From NCBI GenBank assembly GCA_046757165.1, contig JBHHXT010000014.1:1-49628 (forward strand): DNA of 49,628 bases. The letters run 5' to 3'. The notes under the pieces are model-generated. The model saw nothing but the letters and a program-made list of their open reading frames with translations, made no database searches and was not told where the DNA came from. Positions 1 through 49,628 of the stretch are shown here, in pieces (position 1 is the stretch's first letter; every line of letters begins with the position of its first letter). The stretch is from a bacterium (lineage in GTDB: Bacteria > Zhuqueibacterota > Zhuqueibacteria > Oceanimicrobiales > Oceanimicrobiaceae). The position numbers were made by a program, and so were the translations under genes.

Positions 1-133
1 CAGGATTCGATTTTCGTGTTTTGAATTTGTTTCGGATTGCTTAGCCTGGATAATTTTGGCCAAGTAGATGGGGATAACGTCAGACCTGGTCTCTGCACGC
101 TTTGCGGACTCTCGTGAGGCATGTACGTGGGTC

Positions 134-1537
134 TTATTGCGGTCCCCCGCGTTGATCGGTTTTTTGCATCTCATGTGCCCTGAGCAGCAGTTCTCGGCTC
201 TTGTTGCGCTTGCCAACGTGGTTGTACAAACCCGCCAGCCGCTTCATCACCTCCTGATTCATGGAGGTGAACGCAAGGAGTGCCTCGTATATCGAGATCG
301 CTTTGACAAACTTCTTCATCTTGATCGCCAGCCACGCTAGCTTTTCCAAATTTAGCACGTCGTTGGGTGCGCGCTTTCGTATTTGCTCGAGTAAGCGTTC
401 AGCTTGTTCAAATTCGCCACCTTGAATCAAACAATCGCCCAGCCCTTTCATTGCGGACAGATTTCCCGGCATCCGGGCGAGCGCCTGTTTGTAACGAGAA
501 CCTGCTTGCTGGAATGATTTTTCGGCGAAATATTTGTGCCCTAAATTCATATACAGCGCCGGCAGGTCGACGTACGCCTCCAGCGAGATCTCGTTGACCG
601 CTCGCTGTTTCTTTTCTGCCAGCGCGATGGCCGCTTCCAGGCACTCGATCTGCTTTTGGTTGTCCTTTAGGTGGCCATAAATTTCAAAGAGGAGAAGGTA
701 GGAGGTGGTTTGCTTCTTCGTTACGGCGAGCGCCTGCTCGGCGAAGCGAACAGCCTGCTCGTGCTCCCCGGCCCGCAGGTGAATTTCCGCGAGATTGTTA
801 TGAATGCTGCAACGGATGTCCTTCGGCAGGTTGCCGAGAGCGAGCGCCTGGTGCAGGTGAGTGCGGGCCTCATCATAGCGTCTGCTCAAGATGAGATTCT
901 GCGCGAGCGTGAAATGCCAGTACGGGTTCTCAGGCTCATCGTCAATTTGTTTCGTCAGCAGTCTGTAGTTGCGCTGGCTCTTTTCTATCATCTCCGCCTC
1001 TTCTTTCGCATAGCCGAGATGGTGTAGCAGAATATTCGAGAATCCCTCCCTGCCGTTTAGCGCCATCACCGATGGCGAAAGCTGCTCATGAATTCGTCCA
1101 GAGTAGCGAATGCCCGGCAAATTCCGGAACAACCGGTGCGCGCGGCTGATATGCCCTTTCTTGTGCCCCCCGGCTTTCGGACTGTCGATCAGCACGTTGA
1201 CGCATAGGTTCGATCTGTCGTTCAACCATTTCCTGAATTCACCCTTGCTGTCCGGGTCCAACCGTTCGTCCGCGTCGATCTGGAAAATCCAGTCGCCGGT
1301 GGCGTGCTCGAGACTCTCGTTGCGGGCAGCGGAAAAGTCATCGTTCCAGACATATTCGAACACCCGGGCGCCGTGCTCTCTCGCGATCTCGACGGTTCGG
1401 TCTGTAGAGCCGGTGTCCACGACGATGATTTCATCCATCACCTCGAGCACACTCTGCAAACAGCCATGCAAATAGGTTTCCTCATCCTTGACAATCATGC
1501 AGAGAGAGACTGTTCGACCTCGTTTCATGCGTTGCAT
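134..1537 (-). CDS. GT2 glycosyltransferase with C-terminal TPR repeats (putative flagellar glycosyltransferase)
   Basis: Motifs SLCMIVKDEE, VVDTGSTD, WNDDFSAARN, DxD motif IDADE and IHEQ, followed by TPR-like helical repeats. The start may be Met4 (1528). Confidence 0.9.
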   Translation of the reverse strand: MQRMKRGRTVSLCMIVKDEETYLHGCLQSVLEVMDEIIVVDTGSTDRTVEIAREHGARVFEYVWNDDFSAARNESLEHATGDWIFQIDADERLDPDSKGEFRKWLNDRSNLCVNVLIDSPKAGGHKKGHISRAHRLFRNLPGIRYSGRIHEQLSPSVMALNGREGFSNILLHHLGYAKEEAEMIEKSQRNYRLLTKQIDDEPENPYWHFTLAQNLILSRRYDEARTHLHQALALGNLPKDIRCSIHNNLAEIHLRAGEHEQAVRFAEQALAVTKKQTTSYLLLFEIYGHLKDNQKQIECLEAAIALAEKKQRAVNEISLEAYVDLPALYMNLGHKYFAEKSFQQAGSRYKQALARMPGNLSAMKGLGDCLIQGGEFEQAERLLEQIRKRAPNDVLNLEKLAWLAIKMKKFVKAISIYEALLAFTSMNQEVMKRLAGLYNHVGKRNKSRELLLRAHEMQKTDQRGGPQ

Positions 1538-1549
1538 TGGTGTTGTCGC

Positions 1550-1566
1550 GCAGGCATCTTGCCTGC
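1550..1566. repeat. Intergenic REP-like palindrome GCAGGCA-TCT-TGCCTGC
   Basis: Perfect 7-bp inverted repeat with a 3-nt loop between the two GT2 genes. Confidence 0.55.
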
Positions 1567-1600
1567 TTTCTTGATTCCAAAAAGACAGCGTCTTCCCCGG

Positions 1601-3283
1601 TTACGTTGTGGCAATCTCCCTGGTCTTCGCGCCCTCTTCCCGCATCTTCTTCAGCACCCTCGCGTACGTCCGGACAGCATTGGTAAAATCATACCAGAAT
1701 GTTTCGTTTTTCTCATTGACCTCCGGGTTGTTCCGCGCCAGCTTGATCGCCTGGTCGAAAGAGTCGGCTGCTTTGGCCCACTGCTTCAGATCGACATGGA
1801 TGTACCCCAGGTCCACAAAGCCAATCCAGAAATTCGGATTCGAGGCGACAGCTTTGGTCATCCAGTCGATCGCGCGCTCATCCTGCCGCTGTTTCCGGTA
1901 GATCTTGCCGAGAAAATGGTACACCTGGTAGAGATAGGCGTCTGCTGAGCTTCCGAAGAGATTGAAAACAGGCCGCTCCGAAAGCGCCTGATTTTGTTCC
2001 AGGTAAGCTTTGAATACTTCTTTGGCTTTCTCGAGCTGCCCTTCTTTGTAGTAGGCCAAACCAAGAAAGTAGTGAGGGTCCAGGTAATTCTCGTTCAGGG
2101 CGATGGCACGTTCACAGTAGGTCTTGGCTGCTGTCAGGTCATTCTTTTCATGGCTGATGAGCGCAAGGTTGTTCAGCGTCATCAGAAGCAAATGCTGCTT
2201 GCTCAGATCGTTGGGCTTGATTTTTTCCAGCGCGCGTTTGCCAAAAGATTCAGCGAGTTCAAACTGACGATTGCCGAGATGCATCATGCCCAGATAAAAT
2301 AGGGTGGTTACGCTCTCTGGGTTTTCTTGCAGGCGGCGATACAGAATCTCAGCATTGCGTCGTCGCTTCTCCAGCATGTAATCCGTCTCTAAATTATACC
2401 CATGATGCAAGAGATTGATGTCGACTGCGATGACCTCCCCGCTTATTTTCAGCACCTCATGGATAGGATTTTCATAAATGAAATCGGGGCGATTCTTGAA
2501 CATCCGCACCAGGTAGTGAACAGAAGGTTTGTTTTCACCGAACGCACTCGACACGCGGTTGTGCAGAGCCAGGTAGGCGCCGTTGCATTTGTCCTGGTGA
2601 ATCACCTCCCGTACTTTGTTCTGGTCCTGCGGGAACAACTCCTCATCGGCGTCCAGTTGGATGATCCAATCTCCGTTCGCCTGCTGGTTGGCAAAATTGC
2701 GCGCCGCGGCAAAATCGTTTTGCCAGCGGTAGGGATAGACTTTTGCCCCAAAGGATTCTGCTATCGCGATGGTGGCGTCCTGGGAGCCGGTGTCGACCAC
2801 CACGATCTCATCGGCGACAGCTTGTAGACTCTTCAGACAGCCGGGAAGATGCTGCTCTTCGTTCTTGACGATCAGGCAGGCGGAAAGGGTGACATCTTCA
2901 GCCCGGGCGACTTTTTCTATTTGCTGCAAATAATTATCAATTTCCGGGCGGCGATAGTTGTGGTTTCGTACCCTCTGGAGATGGTCAGCCGCTCTGTTAA
3001 ACCGGCACAACACCATCTGGATGATCCCCAGCTCAAACTCTGATTCAGGGTGTCCCGGGTTGAGCTGCAGCGCTTGTGAGAAGCTGGCCATGGCATCCGC
3101 ATAGCGCTGCTGCGATGCGTGGATCATGCCCTCCAGGTAATGCAGGTCATAATCGTCAGCATGTGCCGACTTCAGCCGGCGCAGCGTTTCGTGTGCTTCG
3201 TGCACGCGCTCCTGTTTGAGCAGCCGGACGATATTCTTTTTCTGTTTACGATATCTGTTGTGCGGCGGGAGAGCCATGTCCAC
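1601..3283 (-). CDS. TPR-GT2-TPR glycosyltransferase
   Basis: N-terminal TPRs, then TLSACLIVKNEE, VVDTGSQD, WQNDFAAARN, LDADE, IHE and HHGY, then C-terminal TPRs. Confidence 0.9.
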   Translation of the reverse strand: MDMALPPHNRYRKQKKNIVRLLKQERVHEAHETLRRLKSAHADDYDLHYLEGMIHASQQRYADAMASFSQALQLNPGHPESEFELGIIQMVLCRFNRAADHLQRVRNHNYRRPEIDNYLQQIEKVARAEDVTLSACLIVKNEEQHLPGCLKSLQAVADEIVVVDTGSQDATIAIAESFGAKVYPYRWQNDFAAARNFANQQANGDWIIQLDADEELFPQDQNKVREVIHQDKCNGAYLALHNRVSSAFGENKPSVHYLVRMFKNRPDFIYENPIHEVLKISGEVIAVDINLLHHGYNLETDYMLEKRRRNAEILYRRLQENPESVTTLFYLGMMHLGNRQFELAESFGKRALEKIKPNDLSKQHLLLMTLNNLALISHEKNDLTAAKTYCERAIALNENYLDPHYFLGLAYYKEGQLEKAKEVFKAYLEQNQALSERPVFNLFGSSADAYLYQVYHFLGKIYRKQRQDERAIDWMTKAVASNPNFWIGFVDLGYIHVDLKQWAKAADSFDQAIKLARNNPEVNEKNETFWYDFTNAVRTYARVLKKMREEGAKTREIATT

Positions 3284-3292
3284 ACAGTCGGC

Positions 3293-3874
3293 CTATTTTG
3301 CCTTTGTTGCAAGCTTTTCCAGCCCCTCCTTTGCGGTCCCATTCTCTGGTTCGATGGTTAGCACTTTTTCGAGCAAGAACCGGGATGACTCGGCGTCCCC
3401 CGCCTGAGCATAGAGGTCGGCCACGGTCAACAACGTCTCCACGTCGTTGGGGTGGGCCTGCAAGATGGTGCGGAAGGTTTTGATCCCGTTGTCATAATCT
3501 TCGTTTTCGATGTAGACATCCGCCAGGTTTTTTTGTGCCTCCAGGAATTCTGGTTCGATATCCACGGCTTTCTCGAAGGCGCTGATCGCCGACTCGCGGT
3601 CGCCGAGGTAGGCAGAAACAATTCCGAAACTGTTCAAGATCTGTGCGCTGACCTCCTCGAGGCTCAGGGCCTGTTCAAAGTACTCCTTTGCTTTCTCGTA
3701 ATCTTCCCGGTACTGGCAAATGATGCCAAGCCCGTACATGGCCTCCAGATTTTCCGGCTCGTCCCGCAAGGTTTCCTTGTAGCTTTTTTCGGCTTGATTG
3801 AATTGTCCTTGCTGTAGCAGGAGGCTGCCCTGCAAGAGCTGGACTCTATTGTAGCCAGAAATAGATTCAGTCAT
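3293..3874 (-). CDS. Stand-alone TPR protein
   Basis: About five TPR-like units (e.g. AMYGLGIICQYREDYEKAKEYFEQAL, AQKNLADVY). RBS AGGGGAG upstream, directly after flgL. Confidence 0.85.
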   Translation of the reverse strand: MTESISGYNRVQLLQGSLLLQQGQFNQAEKSYKETLRDEPENLEAMYGLGIICQYREDYEKAKEYFEQALSLEEVSAQILNSFGIVSAYLGDRESAISAFEKAVDIEPEFLEAQKNLADVYIENEDYDNGIKTFRTILQAHPNDVETLLTVADLYAQAGDAESSRFLLEKVLTIEPENGTAKEGLEKLATKAK

Positions 3875-3888
3875 GTTCGTAACTCCCT

Positions 3889-4782
3889 TTAACTAACAAA
3901 ATTGACTAAGCTGGTTTGGATAATATCCGCCATCGCCTTGAGCCCCGTGGAAATGGCGTTCTTAATGATCTGTGAATTGACCACGGCTTCAACAATGTCC
4001 GAATCCTGAATCTGTGAAACAGCATCCGCAAAATTGATATTCTCGTTCTCGATAATCTTTTCGGTTGAACTCAGCCGGTTCTGCAGAATGCCCAGCTCCG
4101 ATTGATTTGAGAAGGTCTGCTCGATGGCGCTGGTCAGGTCGGTCACAGTGGTCTGAACCGCAGCCGTGTCGTTGCTCTCCAACCCTTGCTTTAGATTGAC
4201 CATCGCGGCGAAAATATCGACCCCGCCTGAAGGGTTGAAAATCTGGTCGCCCGTTTTGTTGTAGGTGATCTCGGTTTCGAAGCCAATCTTGCCTTTGATG
4301 CTCTTGTCGTTGCCGTTGTAGGTAATCGTGTCGTCAGTGCGCGTGTAGGGAGTTGTGCCCGTTGTCAACGTTCCGGCAAAAATGTGGCGGTTCTTGTATT
4401 TCGTATTGCCGGCATCGAGCAGCACATCGATGAGCTGGTCAACTTGTTTGGCGAGACTCGTGCGGACTTCTGAGTCCAGCGTTCCAGATGCGCCCTGCAC
4501 GGCAACGTTCTTTGCCTCTTCCAGGGCGTCCGTCACCTGTTCCAGCGCGGTGTTGGCATTAGTCAGAAACTCGTTCATGAGCGTGATATTCTTCTTGTAC
4601 TGCTCGTTGCGGCTGATGAGCACCTTAAAACGGTCGATTTGCACAACACCGGTGGGATCGTCAGAAGGCCTTCTCACCTTTTTCGTGGTGGCAATATCCA
4701 TCTGCAACCGTGCTGAGACCGCTCGATTTCTTTCGATGGCGGACAGCATGGTCCTTGCCATCATTCTGTTGGTGATGCGCAT
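3889..4782 (-). CDS. flgL: Hook-filament junction protein FlgL
   Basis: MRITNRM start, RPSDDP, IFAG motif, C-terminal SLVNF. Follows flgK. Confidence 0.95.
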   Translation of the reverse strand: MRITNRMMARTMLSAIERNRAVSARLQMDIATTKKVRRPSDDPTGVVQIDRFKVLISRNEQYKKNITLMNEFLTNANTALEQVTDALEEAKNVAVQGASGTLDSEVRTSLAKQVDQLIDVLLDAGNTKYKNRHIFAGTLTTGTTPYTRTDDTITYNGNDKSIKGKIGFETEITYNKTGDQIFNPSGGVDIFAAMVNLKQGLESNDTAAVQTTVTDLTSAIEQTFSNQSELGILQNRLSSTEKIIENENINFADAVSQIQDSDIVEAVVNSQIIKNAISTGLKAMADIIQTSLVNFVS

Positions 4783-4813
4783 TGTTTGGTTTTCCCAGCC
4801 GGGGGAATTATTC

Positions 4814-6193
4814 TCATACCATATTCAAGACCGACTGCGTCATGTCATCGATGGTCGTGACCAACCTGGAAGCGGCCGTAAACGCCGTCTGCGATTCTAT
4901 CATCACCGTCATTTCCTCGTTCAGAGAGACGCCTGATACCGACTCGCGTGTCAGCTCCAATTTCTCGACCGTCAGACTAAAGCTGCTTTCCAGAAGACTC
5001 GCCTCCTGCGACTCGCTCCCCACCGTTGAGATCAACGAATTATAGAAGTCACTGAAGGTGAACTGGCTATCACTCATCGTCAACTTGTCTTGCAGATCTG
5101 AGAGCGCCAGAGCGGTGTTGTTGTTCCCTGGCTCATCGGCTGCGTCTGATGCTGCGATCAGGTTGGTGTTGTTCATCACTTCGGTGCTGAGCCCAAAATC
5201 AGCCGCTCCGGAGGAGTTGCGATCAAAGAAATTGATGCCGGTAATGCCATCCAGGTTATACCCGGCGGCATGGACGGTGTTGACCTCCAGGGTCAGCGTC
5301 GCGCTAAGTGTATCTAACTCGCTGATATAGTTCACCACGTTGCTATCCCGAATATCGAGAATGCCCTTGAGCTTGCCATCTTTGATTTGCGCGATGCTGT
5401 CATCCCTGGCAAAGATCACGGCCGGGCCAGGATCGCTATCTGATTGCACTGCCAGCCCAAGCTCTTCGGCCTGTGTGTCTGCGACCAGCATTCGACTGGC
5501 GACGGCAACATTGATGGACCCTGAGTCGCTCTCAAAAGTCTTGACATCGACAAGCTCCGACACCTGGTCGACCAACGTGTCCCGTTTGTCTCTCAAATCC
5601 GGCGCCTGATGGCCGTTGACTTCTGCGTTGACGATGCGTTCGTTCAGTTTGGCGATTTCGGCTGTCAGGCGGTTGACTTCATTGACACCGTCCTGAAGCT
5701 CTTGATTGAGCTGCTGCTGGTAGGTGTTCAGTTGACGGTGAATCCGGTTGAATGTGCTGGACAAGGTGACAGCCTTTTGTTTGACCACCGTGCGCGCTGC
5801 CGTACTTTCCGGGTCATTGGCGAGGTCCTGGAAGGAGTTGAAGAACTCTTCCAGATTTCGGTTCAAGCCAAAATCCGAGGGCTCGTTAAAAATCTCTTCA
5901 ACGAACTGGAGCGCGCGGCTCTTAAACTCATGTTGGTGAAATGACGGTCTTTCGCTCATCAACTGCTGGTCGATGAGGGTGCTGCGAATGCGCTCGATTT
6001 TCTCGACCTCGACGCCGGATCCGACGTATCCTGTGCCAAACTGAGAGGGCCTGGATGATGCAAGTGTGATCCGCTGGCGCGAATACCCCTCAGTATTGAC
6101 ATTGGCGATATTATTTCCAGTGACACTCATGGCCGCCTGGTGCGCATCCATCGCACGCCTGGCAATTCCCAATATTCTCATCAAGTCAGACAT
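4814..6193 (-). CDS. flgK: Hook-associated protein FlgK
   Basis: GNNIANVNTEGYSRQR, G.GV...I.R, and SGVSLNEEM at the C-terminus. Confidence 0.97.
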   Translation of the reverse strand: MSDLMRILGIARRAMDAHQAAMSVTGNNIANVNTEGYSRQRITLASSRPSQFGTGYVGSGVEVEKIERIRSTLIDQQLMSERPSFHQHEFKSRALQFVEEIFNEPSDFGLNRNLEEFFNSFQDLANDPESTAARTVVKQKAVTLSSTFNRIHRQLNTYQQQLNQELQDGVNEVNRLTAEIAKLNERIVNAEVNGHQAPDLRDKRDTLVDQVSELVDVKTFESDSGSINVAVASRMLVADTQAEELGLAVQSDSDPGPAVIFARDDSIAQIKDGKLKGILDIRDSNVVNYISELDTLSATLTLEVNTVHAAGYNLDGITGINFFDRNSSGAADFGLSTEVMNNTNLIAASDAADEPGNNNTALALSDLQDKLTMSDSQFTFSDFYNSLISTVGSESQEASLLESSFSLTVEKLELTRESVSGVSLNEEMTVMIESQTAFTAASRLVTTIDDMTQSVLNMV

Positions 6194-6202
6194 TTTGGTT
6201 AC

Positions 6203-6703
6203 CTAAACAACATGATCCAATACATTCATCTTTTGAAGACCCTTTCTAAGCTTTCCATCCTTTCGATAAACTTTGACGGGATCACTGCTTGTCAGCAGCA
6301 CCTCCATACTTTTTTCGATGAAGTTGAGCGAGTGATTCAGCAGGAACTGGTTGTTTTTGTTCATGTGCTGAATCCTCTCCACCAGGTTGCGCAGCAGCTC
6401 GCGTTGTTCCTGCAACCGTTTGGCGTAACGTTTCTCGACTTTTTCGATAATCTCGCTGAGTTTTGGATTCAGGTTTTCCATTTCAAGCTGCTTTGCCAGT
6501 GTTCGACTTCGCTTGATTCTTTCGGATTCCAGGGATTTGGTTTCGCTGGCGAGCTCGGTCTCGTTTTCGACGCTGACATTCAGGCGCTCGATTTCGCCTT
6601 CTACGATGGCTCGCTGTTTTTCGTGCAATATTTCTAACAAACTGCTAAATGCATGGATCTCTTTGGCTATGATTTCGATCAACTCTTCGACAATCGCTTC
6701 CAT
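6203..6703 (-). CDS. flgN: Export chaperone FlgN
   Basis: Helical ~165 aa protein with N..N..LL and a C-terminal Y...G motif, directly upstream of flgK. Confidence 0.85.
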   Translation of the reverse strand: MEAIVEELIEIIAKEIHAFSSLLEILHEKQRAIVEGEIERLNVSVENETELASETKSLESERIKRSRTLAKQLEMENLNPKLSEIIEKVEKRYAKRLQEQRELLRNLVERIQHMNKNNQFLLNHSLNFIEKSMEVLLTSSDPVKVYRKDGKLRKGLQKMNVLDHVV

Positions 6704-6704
6704 T

Positions 6705-7481
6705 CTACATTTCTCGATAGTTCAGGAGAACCTTGTGGACGTATCGCTGCGTCTCCTTGTAGGGCGGAATCTCTCGGTATTTTTCCACCGCCTGAGGGCC
6801 TGCGTTGTAAGCGCTCAAGGCCAGCACCAGGTCGCCATTAAACCTGTCCAGCAGCATGCGCAAGTATTTTGCGCCCCCAAAAACATTTTGCCTCGGGTCA
6901 AATCTGTTCCGCACCCCCATCGAGGTGGCTGTGTTTTTCATAAGCTGCATCAGCCCGACCGCGCCTTTGCGAGAGACCGCATCCGCTTTGTACCCGGACT
7001 CGACTTTTATGATCGCATGCAGGAGCTTTGCGTCGAGTTTGAATTCCTCGGCCGCCTCTGCGATAATGGCACGGTCCCAATTGTACGAAACAGTTGGCCG
7101 GGAGGCCTTGCGGATTGCCCGAAGCTTGTAGTCTGCTAGCGTTAGACCTGTCATGCCGCTCTCCTGTTTTTGCGTGAGGCTTGTAATTAATATATCGGAG
7201 AGCGGCAGCGCTCCCTTGCCAGCAATCGCTTTGGCAATCTCCTGATCAAACATGCCGGAATAAATGTCAGCAGATAGCCCCTTGCCGAAAATTCCTGACT
7301 GCGGAATGCTGCGCCGCATGCCACGTAGAAGCTGGGCAATGAATATCGCTTCAAAGTCCTGAGCCGCCTGCTCGAGCTTTTGAATATCCTTCTCCGAAAG
7401 CCCATCTGGGCGCGTTTGCCCGGCTTGCGTCTCAATCTTTGTCCTGTCTGGTTGTGCTTCTTTTGCGTTGCTTATTTCCAT
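6705..7481 (-). CDS. flgJ: FlgJ rod-binding domain fused to an SLT (GH23-type) lytic transglycosylase
   Basis: N-terminal LEQAAQDFEAIFI...MR...YSGMFDQEIA (rod-binding). C-terminal IKVESG, GAVGLMQLM, ALSAYNAG and PPYKETQRY (SLT). Confidence 0.88.
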   Translation of the reverse strand: MEISNAKEAQPDRTKIETQAGQTRPDGLSEKDIQKLEQAAQDFEAIFIAQLLRGMRRSIPQSGIFGKGLSADIYSGMFDQEIAKAIAGKGALPLSDILITSLTQKQESGMTGLTLADYKLRAIRKASRPTVSYNWDRAIIAEAAEEFKLDAKLLHAIIKVESGYKADAVSRKGAVGLMQLMKNTATSMGVRNRFDPRQNVFGGAKYLRMLLDRFNGDLVLALSAYNAGPQAVEKYREIPPYKETQRYVHKVLLNYREM

Positions 7482-7542
7482 TGACTAAAGCGTGTTGGTT
7501 CGCCCATCCCGAACATCACACGTGGAGCCCGGAACGGGAAGT

Positions 7543-8667
7543 TCACATGACCACCAGCTCTGCCTGCAATGCGCCTGCCTCCTTGATCGCCTGAAAGATG
7601 GCGATGATGTCGCGCGGTTTTACCCCGAGCTGGTTCAGCGCTGAAGCGATATCGCTGACGGTCACGATGTTTTTGATGACGACGTTTCTCGCTTTTTCCT
7701 GATCAACCGAGGTGGTGGAAATACCATCGATAACCGTGTTGCCGCGCTGACTGAAAGGCGCCGGCTGCGAGATGACCGGAACGCGTTTTGTGTGAATCGT
7801 CAGGTTGCCATGCGAGACCATAATTTCTGCTATCCTGACATTCCCGCCGGCGACAATCGTCCCGGTGCGCTCGTTGATCACCACTTTGGCAACGCGGTCT
7901 TGCTCCACCTGCAAGGATTCGATCTCGGACATGAACTTGACCATGTCCCCGGGTCGGGTGATGGTCTTCGGCCACTCAATGGCCACGGTTGCGGCATTGA
8001 CCGGTGTGGCCAGGTGGGCGCTGAAGAAATCGTTGACCCGGTCTGCGATTCGTACCGAGGTCGTGAAGTCCGGTTTTCTGAGCATCACGCCGAGCGGTTG
8101 CTGCATATCGAACTGAAATGCCAGCTCTTTCTGCACAATGGCGCCGTTTGGCACTCTTCCCACAAGCGCGTAGTTCTGCCGGATTTTCTCCCCATCGCCG
8201 GTTTCAACGTTGAAGCCGCCGATGGACATCGAACCTTGCGCCACGGCGTACACCTCGCCGTCCGTGCTGAACAGAGGGGTTTGCAACAGCACGCCGCCTT
8301 CCAGGCTCTTTGCATCGCCAAGAGAGGAGACGGTCACATCTATCCGCGTGCCAGGGTTGATAAACGGTTCGAGTCTGGCAGTGGTCATCACCGCGGCCAC
8401 GTTGCGAACACGCAGTCGGTCCCCCGGCACGGTGATGCCGAACTTCTCCAGCATATTGGTGATCGACTGCACCGTAAAGATGGCGCCGCTGGCGCCGCTG
8501 CTGCGGTCGCCCGTCCCATCCAGACCTATCACCAATCCATATCCAATCAGATACATGGACTGCAGTCCCTGAAAGGAGGCGATATCCTTGATCCGCGCCT
8601 GCCCGAACGCCACCGCCGGAGTCAGCACCAGCATCACCGCAAGCAAACCTTTTCTTCTAACTCTCAT
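7543..8667 (-). CDS. flgI: P-ring protein FlgI
   Basis: Signal peptide, then RIKDIA, GYGLVIGLDGTGD, NVAAVM, INERTGTIV and GALQAEL. Confidence 0.97.
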   Translation of the reverse strand: MRVRRKGLLAVMLVLTPAVAFGQARIKDIASFQGLQSMYLIGYGLVIGLDGTGDRSSGASGAIFTVQSITNMLEKFGITVPGDRLRVRNVAAVMTTARLEPFINPGTRIDVTVSSLGDAKSLEGGVLLQTPLFSTDGEVYAVAQGSMSIGGFNVETGDGEKIRQNYALVGRVPNGAIVQKELAFQFDMQQPLGVMLRKPDFTTSVRIADRVNDFFSAHLATPVNAATVAIEWPKTITRPGDMVKFMSEIESLQVEQDRVAKVVINERTGTIVAGGNVRIAEIMVSHGNLTIHTKRVPVISQPAPFSQRGNTVIDGISTTSVDQEKARNVVIKNIVTVSDIASALNQLGVKPRDIIAIFQAIKEAGALQAELVVM

Positions 8668-8714
8668 ACCGTTGTTCTAATCGTGCCTATTGGCCCTGTT
8701 AAGTTTCTTGTCTT

Positions 8715-9362
8715 TCAGTTGCTCATCACTCCTAAGAGGAGATAAGCCGATGCCGTCATACCGGCCATCACCATCCAGGTTGTCCAGCGGGCGACGACAG
8801 ATGGCTTGCCTAATTTGTTCATCAAACCGGCTTTCTTGTAGGAAATCTCGACATTGGCCAGGCTGTACGAGAAGATGATGTTGTCCGATGTAATATCCTT
8901 CTGGCGAGCCATTCCCTTCACCTGCAGCAAGTAGGCCTCGCCGTTCACTTCCAGTCGGCGCCTGCCCTGTAAGGTCAAGTTCCCGTTCGGCGCGATTTCT
9001 GTTACGATGGCGGTGATCTTGCCGGTCAGGGCGTCTTTCTGCAGCGCGTCCGCTTTGCCACTATTGTCGCTTTCAAAATCGGTCTGCGCTGTGAAGAGCG
9101 GCAGGAAGCGAGTCAGATTGCCGGTGAGGCTACCGGACGCCTTGATGCTTCCCTTCTCTGTCATCTTGCTGTCCGATTGCTGGGTTCCTGAGGTCGACTC
9201 GATGATCAGGATGGTGATAATGTCACCGACCGTTTTAGCCTTGAAGTCCGTGTACAGGGAATTTTGCTTGAACCTTTCAAAATCTTGCGCCAGCAAAGGG
9301 TGGCTTGACCAGACAAGAGCGGGGGCCAAAAGGGCGAGCCCAATAAGGTTTCTCAATCTCAT
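8715..9362 (-). CDS. flgH: L-ring protein FlgH (no lipobox Cys, hydrophobic C-terminal extension)
   Basis: SLYTDFKA..VGDIITI.I.E, PNGNL...G and R..DI..DN motifs. Lies between flgA and flgI. Confidence 0.9.
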   Translation of the reverse strand: MRLRNLIGLALLAPALVWSSHPLLAQDFERFKQNSLYTDFKAKTVGDIITILIIESTSGTQQSDSKMTEKGSIKASGSLTGNLTRFLPLFTAQTDFESDNSGKADALQKDALTGKITAIVTEIAPNGNLTLQGRRRLEVNGEAYLLQVKGMARQKDITSDNIIFSYSLANVEISYKKAGLMNKLGKPSVVARWTTWMVMAGMTASAYLLLGVMSN

Positions 9363-9374
9363 CTCCTGGTGTTG

Positions 9375-10121
9375 TTAGAAATTGACAATGACTGACTGCG
9401 AATCATGAACCACAGCCGTAAAGGTTTTCCTGGTTTCAAGGCACCTGACTCGTATCTTTTGGCCCGGATGGCCATCCTGGCGCGCAATGCCAGGCATGGT
9501 GATTTCAATCCCGCCCTTCTGGAAATGAATTTTGACCGGACTGCCGGCCGCCAGCACCGGCTGGCTCTCGATGAGAGTATTGGTCAGGATTTCGCCAGGT
9601 GACAAAATGCGTTTCGTTCTCATCCCCACCACGCCGCGAATATTGGTGTAGAGTCGTTCTTTGATTCTCGTTGTCTCCCTGCGGCTGATAGCGAGGTGAG
9701 CCGGCTTCAGAACCGTATGGCGGCCTAACCGTTCTTTGTTGACAATCACATGCTGAAAGGTGCGCACCCTTATCTGGAGGCTAACCGAAGTCTGCAATTG
9801 CTCCTGGCAAAATACGCCACACTTTACCAGTTGGCGCCCCTTCCCTATTTTTCTGGCGGATGGCAGCACGCGAACCTGGTCCCAGAGAATCCCTTCCAGC
9901 GCCTCGGGTTTGGTTTCGGAAAACTCGATGAGCAGCTCAGACTCGGATAATGCCAGGTTTTGGAGAAAATAAGCTTTGACTTGTGCGTGAATCTCTCTTT
10001 CCAGTTCACCCGAGCCTGGCATCGCCGGCGCGCTCCACAAAGCGGTCGTGGCCCACAGCCATAATACTGCAAAGCCAGGGGGTAATCCAGGAATCCTATG
10101 ATTGCGCTGCCCCAAAGTCAC
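9375..10121 (-). CDS. flgA: P-ring assembly chaperone FlgA
   Basis: Signal-like N-terminus and C-terminal G.ARQDG..GQ.IRV motif. Lies between flgG and flgH. Confidence 0.88.
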   Translation of the reverse strand: MTLGQRNHRIPGLPPGFAVLWLWATTALWSAPAMPGSGELEREIHAQVKAYFLQNLALSESELLIEFSETKPEALEGILWDQVRVLPSARKIGKGRQLVKCGVFCQEQLQTSVSLQIRVRTFQHVIVNKERLGRHTVLKPAHLAISRRETTRIKERLYTNIRGVVGMRTKRILSPGEILTNTLIESQPVLAAGSPVKIHFQKGGIEITMPGIARQDGHPGQKIRVRCLETRKTFTAVVHDSQSVIVNF

Positions 10122-10909
10122 TATCTCTTCAAGCTGTTCGCGATTTCCATCATCTGCTCAGCAGTCCGAATGGCCCGGCTGTTGACCTCAAATGCCCGCT
10201 GTGCGACGATCAACTCCACCATTTCGTTGACGACATTAACGTTGGATTTTTCCAGGTAGCCTTGCAAGACGCGACCAAAGCCATCGGCGCCCGGATTGCC
10301 CTGAATCGCATCCCCTGAAGCCGAGGTGGCTTCAAACAGATTTCCTCCGATGTTCTTCAAGCCGCCAGGATTAACGAACTTGGCTAACTCGATTTGGCCC
10401 ACTTCCTGTGGCTGGGTCTCACCTTGCAGGATGACCGACACGGTACCCTCCGCCCCTATCGTGATCAAGAGAGCATCTTCAGGGATGTTGATCGCAGGTT
10501 CTACTACCAGGCCGGCGCCGTTCACCAGCTCTCCAGTGGATGAAAGCCCAAAGTTGCCATCGCGTGTATACGCTGCGGTTCCGTCCGGCCTTTGTACCTG
10601 GAAAAAACCAATGCCGTCCAAAGCCAGGTCCAGGGCGTTTTCCGTCGCCACGGCGTCTCCTTGTGAGAAGTTCTTGACATTGGCCACTGCGCGATTACCG
10701 TGGCCGATTTGCAGCTCGGTTGGCAATTGTGTGTTTTGTTGGTCTGTGACGCCAGCCGGACGAATGGTTTGATAGAATAAATCCTGAAATTCAATGGCAC
10801 TCTTTTTGAAACCGGTCGTGTTCGTGTTCGCCAGGTTGTTGGCGATGTTGTCCACTCTCAGGCTCTGGGCGAGCATACCTAATGAAGCTGTGCGTAGCGC
10901 TCTTAGCAT
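10121..10909 (-). CDS. flgG: Distal rod protein FlgG
   Basis: ANNLANTNTTGFKK, FQDLFYQ, YTRDGNF and LEKSNVNVVNEMV..I.AQRAFE.N. Confidence 0.97.
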   Translation of the reverse strand: MLRALRTASLGMLAQSLRVDNIANNLANTNTTGFKKSAIEFQDLFYQTIRPAGVTDQQNTQLPTELQIGHGNRAVANVKNFSQGDAVATENALDLALDGIGFFQVQRPDGTAAYTRDGNFGLSSTGELVNGAGLVVEPAINIPEDALLITIGAEGTVSVILQGETQPQEVGQIELAKFVNPGGLKNIGGNLFEATSASGDAIQGNPGADGFGRVLQGYLEKSNVNVVNEMVELIVAQRAFEVNSRAIRTAEQMMEIANSLKR

Positions 10910-10933
10910 TTGAGGTCTCCGAAGTTTCTGCTG

Positions 10934-11683
10934 TTAGCTCACTCTGCCGATATCGTTGACCGCCAGGCGTAACAAGCGGTCCTGGTCTCGGATCATTCTC
11001 TGTCCCGTCTCATAAAAGTGAAAAACCTCCATCATCAACACCATTTCTCGCACCGGCTTCACATTGGATTGCTCCAGAAATCCCTGCCTGACGGAGACGT
11101 TCTCAGGCGGGTTGAGCGTCCCGGCGCCGTCAGCCAATTTCAGCAAATTCGAGCCAATTTTGATGAGATCCTGCGGCGCATCCGTCGTGACAATTTGCAA
11201 CCGGCCGACCACGGCACCGTCGACCAGAATTTCGCCCCGGTTGTTGACGACAATCTGTGATGGCGTGTTTTTCTGCAAGTCAATTTCGATGCGGCCGCCG
11301 TCTCCCAGTACAGGATAGCCGTCGATATTCACCAGGACGCCGTCCTGACTGATCGTGAACCGTCCGTCTCGCGTCAGCGCTTCTCCTGCCGGCGATTCAA
11401 CGGTGAAGAATCCGGCGCCGGAAATCGCGATGTCCAGCGGCTGTCCCGTGCCCACCAGAGAGCCCTGGGTCAAATCCACGCTGGTTCCGGATACCGGGAT
11501 ATGGGTCTTTGATTCAAACTTGCTGAACTGCGCTTCCTTGATTTTCTTATCCAGCTCGTTCATAAACAATTCATCGCGCTTGAACCCCGTGGTGTTGATG
11601 TTTGCCAGGTTGTTGGAGATAACCTCCATCTGCCGCATGCGCGTGACCATCGCGTGTTCGGTGATTTTGAAACGGTCTATCAT
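10934..11683 (-). CDS. flgF: Proximal rod protein FlgF
   Basis: SNNLANINTTGFK, TRDGRF and QGFLEQSNV..V.EMV. Upstream of flgG. Confidence 0.9.
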   Translation of the reverse strand: MIDRFKITEHAMVTRMRQMEVISNNLANINTTGFKRDELFMNELDKKIKEAQFSKFESKTHIPVSGTSVDLTQGSLVGTGQPLDIAISGAGFFTVESPAGEALTRDGRFTISQDGVLVNIDGYPVLGDGGRIEIDLQKNTPSQIVVNNRGEILVDGAVVGRLQIVTTDAPQDLIKIGSNLLKLADGAGTLNPPENVSVRQGFLEQSNVKPVREMVLMMEVFHFYETGQRMIRDQDRLLRLAVNDIGRVS

Positions 11684-11742
11684 TTGCCTTTGCCTTTGCC
11701 TTTCGGATGGTTCGAATCGGATCCCGGTTGCGTTCGCTTTCA

Positions 11743-11758
11743 GGCAACATGCATGCCA
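11743..11758 (-). promoter_or_regulatory. Sigma54 -24/-12 promoter for the flgF operon
   Basis: Minus strand TGGCAT-GCATG-TTGCC matches TGGCAC-N5-TTGC with correct GG/GC spacing, 60 bp above flgF. Confidence 0.8.
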
Positions 11759-11759
11759 C

Positions 11760-11786
11760 TCATCGGCAACAGAAGCAGCTCTTTAA
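11760..11786 (-). promoter_or_regulatory. Sigma28-like promoter abutting the sigma54 promoter
   Basis: Minus strand TTAA-N15-GCCGATGA (or TAAA-N14) against consensus TAAA-N15-GCCGATAA. Confidence 0.45.
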
Positions 11787-11787
11787 T

Positions 11788-11800
11788 TAACAAGTCGTTA
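11788..11800 (+). promoter_or_regulatory. IHF-like site
   Basis: TAACAAGTCGTTA has one mismatch to WATCAANNNNTTR and lies between the putative enhancer and the sigma54 promoter. Confidence 0.45.
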
Positions 11801-11837
11801 GTGTGACTACTCAGAACGGGGAGATGAGAAGATTTCA

Positions 11838-11883
11838 GGGAGTTTTTACGACTCGAGCCGGGGACGCGGGAAGTTTTTACTAC
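11838..11883. promoter_or_regulatory. Candidate enhancer (bEBP sites)
   Basis: Direct repeat GGGAGTTTTTACGAC (11838-11852) and GGGAAGTTTTTACTAC (11868-11883), cores 31 bp apart, 80-125 bp above the -24 element. Confidence 0.55.
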
Positions 11884-13031
11884 TGGCTCAAATATAGCCG
11901 TTTGATATTCTTCATAAACGCGACGCCATCCCGGCCTATGAGTTGTTTTCTGGCCTCCTCCTCAGAGATCTCTCCTTGTCCGGTGGCCAAATTGAGATCG
12001 TGTGCAATCTCTTTGAACGCTGGCGGAAGCGAAACCGATGTGTCGGTGTCGGAGGTTTTGATGATTGCCGACAGGGAGCCAATGAGCGCATCGAGTTTGG
12101 CCGTTTTTCCCATCGGGCGGGCATCCCCTCGCTCTTTGGTGTGAGCTGCAGCCTGGGATTGGTTTTCCACCGCTGATTTCAGGAAGTCGAGAAACTCCGG
12201 CGATGGCATCTCAGGGCGATCTGAGGTGTTGTGTCTTTGCGTTCGTTTCCTGATGTTTGTGCGCTGCAGTTTCTTTGTGCGCCGACGTCGTATGGTCAAA
12301 ATCAGGACTGCTGTGTTTATGAGCAGGAATGCGCCTGCCAGGAGCCAGAAGATGGTGACCCTGGATAACCTGTTTTGCTGCCTGGCTTGGGTCTCCGGCT
12401 CGGACGGGGGGTGTGTTTCAGCAGACACCGCCTGCTTAGAAGAGTCTGGCCCGGCCCTCTGGTCAGGGCGTTTTGTGCCGGGCTGTTTCTGCATCCGGGC
12501 AAGTGGCAGCGAGCGGGCGTCGACCAATTTGGGTGTGCTTGAATCCGGACTTGCCGGTGCTGGCCCGGCCGTGGAGACGAGCCCGGGCTGCTTCTGGTCA
12601 AGCACCGTTTTCTTGCCTGGCGTGGAATGTTCCGGCCGGGCAGAATAGATATCGACAACTATTCGGTACGGCGCGAACAGCAGGCGGTGCTCGAGTCTGA
12701 CCTGGCTCTGTTTCAGCTCAACCGCGACGGTCAGCCCGCGGGATGTACGCCAGAAACGAATGTGGCGGAGCAAGGGGTCGCGTGGGCCGATCTTTACGGG
12801 CCCGAAATTGCCCACACGAACAATGGACCTGGCCGCAATGGTCAACGTCGAATCCATCTTGTCCAGAGAGACGGCGTAGGGCGTCGACGCGCTCGTTTCG
12901 ATGACCACGCGGGAATAGGTTTGGTGAAAACCGGTGCGGATGTCTCGTAACTCGGTGGCGAAAGCAGGGTTGAGGGAGATGAAGAGCAAGACGACAGCAG
13001 TGCAAACCGTGTTCCTGGAAACGATACTCAT
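11880..13031 (-). CDS. Signal peptide, AMIN-like domain, Pro-rich linker, single TM and cytoplasmic tail; function unknown
   Basis: Cleavage-like PAFA, then IRTGFH..YSRVVIE...PYRIVVDI (AMIN-like). TM segment VTIFWLLAGAFLLINTAVLILTI is followed by RRRR. Confidence 0.75.
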   Translation of the reverse strand: MSIVSRNTVCTAVVLLFISLNPAFATELRDIRTGFHQTYSRVVIETSASTPYAVSLDKMDSTLTIAARSIVRVGNFGPVKIGPRDPLLRHIRFWRTSRGLTVAVELKQSQVRLEHRLLFAPYRIVVDIYSARPEHSTPGKKTVLDQKQPGLVSTAGPAPASPDSSTPKLVDARSLPLARMQKQPGTKRPDQRAGPDSSKQAVSAETHPPSEPETQARQQNRLSRVTIFWLLAGAFLLINTAVLILTIRRRRTKKLQRTNIRKRTQRHNTSDRPEMPSPEFLDFLKSAVENQSQAAAHTKERGDARPMGKTAKLDALIGSLSAIIKTSDTDTSVSLPPAFKEIAHDLNLATGQGEISEEEARKQLIGRDGVAFMKNIKRLYLSQ

Positions 13032-13079
13032 TATGAGACCATCGATTGTCTGGTGATGCGCATGTGGCCGGCCGAATTT

Positions 13080-13343
13080 CTACGCGGTCACGTCGACAAA
13101 CGTCCCTTTTTCTTCATTTACAACCGTTTCCTTTTGAAGCCGCGTTTTGACAAGCCGTCCCGTCTCTTTGCCCGGTGGTGCCGAGATGAGGACCTGGTCA
13201 TCGCCGACCAGGAGCCTGCGCTTTTCGTCTTTTTTCTTTTTCTTGTTTTTTGGTTGTTGTCCCTGATTGGGGATTTTCCTTTCACCGACCCCTTCAATTC
13301 TCCCTGCGTTCGGGACACCTAATGTACCACCATACTCCGTCAT
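13080..13343 (-). CDS. Small basic hypothetical protein downstream of fliA
   Basis: GAGGTG RBS before the ATG at 13343, fills the operon gap, contains DQVLIS and ends GTFVDVTA. Confidence 0.7.
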   Translation of the reverse strand: MTEYGGTLGVPNAGRIEGVGERKIPNQGQQPKNKKKKKDEKRRLLVGDDQVLISAPPGKETGRLVKTRLQKETVVNEEKGTFVDVTA

Positions 13344-13359
13344 GGCGCTCACCTCGCTT

Positions 13360-14124
13360 TTAGACGTTCGACATGTGCACCTTCATGGTTTTCAGATCGT
13401 TGCGAATACTCAGAATGGCTTTGCCAAGCAAACGGCTAATCCTGGACTCTGACAGGTTCAAGACTTTGCCGATTTCCAGGAGCGTCATTTCATCGTGGTA
13501 ATACATCAAGACGATGAGCCGCTGCCTCTCCGGCAGTTTGAAGATCGCTTCTTTGACCAGGTTCAAGATATTTTTTCTGCTGAGCTGCTCAAAGGGACCT
13601 GAACTGTTGCGGTCTGCGATAATATCGCTGAGACGGAGTTCTTCTCCGTCCAGGTTTTGAGTTTGGTCAAGGGAGATGGTGAAGTTGAGCTGAGCCACTT
13701 CCAGCAAGCGGTGACATTCTCGCAGATCCATGCCGAGCTCATTTGCCACTTCAAAGGCTGATGGCTCACGGCCGAACCTGAAAGAGAGGTCCGCTATAGT
13801 TTGTTCGATTTTCCGTAACTTGGCCCGGTCGCCGCGACTAATAAAATCAATTTTGCGCAAGTAGTCCAGGATGCTGCCCCTGACGCGCCAGGTGGCGTAG
13901 GTTTTGAATGCTGTATTGCGGGAGACATCATAGTCATCCAGGGCGCGCAGCAGCCCCATGATGCCCGCGCTGTGGATGTCTTCGAGCTCTGTCTTGTTGC
14001 GGACCGAGAGGTTTAATCGCGCGATGACATATTTCACGACCGGAAGGTACCGAACGATAACCTGCTCCCGTAGCGTCGGATTCTGAGACTTGACGAATTC
14101 TCTTACGAGATCCTCACTGTTCAC
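13360..14124 (-). CDS. fliA: FliA/WhiG-family sigma28 factor
   Basis: Y.P.VKYV, D....G..GL, F.TYA..RVRG.ILDYLR.ID, LPERQR and TL.EIG.VL.LSESRISR. The GTG start at 14124 has a GGAG RBS, and the ORF-track extension to 14214 overlaps the upstream gene. Confidence 0.93.
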   Translation of the reverse strand: MNSEDLVREFVKSQNPTLREQVIVRYLPVVKYVIARLNLSVRNKTELEDIHSAGIMGLLRALDDYDVSRNTAFKTYATWRVRGSILDYLRKIDFISRGDRAKLRKIEQTIADLSFRFGREPSAFEVANELGMDLRECHRLLEVAQLNFTISLDQTQNLDGEELRLSDIIADRNSSGPFEQLSRKNILNLVKEAIFKLPERQRLIVLMYYHDEMTLLEIGKVLNLSESRISRLLGKAILSIRNDLKTMKVHMSNV

Positions 14125-14392
14125 TTGCAACTCCCATGATCTCAGCCTCAGCAGCTTTTTCGATACCTGTTTCCTTGCTGGTATCCACCTCTTTGGACGT
14201 TTCTTCGTCAGCATCGGAACCGAGGAGCAACCGCAGGGTAATGAAAAAGGCGATCAAGATAAAATAAAAGCCGACAAAAACAGTGGCGGCCCTGGATGCG
14301 CTTTCGATTACCGAGACGTTGGTCAAAATACAGTAAACAAAGGTGATGAAGGTGGCAAACAGACTGACCTTTAGAATAAGTTTCGTTAACAT
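14114..14392 (-). CDS. Small two-TM membrane protein with acidic tail (positional FlgV-like candidate)
   Basis: Two hydrophobic helices and an E/D-rich tail. The start overlaps the flhF stop (TAATG) and the 3' end overlaps the fliA start. Confidence 0.75.
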   Translation of the reverse strand: MLTKLILKVSLFATFITFVYCILTNVSVIESASRAATVFVGFYFILIAFFITLRLLLGSDADEETSKEVDTSKETGIEKAAEAEIMGVASEQ

Positions 14393-15594
14393 TAATCGAT
14401 GATTAAGCGTGCGATTTCATTCTTGTCTGCTAATAGTATATCGTCCGGAACTTTTTGACCATTAGTCAAAAAGGAAATGGGCAGTTTGATTTTTTCCCCG
14501 ATGTTGTAGATATTACCCAGGCGGGTGGTTTCATCAATCTTGGAGATGATGAGATGGTTGACGGGTAGGGCGGAGAAATTTTCGTATGCATCCATCAAGA
14601 TATCTGAACGCACGGAACTGGCTAACACCAGATGGACTTCGTCCGGCACGGCGATGGCAAAGAAGTCCTTCAAATCCTGCAGGTGTTGCTCGTTGAGAGG
14701 GCTTCGGCCAGCCGTGTCGATAAGAATCACTTGAACCTCTTGAAGTTTTTCCAGCGCCGCCGTGAAATCTGGCGGTTCGTAGGCAATCTCGAGCGGAATC
14801 TTTGCCAGGGCGGCAAACGTCTTCAATTGTGCGGCTGCCGCGACGCGGTAGGTGTCAATGGTAATGAGACCGACCCGTTTGCGGCCATAGAATTCCGGGT
14901 GGGTCGCCAGCTTGATAATGGTGGTGGTCTTTCCCATGCCAGTCGGGCCGACCATGGAGATGAGTTTTGGTTTCCCGACCGGCACCTCGAGCTTGTCGGC
15001 GATGTGCAAGTGCCCGATTATCTCCGACTTCAGCGCCTGTTTGATTTTGGGTTCATCTTTGATGTCGGTGCCCTCGAGCTTCAGGAAGATGTTCTGTATG
15101 AGCTCCTCAGCCAGGTCCGATTCCATGCCCTTTTCTTTTTCCAGAAAGCGCCGCGTGTCTGGCAGCAGTGTCTTGTTGGAGCGGCGAATATCCTCTCGCA
15201 GATCGTCCAGGGTCGCGCTCAAACTTTTGATTTCTTTCTTGATTTCCTCCTGCTTGCCCTGCTGTTTTTCGACGATCGCGATGACTTCTTCTTGTTTCTC
15301 AACCAGGGCAGCAACATCTTCCTCGCCCGGGGTGGTTACCACTTTCGCGGCCGGCGTGGCCCGGGGCTTGACATCGGCCGGCGAATAGAAAGGTTTGGGC
15401 TGGCTCAACCGCTTGCGTTGGGGGAGGGCCCTGTCGGCCGTGACCGTGATCTCGACCAATTCGTCATCGTCGGTGTTGACCAACCCGGGCGCTTTGACCT
15501 TTCTGCTGCTCAAGACGACAGCGTCGTCGCCGAAGAAATCCTTGGCCAGCTTCATGGCCTCCTTCATGGTCGGGGCTTTGAATTTTCTAATCAT
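14392..15594 (-). CDS. flhF: SRP-type GTPase FlhF
   Basis: MIRKFKA.TMKEAM...FGDDAVVLS, GPTGMGKTTT, DTYR, DTAGRS, KIDET and GQ.VPDD. Start set at the ATG at 15594. Confidence 0.95.
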   Translation of the reverse strand: MIRKFKAPTMKEAMKLAKDFFGDDAVVLSSRKVKAPGLVNTDDDELVEITVTADRALPQRKRLSQPKPFYSPADVKPRATPAAKVVTTPGEEDVAALVEKQEEVIAIVEKQQGKQEEIKKEIKSLSATLDDLREDIRRSNKTLLPDTRRFLEKEKGMESDLAEELIQNIFLKLEGTDIKDEPKIKQALKSEIIGHLHIADKLEVPVGKPKLISMVGPTGMGKTTTIIKLATHPEFYGRKRVGLITIDTYRVAAAAQLKTFAALAKIPLEIAYEPPDFTAALEKLQEVQVILIDTAGRSPLNEQHLQDLKDFFAIAVPDEVHLVLASSVRSDILMDAYENFSALPVNHLIISKIDETTRLGNIYNIGEKIKLPISFLTNGQKVPDDILLADKNEIARLIID

Positions 15595-17677
15595 AGCTTG
15601 CCAGTCCGATGCTCCCGAGGGTATTAATGGCAATGCTTGGCAACAGTTCCGAAATTGACAAAACCGTTAACTCCGGTAGAACCGGTTCAAAAAACGCTTT
15701 GATATACCGGCGAATGGCGGGGCCTGTTATCAGAATGGCTTTTCCGCCGGTAGAGAGCAGCTCCTGTATTTTGCCGGATGTCTGTTTGTAAATTTCATCC
15801 ATTGCCGTTGGCGCCAGGTTCAGGTTTTGACTCGGTCGCTTGCCACCGCTGAGCTGTTCCAAGACATATTCTTCGAATCGTGCATCCAGAGTAATCGCTG
15901 TAATCTCACCCTGGTCATTGACGTTCAAGTTGCTGATGGTTTCCGTGAGCGCCATCCGAACATATTCGCTCAGCAGGTCAGGGTCCTTCGTGAGGGTCCC
16001 CCGGTCCGCCACCGTCTCCAGAATTGTTGGCAGATCCTTGACCGGAATGCTTTCTTTGAGCAGATTGCGCAGGACATTTTGAATGGCGCCCACGGTGAGC
16101 AGGTTGGGGATCACCTCATCCACGACCGCCGAATGCTCTCCCTTGAGATTGTCGATCAGGTTTTGCACGGACTGGCGGTCGAGGATCTTGTAGGCGTTCT
16201 TTTTCAGCGTCTCCATCAAGTGGGTGGAAACGACGGCGGAAGCATCCACCACGGCGTAGCCCCTCAACTCCGCTTTCTCCTTTTGCGCTTTGTTCAGCCA
16301 GTAGGCGGGCAGGTTGTAGGTTGGGTCCACGGTTTTGATGCCTTCGAGTTCGTCTTCTTCGTCTTCTGGAGTCAGAGCGAGATAGTAATCGACCATGACT
16401 TCGCCGCGGGCCGCCGCATTCCCTTTGATCTTGATGACATATTCATTCGAATTGAGCTGCACGTTGTCTCGAATGCGGATAGGCGGCACGACGATACCAA
16501 GCTCCTGGGCAATTTGTTTGCGGATCATGGTGATGCTTTCCAGCAAGTCGCCGCCCTGGTTGACATCGATGAGTGGGATGATGCTGTAGCCGATCTCGAT
16601 CTCCAGCGGGTCGATGTGCAGATAGTATTCGATTTCATCCTTTTCGTCCTGCTCGGTCGGCGCTTCTTTTTCCACAACGTCTTCCTTTTTGTCGAACATT
16701 TTGTTCTGCGCCAGATAGCCGATGCCCAAATTGGTCACGCCGAGCAAGATGAACGGCAAGGTGGGAAGCCCTGGCACCATGCCAAGGATCACAAGCACGC
16801 CACCAGAAATGAAGCTGGCCCGCGGTTTGTTCAAAAATTGCTGCGTGATGGATTTGTCCAGAGTATCTTCCGAGGCCGCCCGCGTGACGATGATGCCGGC
16901 GGAGGTGGAGATCAGCAGCGCTGGAATTTGTGACACCAGGCCGTCACCGACCGTCAAGATGGTATAGGTTTCGAGCGCCTCCTGCAAGCTCATTTCGAGC
17001 TGAACGGCGCCGATGATCAAGCCGCCGATGATGTTGATGACCGTAATCAAGACCCCTGCGACCGCATCCCCGCGCACGAATTTGCTCGCGCCGTCCATTG
17101 CACCGTAGAAGTCTGCTTCTCTGCGGATGTCGGATCTGCGCTGGCGCGCCTCGGCCTCATTGATCAGGCCGGCATTCAGGTCGGCGTCGATCGCCATTTG
17201 CTTGCCAGGCATGGCATCGAGGGTGAACCGGGCGGCTACTTCCGCCACTCTGCCTGCGCCCTTCGTGATGACCACAAAATTGATGATGATCAGGATGACG
17301 AAAACTACCAGGCCGACGACGTAATTTCCTTTTACGACAAAGTTCCCGAACGCCTCGATGACATCGCCGGCGTGGGCCTGGCCGAGGATCAGCCGCGTGG
17401 AGGCGACGTTCAGGGACAGGCGAAAGAGCGTGACAAGCAACAAAACACCCGGAAAGACGGAAAACTCCAACGGCTTTTCGACATAGAGCGGCACGAGTAG
17501 AATCATGAGCGAGCAGGTAATATTGATGGCCAGCAGGATGTCGAGAAAAAAACTGGGCAGCGGGATAATCATAAACATGAGAATCGACACCACACCAACC
17601 GCCAGCAGAATGTCCGTACGCTGCTGAACAAAATGGAAGATGGACTGGCCGTCAAATGTGTTTCGTGACCCTGCCAC
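15587..17677 (-). CDS. flhA: Export gate protein FlhA
   Basis: FRLSLNVASTRLIL, RVAEVAARFTLDAMPGKQMAIDADL and FYGAMDGASKFVRGDA. Confidence 0.98.
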   Translation of the reverse strand: MAGSRNTFDGQSIFHFVQQRTDILLAVGVVSILMFMIIPLPSFFLDILLAINITCSLMILLVPLYVEKPLEFSVFPGVLLLVTLFRLSLNVASTRLILGQAHAGDVIEAFGNFVVKGNYVVGLVVFVILIIINFVVITKGAGRVAEVAARFTLDAMPGKQMAIDADLNAGLINEAEARQRRSDIRREADFYGAMDGASKFVRGDAVAGVLITVINIIGGLIIGAVQLEMSLQEALETYTILTVGDGLVSQIPALLISTSAGIIVTRAASEDTLDKSITQQFLNKPRASFISGGVLVILGMVPGLPTLPFILLGVTNLGIGYLAQNKMFDKKEDVVEKEAPTEQDEKDEIEYYLHIDPLEIEIGYSIIPLIDVNQGGDLLESITMIRKQIAQELGIVVPPIRIRDNVQLNSNEYVIKIKGNAAARGEVMVDYYLALTPEDEEDELEGIKTVDPTYNLPAYWLNKAQKEKAELRGYAVVDASAVVSTHLMETLKKNAYKILDRQSVQNLIDNLKGEHSAVVDEVIPNLLTVGAIQNVLRNLLKESIPVKDLPTILETVADRGTLTKDPDLLSEYVRMALTETISNLNVNDQGEITAITLDARFEEYVLEQLSGGKRPSQNLNLAPTAMDEIYKQTSGKIQELLSTGGKAILITGPAIRRYIKAFFEPVLPELTVLSISELLPSIAINTLGSIGLASYD

Positions 17678-17680
17678 GCT

Positions 17681-18745
17681 TTACCTCCGATTTCTTAGCT
17701 TATACACATAAGCAAAGACTTCCGCCACTGCCTGAAACAGTTCCACGGGCACCTCCTTGCCGATATCACACAGTTTGTACAGCGACTGGGCCAGGGGTTT
17801 GTTCTCGTAGATCGGGATATTGTGCTCCATAGCGATTTTTTTGATTTTGCGCGCTATCAACCGGGCGCCTTTTGCCAGCACCCGGGGCGCATCCATTTTG
17901 TCTGGCGCATATTTGAGCGCGACAGCGAACTCCGTCGGATTGGTGATGACGACATCCGCCTGCGGGACTTTTTCCATCATGCGCGCGCGCGCGCGTGTCA
18001 ATTGCAGACTGCGGATCGCAGTCTTGACCTGCGGATCGCCTTCCGCTTGTTTTTGTTCATCCTTCAACTCTTCCTTGCTCATACGCATGTCTTTCTTGAA
18101 CTGCCAGCGCTGATAGAACAGGTCGAGGATGGCCAGGACCAGGAGGGCGCCCAGGATGCGGGCAGCCACCTGAAACATGACGCGACCGATGAAGGTGATA
18201 ATTTCGACCAAGCTGTCGTTGACGAGGCTGAGATAGCGATCCTGGTAACTCATCAGCGTGTCGTAAGCGATCACGCCGACGATGAGCAATTTGAACAGGC
18301 CCTTCAGGAGCTCTGCCAGGGCCTTCATGTTGAAGAACTTCCCAAAACCAGACAGGGGATTGATTTTGGAAAGGTCCGGAGTCAGCGGTTTGGTGGTAAA
18401 CAGGAAGCCCACCTGAGAGATGTTGACGACGATGCCAACGATGGTGATGACCAGGACAAAAGGGCCGAGCAGTTGCACGAGCGATTTTAGACCGAGGAAG
18501 ACGAAGTAACGAGTGCTTTCGATGGTTAGCGTTAAATGGCCAACTTGCTGGTAGAAGACTTCGAACCCGAAAAGCAGGTGATTGAATATCCTGGTGCTGA
18601 TAAAGCTCAAGGTCATCAAACCGAAGAGAAGAATGAAAACTGAATTAAAGTCAGTACTCTTGGCGACCTTTCCCTCTTCTTTCGCCTGCGCCAGCCGTTT
18701 CGGCGACGCTTCCTCTGTTTTTTCCTGAAAAGAATCGTCGGCCAT
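17681..18745 (-). CDS. flhB: Export switch protein FlhB
   Basis: EKTEEASPKR, EGDPQVK, ADVVITNPTE.AVAL.Y (NPTE rather than NPTH) and AVAEV. Confidence 0.97.
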   Translation of the reverse strand: MADDSFQEKTEEASPKRLAQAKEEGKVAKSTDFNSVFILLFGLMTLSFISTRIFNHLLFGFEVFYQQVGHLTLTIESTRYFVFLGLKSLVQLLGPFVLVITIVGIVVNISQVGFLFTTKPLTPDLSKINPLSGFGKFFNMKALAELLKGLFKLLIVGVIAYDTLMSYQDRYLSLVNDSLVEIITFIGRVMFQVAARILGALLVLAILDLFYQRWQFKKDMRMSKEELKDEQKQAEGDPQVKTAIRSLQLTRARARMMEKVPQADVVITNPTEFAVALKYAPDKMDAPRVLAKGARLIARKIKKIAMEHNIPIYENKPLAQSLYKLCDIGKEVPVELFQAVAEVFAYVYKLRNRR

Positions 18746-18787
18746 GAATGCATGCTCATGTTTCGGATGAACGGCTGGCTCGGAAGC

Positions 18788-19681
18788 TTACTCGAAAACT
18801 TCGACAAAGCTCCTGACGAGTTTGCCATCAAACATCTTGTCTTCATTACTCCTGAGAAACTCCAGAGCATTTTCGATGGAGTTGAGGCGACGGTGCGGCC
18901 GGTCGGAAGTCCATGCATCAAAAAAATCCGTCACCGTGATGATACGCGAATATTCGTGGATGGCGTCTCCTTGCAGCTTGTTCGGATACCCGCAGCCGTC
19001 AAACCGTTCATGGTGCTGGACCGAGGCAACGGATGAGATGCCGTCAAAGAAGCAATTTCGTACCAAATGTGTGAACCCTTTGGTGGTGTGTTCCTTGACT
19101 TTTTCGAACTCCTTGTCTTCGAGCCTCGACTCTTTGTTGACAATTCTCTCGTCGATGAACTCCATGCCAAAATCATGCAGCAAGGCAGAAATAGCCAGGC
19201 TCAACAGTTTTCTGTCGTGGAAGTTGAGTTTGCACCCCAAGAAAATCGAGTAGACGGCCACGTACACCGAGTGTTGGTACAAGTAGTCGTCCTGCCGTTT
19301 CAGCTCCATGAGATGCATCGGGCGGCGCAAGGTATTTCTGATGTGTACGAGAATCGACTCCGCCAGCGAGATTAAATCGTTTCTTGCCTGCGAGGCCTTG
19401 AGCGTTTCCTCAGATTTGAGGTTGCGAAAGATATTCTTTAAGAGGTACGGCGCTGAAACCAGAAGACGGTCCGATGTGTAATTAAACCTGCCTGCTATCT
19501 CCGTATCATCCTCATTCAGAACAAAAATACTGCGATACCCCTTTTCCTGGAAATAGTCAAGAAACCGTGGCGTTAGGGTCACGCCTTTGCGCAGCAGCAA
19601 ATTTCCCGTGGCATTGTAAAGATTTTGACCCAAACGCTTTCCGACCAACGCAGGAGAAAGTTGCTCAATAATGACGCTCAA
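18788..19681 (-). CDS. HD-GYP domain protein (HDFGM variant)
   Basis: YLYQHS, ALLHDFGM, QHHERFDGCGYP and D.FDAWTSDRPHR. Confidence 0.9.
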   Translation of the reverse strand: MSVIIEQLSPALVGKRLGQNLYNATGNLLLRKGVTLTPRFLDYFQEKGYRSIFVLNEDDTEIAGRFNYTSDRLLVSAPYLLKNIFRNLKSEETLKASQARNDLISLAESILVHIRNTLRRPMHLMELKRQDDYLYQHSVYVAVYSIFLGCKLNFHDRKLLSLAISALLHDFGMEFIDERIVNKESRLEDKEFEKVKEHTTKGFTHLVRNCFFDGISSVASVQHHERFDGCGYPNKLQGDAIHEYSRIITVTDFFDAWTSDRPHRRLNSIENALEFLRSNEDKMFDGKLVRSFVEVFE

Positions 19682-19725
19682 TGCTCGCCTCCTCTTTTGG
19701 AGTAGTCATTTTGTCTGTAGACGGG

Positions 19726-20628
19726 TCAATTACTGTCAAAAAACCTCAAGAAATGTTTCACCATTCTTGGTGAGAATTGCCTGCCGTCTTGGTCATTGAT
19801 GTATTGCACTGCCTCATCTATGGTATGGAGCCGCCGGTAGGGCCGGTCTGATGTGTAGGCATCAAAGAAGTCAGCCACACTGATGATCTGGGAGTATTCG
19901 TGAATGTCGTCGCCCACTTTGCCTTCCGGGTAGCCAGCGCCGTCGTACCGTTCATGATGTTGCATGCAGACCACAGCTATCAACCCCTTGATGAAGCAAT
20001 TGCGCGCCAGGTGCTTGAAGCCGAGGATGGTGTGTTTGCGCATTTCCATGGTCTCTTTTTCGTCAAGCTCGTCTGGCTTGTAGAGAATCTCGTCATCGAC
20101 ATAGGTCATGCCAAAATCGTGCAACAGGGCAGCAAGCGCCAGGTCAAAGAGTTTGAGCTGGTGATACTGCGCGCTCTGCCCGATCAGAATGGCGTAGGCC
20201 GCAACATTGATTGCATGCTGATAAATATAGTCATTTTGCCGCTTCAGGTCGAGGATATCGGGTGGGTTGTGCATGCGGATGTTCACTTCCCGAATCAGGG
20301 CGTCTGCCAGAACGCTCAGGTCCTTTTTGGCATTGGAAATCTGGATCTTGTCCCGCCCTTTCAGCCTTTCATAGATGTTTCTGAGTGTAATTGGAGCGCT
20401 AGCCAGCAACTTCTCTGAGATAACATGGCCTTGAACCTTGGAGATCGCGGAAGGGGGCCCATTCAGCGCATAGACGCTCCTGTATCCGACCTCCTTGATT
20501 TTGGTGAGATGGAATTCCTTGATTTCTGCGCCCAATCCTAATAGCAAGTTCCCCTTTGGATTGTAAAGCTTTTGCCCGAGTCTTTGGCCAACAAGCTTTG
20601 AGTCCAACTCCAGAATTTGCAAATTCAT
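19726..20628 (-). CDS. HD-GYP domain protein (HDFGM variant), paralog of the adjacent gene
   Basis: YIYQHA, ALLHDFGM, QHHERYDGAGYP and DFFDAYTSDRPYR. Confidence 0.9.
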   Translation of the reverse strand: MNLQILELDSKLVGQRLGQKLYNPKGNLLLGLGAEIKEFHLTKIKEVGYRSVYALNGPPSAISKVQGHVISEKLLASAPITLRNIYERLKGRDKIQISNAKKDLSVLADALIREVNIRMHNPPDILDLKRQNDYIYQHAINVAAYAILIGQSAQYHQLKLFDLALAALLHDFGMTYVDDEILYKPDELDEKETMEMRKHTILGFKHLARNCFIKGLIAVVCMQHHERYDGAGYPEGKVGDDIHEYSQIISVADFFDAYTSDRPYRRLHTIDEAVQYINDQDGRQFSPRMVKHFLRFFDSN

Positions 20629-20637
20629 TATAGGCTC

Positions 20638-21423
20638 CTACAAATAAGTTAGTATGCTGTTGACGTCTTGCTTCCAGTTTGATAAGAGCGATGAAAAAAA
20701 CACGTAGAACACCGGCAAGGATGCGATAATGATAAATAACCCGGCTCCTAACCGCACGGGCAGGCCAATGAAGAAGATGTTCATCTGCGGTACCATCCGT
20801 GCCATGATTCCCATACATACTTCAAGCAAGAACAAGGTCGCCATCGACGGGGCAGCGAGCTTTATCCCGACCACGAGCAGATTGTTGAACATCAAAAGCA
20901 TTTGTCTGCCAGCGGCCGGCTTGATGAGATCGAGGTCTGCGACAGATGAAACCTCGAAGCTCTTATACAGGGCAGAGATGATCCAGTGGTGGCCATCCAA
21001 GAGTAGGAACAGGATAATGGCAACGATTGCATAGATGTTACCGATGGGCGTTGACGGAACGCCGTTGTCGGGATCGACCAGGTTGGCCATGCCAAGCCCC
21101 ATCTGGGTACTGATCAGCCTGCCTGCAAATTGAAAACTCTCAAACATGAACTTTGCGGTAAACCCCAGCAATAAACCTGCGACGCTCTCTTTGATGGTAA
21201 GGGGCAGCATCCCAACAAGCGTTAGGGATTCAAGACTGTCATCTGTCTTCAACATCGGCAGGAGCATGATGGTTAGAAACAGCGACAGAAAAACCTTTAC
21301 CTGAACGGGAACCGTCTTGCTGCCGAGAATGGGAGCCACCGTCACCAGGGAGGTGATACGGACTAGCGCCAGAACAAATCCGATCAGTTGTTTTTCGGAT
21401 AACCCTAAGATGTCATTTAACAT
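20638..21423 (-). CDS. fliR: Export gate FliR
   Basis: Polytopic membrane protein with QMGL, DP, R.VPQMNIF.IG.P. Confidence 0.95.
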   Translation of the reverse strand: MLNDILGLSEKQLIGFVLALVRITSLVTVAPILGSKTVPVQVKVFLSLFLTIMLLPMLKTDDSLESLTLVGMLPLTIKESVAGLLLGFTAKFMFESFQFAGRLISTQMGLGMANLVDPDNGVPSTPIGNIYAIVAIILFLLLDGHHWIISALYKSFEVSSVADLDLIKPAAGRQMLLMFNNLLVVGIKLAAPSMATLFLLEVCMGIMARMVPQMNIFFIGLPVRLGAGLFIIIASLPVFYVFFSSLLSNWKQDVNSILTYL

Positions 21424-21434
21424 CGGTCAAGGTC

Positions 21435-21704
21435 CTATTTCGAAATCACAGACATCTGTGCAAAGATGTTCCGCATAAAGTCGGTCAAGGTCTCGAGCAT
21501 CCAGGGCATCAACAACAGCACGACCAGGATCACGACCGCCATTTTGGGGATAAAGGTCAGGGTCATCTCCTGGATCGAGGTGACGGACTGGAAGATGCCA
21601 ACCATCAGTCCTACTATCATGCCACTGAGCAAAATGGGCGCACAAATAATAATTGCTGTTTTTACCGTCTGTTGACCCCAATATATTACAAATTCGGTTG
21701 TCAT
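21435..21704 (-). CDS. fliQ: Export gate FliQ
   Basis: GIFQSVTSIQEMTLTFIPK. Confidence 0.96.
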   Translation of the reverse strand: MTTEFVIYWGQQTVKTAIIICAPILLSGMIVGLMVGIFQSVTSIQEMTLTFIPKMAVVILVVLLLMPWMLETLTDFMRNIFAQMSVISK

Positions 21705-21722
21705 TGAAGACCCTTTAAGTTG

Positions 21723-22484
21723 TCAAAAGCCCGAAACGACGGATTCCACTACCAGGTACCAGCCGTCCACCAGGACGAAGAGCAGGATTTTGAATGGCAT
21801 GGAAATCATCATGGGCGGCAGCATCATCATGCCCATCGACATCAGGATCACGCCGACGATCAGATCGACCAGCAGCAACGGCATGTAGACGATAAAGCCA
21901 AGTTGAAAGGCAATTCTCAATTCGCTGATGATGAAGGACGGGATCAGGATGTAGGTTGGCAGCTCGTCAGCATTTTGCGGACGCTGAATCTTCGCAAGCC
22001 TGACGAACAGCATCAAGTCTTTCTCCCGCACTTGTTTCAGCATGAATTGACGCAGCGGTTTCATGGCGTTATCGATGGCCTCATCCTGGGAGATCTCATC
22101 CTTCAAGAATGGCTGCACGCTCTTTTCGTTAATTTCCGACAGCACCGGCTGCATGATGAAGAAGGTCAAGAACAGCGCTAGCCCGACAATGATTTGGTTG
22201 GCGGGCGTTTGCTGAGTCCCCAACGCCTGGCGCAAAAAATGGAACACGATGACGATGCGCGTGAAAGAGGTCATCATGATCATGATCGCCGGCGCCAGGG
22301 TGAGCACGGTAATCAGAAACAGAATTTGAATGGCCAGCGCGGAGTTTTCCTTGTTCGTCTGTCCCGGCAGCTCCACAGTGACTTTTGGCAAGGGTTGCGC
22401 GCTCTGCGCCAACGCGGAGTCGAGTGAGCTTACAAATAACAGGCCTAACAAAACCCCGAGTTTCAGCAATTTCCCTGGCTGCAT
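21723..22484 (-). CDS. fliP: Export gate FliP
   Basis: MTSFTRIVIV, MSMGMMMLPP and PFKILLFVLVDGW. Confidence 0.97.
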   Translation of the reverse strand: MQPGKLLKLGVLLGLLFVSSLDSALAQSAQPLPKVTVELPGQTNKENSALAIQILFLITVLTLAPAIMIMMTSFTRIVIVFHFLRQALGTQQTPANQIIVGLALFLTFFIMQPVLSEINEKSVQPFLKDEISQDEAIDNAMKPLRQFMLKQVREKDLMLFVRLAKIQRPQNADELPTYILIPSFIISELRIAFQLGFIVYMPLLLVDLIVGVILMSMGMMMLPPMMISMPFKILLFVLVDGWYLVVESVVSGF

Positions 22485-22501
22485 TTGGCCGCATCCTGCG
22501 T

Positions 22502-23017
22502 TTACTTCCTCATCCAGTTGTTGAGCAACTTCTTGAAAGCCGGTTCAGAAATCGCCTTGCCTTGCAAGAGGGTTTCCTTGAGATGGTCGCTCAGTTCTTG
22601 CATCGGAACATCCAGCAAAACGGTGACCTGATTCTCGGTCAGCCCCAGAACAAGGAAATGGTCCAGGACCTGAACCAGGTAGACAGACTTTTTGGGGGCC
22701 AGGAAAGTGGTTCCGAGCACTTTGACCGCCGCTGAGGTGCTGCCCCCTCGCCCATACAGGCTGTTTTTGTAAAACCGCAAGACGAGATAGAGAACGAGAC
22801 CAAGTCCCGCGATGATTCCGAGCGCTTTTGCAAACACAGCAATTGGATCGAGTGGTGGAGCCGAAGTGAAATGGACCGTCTCAGATGTGTCTGGTTGGAC
22901 GGGAGGGGGTGTTTCCTGAGCCGATGTGGCGTCTGATAAGTTGAAAAGGCTCACTCCGAGAGCCAGTACCAAGGCCACTTTCCACACCAGTCCCGTCCCT
23001 GACACGAACCCGCTCAT
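22502..23017 (-). CDS. fliO: FliO
   Basis: TM segment followed by VLG...L.PKKSVYLVQV...LVLG.T. Lies between fliN and fliP. Confidence 0.85.
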   Translation of the reverse strand: MSGFVSGTGLVWKVALVLALGVSLFNLSDATSAQETPPPVQPDTSETVHFTSAPPLDPIAVFAKALGIIAGLGLVLYLVLRFYKNSLYGRGGSTSAAVKVLGTTFLAPKKSVYLVQVLDHFLVLGLTENQVTVLLDVPMQELSDHLKETLLQGKAISEPAFKKLLNNWMRK

Positions 23018-23529
23018 CCAATTCGCTTCAACGTTTCCACATTTAGCAATTTTGTAATTCTCACTCCGAAGTGATCATCGACGACCACGACTTCCCCCTC
23101 GGCGATTTTGCTCTGGTTGACATAGATATCGACCGGCTCGTCGGCGACTTTGTTGAGCTCGACCAACGAGCCTTTGCCCAGTTGCAGCACATCTCCGAAG
23201 CGCATTTCTTTTCGTCCGAGCTCAGCGGTAATCTGCAGCGAGACATCCATCAAAAGCTCCAGATTTCTGGCCTGCTCGATCTGGACCGGCTCTGGATGCT
23301 CTATCTCGCCGACCGGTTCTGGCTCGCCCTCCTCCTCCTCCTCGGCATCCATACTCTCCAGCTCTGCCAGCATTGCTTCTTCAGCAGCGATTTCTTCTGC
23401 TGATTTCTCCAACACCTCTTCCGCTGGAGCGGGTTTCTCGGTCAAAGCCTGCTCACCTTCTCCGGTGCCTTCTGGGTCGTCACGCTGCTCTTCACCAGGC
23501 AAAGATTCTTCTGTCAACTCGTCTGCCAT
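23014..23529 (-). CDS. fliN: C-ring protein FliN with acidic N-terminal extension
   Basis: SpoA domain LLMDV.L.ITAELG...GSLVEL.K..DEPVDIYVN...AEGEVVVV..FGVRIT. Confidence 0.93.
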   Translation of the reverse strand: MADELTEESLPGEEQRDDPEGTGEGEQALTEKPAPAEEVLEKSAEEIAAEEAMLAELESMDAEEEEEGEPEPVGEIEHPEPVQIEQARNLELLMDVSLQITAELGRKEMRFGDVLQLGKGSLVELNKVADEPVDIYVNQSKIAEGEVVVVDDHFGVRITKLLNVETLKRIG

Positions 23530-23574
23530 GCCACGAATCCATGCTTTAGAAGCTGGCTCTCCGGCCAGGTGACA

Positions 23575-24087
23575 TTATTGGAGAAGGTATTTTTTGAAAT
23601 AGATTCTTTCGAATTTGCCCTCTGCCATCCTGTTGTTTAGGGTCTCCAGGATTTGTTTCTTGAGTTTCTTCCTGATGGAAAGCTCGAGCAATTCCTCAGC
23701 GGTCTTCTTGGTCAGAAGGGTAATGATGGCATCACGAATCCAGATTTCCTTACTGGTCGCTTCCTCGAGCAGCTTTGAGTTGTCGGTTTCCAGGGCCAGT
23801 TCCAGGACCAAATACCGCCGTCCGCCTGATTCCGCCGGGTTGATGACGAGATCAGTAATCTCATAGAATTGCCCGACTTCCAGATTCTCTTTCTTGGGTT
23901 TTGGCTCCTCTACATGGTTCGGATGTTTGAGCAACACGTTAAAGACAATGTAATAGGCCGCGGCGGCCTGAATAAGAAGAATGACGGGGATCAAAATGAT
24001 CTTTAACATGCCACCCTTTTTTTCCCCATTCTGATCATCGGTTGCTTCTGCCGATTCTTGATCCTTTTTGACATTGTCGTTTGCCAT
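23575..24087 (-). CDS. fliL: FliL
   Basis: N-terminal TM segment, VINP...RYL, IRD.II..L and IYF..Y. An alternative start exists at 24108. Confidence 0.9.
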   Translation of the reverse strand: MANDNVKKDQESAEATDDQNGEKKGGMLKIILIPVILLIQAAAAYYIVFNVLLKHPNHVEEPKPKKENLEVGQFYEITDLVINPAESGGRRYLVLELALETDNSKLLEEATSKEIWIRDAIITLLTKKTAEELLELSIRKKLKKQILETLNNRMAEGKFERIYFKKYLLQ

Positions 24088-24104
24088 GACTTTCCGTACC
24101 TTGG

Positions 24105-24806
24105 TCAAATTTTCACTCTAATCACAACACGTCTATTTTTCGCCCGGTTTTTCGTGGAAGTGTTCGGTACCAGGGGTTTGTGTTCTCCGAAGCCCGAGGC
24201 GGATATTCTGGTCGGATCGACCATCTTCTTGTTGACAAAATAGCGCAGAACGTGCAAGGCCCGGTCCAGGGACAACTCCCAGTTGGAGGGGTATTGCGGT
24301 GTACTTATCGGCACATTGTCGGTATGTCCTTCAACAATTATTTGCTCTGCTTCCCCAAAAAACAGCTTGGCGATGATGCTTAGCAATTTCAGATAGTTGG
24401 GTCTCAGGTCCGCCTTGCCGGGTGAAAAAAGCATGTTGTCTTTGATCTGGACGAACAGTTCGCCCTCGTCACTCCATTGAACGTCGACTTTGTCCTCCAG
24501 CTTGTTGTTTTCGATGCTCTTTCTCATCTTTTGCAGGTGGTCCAGAACGCTGCGTTGTTTGACGTTAGAGGGCGAGAACCAGCTCTGGTCCGGCGCCAGT
24601 TTCTTCTGGATACCGATAACGCCGAACGCGCCTTTGAGCGATCCCATCGCCATCTTGAATTTGTCCAGTTCCATGGTGGAGAACGACATGATCAGGATGA
24701 AAAAGCACATCAACAAGGTCATCATATCTGCGAACGTCCCCATCCAGGCTGGCGACGATGGCATGTCGTCTCCGTCGTCTTCGACTTTTTTCTTCTTGTC
24801 GCTCAT
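24105..24806 (-). CDS. motB: Stator B subunit (PomB/MotS-like)
   Basis: WMGTFADMMTLLMCFFILIMSFS, plus OmpA-like GHTDN, NWELS..RA and NRRV. Confidence 0.95.
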   Translation of the reverse strand: MSDKKKKVEDDGDDMPSSPAWMGTFADMMTLLMCFFILIMSFSTMELDKFKMAMGSLKGAFGVIGIQKKLAPDQSWFSPSNVKQRSVLDHLQKMRKSIENNKLEDKVDVQWSDEGELFVQIKDNMLFSPGKADLRPNYLKLLSIIAKLFFGEAEQIIVEGHTDNVPISTPQYPSNWELSLDRALHVLRYFVNKKMVDPTRISASGFGEHKPLVPNTSTKNRAKNRRVVIRVKI

Positions 24807-25588
24807 GCCTCAGCTTCCTCGCTTTCGTTTTCTTCCTGGCCTCGACTTCCCGGCGCCAGATAAGACTGCAACTTAGTTTGGATCACTCGCGGCGACTCTT
24901 CTGCCTGCACCGCCAGGATGCCCATGAGCAGCATCTCCTTGAACCGTATTTCTTGTTCCGAGCGGACTTTGAGCTTGCCAGACATCGGAATAAAGAACAG
25001 GTTGGCGAAGAGCGAACCATAGAAGGTTGTCACCATAGCCATGGCCATGCCCGGCCCCACCGACGAAGGATCCTCCAGATTTTGGAGCATCAGAATGAGA
25101 CCGACGAGTGTGCCAATCATGCCAAAGGCCGGGCAGTAAGCGCCCATCGCCATGAAGATCTTCTGGCCGGTTTTGTGCCGTTCGGTCATGATCGCCAGCT
25201 CTGCTTCCATGATGTTGCTCAGGTCTTCTGCCTCCGTGCCGTTGACCACATGCTGCAACGTCACTTTCATGAAATCCTGGTCGACTTTATCCAAATCCTC
25301 TTCGATGGCCAGCAAGCCGTTGGTTCGTGCTTTCTTGGAGATCAGCACAATTTGCTCAATATATTTCTCTGGCGTGATGGGGTCCTCTTTCAAAACCTTC
25401 TGAGTGACTTTCATCAAGCCCATCACGTCCTGGAAGGGAAAGTTAACCAGTGCCGCTGAGAACGTGCCGCCAAGCACGATGAGCAAGGATGGAATATCAA
25501 TGAATGGTGCGACGCCCCCGCCCATGATCATGGAGAGCACCACCAGTCCCATCCCCGCGGCAATGCCGATTATCGTTCCTTTGTCCAT
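24803..25588 (-). CDS. motA: Stator A subunit (PomA/MotP-like)
   Basis: IVLGGT, GLLAIE, PAFGMIGTLVGL and GPGMA.A.VTTFYG. Confidence 0.95.
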   Translation of the reverse strand: MDKGTIIGIAAGMGLVVLSMIMGGGVAPFIDIPSLLIVLGGTFSAALVNFPFQDVMGLMKVTQKVLKEDPITPEKYIEQIVLISKKARTNGLLAIEEDLDKVDQDFMKVTLQHVVNGTEAEDLSNIMEAELAIMTERHKTGQKIFMAMGAYCPAFGMIGTLVGLILMLQNLEDPSSVGPGMAMAMVTTFYGSLFANLFFIPMSGKLKVRSEQEIRFKEMLLMGILAVQAEESPRVIQTKLQSYLAPGSRGQEENESEEAEA

Positions 25589-25625
25589 TCCTATAACCTC
25601 AGATTAATGCTTGCCCCTAACTGCG

Positions 25626-27263
25626 TTAACGCTTCAGTTGTGTCACTTCACTGAGTATTTGGTCAGTCACGGTAATCACCCTGGCATTGGCTTGGAACGC
25701 TCGCTGGGCGATGATCATCTCCGTGAACTGGCGGGCCAAATCGACATTCGAGGCTTCCAACGTGCCGGAAAGAACCGTGGCCGAAATATCCGCTTGTGCT
25801 TTGCCGATCGCAGGGATGCCCGTGCTGGCCGAAAGCGCATAGGCATTGTTTCCTATATGCAGCAAGCCTTCGGGATTGTTTATCTTGGCGATGGCTAGCT
25901 GAGCGATCAAGCGGGTTTTACCGTTGGTGAAGGATCCCATGATCTGACCCGCGGAGTCGACCGAAAACGAGCTGAGCTGTCCTTGCGATTGTCCATCCTG
26001 GTAGGGCAAAAGGATGGACGAGTTTCCCGCAAACTGCGTCACGCCGCTGAACTTGGTCACGTTTTCAAAGTCGAGGTTAATGCTGACGTCGGTGGCCCCG
26101 TTGCCTGGATCGAACACCAGCAGGGATTCGCCGTCGTCGTAGATAATCGTATCGAGACTGCCGTCGCTCGCAAAAGCAATGGTTCCGGTGTTCCCTTCAC
26201 TGATGGTTTCGTCGCCTGCGAGGGTCATTTCGAACGTCCATTCTCGAGTGTTTTCAGTCTTGGTGAACGTGAGGTTCATCGTGTGTTTGGCGCCCAGACT
26301 GTCAAAGATTTCGATCGAGGTGGAGGTCTCGGGGGAGAAGCCTTCCGCCGTGTTGACGAAACCAGGGAGCGTGATCGCGCCCGTGTTGCCAGCAGCCTCC
26401 GATAGCGTAATGGTAAGCTCACTTTCACCGTAATTGGCATCGGTCAAAACGATTTTGCCGTCGACAAGAGTGACTGTTCCATCGAACGCGCCCTCGATTT
26501 GGTTGAGCAAGTCATCAACCGTGGTGCCGTCGTTGCCGGCGCCATACGTGAAGGTGGCACTGACGCTTGTACCATCGAAGTCGGCACCGGTTATGTTGAT
26601 GACATCCCCATCCACCAAAGATGTGGTGACCTGATCGAGATCGTTTATTTCTGTGGTCGCGACTGCCGCCGTGCCGCCTCCGGTGGAGAATGCTCGACTG
26701 GCGGTCCACTGCTCCTGCACCGGCTCTGCGTCCGCATCCAGGTTGCCCGCGATGGCGACGTTTCGAGTCGCAATGGCCGGCGAGATAACCGAAGCGTCAA
26801 AGACAATGTCGCCGAGGGGTGCGGTCTGGGGCAGCTCACCGTCCTGTTCGGCTGTCCAGCCCTGGACTGTCGCACCATTGGCCGTGACCAGCCGCCCGTT
26901 CCCGTCAAAGTGTAGATTGCCCGCCCGGGTGTAGAGCTGCCGGTTCCCATCACTGAGGACCAGAAAGCCCTCTCCGTCGATGCCGATATCCGTTACTTTT
27001 CCGGTAGTCTGCAAGATGCCTTGCGAAAAATCTCGCTCGATGGTGCCGGTGCGCACACCCAATCCGACCAGAACGGCATTTCGCGAACCGCCGGAGGCCG
27101 ATTGACTGGAGCTGCGCAGCAACTGGCTGAGCTCCTCTGAAAAGTGGATCCTGGAGGTCTTGAACCCGATTGTGTTGATATTGGCAATATTGTTGCCGAT
27201 CACGTCCATCTTCAACTGATTGTTCGCCAACCCTGAGACGCCAGAAAACAAAGCTCGCATCAT
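25626..27263 (-). CDS. flgE: Hook protein FlgE
   Basis: SGVSGL..NQ..MDVIGNNIANINT.GFK, YTRAGN and LEASNVDLA.QFTEMI.AQRAFQANAR. Includes an inserted domain. Confidence 0.96.
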   Translation of the reverse strand: MMRALFSGVSGLANNQLKMDVIGNNIANINTIGFKTSRIHFSEELSQLLRSSSQSASGGSRNAVLVGLGVRTGTIERDFSQGILQTTGKVTDIGIDGEGFLVLSDGNRQLYTRAGNLHFDGNGRLVTANGATVQGWTAEQDGELPQTAPLGDIVFDASVISPAIATRNVAIAGNLDADAEPVQEQWTASRAFSTGGGTAAVATTEINDLDQVTTSLVDGDVINITGADFDGTSVSATFTYGAGNDGTTVDDLLNQIEGAFDGTVTLVDGKIVLTDANYGESELTITLSEAAGNTGAITLPGFVNTAEGFSPETSTSIEIFDSLGAKHTMNLTFTKTENTREWTFEMTLAGDETISEGNTGTIAFASDGSLDTIIYDDGESLLVFDPGNGATDVSINLDFENVTKFSGVTQFAGNSSILLPYQDGQSQGQLSSFSVDSAGQIMGSFTNGKTRLIAQLAIAKINNPEGLLHIGNNAYALSASTGIPAIGKAQADISATVLSGTLEASNVDLARQFTEMIIAQRAFQANARVITVTDQILSEVTQLKR

Positions 27264-27301
27264 GATTAGGGTACTCCAAAGTTAAATGGTTTGTGGGTGT
27301 T

Positions 27302-27354
27302 CCACTGGTTCAATCATTCAGCAGTGGCGGACCTCCCATTCAGGGTCCGGTCCG
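27302..27354 (-). ncRNA. Candidate cis-regulatory double-hairpin RNA in the flgE leader
   Basis: Minus strand CGGACC-GGA-CCC-UGAAU-GGG-A-GGUCCG immediately followed by CCACUG-CUGAAUGAUUGAAC-CAGUGG. There is no U-tail, so it is not a terminator. Confidence 0.5.
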
Positions 27355-27387
27355 GTTAGATTCGTCACATGAACAAGGCGATTTCCT

Positions 27388-27816
27388 CTAAGGAGGAGGC
27401 TGGGGAGCGGTCAAAATCAACGCACTATCGATATTTGTGAAGACTTTGCCCCGATCCCCGCTCTGGCTATTCATCGCCGTGATGACCGTTCGATTCTCTA
27501 CGCTGATCACAAATGCCAGGTCGCCCATTACCAACAACGATTCTTTGCCCCCCATCTCCGCGATCTTTTCCACCGCCTGAGTCAGATTCGTCATGTCCTG
27601 ATCACTCAAGACAATCTTCCTGGACGCCAGCCGATCGACCGCATGGGCGGAGAATTTCACCGGATAACTGGCCTTCGAAATCTTATTCCTCAGAATGGCG
27701 GCAAACTCAGGGAGCTCCGCCTGCGGAAGGTGCGGAAAGCGACCGGGCACTACACCAGGCGTTGTGGATACCGTGTGCGGATTCTGGACATTGTGTCTTA
27801 TTTCTTCGATGGACAT
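27388..27816 (-). CDS. Flagellar operon protein, TIGR02530-like
   Basis: VKFSAHA..RL..R.I, KESL....D.AFVISV.NRTVITAM and VFTNIDSA. Sits at the family's usual position between flgD and flgE. Confidence 0.88.
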   Translation of the reverse strand: MSIEEIRHNVQNPHTVSTTPGVVPGRFPHLPQAELPEFAAILRNKISKASYPVKFSAHAVDRLASRKIVLSDQDMTNLTQAVEKIAEMGGKESLLVMGDLAFVISVENRTVITAMNSQSGDRGKVFTNIDSALILTAPQPPP

Positions 27817-27831
27817 GGGGGTATCCTACTC

Positions 27832-28551
27832 TTACTCTGCGGTTGAATCCTCGTCAGTTGCATCCTCGTTGCTTGCATCCTCAGCGCTACTGATTTCGAT
27901 GACGTCTGTGAGATTGATTTCGACTTCGCCCACTCTCAATATCGCATTGCCATCTTGATAACGCACGCTGCTGATAGTGCCAAACACAAACTCTTCCGCC
28001 GCCAGCGGGTTGCCGTCGAAATCCTGCGCCGTGACGGAGAAGTGATATTTGCCAACCGGCACCTCCTGGCCATCATCGTCTTTGCCATCCCAGCTATAGG
28101 TCTGGTTCCCTTGGAGTTGCTCTTGCAGGGAGATCGTCCGAACAACGTTGCCATCCTCGTCTCGGATTTGAATTCGGACGCTTGCAGCCGGTTCAGATAA
28201 GCGGTAGTGGATTTCGGTGTCCTGGCCTTCGATATGGCTGATAGCATCACCGGCGGCCCGTACCTGCTTGCCGATCAACGTGGTTGCCATGGTATTGTTG
28301 ATGGCCTGATTCAGCAATAAATCGAGCTGGATGCTGTTTTGCAGGAGGCTGCTGATGTTTTGCAATTGCTCAACGGAGCTGAACTGTGCCAACTGCACCG
28401 CAAATTCGTCCGCCTGGAGCGGATCCGAGGGGTCCTGGTTGCGTAGTTGTGTCACCAGGATCTTGAGAAAGTCGTCCTTCCCCAGAATCGCCGAATTATT
28501 GCCAAGCAGGTTTTGCGGGTTGGGCTGGCCCAGAGCTGTAATTTCATCCAT
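27832..28551 (-). CDS. flgD: Hook cap FlgD
   Basis: LGKDDFLKILVTQLRNQDP, QLAQFSSVEQL and WDGKD..G. Confidence 0.96.
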   Translation of the reverse strand: MDEITALGQPNPQNLLGNNSAILGKDDFLKILVTQLRNQDPSDPLQADEFAVQLAQFSSVEQLQNISSLLQNSIQLDLLLNQAINNTMATTLIGKQVRAAGDAISHIEGQDTEIHYRLSEPAASVRIQIRDEDGNVVRTISLQEQLQGNQTYSWDGKDDDGQEVPVGKYHFSVTAQDFDGNPLAAEEFVFGTISSVRYQDGNAILRVGEVEINLTDVIEISSAEDASNEDATDEDSTAE

Positions 28552-28584
28552 TTGAGTTCTCCTGGTTTGTTTTGGGATACATGA

Positions 28585-30531
28585 TCACGCCCAAACCTCC
28601 ATCTTCCGATTTCCACTTCCTGCCTGGTGCATTCGGTGCCGGTCAAATCGTTTCGGACGAGGGGTCTGCTGGCCGCCACGGCGAAAGTGATTCAGGCCTT
28701 CACCGGAGCCGGGTTCATCGCCATCAGAGCTTCTATAAGAGGGCTGATTCTGTTGGTTCTGCTCCGGCCGCTGGTCGCGAACAGAGACATCCAGTTTACC
28801 GATGTCGATGCCGTCCCTTGCTATCTGTTCGACCAGCGGCCGCAATTGAGTCTCGAGCAACCGCCGCACTTCGTTCGATTCAACGTGCAGTTGCAGATGG
28901 ACTTTATCCATCTGTTTGAGAGCATCCACCAGCACTCTGCCTATTTTTTCCACCTCGATCTGCACCTCCAGCTTCTGGTTTGAGAGGTGAGTCTGGTTCT
29001 GCGTAATTTCCGTGATCCTTTCAATCATTTCTGCCAGTCTGGACCGCTGTATGGGCTCACTGGCTACCAGCCTGCCATTGGCCACGTCAAATGTCGGCCG
29101 GCCGTCAGGCGCCAGAATGTTAACCACATGCCGCGTACTCGCCTTTGCCTCGAGGGGCTTCTGACGCTTCGACCAGATGTTGCTGCGATCTTTGGTCACG
29201 CTTTTCAGAAAGAAGGTCGGCCTTTGTGAGTCCGGCTTATCTGGCAAGTCCTGGTCCCCGTTTGCTCCATTCCGTGCGTCGTCATAAGCCAGGGGGGCAC
29301 GCGTCGGCTTCATCTTGTCGACAAGCAGACCGGGCTTTCTATTCGCCTGGTCGACTTGCAAGAGGTCCAGCTCTGGCAGGATGGGTTTACGGGCTGAGCT
29401 GTTTTTTGCCTCTGCCTCGACTTGCTCCACGGTACTCCCTTGCCGCGTCCGCTGCTTTGGCTCGGGCTGGACCTGCTGTTGCACTTCGTCTCTTGCTTCC
29501 TTGCTTGCTACCCTCGGGCCATGAGTGCGCGGGCGCTGCTCGTCGGATGCCGGCCTTGCTTTTTGCACCGATGTCTCTATCGCCAGCGAAGCGTTTGGCT
29601 GTTTGATAGACAGGTTCTTTTGCGCTCGTGCTGCGGTCGGTGGTGTCGCAGCCGCCCGACGGCGTCTGCCTGCTTGTCTTGTGCCGCTCGAGTCCTGCAT
29701 CGCATCTTTGATGTGCAATTCGATTTCTTCAACGTGGATGCCTTTGCGCGCCAGGGCATTGCGCAGCCACTGCTTTGCATCTCCAGGAGCCAGCTCAGCT
29801 TTCTTGTGCGAGAGACCCTGCTCGTATTTGGTGGTGACTGCAACCGTGTTCGTATTTTCCACTTCGCCAACGAACCGGACCTTGCCGCCAGGAGCCGTCT
29901 TGCCCGACTGGCCAACAAGAACCTGATTTTTTTGTGAATGAAGGGCCAGTCGAACACGGGCCGCTGAGTTGGGTCTGGTCCGCAATTGACTTTTTGGATT
30001 GAGCGGCAGCAGAGTCCTGGTTGCGACGCTCCCGTTTTTCTTGCCCCCAAGCGACAGCCCGTCTTCGTGCATGGTTTGTTCGAATAGGTTTACCTGATCA
30101 GTGCTCGTGCCAGCCGGGTCGACAGACAAAACTGAAAGATGTTTGCTCTTCGGGTCAAACCACACTGCGAGCTTTCCGGTCGATTTGCTTCGCAGTTCAA
30201 TACCGGCCGGCTGCCCTGAGGCGATGGAGTTTCGTATCAATTTCGACAGGGGGCCGGCCAGCATTTCCAGCTCGGAAAACAGCTCGTCTGAATTGAATGC
30301 ACCAGAGGTGAGGGGGTTTGCCGATGCCGGCTTGCCGGCCAGCAACGCCGGGCCGCTCGAAAGACCTGTGGCCGTCTGTGACGGCTGGTTCAGCAACGAA
30401 GCAAGCAGGGCCTGAAAGCCCAGGGCGAAAAGAGGGTCGGTGCCAGCGTTCGTTTTCAAGTCCGGAAAATGGAGATCCTCGATTCCGGGCTTCTGTGTCT
30501 GTGCAAGAAGGGGACCAACCACGACGGCCAT
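28585..30531 (-). CDS. fliK: Hook-length control protein FliK
   Basis: Long low-complexity N-terminal region and a C-terminal T3S4-like domain (IG.V.V...V....VR..LE.QL..L). Lies upstream of flgD. Confidence 0.78.
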   Translation of the reverse strand: MAVVVGPLLAQTQKPGIEDLHFPDLKTNAGTDPLFALGFQALLASLLNQPSQTATGLSSGPALLAGKPASANPLTSGAFNSDELFSELEMLAGPLSKLIRNSIASGQPAGIELRSKSTGKLAVWFDPKSKHLSVLSVDPAGTSTDQVNLFEQTMHEDGLSLGGKKNGSVATRTLLPLNPKSQLRTRPNSAARVRLALHSQKNQVLVGQSGKTAPGGKVRFVGEVENTNTVAVTTKYEQGLSHKKAELAPGDAKQWLRNALARKGIHVEEIELHIKDAMQDSSGTRQAGRRRRAAATPPTAARAQKNLSIKQPNASLAIETSVQKARPASDEQRPRTHGPRVASKEARDEVQQQVQPEPKQRTRQGSTVEQVEAEAKNSSARKPILPELDLLQVDQANRKPGLLVDKMKPTRAPLAYDDARNGANGDQDLPDKPDSQRPTFFLKSVTKDRSNIWSKRQKPLEAKASTRHVVNILAPDGRPTFDVANGRLVASEPIQRSRLAEMIERITEITQNQTHLSNQKLEVQIEVEKIGRVLVDALKQMDKVHLQLHVESNEVRRLLETQLRPLVEQIARDGIDIGKLDVSVRDQRPEQNQQNQPSYRSSDGDEPGSGEGLNHFRRGGQQTPRPKRFDRHRMHQAGSGNRKMEVWA

Positions 30532-30533
30532 TG

Positions 30534-31103
30534 CTATCTCGAACCTCCTGCGATGTTCTTTAGAATCTTGCCTGCTCGTGCCGGCGGCAGCGCTTTGAAT
30601 ATCTTAATCCTGTCCTTCGCCTTGGCTTTGTCATAGAAGATTTGCACCAGCCTGTCTGGCAGATTTGCCAGAATGGGGGCAAGTGTTTCCGCTTTCATTT
30701 CGCCTAACATTTTGGCGAGCTCTTGCAGCTTTTTCTCCTCCTGCGCTTTGTGGTAATTGGTTTTGCTCTTTTTCTGCTTTTCGGCAAGCTTCTGCAGCTC
30801 AACGTTTTGCTGCTTGAGCTTGTTAATCTCAAAGTCTTGTTGCGCGATCTTGAGATCTCGATCTTGCAATTGTGACACGTATTCAGTCAATTGGTTCAAC
30901 AACCCCTCCACGACCACGGCAAGCGAATCGATGTGCTCGGTGTAGGTTGAATCTTTGACGGCGGCGTCGCGATGGTACTTCGTGTAGTTGAACACAGGGA
31001 CCTCGGCGGTCTTCTCAACCACTTTATCTTTGCTCAAGTACATCCCTACCACCAGACCGAGAAACGTGAGAAAATAAAAAGATATCCACAGAGCTATCTT
31101 CAT
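30534..31103 (-). CDS. MotE/FlbB/YlxF-like flagellar protein
   Basis: N-terminal TM segment, coiled coil and LAKMLGEMKAE..A.IL helical repeat. Lies between fliJ and fliK. Confidence 0.75.
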   Translation of the reverse strand: MKIALWISFYFLTFLGLVVGMYLSKDKVVEKTAEVPVFNYTKYHRDAAVKDSTYTEHIDSLAVVVEGLLNQLTEYVSQLQDRDLKIAQQDFEINKLKQQNVELQKLAEKQKKSKTNYHKAQEEKKLQELAKMLGEMKAETLAPILANLPDRLVQIFYDKAKAKDRIKIFKALPPARAGKILKNIAGGSR

Positions 31104-31113
31104 CTTGCCTACC

Positions 31114-31545
31114 TCAAACTGAACGGCTGCTCTTCGACCGTGCTAACTCGTCGAGAAATCCTTGCTCCTGTCGCTCCTGGTTTTTCAGGAATTCGCGCTC
31201 CTTCTTTTCTTGTAGTTTTTCAAGCACTTTCTTGTCCTGCGTCGCTTGCAAGAGATGCTGCCGTTTGGTTTCAACCTGTTGCTTCACTGCTGTTATCACA
31301 TTGCACTGCTCGTCGATGGCAGACAGGAGCGTGTTCAGGTAGAGGTGACGCTCTACGATGTGCTGGACGTTTGTTCTTGTCGCCTGGTTCATTTCTTGCG
31401 CAAAGGCATTCTTTCTGCCCTGCAACGCCTGCAGGATTTGCTTCTCCCGCTGCAACGTTATTCTGGCGAGGGACAGGTCCTTTTCTTTCTCCTTTTCGAT
31501 GACCTTGCGGATTTCCAGCACCCTTTGTAAGCGAAACCTTGCCAT
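31114..31545 (-). CDS. fliJ: FliJ
   Basis: FRLQRVL.IR, K.LEKL.EK and EQ..LDE. Follows fliI. Confidence 0.93.
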   Translation of the reverse strand: MARFRLQRVLEIRKVIEKEKEKDLSLARITLQREKQILQALQGRKNAFAQEMNQATRTNVQHIVERHLYLNTLLSAIDEQCNVITAVKQQVETKRQHLLQATQDKKVLEKLQEKKEREFLKNQERQEQGFLDELARSKSSRSV

Positions 31546-31551
31546 CTCCAG

Positions 31552-32901
31552 TCATGCTCGAGTTTGTCCGTATTGGCGACTCTTCAACACCAGGGCCTGC
31601 AGTCGCTTCCGGGTATCTTCCAGTGTCGACCTTTCGAACATGCCCTGTTTCTGGAACGCGCGAATGTCTTCGATCATGGCTAACGCCAGGTCGATTCGTG
31701 CGTTGCTGCCGTTTACGTAAGCACCGATGTTGATCAAGTCCTCCGAATCACTATAGGTGGCCAGCATGTCCTTGATCGCGCTGGCGTGCAGCAGGTGGGA
31801 TTCGCTGGTGACATCGACCATTACCCGGCTGATACATTGCAGGACGTCAATCGCCGGATAGTGCCCTGCCGCCGCCAACTTGCGTGACAGCACGATATGG
31901 CCATCGAGAATCGAGCGAGCCGTGTCTGCCACCGGATCGTTCATGTCATCGCCCTCCACCAGAACGGTATACAGGCCGGTAATGCTACCTCTTTCGAAAT
32001 TTCCGGCACGCTCCAGAAGGCGTGGCAGAAACGCGAACACCGACGGCGTATAGCCTTTGGTGGTTGGAGGTTCGCCGATGGCCAGCCCGACTTCCCGCAA
32101 GGCCATGGCGACGCGTGTCAGCGAATCCATCATCAGAAGGACATTCAGGCCCTGGTCTGCGAAGTACTCCGCGATGGCTGTCGCGACGAGCGCCGCTTTG
32201 ACGCGTATCAGCGCGGCGTGTTCGGAGGTGACGGTGACCACTACGGAGCGCTTTAGCCCCGCTTCACCCAGGTCACGCTCCAGGAAGTCGTTGACTTCCC
32301 GGCCACGCTCACCGATGAGCGCAATCACGTTAATGTCCGCACTGGTGTTGCGCGCCAGCATGCCCAGAAGCACGCTTTTGCCGACGCCACTGCCTGAGAA
32401 GATGCCCACCCGTTGGCCCAGTCCGAAGGTCAGCAAACCATCGATGACGCGTACACCGGTAGAAATGGGTTGTTTAAGGCGCTGCCGTGTCAGGGGATTG
32501 GGTGGCATGTTGTGGACGGGTTGCAGACGGTCCGCCCTGACCGGCCCTTTGCCATCCATGGGCTTGCCCGTGCCGTCCAGGACGCGCCCCAGGAGCTGTC
32601 GGCTTACGCTTATGGCATACGGCTGGACGCTCAAATCCACATAACTCCCAGGCTCGATTCCGACCGTTTCCTGCAGCGGCATCAACAAAACCCTTTTGTC
32701 CCTGAAGCCAACGACTTCCGCAGGAATCTGCTTGCCCCCTCTGGTCGTGATGAGGCACATCTCGCCAATGGAGCATTGTGGCCCGTAAGATTCAACGACC
32801 AGACCGATGACCTGATCGACTTTGCCCAGGGTACGATAAAGCCGGACGTGTTTCAGTTGGTCGAAGTATTGTTCAATTTTGGGTTCAGCCAATGCCATCA
32901 C
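31552..32901 (-). CDS. fliI: Export ATPase FliI
   Basis: GIFSGSGVGKS, LIGERGREV, DSLTR, GEPP..KGY.PSVF and DGHIVLSR. Confidence 0.97.
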   Translation of the reverse strand: MMALAEPKIEQYFDQLKHVRLYRTLGKVDQVIGLVVESYGPQCSIGEMCLITTRGGKQIPAEVVGFRDKRVLLMPLQETVGIEPGSYVDLSVQPYAISVSRQLLGRVLDGTGKPMDGKGPVRADRLQPVHNMPPNPLTRQRLKQPISTGVRVIDGLLTFGLGQRVGIFSGSGVGKSVLLGMLARNTSADINVIALIGERGREVNDFLERDLGEAGLKRSVVVTVTSEHAALIRVKAALVATAIAEYFADQGLNVLLMMDSLTRVAMALREVGLAIGEPPTTKGYTPSVFAFLPRLLERAGNFERGSITGLYTVLVEGDDMNDPVADTARSILDGHIVLSRKLAAAGHYPAIDVLQCISRVMVDVTSESHLLHASAIKDMLATYSDSEDLINIGAYVNGSNARIDLALAMIEDIRAFQKQGMFERSTLEDTRKRLQALVLKSRQYGQTRA

Positions 32902-32907
32902 AGCTCA

Positions 32908-33603
32908 TCATTTTGCAAATGCTCTCTCAATCTGCCGCAACTTTGTTTCGATACAGCCATCCAACACACCGAAATCCGACTCGATCATGCAATCACAGGG
33001 GTTCAGAGACGGGTCCTCCACCACCACAACTGAGATGCTCTCGGGCAGGGAATCCTGAATCTGCTGTCGGCTTGCTTCGATGATAGCTGCGCTCTTCTCA
33101 TGCACCCGGAAAATGACCTTCGAAGTCTCAGCAAACTGGCTGGCAACTTCACGGACCATTTCGAGCAGATACTCCCGATCGAGCCGCAACGCACGTACCT
33201 GTTCACACCCGACCATCCTTTCCACCATCCGAAAAGCAAGATCGACCACGAATTGCTCCAGACGCTCGAGCAGGGTGTGTTGTTGCCCCTGGATTTCTGC
33301 AACCAGGTGCGCGAACTTTTCAATGTGGGTCTTGACTTCATCCACACCTTGCTCGTACCCCTCTTTTCTGCCTGCCTGCAATCCTTCCTGAAATCTTTTT
33401 TCCCGTTCCCTGGCCAGTTCATCTTCCAGGGTTTCTATCTTGAACAGGGCCTCCCGCAACCTTTGCTTCGTTTGGTCCACTCGAGGGCGCGCTGGCTCGA
33501 CCGGTTTCTTTTTGAGCGGTTTTTGCCGCGGTTTTGTCACCTTCGGCAAGCTGTGCTGCCTGATGGCTTTCAGTTTGTACTCCTGGTCATTCTTGATAAG
33601 CAT
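32908..33603 (-). CDS. fliH: FliH
   Basis: GxxxG repeats (EGLQAGRKEGYEQG) and C-terminal C.IES..G.LD. Lies between fliG and fliI. Confidence 0.88.
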   Translation of the reverse strand: MLIKNDQEYKLKAIRQHSLPKVTKPRQKPLKKKPVEPARPRVDQTKQRLREALFKIETLEDELAREREKRFQEGLQAGRKEGYEQGVDEVKTHIEKFAHLVAEIQGQQHTLLERLEQFVVDLAFRMVERMVGCEQVRALRLDREYLLEMVREVASQFAETSKVIFRVHEKSAAIIEASRQQIQDSLPESISVVVVEDPSLNPCDCMIESDFGVLDGCIETKLRQIERAFAK

Positions 33604-34625
33604 TATTCCACAAACTCTTCCTGTTGCGATCTTGTCAGAACGATCTCTCCCCGGTTTTCCATTTCGCGCACTTGCTCCACGATGCTCACCTGCGCCTCCT
33701 CGACTTCTCGCAGCCGCACGGGCCCCAGGAACTCGATTTCTTCCTTCAATGCTTCTGACGCCTGCTGTGACATGTTGCTAAACATCTTGCTCTTCATGTC
33801 TTCCGAGGCGACTTTTAGCGACAAGGCCAGGGATTTCGAATCCACGCTCTTGAGAATCTTCTGGATATCCTTGTCGCGCAGCCGCACGAGGTCCTCGAAA
33901 ACGAACATCAAGTTCTTGATCTCAGTCGCCAGCTCCGGGTCTTTCTGGATCAGAAGCTCCATGATGGTCTGCTCGACCCCCCGGCTGGTTGAGTTTAGAA
34001 TTTCAGCCAACGCCTTGACGCCGCCCCCCATGCTCTGGTGCGTGGTGGTGATGCTGCCGCCCATTTGTGTTGTCAGCGCCTCCTCGATCTCTTGCAGGAG
34101 ATCCGGTGAGGTCTTACCCATGATCGCGAGTCGCAAGGCCACCTCGCCTTGCAGATCCGTCGACAGCTCGCTGATGATGCCGGCGGCCTGGTGATGTTTC
34201 ATGTTGGCGAGAATCAGCGCAATGGTCTGCGGGTGCTCTTTCTGCAAATAATTCAGAAGCTCACTCGGGTGGATCGATTGTAGCAGCTTGAACCCGGACA
34301 CCTCGGTGGCGGCCTTGACTTTTTTCATCAACCGGCGCGCCCTATCCAGACCAAATGCGGTCTCCAGCATGTCTTTGGCGAAGTTGACGCCGCCTTGCGT
34401 CACGTACTTATCGGCCACCATCATTTCGTAAAACTCTTTGAGCACGCCGCTCACGATTTCGGATGGCAGATTCTTTAGTTTGGCGATTTGAACGGTGACC
34501 AGCTCCATTTCATACTCTTCCAGAAGCTTCAAAATTGGCACCGAATTGTCCATCCCAATCGCAATAAAAAAGACCGCGGCTTTCTGCACGCCGGTTAATT
34601 CTTCCTTGCTTATCGGTTCACTCAT
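33603..34625 (-). CDS. fliG: Rotor protein FliG
   Basis: QKAAV, EHPQTIALIL, GGVK, MFVFEDL and GPVRL.EVE.AQ. The ATG at 34625 overlaps the fliF stop. Confidence 0.97.
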   Translation of the reverse strand: MSEPISKEELTGVQKAAVFFIAIGMDNSVPILKLLEEYEMELVTVQIAKLKNLPSEIVSGVLKEFYEMMVADKYVTQGGVNFAKDMLETAFGLDRARRLMKKVKAATEVSGFKLLQSIHPSELLNYLQKEHPQTIALILANMKHHQAAGIISELSTDLQGEVALRLAIMGKTSPDLLQEIEEALTTQMGGSITTTHQSMGGGVKALAEILNSTSRGVEQTIMELLIQKDPELATEIKNLMFVFEDLVRLRDKDIQKILKSVDSKSLALSLKVASEDMKSKMFSNMSQQASEALKEEIEFLGPVRLREVEEAQVSIVEQVREMENRGEIVLTRSQQEEFVE

Positions 34626-36172
34626 TCTTGCTCTTCGTCCTCCAGCAGCCAATATCTCAGAATTCGTGTGGTCAACTCGGGATTCTCTGCACTAAAGACC
34701 GCGACTTCTTGTTTCACGCGTTCCTGCAACTCCTGGCGCGCTCTGGTTTCTTCCTCGAGCTGCTTCCGTCTTTCTTCTTCCAGCGCTCGCTCATCGACCA
34801 TATCCTCCAGGGAAGCCTGCGCCTCCTGCAACAGCAGTTCTCTTTGTTGTCTGAGATATTCATCAATCCCCAACTTTTTCAGCAGCTTGCGCAACCCAAA
34901 TACGATAAAGAGTGCGCCGAGGACTCCCAGACCGATTTTCGTGTAGCGCATGATCGTCTCATGCCGTTCCATGGAGGCAATGACTTCGTTCTCACGGGCG
35001 ATGAGCGAGCGGTCGAAGGCCAATTGCTGCACTTCGATCTGGTCGTTGCGTTCTTCACTGAAGCCGACGGCTTTCTTGACAATATTGGTGATTTTCTGGA
35101 TCTCTTCTTGCGAGCGTTGCTCATTCGGTTTCTCGGGGCTTTGATAGACGCCGTTGACGAAGACCGCAATGGAGAGTTTCTTAATATCACCGGTACTGCT
35201 TTCGTAGTGCTCGACGACCTTGTTCAGCTCGAAGTTGGTGATGGTATTCTCGCGCTGGTAGGCGGTTGTATCGGAAGTGGTGGATTTCTCCTCATTGCGT
35301 TCTTCGCTCAGCACGGCTGAATTCTCAGGATCCACGGACTCCGATGTGCGCCGGACTTTCTTGAAATCGAGTTCTGCTGAGACGCGCACAATCGAATTGC
35401 TCTCTCCAAGCACCTTATCCAACATCGATTGTGCTTTTTTGCTCAGGTACTCTTCAACGGTGCGTTTCAAGTCGTACTGGCTACTGCTGAGCTCGATGTC
35501 GTGATCACGCGCTCTGTTTTTTGTCAGCACTCTGCCGAGCGTGTCCACGATGATGACGTCTTCCGGATCGAGTCCTTCCACACTGGCGGCCACCAGATTA
35601 GTGATGCCGAGGATTTGCTTCTTTTCCAGAAACGCGCGTGGTTTCAATTTTAGTATTACCGAGGCGGTCGCTTTCTTCTGTTGCTCCTGGAACAAAGCGG
35701 GTTCCGGGATGGCCAGATGCACGCGCGCAAAGAGCACATCTTCAATTTGACTGATGGTATTGACAAGCTCGCCTTCCAGAGCGCGCTTCAAATTTATTTT
35801 TTGCATGAAATCGGTCAGGCCAAGGTTGTTTTTGTCAAACAGCTCATAGCCGACAGAGCCGCTCGAAATAAAATCCTCGCCGGCAAAATTGATGCGAATT
35901 TCATGGACATCCTCCTTTCTTACAAAAATCGAGCGTCCGCCATCTTCGAGCTTGTAGGGGATGTTGTCCGCCTTCAACGCCTCGGTTACTTTGGCGGTGT
36001 CAGCAGCGTCGAGTTTCGAGTAGAGCAACGCATACTCTGGCCGGTTGGCCCACACCAGCAGCAGAATCAGGCTGACGGTGGTGACGGCCGTGGCCGTCAT
36101 GAGGGTGATCTTTTGCTGCCTGCTTAGCTTGTCGAACTGCTCGCGTAGTTTTTGTATGAAGGGATCGTTCAC
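34622..36172 (-). CDS. fliF: MS-ring protein FliF
   Basis: GYELFD, RALEGEL..TI, ARVHLAIP and ASV.L, with two TM segments. Confidence 0.97.
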   Translation of the reverse strand: MNDPFIQKLREQFDKLSRQQKITLMTATAVTTVSLILLLVWANRPEYALLYSKLDAADTAKVTEALKADNIPYKLEDGGRSIFVRKEDVHEIRINFAGEDFISSGSVGYELFDKNNLGLTDFMQKINLKRALEGELVNTISQIEDVLFARVHLAIPEPALFQEQQKKATASVILKLKPRAFLEKKQILGITNLVAASVEGLDPEDVIIVDTLGRVLTKNRARDHDIELSSSQYDLKRTVEEYLSKKAQSMLDKVLGESNSIVRVSAELDFKKVRRTSESVDPENSAVLSEERNEEKSTTSDTTAYQRENTITNFELNKVVEHYESSTGDIKKLSIAVFVNGVYQSPEKPNEQRSQEEIQKITNIVKKAVGFSEERNDQIEVQQLAFDRSLIARENEVIASMERHETIMRYTKIGLGVLGALFIVFGLRKLLKKLGIDEYLRQQRELLLQEAQASLEDMVDERALEEERRKQLEEETRARQELQERVKQEVAVFSAENPELTTRILRYWLLEDEEQE

Positions 36173-36175
36173 CCG

Positions 36176-36478
36176 TTAGACCTGCATCCTGGAGAGTTCC
36201 TGATACGCCTCGACCAGCTTGTTCCTCACCTCCAGCATGAATTGAAAGCTGATTTGCGCCTCTTCGCCGAGGGCCATGACTTCGTGCAGATGAATGTCTT
36301 TGCCAGCGATGAACTCCTTGATGGCGTCGCCCGAAGCATTGTGCAGTGCGTCGACTTGCCCAACCAAGCCCTGCAGCGTTTCGGAAAACTTCGGCACATC
36401 CTTTTTATTAATGCTCAAATCTTCCTGTTTGAGCAACTGATTGAACGCGGGGGCTTGAATTGCATCGATTTTGGCCAT
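36176..36478 (-). CDS. fliE: FliE
   Basis: LHEVM...A and EVRNKLVEAYQEL.RMQV. Confidence 0.96.
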   Translation of the reverse strand: MAKIDAIQAPAFNQLLKQEDLSINKKDVPKFSETLQGLVGQVDALHNASGDAIKEFIAGKDIHLHEVMALGEEAQISFQFMLEVRNKLVEAYQELSRMQV

Positions 36479-36492
36479 GGGCTACCTCATGC

Positions 36493-36804
36493 TTAAACCT
36501 TGATGTCGATAATCTGGCCGAGCGCGACGCTCTGCCGAATCTTTGTGCTATCAGGCTGATACAATTGAATCGATTTCGCCCGCAAGACTTCAATCGCCTT
36601 TTCGAGCTTCACTTGCTTGTTTGTTTTCGTTGCGCCGGCTACACGGCCCAGATGACGCGGCGGCGATTGAATGACAGCTTTCCGAACTTTCTGCGTGGCC
36701 TGCGGCTGCGGTGCAGGCTGCGGCGGCGTCCGCACCGGTCTGGGCGGACGTTGCACCTGAGTTGTCTCGATACGTGGGAAATTCGCGGGTCGGATCGTTG
36801 ACAT
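36493..36804 (-). CDS. Small Pro/Gln-rich basic hypothetical protein between flgC and fliE
   Basis: Strong GAGGAG RBS, fills the operon gap, ends GQIIDIKV. Confidence 0.75.
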   Translation of the reverse strand: MSTIRPANFPRIETTQVQRPPRPVRTPPQPAPQPQATQKVRKAVIQSPPRHLGRVAGATKTNKQVKLEKAIEVLRAKSIQLYQPDSTKIRQSVALGQIIDIKV

Positions 36805-36815
36805 TTCTCCTCTTA

Positions 36816-37325
36816 TTAAATATCCAGTGACCTTCGCGCCAGATTCTTGGTCGCATTCATGACTGTGATGTTGGCCTCATAGCTGCGGCTGGCTGAAATC
36901 AGCGTCAGCATTTCGCTCACGACGTTGATCTCGGGGTACTCGACATACCCGGTCTCGTCGGCGTCCGGGTGCGAGGGGTCGTAAATCCGCTTGAAAGCAT
37001 TCAGCTCTTCGACCGAGGATTTGATTTCAACGCTACCGGTTTTGTTCACGCCGAGGGGGGTGAAGCGCGAATTATCAAAGTGAGCCCGGTGCGATGTTTG
37101 CAATCTGAGAGTGGCGTTTCGGAGCTCGCTGGCAAAGTGGCGGCGGGGGGAAATCATTTCACGCACCACCTCTTTGCGTTTGTAAGGCGTCCCGGCGAGC
37201 GTTCGTGTCGTGTTGGCGTTGGCGATATTTTCAGCCGTTACCGCAAGTTGCTTTTTCTCCGCCGTCAGGCCGACCGAGCTAATTCGAAACGTTGAGAAGA
37301 AATCACTGATTCTCGTGTTCATCAC
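36816..37325 (-). CDS. flgC: Rod protein FlgC
   Basis: ENIANANTTRT, PYKRK, YDPSHPDAD..GYV and EM..LISASRSYEAN. Confidence 0.97.
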   Translation of the reverse strand: MMNTRISDFFSTFRISSVGLTAEKKQLAVTAENIANANTTRTLAGTPYKRKEVVREMISPRRHFASELRNATLRLQTSHRAHFDNSRFTPLGVNKTGSVEIKSSVEELNAFKRIYDPSHPDADETGYVEYPEINVVSEMLTLISASRSYEANITVMNATKNLARRSLDI

Positions 37326-37335
37326 GCGCTCCTTT

Positions 37336-37728
37336 CTAGGCTACTCTGCCACGGATACTGCTCTTGATCATCTCGTACTTGCCTCTAAGCTTGCGTGCGA
37401 CAAAATCGAAGCGAAGTTGGTTGCGCGCCAGCTCCGCCATTTCGCGCTCGATGTTCATTTTGGCGTCTAATTCATCCACTTTGAGCTTGAGTGACCGGAG
37501 GTCGCTGCTGCCTACATCCATGTGACGGTCAGCGGTTTTGCGTCCGACCGGCCGGTTTTTGTCCAACGCTCTGCGCAGCTCACTTTCAAACTCGACGTTG
37601 AGGGGCCGGAATTTCGTGGTCCCAACGTTGGCAATGTTCTCTGCCGTTGCTGTGTGCCGCAGGGAGTAAGCTTCCAGGGTCTTTCTCAACAAGGGCACCA
37701 GCGTCTTTTGTAAAGGATGAAACTGCAT
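37336..37728 (-). CDS. flgB: Rod protein FlgB
   Basis: LR....AENIANV.T, FE..L and EREMAELA.NQL. GGAGGT RBS before the ATG at 37728. Confidence 0.93.
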   Translation of the reverse strand: MQFHPLQKTLVPLLRKTLEAYSLRHTATAENIANVGTTKFRPLNVEFESELRRALDKNRPVGRKTADRHMDVGSSDLRSLKLKVDELDAKMNIEREMAELARNQLRFDFVARKLRGKYEMIKSSIRGRVA

Positions 37729-37761
37729 CGGCACCTCCATAATTTATCGATGCCCAAGCTT

Positions 37762-37777
37762 CGCAAGGAGTGTGCCA
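37762..37777 (-). promoter_or_regulatory. Sigma54 -24/-12 promoter for the flgB operon
   Basis: Minus strand TGGCAC-ACTCC-TTGCG, close to the full consensus. Confidence 0.88.
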
Positions 37778-37923
37778 TTCGCATCAGAGAGGCGGTCGTC
37801 TAGGCAAAGAGACGAAGTCGTGAATGCTGAAACTGACTGTTATTAAAAAGGTTAATCCAGACACAGGTTCGGTGGTTGAGGGGTGGGTGTGCAACCCAAA
37901 GTCTTGCTGCCGATCGTTACAAA

Positions 37924-37961
37924 GTAGTAATAATTTCGACTAAACTGATATTTTTTTCTAC
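37924..37961. promoter_or_regulatory. Candidate enhancer for the flgB promoter
   Basis: Minus strand GTAGAAAAAAATATC and GTCGAAATTATTACTAC, 21 bp apart, resembling the GTAGTAAAAAC/GTCGTAAAAAC pair above flgF. Confidence 0.4.
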
Positions 37962-37978
37962 TGAGTCACCCTCGCCAG

Positions 37979-39400
37979 CTATTTCATCAAAAGATGGCGA
38001 TTGCCGCGCTCCTCAGCGGACGACGTCTCTTTTTTCTCCAATCCGTACTGCAGAATCTTGCTTCTCAACGTTTTCAGCGTCACGCCCAAAATGTGCGCGG
38101 TTTTTGTTTTGTGGTAGTTGTGTCGTTTTAGAGTGGCCTCGATCAGACGCTTCTCCATCTCCTGGAGTGATATGTCTTGCTGAGGAGGGATAGTGTGAAA
38201 CTCGGGCGAGAGGTGGGCGGCCGGAAAATGAGTGGCCATGTGCTCCACACGGATTTGCTCGTTTTCTCTGCAACTCAACACACATCTTTGAATAAAATTC
38301 TCGAGCTCGCGTACGTTGCCCGGCCAGTCATATTGGCACAGATAGTCGAGCACCTGCTTTTCAATACCGGTCACGGTTTTCGAGTATTTGCTGGAGTATT
38401 TCTTGATGAAATGGTCGCACAGCAGCGGGATGTCCTCCTTGCGCTCGCGCAGCGGCGGGATGGTCACCGAAAGTACGTCCAGACGAAAATACAAGTCATG
38501 CCGGAAGCGACCTTCTTCGATGGCTTTCTGCACATCCGTGTTCGAGGTGGCGATGATTCGCACATCCGTGCAGATGGTCTGATTGCTGCCTACCCGTGTG
38601 AATTCGCCTTCCTGCAAAACACGCAGAAGTTTTGCCTGCAGGTGGGGCAGCATTTCGGTGACTTCATCCAGAAGCAATGTTCCCTGATGAGCTTCCTCGA
38701 AAACGCCTTTGAGCGTGCGCGTGGCGCCGGTAAATGCCCCTTTTTCGTGGCCAAAGAGTTGGCTCTCGATGAGCGTTTCCGGAATCGAGGCACAATTTAC
38801 CTTGATGAATGGCCGGGTCTTTCTGGGGCTGTTGTAATGAATCGCCGAAGCGATCAATTCTTTGCCGGTGCCGTTTTCGCTCTGGATGAAAACAGCGGCG
38901 TCGCTTTCAAAAGCGATCTCGAGCGACTTGAACAACTTCTTTACTTTCTGGCTCTGCCCCACGAAATTGTCGAGCGAATATTTCTCCTGCAGCGCTTGCT
39001 TTAGATTGCGATTCTCCTCTTCGAGCTCTTTGTTTTTGAAGTAGCGTTCGATACAAATCTTGATTTCATCGAGAGAAAACGGTTTGGTGATGTAGTCATA
39101 CGCGCCCTTTTTGATCGCCTCCACCGCGTGGTCGATGGTTCCGAATGCGGTGATCATGATCACGGCCGTTCCGGGCGCCTTTTCTTTGACTCTTTCCAGA
39201 ATTTCCATGCCGGTGATGCTCGGCATGCGCACGTCGGTCAGAACCATATCGTATGGCTCGCGGTCGATCCTCTGGATCGCTTGTCTGCCATCGTGGAAAA
39301 GACTGACATCGAATTGCCACTTCCGCAGCGCTTCCTTCAGAGCGGAGCCAATAAGCGGTTCGTCATCAACAATCAGTATGCTCTTTTTCGATTTGGCCAT
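37979..39400 (-). CDS. Sigma54-dependent response regulator (NtrC family; FlgR/FleR-like)
   Basis: Receiver (IVDDE, TDVRMP, KPF), AAA+ (SENGTGKE, GAFTGA, LLDEV, RHDLYFRL, WPGNVREL) and C-terminal HTH. True start is 39400. Confidence 0.95.
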   Translation of the reverse strand: MAKSKKSILIVDDEPLIGSALKEALRKWQFDVSLFHDGRQAIQRIDREPYDMVLTDVRMPSITGMEILERVKEKAPGTAVIMITAFGTIDHAVEAIKKGAYDYITKPFSLDEIKICIERYFKNKELEEENRNLKQALQEKYSLDNFVGQSQKVKKLFKSLEIAFESDAAVFIQSENGTGKELIASAIHYNSPRKTRPFIKVNCASIPETLIESQLFGHEKGAFTGATRTLKGVFEEAHQGTLLLDEVTEMLPHLQAKLLRVLQEGEFTRVGSNQTICTDVRIIATSNTDVQKAIEEGRFRHDLYFRLDVLSVTIPPLRERKEDIPLLCDHFIKKYSSKYSKTVTGIEKQVLDYLCQYDWPGNVRELENFIQRCVLSCRENEQIRVEHMATHFPAAHLSPEFHTIPPQQDISLQEMEKRLIEATLKRHNYHKTKTAHILGVTLKTLRSKILQYGLEKKETSSAEERGNRHLLMK

Positions 39401-39402
39401 AG

Positions 39403-40194
39403 TCAGGTAATCGGTAGCGTCAGCGTAACCTGCAATCCCTTCTGATCCCGATTCTTCAGAGAAATCTTTCCGCCATGCTTTTCTACGATCAACCGGGACG
39501 TGGGGAGACCGAGTCCCATCCCATAGGTCTTGGTCGTATGAAATGGATAGAACGGTTTTTCGAAGTCTCGGTTTGGCAGGCCTGGCCCTTCGTCCTCGAT
39601 CGAAACCTTGACTTTGTTTTTCGGCTGGTTCAAAGTCACCTTGATTGTGGTCTGACCGCCGTCCGGCATGACCTCGACTGCATTTCGCAGCAGGTTCTGG
39701 ATCGCTTGCAGCATCAGAACAGGGTCGACCTCGACATAGACCTGCTCCAGCGGCAGGGGCAGCACGAATGGGTAGTCCCGATTGCGCTCGCCCAGCCATG
39801 CTCTGGCGGTTTCAGCAGCGCGTTTCAACAAGTCGGAAAGGTTACACCTGACCGTCTGAAACCTGACCGGCTGGCTGAAAACAATCAAGTTCTCGACAAT
39901 TGTGTCGATGCGTTGCACCCCCTCCAGAATGCCTTGAATGTTTTCCATCTGCGTCTTACTGCTTTCTTTGGAGAGCAGCTCGACCAGCATCGCAATGCCA
40001 GCCAGGGGATTTCGAATCTCATGCGCCAGATTGCCGGCCAGCTCTTCGAGATAATTCCTCGGCACGATCTCATGCGAGCGGTATTCATCTATCTGTCGGC
40101 TTATTCTACCATAGGCTTTCTCGATGTCCGTAAGGGAGGCGTTAAAATCCTGAAAGCACTTTTCGAGCTCGGAAAGTGGCGATGGGTCATTCAT
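39403..40194 (-). CDS. Cytoplasmic histidine kinase without a recognisable sensor domain (FlgS/FleS-like)
   Basis: H-box AHEIRNPL, N-box NLLRNA, DEGPG, FYPFHTTK and GMGLGL. No TM segment. Confidence 0.92.
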   Translation of the reverse strand: MNDPSPLSELEKCFQDFNASLTDIEKAYGRISRQIDEYRSHEIVPRNYLEELAGNLAHEIRNPLAGIAMLVELLSKESSKTQMENIQGILEGVQRIDTIVENLIVFSQPVRFQTVRCNLSDLLKRAAETARAWLGERNRDYPFVLPLPLEQVYVEVDPVLMLQAIQNLLRNAVEVMPDGGQTTIKVTLNQPKNKVKVSIEDEGPGLPNRDFEKPFYPFHTTKTYGMGLGLPTSRLIVEKHGGKISLKNRDQKGLQVTLTLPIT

Positions 40195-40249
40195 CTGTTG
40201 TGTCGTGCCATGGGTTTACCTTCAACGCTAAGCGCTTGAATCACATTTG

Positions 40250-40277
40250 TTATCGACGGTCTGCCGGTGTCACTTTA
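40250..40277 (-). promoter_or_regulatory. Sigma28-like promoter upstream of the kinase
   Basis: Minus strand TAAAGTGA...GTCGATAA, i.e. TAAA-N16-GTCGATAA, 55 bp above the kinase ATG. Confidence 0.6.
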
Positions 40278-40320
40278 TCGCAGCCAGGCGGGGAAGACCG
40301 TGTGGTTTCACCGAGATCTT

Positions 40321-40353
40321 AACCTTGCGAAGGTTCGAACCCTTCGCAAGGTT
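40321..40353. repeat. Perfect 13-bp inverted repeat (REP-like or terminator-like)
   Basis: AACCTTGCGAAGG-TTCGAAC-CCTTCGCAAGGTT, running into a T-tract on the + strand. Confidence 0.7.
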
Positions 40354-40469
40354 TTTCGGTCACTTCGGAAAAGTCCCTGCTTTTGTCGCATACAAAACCA
40401 CGGGGCAGCATGTTCGTGCAAGAACTCCCATGTAAGCAGTTGTTTTCGTGAGTCCTACGATGCGTGTCT

Positions 40470-40500
40470 TGTCAGATTCCTCCCTTCGGTCGGAATGACA
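40470..40500. repeat. REP-like imperfect palindrome (ATTCC...GGAATGAC type)
   Basis: TGTCAGATTCC-TCCCTTCGGTC-GGAATGACA. Confidence 0.5.
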
Positions 40501-40623
40501 TTTCTGGTCTTTTTGGACAGCCCCTACCTCTCGGATTCATACCTAAAAACACGGTTGTCAACCGTGTTGGATCAGCCTGGAATCAGCTGGGGCGATCCAA
40601 AAAGTAAAAACAATCCACGATTT

Positions 40624-40647
40624 GTCATTCCTGCGAAAGCAGGAATC
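40624..40647. repeat. REP-like palindrome GTCATTCCTGC-GAAA-GCAGGAATC
   Basis: 8-bp stem with a GAAA loop, sharing the GTCATTCC end with the 40470 element in the opposite orientation. Confidence 0.6.
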
Positions 40648-40744
40648 AGATTACAGATGCAGGCTTTGAATGAAGATTGACTTTATGCTTTTGCATCGGA
40701 AGGCAAGAAATGCGGTGTGACTCCTGGCCAGCTAAGAGTCCGGA

Positions 40745-40936
40745 TCATCCACTGAGCGCACATTCTCCCGTGTCCTTGTTCGGGCACGTGTCACAGGCGT
40801 CGCCTTTCTCGAACGCCTCCAGCACCTCCCCGCAGCAAACTGACCTCCGTCTACGATACTGGCTAAAATGTAGCATGAGCGCCATAAAAGAGAACCCGAA
40901 AACGATAAAACAAAAAACGACCAGATAGTGTGCCAT
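40745..40936 (-). CDS. NqrM-like small Cys-rich membrane protein (Na+-NQR maturation)
   Basis: One TM segment followed by CCG...CDTC...C, directly after apbE. Confidence 0.65.
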   Translation of the reverse strand: MAHYLVVFCFIVFGFSFMALMLHFSQYRRRRSVCCGEVLEAFEKGDACDTCPNKDTGECALSG

Positions 40937-40948
40937 GGTGAACCTTTC

Positions 40949-42001
40949 TCAGTTGCTCCCGGCCAGGAATTTTTCAAACTGCGGGGTCATTTTCTCGCCA
41001 AACCCATCTCCCTCTCTTACAATCATGTAGATGGCGAGTTCCCGCTGCTGGGCGAATTCATAGCCTGCCTCCGGACCGAGGACATTGATCGCGGTTGCCA
41101 AACCGTCTGCCAGGGTACAGGAGGAATGAATGACCGTCACGGATGCGAGTTTGTGCGTGATCGGCCGGCCGGTTCGCGGGTCGATCGTGTGTGAGTAGCG
41201 CACGCCGTCGACCTCAAAATAGTTGAAATAGTCACCGGAGGTCGCCATGGCGCGGTCGCGAATGGCCAGGACCTTTTCAATGCCAGATGGCGTGTCCGGG
41301 GACTCCACGCCGATGCGCCAGGTTTGCCCGGAGGCGTTGAATCCTTTCGTTCTGACTTCGCCGCCGATTTCCACCATGTAGTTGGAGACGCCCATGGTTT
41401 GAAGATACTCTGCGACTTTGTCAACACCAAACCCCTTTGCAATCGCTGACAGATCGCAGTGGATGTCCGGATTTGTTTTCTTGGCCGCGGGGGGCGCCAG
41501 TCGAACCGAAATCTTCTGGTAGCCGATGCGGGCCTTCAGCCGATCGATCACCTCATCGGCCGGCAGCGTTGGTGGTTTCTGGCCCGGCCCGAATCCCCAA
41601 AGGTCGACGAGCGCGCCGACAGTGATATCGAAAGCGCCGCCAGACATTTCCGAAATCAACAGAGATTGCTGCAAGACTTTGGCGAAATCATCCGAGATGC
41701 CAAACCAATCGCTCTGGCTGCTCTGATTAAACGTTGAAATCTCGGAGTCAGGAAGGTAGGTCGACATCTGCCGGTTCACTTCCTCGAGCAGTTTGTTGAT
41801 CGCAGAGTCGAGCGTCTGATTGTCGACTCCTGCCTTCAGGTACTCGTCCGCGATCTTGACTGTAAAGGTCGTGCCCATGGTGTTGCCCCGTATCGTCAGG
41901 GGCGGCGCTGAATCCTGTGGGCCTGCGCAACCTAGCAGGGCAAAGACAACCAGCAGGTGGCTGATGATTGCCGCAAGAACGTCTGTTTTGTCGGAGCACA
42001 T
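40949..42001 (-). CDS. apbE: FAD:protein FMN transferase ApbE (lipoprotein)
   Basis: Lipobox LLGC, G.TMGT, GAFDITVG.LV.LWGFG, DLSAIAKG, ATSGDY and YSHTIDPRTG. Start uncertain (42001 or 42034). Confidence 0.93.
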   Translation of the reverse strand: MCSDKTDVLAAIISHLLVVFALLGCAGPQDSAPPLTIRGNTMGTTFTVKIADEYLKAGVDNQTLDSAINKLLEEVNRQMSTYLPDSEISTFNQSSQSDWFGISDDFAKVLQQSLLISEMSGGAFDITVGALVDLWGFGPGQKPPTLPADEVIDRLKARIGYQKISVRLAPPAAKKTNPDIHCDLSAIAKGFGVDKVAEYLQTMGVSNYMVEIGGEVRTKGFNASGQTWRIGVESPDTPSGIEKVLAIRDRAMATSGDYFNYFEVDGVRYSHTIDPRTGRPITHKLASVTVIHSSCTLADGLATAINVLGPEAGYEFAQQRELAIYMIVREGDGFGEKMTPQFEKFLAGSN

Positions 42002-42063
42002 GAATAGGGAAGTCGGCCTTCGCAACGTCGTCATCTCTGTTTGCGGATTATCAAATCGCAGAG

Positions 42064-42531
42064 CTACTTTTTCCGTCTTTTCCACTTCCAGTCTTCGTAA
42101 TAATCCCATTTCACAATCGCGTTGAGCTGTTCCAGCTCCTGGCTTTTTTCATCCAGAGTCGCTTTCATGACGTCACCGGCAGAAAGAATCCCGATGTACT
42201 CCCCCTCTTTCTCAACGAGTAAATGACGCAATCGCCGTCCGAGAAACTGGTCCTTCAGATTGTAGAGTGAGGCGGTGTGCTGGACAGCGAACAGGTCTTT
42301 GGTCATGTGGTGGCCAATCCTCGCGGTCGTGACATCGAATCCTGGCGCCACGACGTTGCGCATCAGGTCACGCTCGGTCCAGATGCCGACCAGCTTGCCC
42401 CCCTCTTTGATCAGGATAGCGCCGATCTTGCGCTCGATCATGGTTTGGAGCGCCTCCTGAATCGTGGTTTCCGGAGAAACGCAGATCATGTCTCTATTTT
42501 TTTCCATCAGGATGTCTTCCGCGGTCTTCAT
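42064..42531 (-). CDS. Stand-alone CBS-pair protein
   Basis: EAL..M....IGA, LVGIWTERDL, RHL.V and GILS.GD. Confidence 0.9.
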   Translation of the reverse strand: MKTAEDILMEKNRDMICVSPETTIQEALQTMIERKIGAILIKEGGKLVGIWTERDLMRNVVAPGFDVTTARIGHHMTKDLFAVQHTASLYNLKDQFLGRRLRHLLVEKEGEYIGILSAGDVMKATLDEKSQELEQLNAIVKWDYYEDWKWKRRKK

Positions 42532-42608
42532 GTCATTACTCCATGTTTTGTCATAGGATGCCGGGGTTGTTTATAGCGTAGCGAATCTTCGCCAAAGAGT
42601 TAATTAAA

Positions 42609-42896
42609 TTAAATGTAAATCCGTTCATGCGGAAGTGCAGAATAGCACGATGCGCCTGGCGCCGTGCTATCGACAATGAACGCCTTCTGGATGACGAAGG
42701 TCTTGAGCGCAAAAATCGCGTAAGCCGCGTTGACCCGCCAGACCCCTCCCAGGTCTGCAAACGAGCTGGTTCCCGGTCTTATTTTCCCAAAAGCGAGTTT
42801 GATCAGCTCCAATTTGTCTCTGTTGACGTAGATGTTATAGCCTTTGACAAGGTTGGGCAAGTTTCGCAGGCCCTTTTTGATTCTTCTTATTTGCAT
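42609..42896 (-). pseudogene. Probable truncated class I SAM-methyltransferase fragment
   Basis: SFADLGGVW resembles motif I and is followed by a helix and a beta2-like FIVD. The ORF ends at about 95 aa, too short for a Rossmann fold. Confidence 0.45.
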
Positions 42897-42912
42897 CAGA
42901 GACGACCGGCCA

Positions 42913-44148
42913 TTAGCCGCCGAAATCATCAAACAAGATATTCTCCGGCTCGACGCCGAGATTGTCCAGCATCTGGATGACGGCGCTGTTCATCATGGGC
43001 GGCCCGCAGATGTAGTACTCGCAGTCTTCCGGCGCCGGGTGGTCTTTCAGGTAGTTGTCGTACAAAACCTGGTGAATGAAGCCGACGTAGCCGGTCCACT
43101 TGTCTTCCGGCAACGGTTCAGAGAGGGCGATGTGCCACTCAAAATTGTCGTTTTCGCGCGCCAGCATGTTGAAGTCATCTTCATAAAACATTTCGCGCAG
43201 ACTGCGGGCCCCATACCAATAGGAGATTTTTCGTTTCGATTTGAGCCGCTTCAACTGGTCGAAGATGTGTGAGCGCATGGGCGCCATGCCCGCACCGCCA
43301 CCGATAAAGACCATCTCCGCCTCCGTGTCCCTCGCAAAAAATTCGCCGTACGGCCCGGAGATGGTGACCTTGTCTCCGGGTTTGAGATTGAAGATGTACG
43401 AGGACATCTGGCCCGGCGGCACATCGGGCATGCGCGGCGGCGGGGAGGCGATGCGGACATTCAACATGATGAGGCCTTTCTCCTCCGGATAGTTGGCCAT
43501 GGAGTAGGCGCGGACAATGTCATCATCCACTTTGGAGACATAGCGCCAGAGATTGTACTTGTCCCAATCTTCGCGGTACTCCTGCTCGACCTCGAAATCG
43601 CTGTACTTGACGGTGTGAGGCGGCGCTTCAATCTGGATGTAACCGCCGGCGCGGAAATCGACATGCTCGCCGGCGGGCAGCTCCAGCACCAGCTCTTTGA
43701 TGAACGTGGCGACATTATGATTCGAACGCACGGTGCACTGCCACTTCTTGATTTCAAACATCTCCGGGGGGATTTCGAGCTTCATGTCGCCTTTGACCGC
43801 TACCTGGCAGGAGAGACGGTAGCGGTCGCGAATCTGCCGGCGGTTGAGCTTGGATGTTTCTGTCGGCAGGACATCCCCGCCGCCCTCGGTTATCACCAGT
43901 CTGCACTCACCGCACGTTCCGCCGCCGCCGCACGCGGAAGGAATGAAGATTTCGCGCTCCGCCAGGGCATTGAGCAGCTTACCGCCCACCGGGATTTCAA
44001 GGGTGTGCTCCGGGTTGTTGTTGACGATGATGTTGACATTGCCGGTCGCCACCAACCTGGATTTCGCAAAAACGATAATCATAACCAGTGCCAGCACAAT
44101 CAGCGTGAACATGAACACGCTGAGTGTGATTAAACCAAAGCCCGCCAT
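42913..44148 (-). CDS. nqrF: Na+-NQR subunit F
   Basis: [45 protein letters not shown] and DDFGG. Confidence 0.98.
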
Positions 44149-44159
44149 AACCTTCCTCT

Positions 44160-44771
44160 CTAAAGCTGAATTCCAGAAAACAGCATGAACGCCATCGCCA
44201 TCAAGCCGACCGTGATGAAGGTGATCCCCAGGCCGCGCAATCCGGCGGGCACGTTGCTGTATTTCATTTTTTCACGAATGCCGGCTAACCCGATGATGGC
44301 CAGCGCCCAACCCGCTCCGGAACCAAATCCGTAAATGACACTCTCTGTGAAGTCGTAGTTTCTTTCCACCATAAACAGGGAGCCTCCCAGAATCGCACAA
44401 TTTACGGTGATGAGCGGCAGAAAAATGCCGAGGGCATTGTACAGCTTGGGCACGAACTTGTCCAGGGCCATCTCCAGGATTTGCACCATGGCGGCAATCA
44501 CACCAATGTACGTCACCAGGCCCAGAAAACTCAAGTCGACATCCGGTAGACCTGCCCAGGCCAGCGCGCCCGATTTCAACACGTGGGTATAGAGAAGATT
44601 GTTGACCGGAACCGTGATGGCCTGCACCACCACAACTGCGATTCCCAGACCCGTGGCTGTTTCGACTTTCTTGGAGACCGCCAGATAGGTACACATGCCC
44701 AGAAAAAAGGCCAGTGCCAGGTTTTCGATGAAAACCGCCTTCAAGAATAAGCTCAGATAGTGCTCGATCAT
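44160..44771 (-). CDS. nqrE: Na+-NQR subunit E
   Basis: [26 protein letters not shown] and FSGIQL. Confidence 0.97.
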
Positions 44772-44775
44772 TGCC

Positions 44776-45396
44776 CTAATCCTCTTCAACTTGTTCAGGT
44801 TTCCAGCTCCGCAGCGCCCAGATGATGAAGCCGATCAAGATGAACGCGCTGGGAGAAAGCAGAAACATGCCGTTTGGAACATACCAGCCGCCCTCTGTAT
44901 TCACAGACAGAACGGTCTGGCCCAGGAGCTTGCCAGAGCCGAACAGCTCCCGAAAGACACCGACGATCAGCAAAATCAGGCTGTAGCCGATGCCGTTGCC
45001 AATCCCGTCGACAAAACTGATACCGGGCGGGTTCTTCAAGGCGAACGCCTCCGCCCGCCCGAGCACGATACAATTGGTGATAATGAGGCCGACAAAGATG
45101 GAAAGCTGCTTGCTGATGTCGTAAGCGAACGCCTTGATGAATTGGTCGGCAATGATCACCAGCGAGGCAATGATGGTCATCTCAACCAGAATGCGGACGC
45201 TGCTGGGCACATGCGCCCGGATGACGCTGACCGAGAAGTTGGAAAAGGCCGTGACAAAAATCACCGCCAGTGACATGACCAGCGCGGTTTCCAGCTTGGT
45301 GGTGACGGCGAGCGCGGAGCAGATGCCCAGGATTTGCAGCGCGATGGGATTGTTGTTGAAAATCGGCTCGAACAGCGCGTCTTTAACCTTGCTCAT
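44776..45396 (-). CDS. nqrD: Na+-NQR subunit D
   Basis: [18 protein letters not shown] and [25 protein letters not shown] before 45396. Confidence 0.97.
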
Positions 45397-46186
45397 CTTC
45401 ACCTCCTGCGCGAAGTTTACTCAAATAACGACCGTAGCCATCGTCGCCCAGCCAGTACTTGACCAGCTTATCGACCCCTCGCGTCGTGATGGTCGCGCCG
45501 GAGAGACCGTCGATCTGGTAGACGGACTCCGGCCGGTTGCCATCGACCTTCCCCTTGATCACCGTGATTTTGACCTGCCAGTCTTCGTCGTAGGCCAGTT
45601 TGCCTTTCCACAGCTTTTTCCAGCGCGCGTTGTCGACCTCGCCACCCAGTCCCGGGGTTTCGCCGTGCTCGTAGAACGTCAAGCCCTGGATGGTTTTCAA
45701 ATCGTTGCCGAGCGCCATGAAGCCATAGAGCGTCGACCAGAGCCCTTTGCCGTAGATGGGGAAGATCAGTTTTTCAACTTCGTCCTGTTTCTTGACCAGA
45801 TAGACGAGCATGTACTTGGGCGCTCGTTTGATCTGGGCGATGTCCTTTTCCGGTGGCACGGTAGCGCCGTATTCCGGATGCTCAGCCAGAGACTTGATGT
45901 CGAAATGCTCGATACTCAATTCCTCGTTGAACATCGTTTTATCGACCACCTCGCCGGTGGCCAGATCGATCACGACGGGCTCGATTACCTCCCGGTAGGT
46001 TTTCTCGATATCGGTCTTTGGGTCGTAGAGATCGCCTGCGATCAGGATATTCTTGATTCTATCCAACTGCCGGTTCTTGGTCTGAATGCCGTTGAGCGTC
46101 ACAGCTGCGGTCGAGACCAGGACAGAGCAGACAATACAGACGCCCAGGGCAATCTTGACAATGTTGCCGATGCTTTCATTCTGCAT
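45383..46186 (-). CDS. nqrC: Na+-NQR subunit C
   Basis: [16 protein letters not shown] and FMN site DGLSGAT. Confidence 0.97.
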
Positions 46187-47378
46187 ATCGTGCCTGTCTC
46201 CTTTTGATATTCTTCTTGATAAAAATCTTGTCGATGATTGGCGCGAAGACGTTGCCGAACAAAATGGCCAGCATGATACCCTCCGGGAACGCGGGGTTGA
46301 TGACGCGAATGAGCACGGTTAGCGCGCCGATCAGCATGCCGTAAAACCACTGGCCTTGTTGGATCATGGCTGCGCTCACCGGGTCGGTCGCCATGAACAC
46401 CGTGCCAAACGCGAAGCCACCGAGCACGAAGTGTTGCAGCGGGGTGACCTGGAACATCGCGTTGGTAGCGCTGCCGATGGTGTTCAGCAGTGAGGACAGG
46501 CCGACCATGCCGATCACCACGCTCAACATGATGCGCCACGAGCCGATCTTGGTCGCGATCAAAATAAGCGCGCCGATCAAACAGGCCAACGTGGAGGTCT
46601 CGCCCATGGAGCCGGGGATGAGCCCGAGGAAGGCCTCTTTGACGGTGACCGACAGGTGGAGCACGGGGTCGGCCAGCTCCGCCAACGGGGTTGCGCGACT
46701 GAAGCCGTCGACCGCCACCCAGACGGCGTCGCCGGAAATGGCGGCCGGATACGCGAAGTACAGGAAGGCGCGGCCGGTCAAGGCGGGATTCAAAATATTC
46801 ATGCCAACGCCGCCAAAAATCTCTTTGCCGATCACGACCCCGAATGAGATCCCGATCACCGCCTGCCACCAGGGAAGGTCGGGCGGCAAGGTGAGTGGGA
46901 AGAGCAGACTCGTGACCAAAAAGCCTTCGTTGATTTCATGCCGGCGCACCGTTGCGAAGATGACCTCCCAAAACCCGCCGGCGGCGATGGTGATCAGATA
47001 GAGCGGCAGGAAGTACAGCACGCCATGCGAGACGTTGTCGAACAGGCTCTGCGGGTTGATGCCTGCGCCCAGAGCCGCCAGGACCGTGCCGCGCCATCCT
47101 GCGACGGCGGTCAGACCCAGCTTGTGCAAGGCCAGGTTGGCTTGCAATCCTGTGTTGTAGAGCGCCATCAAAATGGCCGGTGTCAGCGCCACCACGACGG
47201 TCATCATCATGCGCTTCAAATCCAGCGCATCCCGCACATGGGACGCTGCCCGGGTCACCGTGCCGGGCGTGTACAAGAAGGTATCGATCGCTTCGTACAG
47301 AGGGTAGAGCCGGGCGAGCTTGCCGCCCTGGACGAAATGTCTTTCTTGTTTGTCCAGGAAATTTCGTAAGAGCCTCAT
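46176..47378 (-). CDS. nqrB: Na+-NQR subunit B
   Basis: HVRDA.DLKRMM, NEGF.VTS.LF, FMN site [17 protein letters not shown] and [11 protein letters not shown]. Confidence 0.97.
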
Positions 47379-47391
47379 GGTTGTCCTTTTG

Positions 47392-48735
47392 CTATCCTTC
47401 CTTCTCAATAATCGTTAAGTTCCTTCTCAGCATCGGGCCGTAGTCCAGCTTCGAAGGGCAGACAAACGTGCAAAGCGCCAGGTCTTCTTCGTCCAGCTCC
47501 AGAGCGCCCAACTGCTCAGTATCCTCCACGTTGTCCATCGCCAGTGCGCGAACAAGAAACAGCGGCAGGATGTCGAGCGGCATCACTTTTTCCAAACTGC
47601 CGCTGGGCACGATGGCCCGTACGCCGCCATTGGTCGAGGTGGTGAAATTGAATTTTTTCCCGGGCAAAAGCCGTGACAGCACGATGTTCTTGACCGAGAA
47701 GAGATTCAGCCCCGGACTCAGCCAGCCCAGAAACTCCTTCTTTCGACCTTCAGGGAGCCCGGAGATTTGTTGATGATAGCGCCCGAGGAAGCCCGACCCA
47801 TCACTGGCCATGTGTCCGGAAAGCACGGAGCCAGAGATGATGCGGCTTTCGTCTTGTGTGGTTTCGCCCGCAACCAGCTCCTGCAGGTTGGCGCCCAGGC
47901 GGGTTTTGATCAGGCGGGGATTGCGAGCCGAAGGGCCGGCGAGCGAGACGATCCGGCCAACATTGATTCTCCCGGTCGTAAACAACTCGCCAACCGCCGC
48001 CACGTCCTGCGCGCCGATGTGCCACACTGTCTTGCCCCGGTGGACAGGGTCGAGAAAATGGATATGCGTTCCGACCAGTCCTGCCGGGTGTGGCCCGGCA
48101 AATTCCTCGACCGTGAGAGAGGCGATGTCCGCCGTCGGAATGTTTGCCCCCGGGGCTTTGCAGAGGTAAAGCTTGCCGTCGGTGAGTTTTGCCAGAGCAT
48201 GCAAGCCGTTCTTGAAGTGCCGTTCTTTGTTTTCCAGAATCGTCTCGACCGATGGCGCCAGCGGATTGGTGTCCATGGCGGTCACGAAAATAGCGTGCGG
48301 TGTCTCCTCCGGGTTGGCCACCTTGCTAAACGGCCTCGCCCGCAGCGAAGTCCACAGCCCTGATTCCAGCAGCAGTTCCCGCACTTTGTCCCGTTTGAGA
48401 CCATAGAGCTGGCTTTCGGAGTAAGATCGAAAGGTCACTTCAGCGCTGCCGGAAAGTTGGATGACCAGAGACAGGAACGTTCGCTTTGCGCCGCGATTGA
48501 TGGCCACAACTTTGCCCGCGCCAGGCGCTGTGTAGCGTACAGCCGGCATTTTCTTATCGCTAAAGAGCACTTGCCCCAGCTTGACATTGTCGCCAACTGC
48601 CACAGCCATCGTCGGTCGCATCCCCACGTAGTCCACACCCAGCAGCGCGACCTGTGTCGGTTGGTTGCCGGCGCTGACAACCTGCTGCGGCTCACCGTTG
48701 ATGGGGAGGTCTAATCCCCGCTGTATTTTGATCAT
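47392..48735 (-). CDS. nqrA: Na+-NQR subunit A
   Basis: [26 protein letters not shown] and [18 protein letters not shown]. Confidence 0.97.
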
Positions 48736-48936
48736 TCAGGTATCCTTGCTTAACAGAACGCGAAATTGAGCCAAAATCAAAATCATCTAATAAAGCGCTT
48801 TCCTGCAAAAAAAACAAGTCAAAATTTGGTAAATTTGGATAAAGATGTCCGTATTCGTGCATGCGGCAGGTTCAGTCTTTGCTCCTGGAGCACGCCTGCT
48901 TACTTGCGTCATTCTTTCCTGGTCCAGATTGGGCAA

Positions 48937-49628
48937 TCAGTCGGCGCTGCCGGTCCGGAGTCGTCGCTGCAAAAGCTCCTTCACTGCCGGAGTGGGAGCT
49001 GATTTGCACGCTACATCCCGATAGCGTTTCGCTGTTTGGGGGGTTCCGCAGCGCCGATGCAAATCGGCCAGTACCTCAGCCCACAGGTAGGAGCCTGCCA
49101 GCCAGGTCGGTGGGTCAAAGCCCTCGAGAACGGCGAGACCGGCAGCGGGTCCGTGCCACTCCGCAACTGCTACCGCACGGTTCAGTTTGTGTAACGCAGA
49201 GGGGGCAACTCGCTCCAGCAATTCGTAACACCCCACCACTTTGTCCCAACGAGTCTCCTGAAACGAAGGGGCCAGGCAATGTTCCGCCGCGATTGCGGCC
49301 TCTGCGTGGTACCGGGAAAAGCGTTCGCCTTGCGCAGATTTGGCCAACCACTCTAAACCGACCTGAATTCCCTGCCGGTCCCAGAGCTCTCTGTCCTGCT
49401 CCTCTAAAAGGAGCAACCCACCGGAGACGTTCTGGCGAGCGGTCATCCGTGCTGCGTGTAGATGCATCAAAGCCATCAGGGCAAACGTTTCAGGAGTCTT
49501 CCCCACCCGGTGTTCGGCCAGAAGGGTAGCCAGTCGTATCGCTTCGTTACATAGCTCCCGGCGGATGGCCTGCTCCGTGTGGGAAGAAAGGTAGCCCTCG
49601 GTGAAGAGAAGGTACAGCACTTTGTTTA
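48937..49628 (-). CDS. C-terminal part of an ECF42-type sigma factor (DUF6596/TPR region), 5' end outside the window
   Basis: LYLLF.EGY, LC.EAIRL, L..QDR.LWD, Y..EAAIAA.H and LNRAVAVAE..GP..GL. Confidence 0.85.
   Translation of the reverse strand, partial: NKVLYLLFTEGYLSSHTEQAIRRELCNEAIRLATLLAEHRVGKTPETFALMALMHLHAARMTARQNVSGGLLLLEEQDRELWDRQGIQVGLEWLAKSAQGERFSRYHAEAAIAAEHCLAPSFQETRWDKVVGCYELLERVAPSALHKLNRAVAVAEWHGPAAGLAVLEGFDPPTWLAGSYLWAEVLADLHRRCGTPQTAKRYRDVACKSAPTPAVKELLQRRLRTGSAD

Follow-up and report, generated by a model that had tools for sequence, protein, structure and literature searches.

A bacterial flagellum requires far more copies of the hook subunit than of the proteins encoded next to it on the same mRNA. 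In the autoregulation of ribosomal-protein operons, one of the encoded proteins recognises a structured intercistronic leader and so sets downstream translation. The known flagellar RNA regulators, CsrA-FliW and FlbT, act on flagellin according to the accessible portions of two reports (PMC4894983; PMC3930126). Both have traits in common with the locus described here. The flagellin leaders of the CsrA-FliW circuit also carry two adjacent hairpins with GGA above a flagellar gene (PMC4894983, in the part available), and the Caulobacter system likewise combines a dedicated flagellar RNA-binding protein, FlbT, with the leader of an axial subunit, the flagellin 5' UTR, whose translation it sets (PMC3930126, likewise in part); the corresponding binding is only predicted in our case. 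In addition, Termite-flg (RF01729) and flg-Rhizobiales (RF01736) are candidate cis RNAs named for flagellar genes and given as of unknown function in the portion at hand of PMC2864571, and an automated 77-nt candidate from Roseburia, HMP2_4503, was located near flgE and flbD (Fremin and Bhatt, 2021; PMC8040213, in excerpt).

In this study, we analysed a 49,628-nt stretch of bacterial DNA (contig JBHHXT010000014.1, hereafter the window) that contains a minus-strand flagellar operon with the gene order fliK, flgD, a 142-aa ORF, flgE and motA. Between the 142-aa ORF, a TIGR02530 gene, and flgE lies a double hairpin, occupying positions 27354-27302 of the minus strand, which is one copy of a covarying RNA motif. 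The features of this region are:

27832 to 28551, minus strand: flgD, hook capping protein
27388 to 27816, minus strand: TIGR02530 / PF12611 flagellar operon protein of 142 aa, the proposed RNA reader
27328 to 27354, minus strand: P1 hairpin, made of a lower stem, a GGA/A internal loop, an upper stem and a variable apical loop
27354 to 27328, minus strand, P1 piece by piece: CGGACC (27354-27349), GGA (27348-27346), CCC, UGAAU loop, GGG, A (27334), GGUCCG (27333-27328)
27302 to 27327, minus strand: P2 hairpin, with a 12-nt loop holding three GA at period 4 (27320-27309)
27327 to 27322 and 27307 to 27302, minus strand: P2 stem, CCACUG paired with CAGUGG, abutting P1
27325 to 27333, minus strand: P1 3' strand and P1/P2 junction, the candidate anti-Shine-Dalgarno (anti-SD) strand
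27270 to 27278, minus strand: flgE Shine-Dalgarno (SD) region and its 3' flank, with GGAG at 27277-27274
25626 to 27263, minus strand: flgE, flagellar hook protein of 545 aa, the proposed regulated gene

The ORF upstream of the element matches TIGR02530 with 87.5 bits at a curated cut-off of 83.2. The flgE product exceeds the cut-off of the FlgEFG subfamily, and FlgE models are its best matches but stay below their own cut-offs. Unlike in many relatives, flbD is missing between flgE and motA, where a gap of 37 nt (25589-25625) is found.

The first-pass annotation had described both hairpins from the letters of the window, and their sequence and geometry are as it gave them, on the minus strand. 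The same goes for the 124-nt gap between the TIGR02530 gene and flgE and for the distance of 38 nt between the element and the flgE ATG; the upstream stop codon lies 33 nt above the element. It had also reported the lack of a U-tract, and indeed no U tract follows the element and the minus strand contains no terminator-like site. The 53-nt element folds on the sense strand with -20.5 kcal/mol (z -3.1; 1 of 200 shuffles equally good), compared to a z of -3.7 for its opposite strand and of only -0.2 for the entire 124-nt gap. For P2 the annotation was right about the hairpin and wrong about a 14-nt loop: the conserved loop counts 12 nt, and in the window copy it is closed by a C-C mismatch where relatives pair, the sole such break among 73 aligned rows. 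No further copy was detected in the genome of the window by a covariance model, and none was seen above flgF or flgG by inspection; P2-like hairpins number 6 there versus 7 and 2 in shuffled genomes.

To follow the element outside the window, we used 130 TIGR02530 loci (50 from the own phylum plus the 80 top-ranking ones among 546 that a genome-wide scan had confirmed), a few of which represent the same genome counted twice. A descriptor located both hairpins at 96 loci; of the other 34, a covariance model recovers 30 at E<=1, with E<0.02 for 27. Three of the four loci missed by the model retain a P1-like hairpin, as seen by eye or in an unfiltered search, while the fourth, a second TIGR02530-flgE copy (L116), has no element at all. 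The RNA family, which is missing from Rfam, spans Bacillota, Geobacter relatives, Actinomycetota, Armatimonadota, Eremiobacterota, Bacteroidota/Ignavibacteria, Fibrobacteraceae, Poribacteria, Hydrogenedentota, Zixibacteria and others; Roseburia is also a carrier (L107). In two loci (L042 and L049) the element sits nearer the upstream stop and scores 41-47 bits.

Covariation was assessed on a sequence-only alignment of 73 rows, comprising the window and 72 of the 96 descriptor loci after near-duplicates and long-loop forms had been dropped. Paired cells amount to 90% versus 70% in shuffled alignments and two-sided changes to 267 versus 85, values reached by 0 of 500 shuffles; such changes occur at 15 of 16 pairs, and controls with slid partners are just 38-54% paired. 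Since the 73 rows had been picked with a pairing filter, the test was redone with the GA triplet of the P2 loop, present in 115 of the 130 loci, as only anchor. Here, pairs 1-6 of P2 are formed in 83-94% of 109 distinct sequences versus 38-80% after shuffling, and the background level is reached by pair 8. On the sense strand, G-U pairs are far more numerous than C-A pairs (11 versus 2 among the pair types listed for pair 1), which points to an RNA on the mRNA strand. RNAalifold recovers P2 and not P1 from the 73 rows, in which the 3' side of P1 is partly misregistered.

The conserved feature of P2 is a 12-nt (NGAN)3 loop with three GA at period 4. In P1 it is the internal loop, whose 5' strand reads GGA in 67, GGC in 17 and GGU in 5 of 89 cases, opposite an A (GGH/A). 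A kink-turn consists of a 3-nt bulge followed by tandem G-A and A-G pairs; this candidate was rejected for P1, as the third loop base varies between A, C and U and the covarying upper-stem register leaves no tandem GA. Thermoleophilia, Armatimonadota and some others retain P1 alone. P1 is thus kept where P2 is lost and therefore forms the core of the element. The apical loop of P1 varies freely in sequence and length across loci, which bears on the CUGAAUG motif that the annotation had noticed at both apical loops and emphasised. The repeat exists in the window copy, but not as a conserved feature: UGAAU occurs within 60 nt above P2 in only 5 of 115 loci, never within the P1 loop, and CUGAAUG opens 8 of the 109 distinct P2 loops. 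Given the free variation of the P1 loop, the repetition is a coincidence of the window copy, and we rejected it as the signal. Two places in the 6.1 Mb genome have a pair of CUGAAUG at a spacing of 10-30 nt.

Two expectations of the annotation are thereby strongly supported by covariation in orthologous spacers from many phyla, namely that similar hairpins follow TIGR02530 genes, including those of Firmicutes, and that the element is a conserved cis-element. Of the checks it had proposed, the comparison of spacers and the query of Rfam agree with this: the TIGR02530-to-flgE spacers contain a covarying structure that none of the 500 shuffles equals, and no Rfam family matches. With the covariance models of Rfam 15 there were 0 matches at gathering threshold in the whole window, only sR33 at E<=10 (12.7 bits versus 37 needed), and none for the element in seven homologous loci. 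RF01729 and RF01736 accordingly gave no gathering or E-value match, and their alignment rows that were compared lack the GGH/A and (NGAN)3 loops (PMC2864571, in part). HMP2_4503 may be the same motif, judged by description; it stands among candidates overlapping coding sequence, in one family, and the accessible text proposes no function or partner for it (PMC8040213). No published description of the element was found in the literature searched, some supplementary files aside, and the main texts of PMC11109978, PMC5737381 and PMC8632094 contain no flg motif.

The RNA is strictly co-distributed with TIGR02530, and not with CsrA. In the own phylum, TIGR02530 occurs in 52 of 167 genomes and a model match in 50 of 151, with all 50 matches lying directly below the gene and many of them being training rows; in three flagellated kin without the gene, flgD adjoins flgE and no element is present. 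A held-out sample of 151 Bacillota genomes contains flgD in 113, TIGR02530 in 72 and a model match in 71 genomes, with 70 genomes having both gene and match. The two gene-only genomes show weak local matches (24 and 17 bits), and the lone RNA-only match (G189) is weak, without P2 loop and in a non-flagellar genome. None of the 41 flgD-positive Bacillota genomes without TIGR02530 has the element at the flgD-flgE junction, where the 40 measurable gaps range from -1 to 172 nt. Even a loose P1 pattern occurs in only 6 of 43 gene-less junctions, the three kin included (0.22 when shuffled), versus 139 of 148 with the gene. In a further group (G168), flgD is present in 97 of 151 genomes; the seven with TIGR02530 are the seven with the RNA, as opposed to 0 of 90 flgD-positive genomes without the gene. 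In another (G171), the gene occurs in 11 of 151 genomes; the RNA is matched genome-wide in 8, and the other 3 keep P1 locally, P1-only copies being overlooked by genome-wide model searches. Weak matches in two non-flagellar genomes (G463 and G453) were rejected, and two genomes with flgD and without the gene (G013 and G042) are uninformative owing to an orphan flgD and a contig end. The gene and the main RNA copy are adjacent, so that one deletion removes both. On a quickly built FlgE tree with 91 Bacillota rows, 8 joint changes are required as against 29.7 when shuffled, but well-supported branches force only 1 of them. Two genomes without TIGR02530 (L162 and L169) have a 52-nt flgD-flgE gap with a different G+C hairpin, either a remnant or unrelated.

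Copies of the RNA are also found away from the gene, the bulk of them in one Actinomycetota clade. In 8 Actinomycetota genomes the RNA stands ahead of flgG, and in G568 it precedes both tandem flgE genes, only the first of which has TIGR02530 before it. Five genomes have it embedded in a conserved small ORF (about 64-81 aa) that precedes an HTH gene and flgB. TIGR02530 is present in every genome with detached copies other than G325, where a contig end interrupts flgE. The RNA therefore accompanies rod and hook genes without requiring TIGR02530 next to it, which is what one would expect if it were read in trans. The small-ORF copy L222:1421-1615 (minus strand) has matching ORFs in L217, L218, L219 and L225. 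These Actinomycetota-group ORFs follow fliS-like or TPR genes and precede an HTH_17 gene and flgB; the one tested had no Pfam match, and a decoy or a leader peptide is possible. G490 has an orphan copy (L243:1011-1066, minus strand) in the 3' trailer that follows an EF-hand gene; a terminator-like hairpin comes after this copy.

The TIGR02530 protein is predicted to have a RelE/colicin-like (BECR) fold, as judged from a structure model of residues 36-135 (149-row alignment, pLDDT 86.8). The model shows two helices in the core, a meander of three strands accompanied by a short N-terminal strand, and a further strand at the C-terminus. In a VIA comparison, the first 16 places go without exception to RelE/ParE-superfamily or Cami1 chains, the best with a weak Z of 6.2 and an rmsd of 2.6 over 68 residues, below the Z 8 guide of the tool; colicin E5-type and CdiA domains match lower (Z 3.2-4.0), and a full-length model gives similar structural matches. 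With the same protein, Foldseek returned nothing at E<=0.001, a sequence search of solved structures gave no match and an Atlas search gave only TIGR02530-type clusters. DUF4258 scores 13.3 bits on the window protein, below its gathering threshold of 25, and weakly matches 87 of 149 members at E<=1 (best E 0.0017); RegB is matched very weakly. Invariant residues are S56, R62, T113, I129 and D130, with H58 conserved in 148 and R66 in 143 of 149 sequences, and H58, R62 and R66 are near-invariant on helix 57-65. The net charge of the core is just about +1. DUF4258 has been placed in the colicin-like BECR group, with an active-site His and Lys/Arg on the pre-alpha helix (preprint 10.64898/2026.08.28.747851, in the part available). 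Similar to these ribonucleases, the predicted topology of TIGR02530 places two helices before a small beta sheet with His and Arg on the first helix, and the BECR-like model with H58, R62 and R66 on the matching helix thus makes an RNA-contacting role plausible, catalytic or not. Different from them, TIGR02530 belongs to a housekeeping flagellar operon in which no antitoxin is evident, and its fold is extended by a conserved strand at the C-terminus; neither flagella nor PF12611 are mentioned in the main text of the preprint. Our result suggests, as far as a predicted model goes, that flagellar assembly has domesticated the fold of a toxin nuclease.

Across 89 distinct loci, the start codon follows the element at a median distance of 29 nt, and the upstream stop precedes it by a median of 9 nt. 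The duplex of the element with its own SD window is more stable than with swapped ones (-12.1 versus -10.9 +/- 0.2 kcal/mol, n=80; reached in 0 of 2000 permutations, also GC-matched), whereas three coding windows show no own-duplex excess. This excess persists after thinning to 54, 41 and 22 protein clusters (z -5.5, -5.3 and -3.0) and is located to the P1 3' strand and linker. In the family of the window, GGUCCUCCA stands opposite UGGAGGACC, and in L047 GCCCUCCA stands opposite UGGAGGGC; the anti-SD of the window copy is weak (-6.9 kcal/mol), and several family members reach 8-9 pairs. GAGGUC, the complement of GACCUC in P1, is present in 13 of 30 Bacillota SDs with the gene and in 0 of 40 without, a comparison confounded by kinship, and the mean duplex energy with SDs of gene-positive and gene-negative Bacillota does not differ (p=0.28). 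P1 and P2 dominate the computed ensemble with median pair probabilities of 0.95 and 0.98. A competing state is better by >1 kcal/mol in only 24 of 80 loci, and forcing the hairpins frees the SD by >0.2 in only 4 of 80, without gain in the window (0.48 to 0.43), all of which speaks against a general switch. The anti-SD covariation lends modest support to a role of the RNA element in translation, one of several roles that the annotation had named.

A covarying sense-strand RNA that is co-distributed with TIGR02530 and has excess complementarity between its junction and the SD flank can be read in several ways. We tentatively propose that TIGR02530 binds the element and that the pair sets translation of the next axial gene (flgE; flgG in some lineages), a reading that we consider possible though a little short of probable. 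The annotation had not considered this protein, which among the candidates is the likeliest to read the RNA. The protein, with its probable BECR domain, would dock on the GGH/A internal loop of P1, and the (NGAN)3 loop of P2 would be a dispensable second protein site. Binding would keep P1 folded and bury the anti-SD strand, freeing the flgE ribosome site, and the output of the many-copy hook subunit would be raised above that of its operon neighbours. Activation, as the direction of regulation, is the least certain step. FlbT represses, in the portion at hand of PMC3930126, and it also differs in belonging to another protein family, whereas here hook and rod genes within a polycistron are concerned, together with a strongly covarying two-hairpin RNA. 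Compared to ribosomal-protein leaders, which likewise would have an operon-encoded reader of an intercistronic leader, the element matches no Rfam leader family and its reader would be a dedicated regulator instead of a structural subunit. By analogy, the proposed system would work like FlbT or a ribosomal-protein leader and belong to neither. The RNA and its partner with a toxin-like fold may thus be an unrecognised control on hook amount, which would give a testable job to a flagellar gene family listed as 'function unknown' in the part available of a 2026 survey (PMC13277936).

The same predicted fold could also mean that TIGR02530 is an active, domesticated endoribonuclease that cuts the element, for instance in the P2 loop, and so releases a stable flgE message or uncouples flgD. 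Its near-invariant His and both near-invariant Arg lie on the helix where colicin-like BECR nucleases, whose characterised members mostly cut tRNA, have active-site residues (10.64898/2026.08.28.747851, in part), and the weak DUF4258 and very weak RegB matches go in the same direction. Yet, P2 and its loop are missing or altered in several lineages that retain the conserved residues of the protein, a cut site would not need anti-SD covariation, and no immunity gene is evident in the locus of the window, so that we regard cutting as fairly unlikely. The RNA might as well act without TIGR02530, as a stabilising or processing structure for host nucleases or the ribosome or for another ligand, while gene and RNA form one cassette and the protein serves, for example, as an export chaperone. 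Their adjacency, the few firmly independent losses in the FlgE tree and the short distance between the upstream stop and the element (median 9 nt), which is often less than a ribosome covers, would all fit. On the other hand, none of the 41 + 3 + 90 flagellated genomes without the gene has kept the RNA, the loose P1 pattern being at background there; detached copies occur only in gene-positive genomes, one broken assembly aside, and the invariant loop bases imply a specific ligand. We therefore judge independent action unlikely.

That the element is a CsrA site, bringing the hook gene into the FliW-CsrA circuit, is suggested by the GGA of P1 and by the csrA gene in the genome of the window, but is very improbable. 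The GGA is placed in an internal loop and not in the apical ANGGA loop of the consensus (PMC4894983, in the portion available) and is replaced by GGC or GGU in 22 of 89 cases, and the distribution follows TIGR02530: CsrA is found in 33 of 41 RNA-negative flagellated Bacillota, and 9 RNA-positive genomes have no CsrA match. A terminator, a REP-like DNA palindrome or a chance fold is hardly credible. Although both strands fold equally well, a terminator is contradicted by the missing U tract, a REP-like palindrome by the single copy in the genome of the window and by the excess of G-U over C-A on the sense strand, and a chance fold is refuted by the strong covariation across phyla.

Extending the proposal that TIGR02530 reads the RNA, a domesticated toxin-derived RNase-fold regulator could serve a small axial regulon (hook, distal rod), flipping the anti-SD switch or cutting, and be titrated in one Actinomycetota clade by the small-ORF decoy upstream of the flgB operon. 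This wider picture is doubtful as a whole; if true, the stoichiometry of rod and hook would be set by a post-transcriptional layer of wide distribution.

Some loci depart from the usual arrangement. In two Selenomonadales loci (L058:4282-4336 and L090:4268-4323), flgD, TIGR02530 and the RNA are followed by flbD, with no flgE. The separate TIGR02530-flgE cassettes of Selenomonadales have a degenerate element in L143 and none in L116, to which repeat assembly could contribute. An unverified 'bacteriophage' scaffold (L226) carries a bacterial-type flagellar operon with TIGR02530 and an element-like spacer and is probably bacterial DNA. It was the sole match in a tblastn search of a phage collection, which did not recover gp136 of phage G, annotated as TIGR02530 in the accessible part of a preprint. 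In a divergent TIGR02530 clade (L196-L203; 60-73 bits) with an altered C-terminal motif, the TIGR02530 frame runs into P1, the RNA scores are weaker and there is no CsrA match. In the window itself, two tandem HD-GYP-like ORFs, recognised by motifs seen by eye, are located at 18788-20628 between fliR and flhB, within the flagellar operon.
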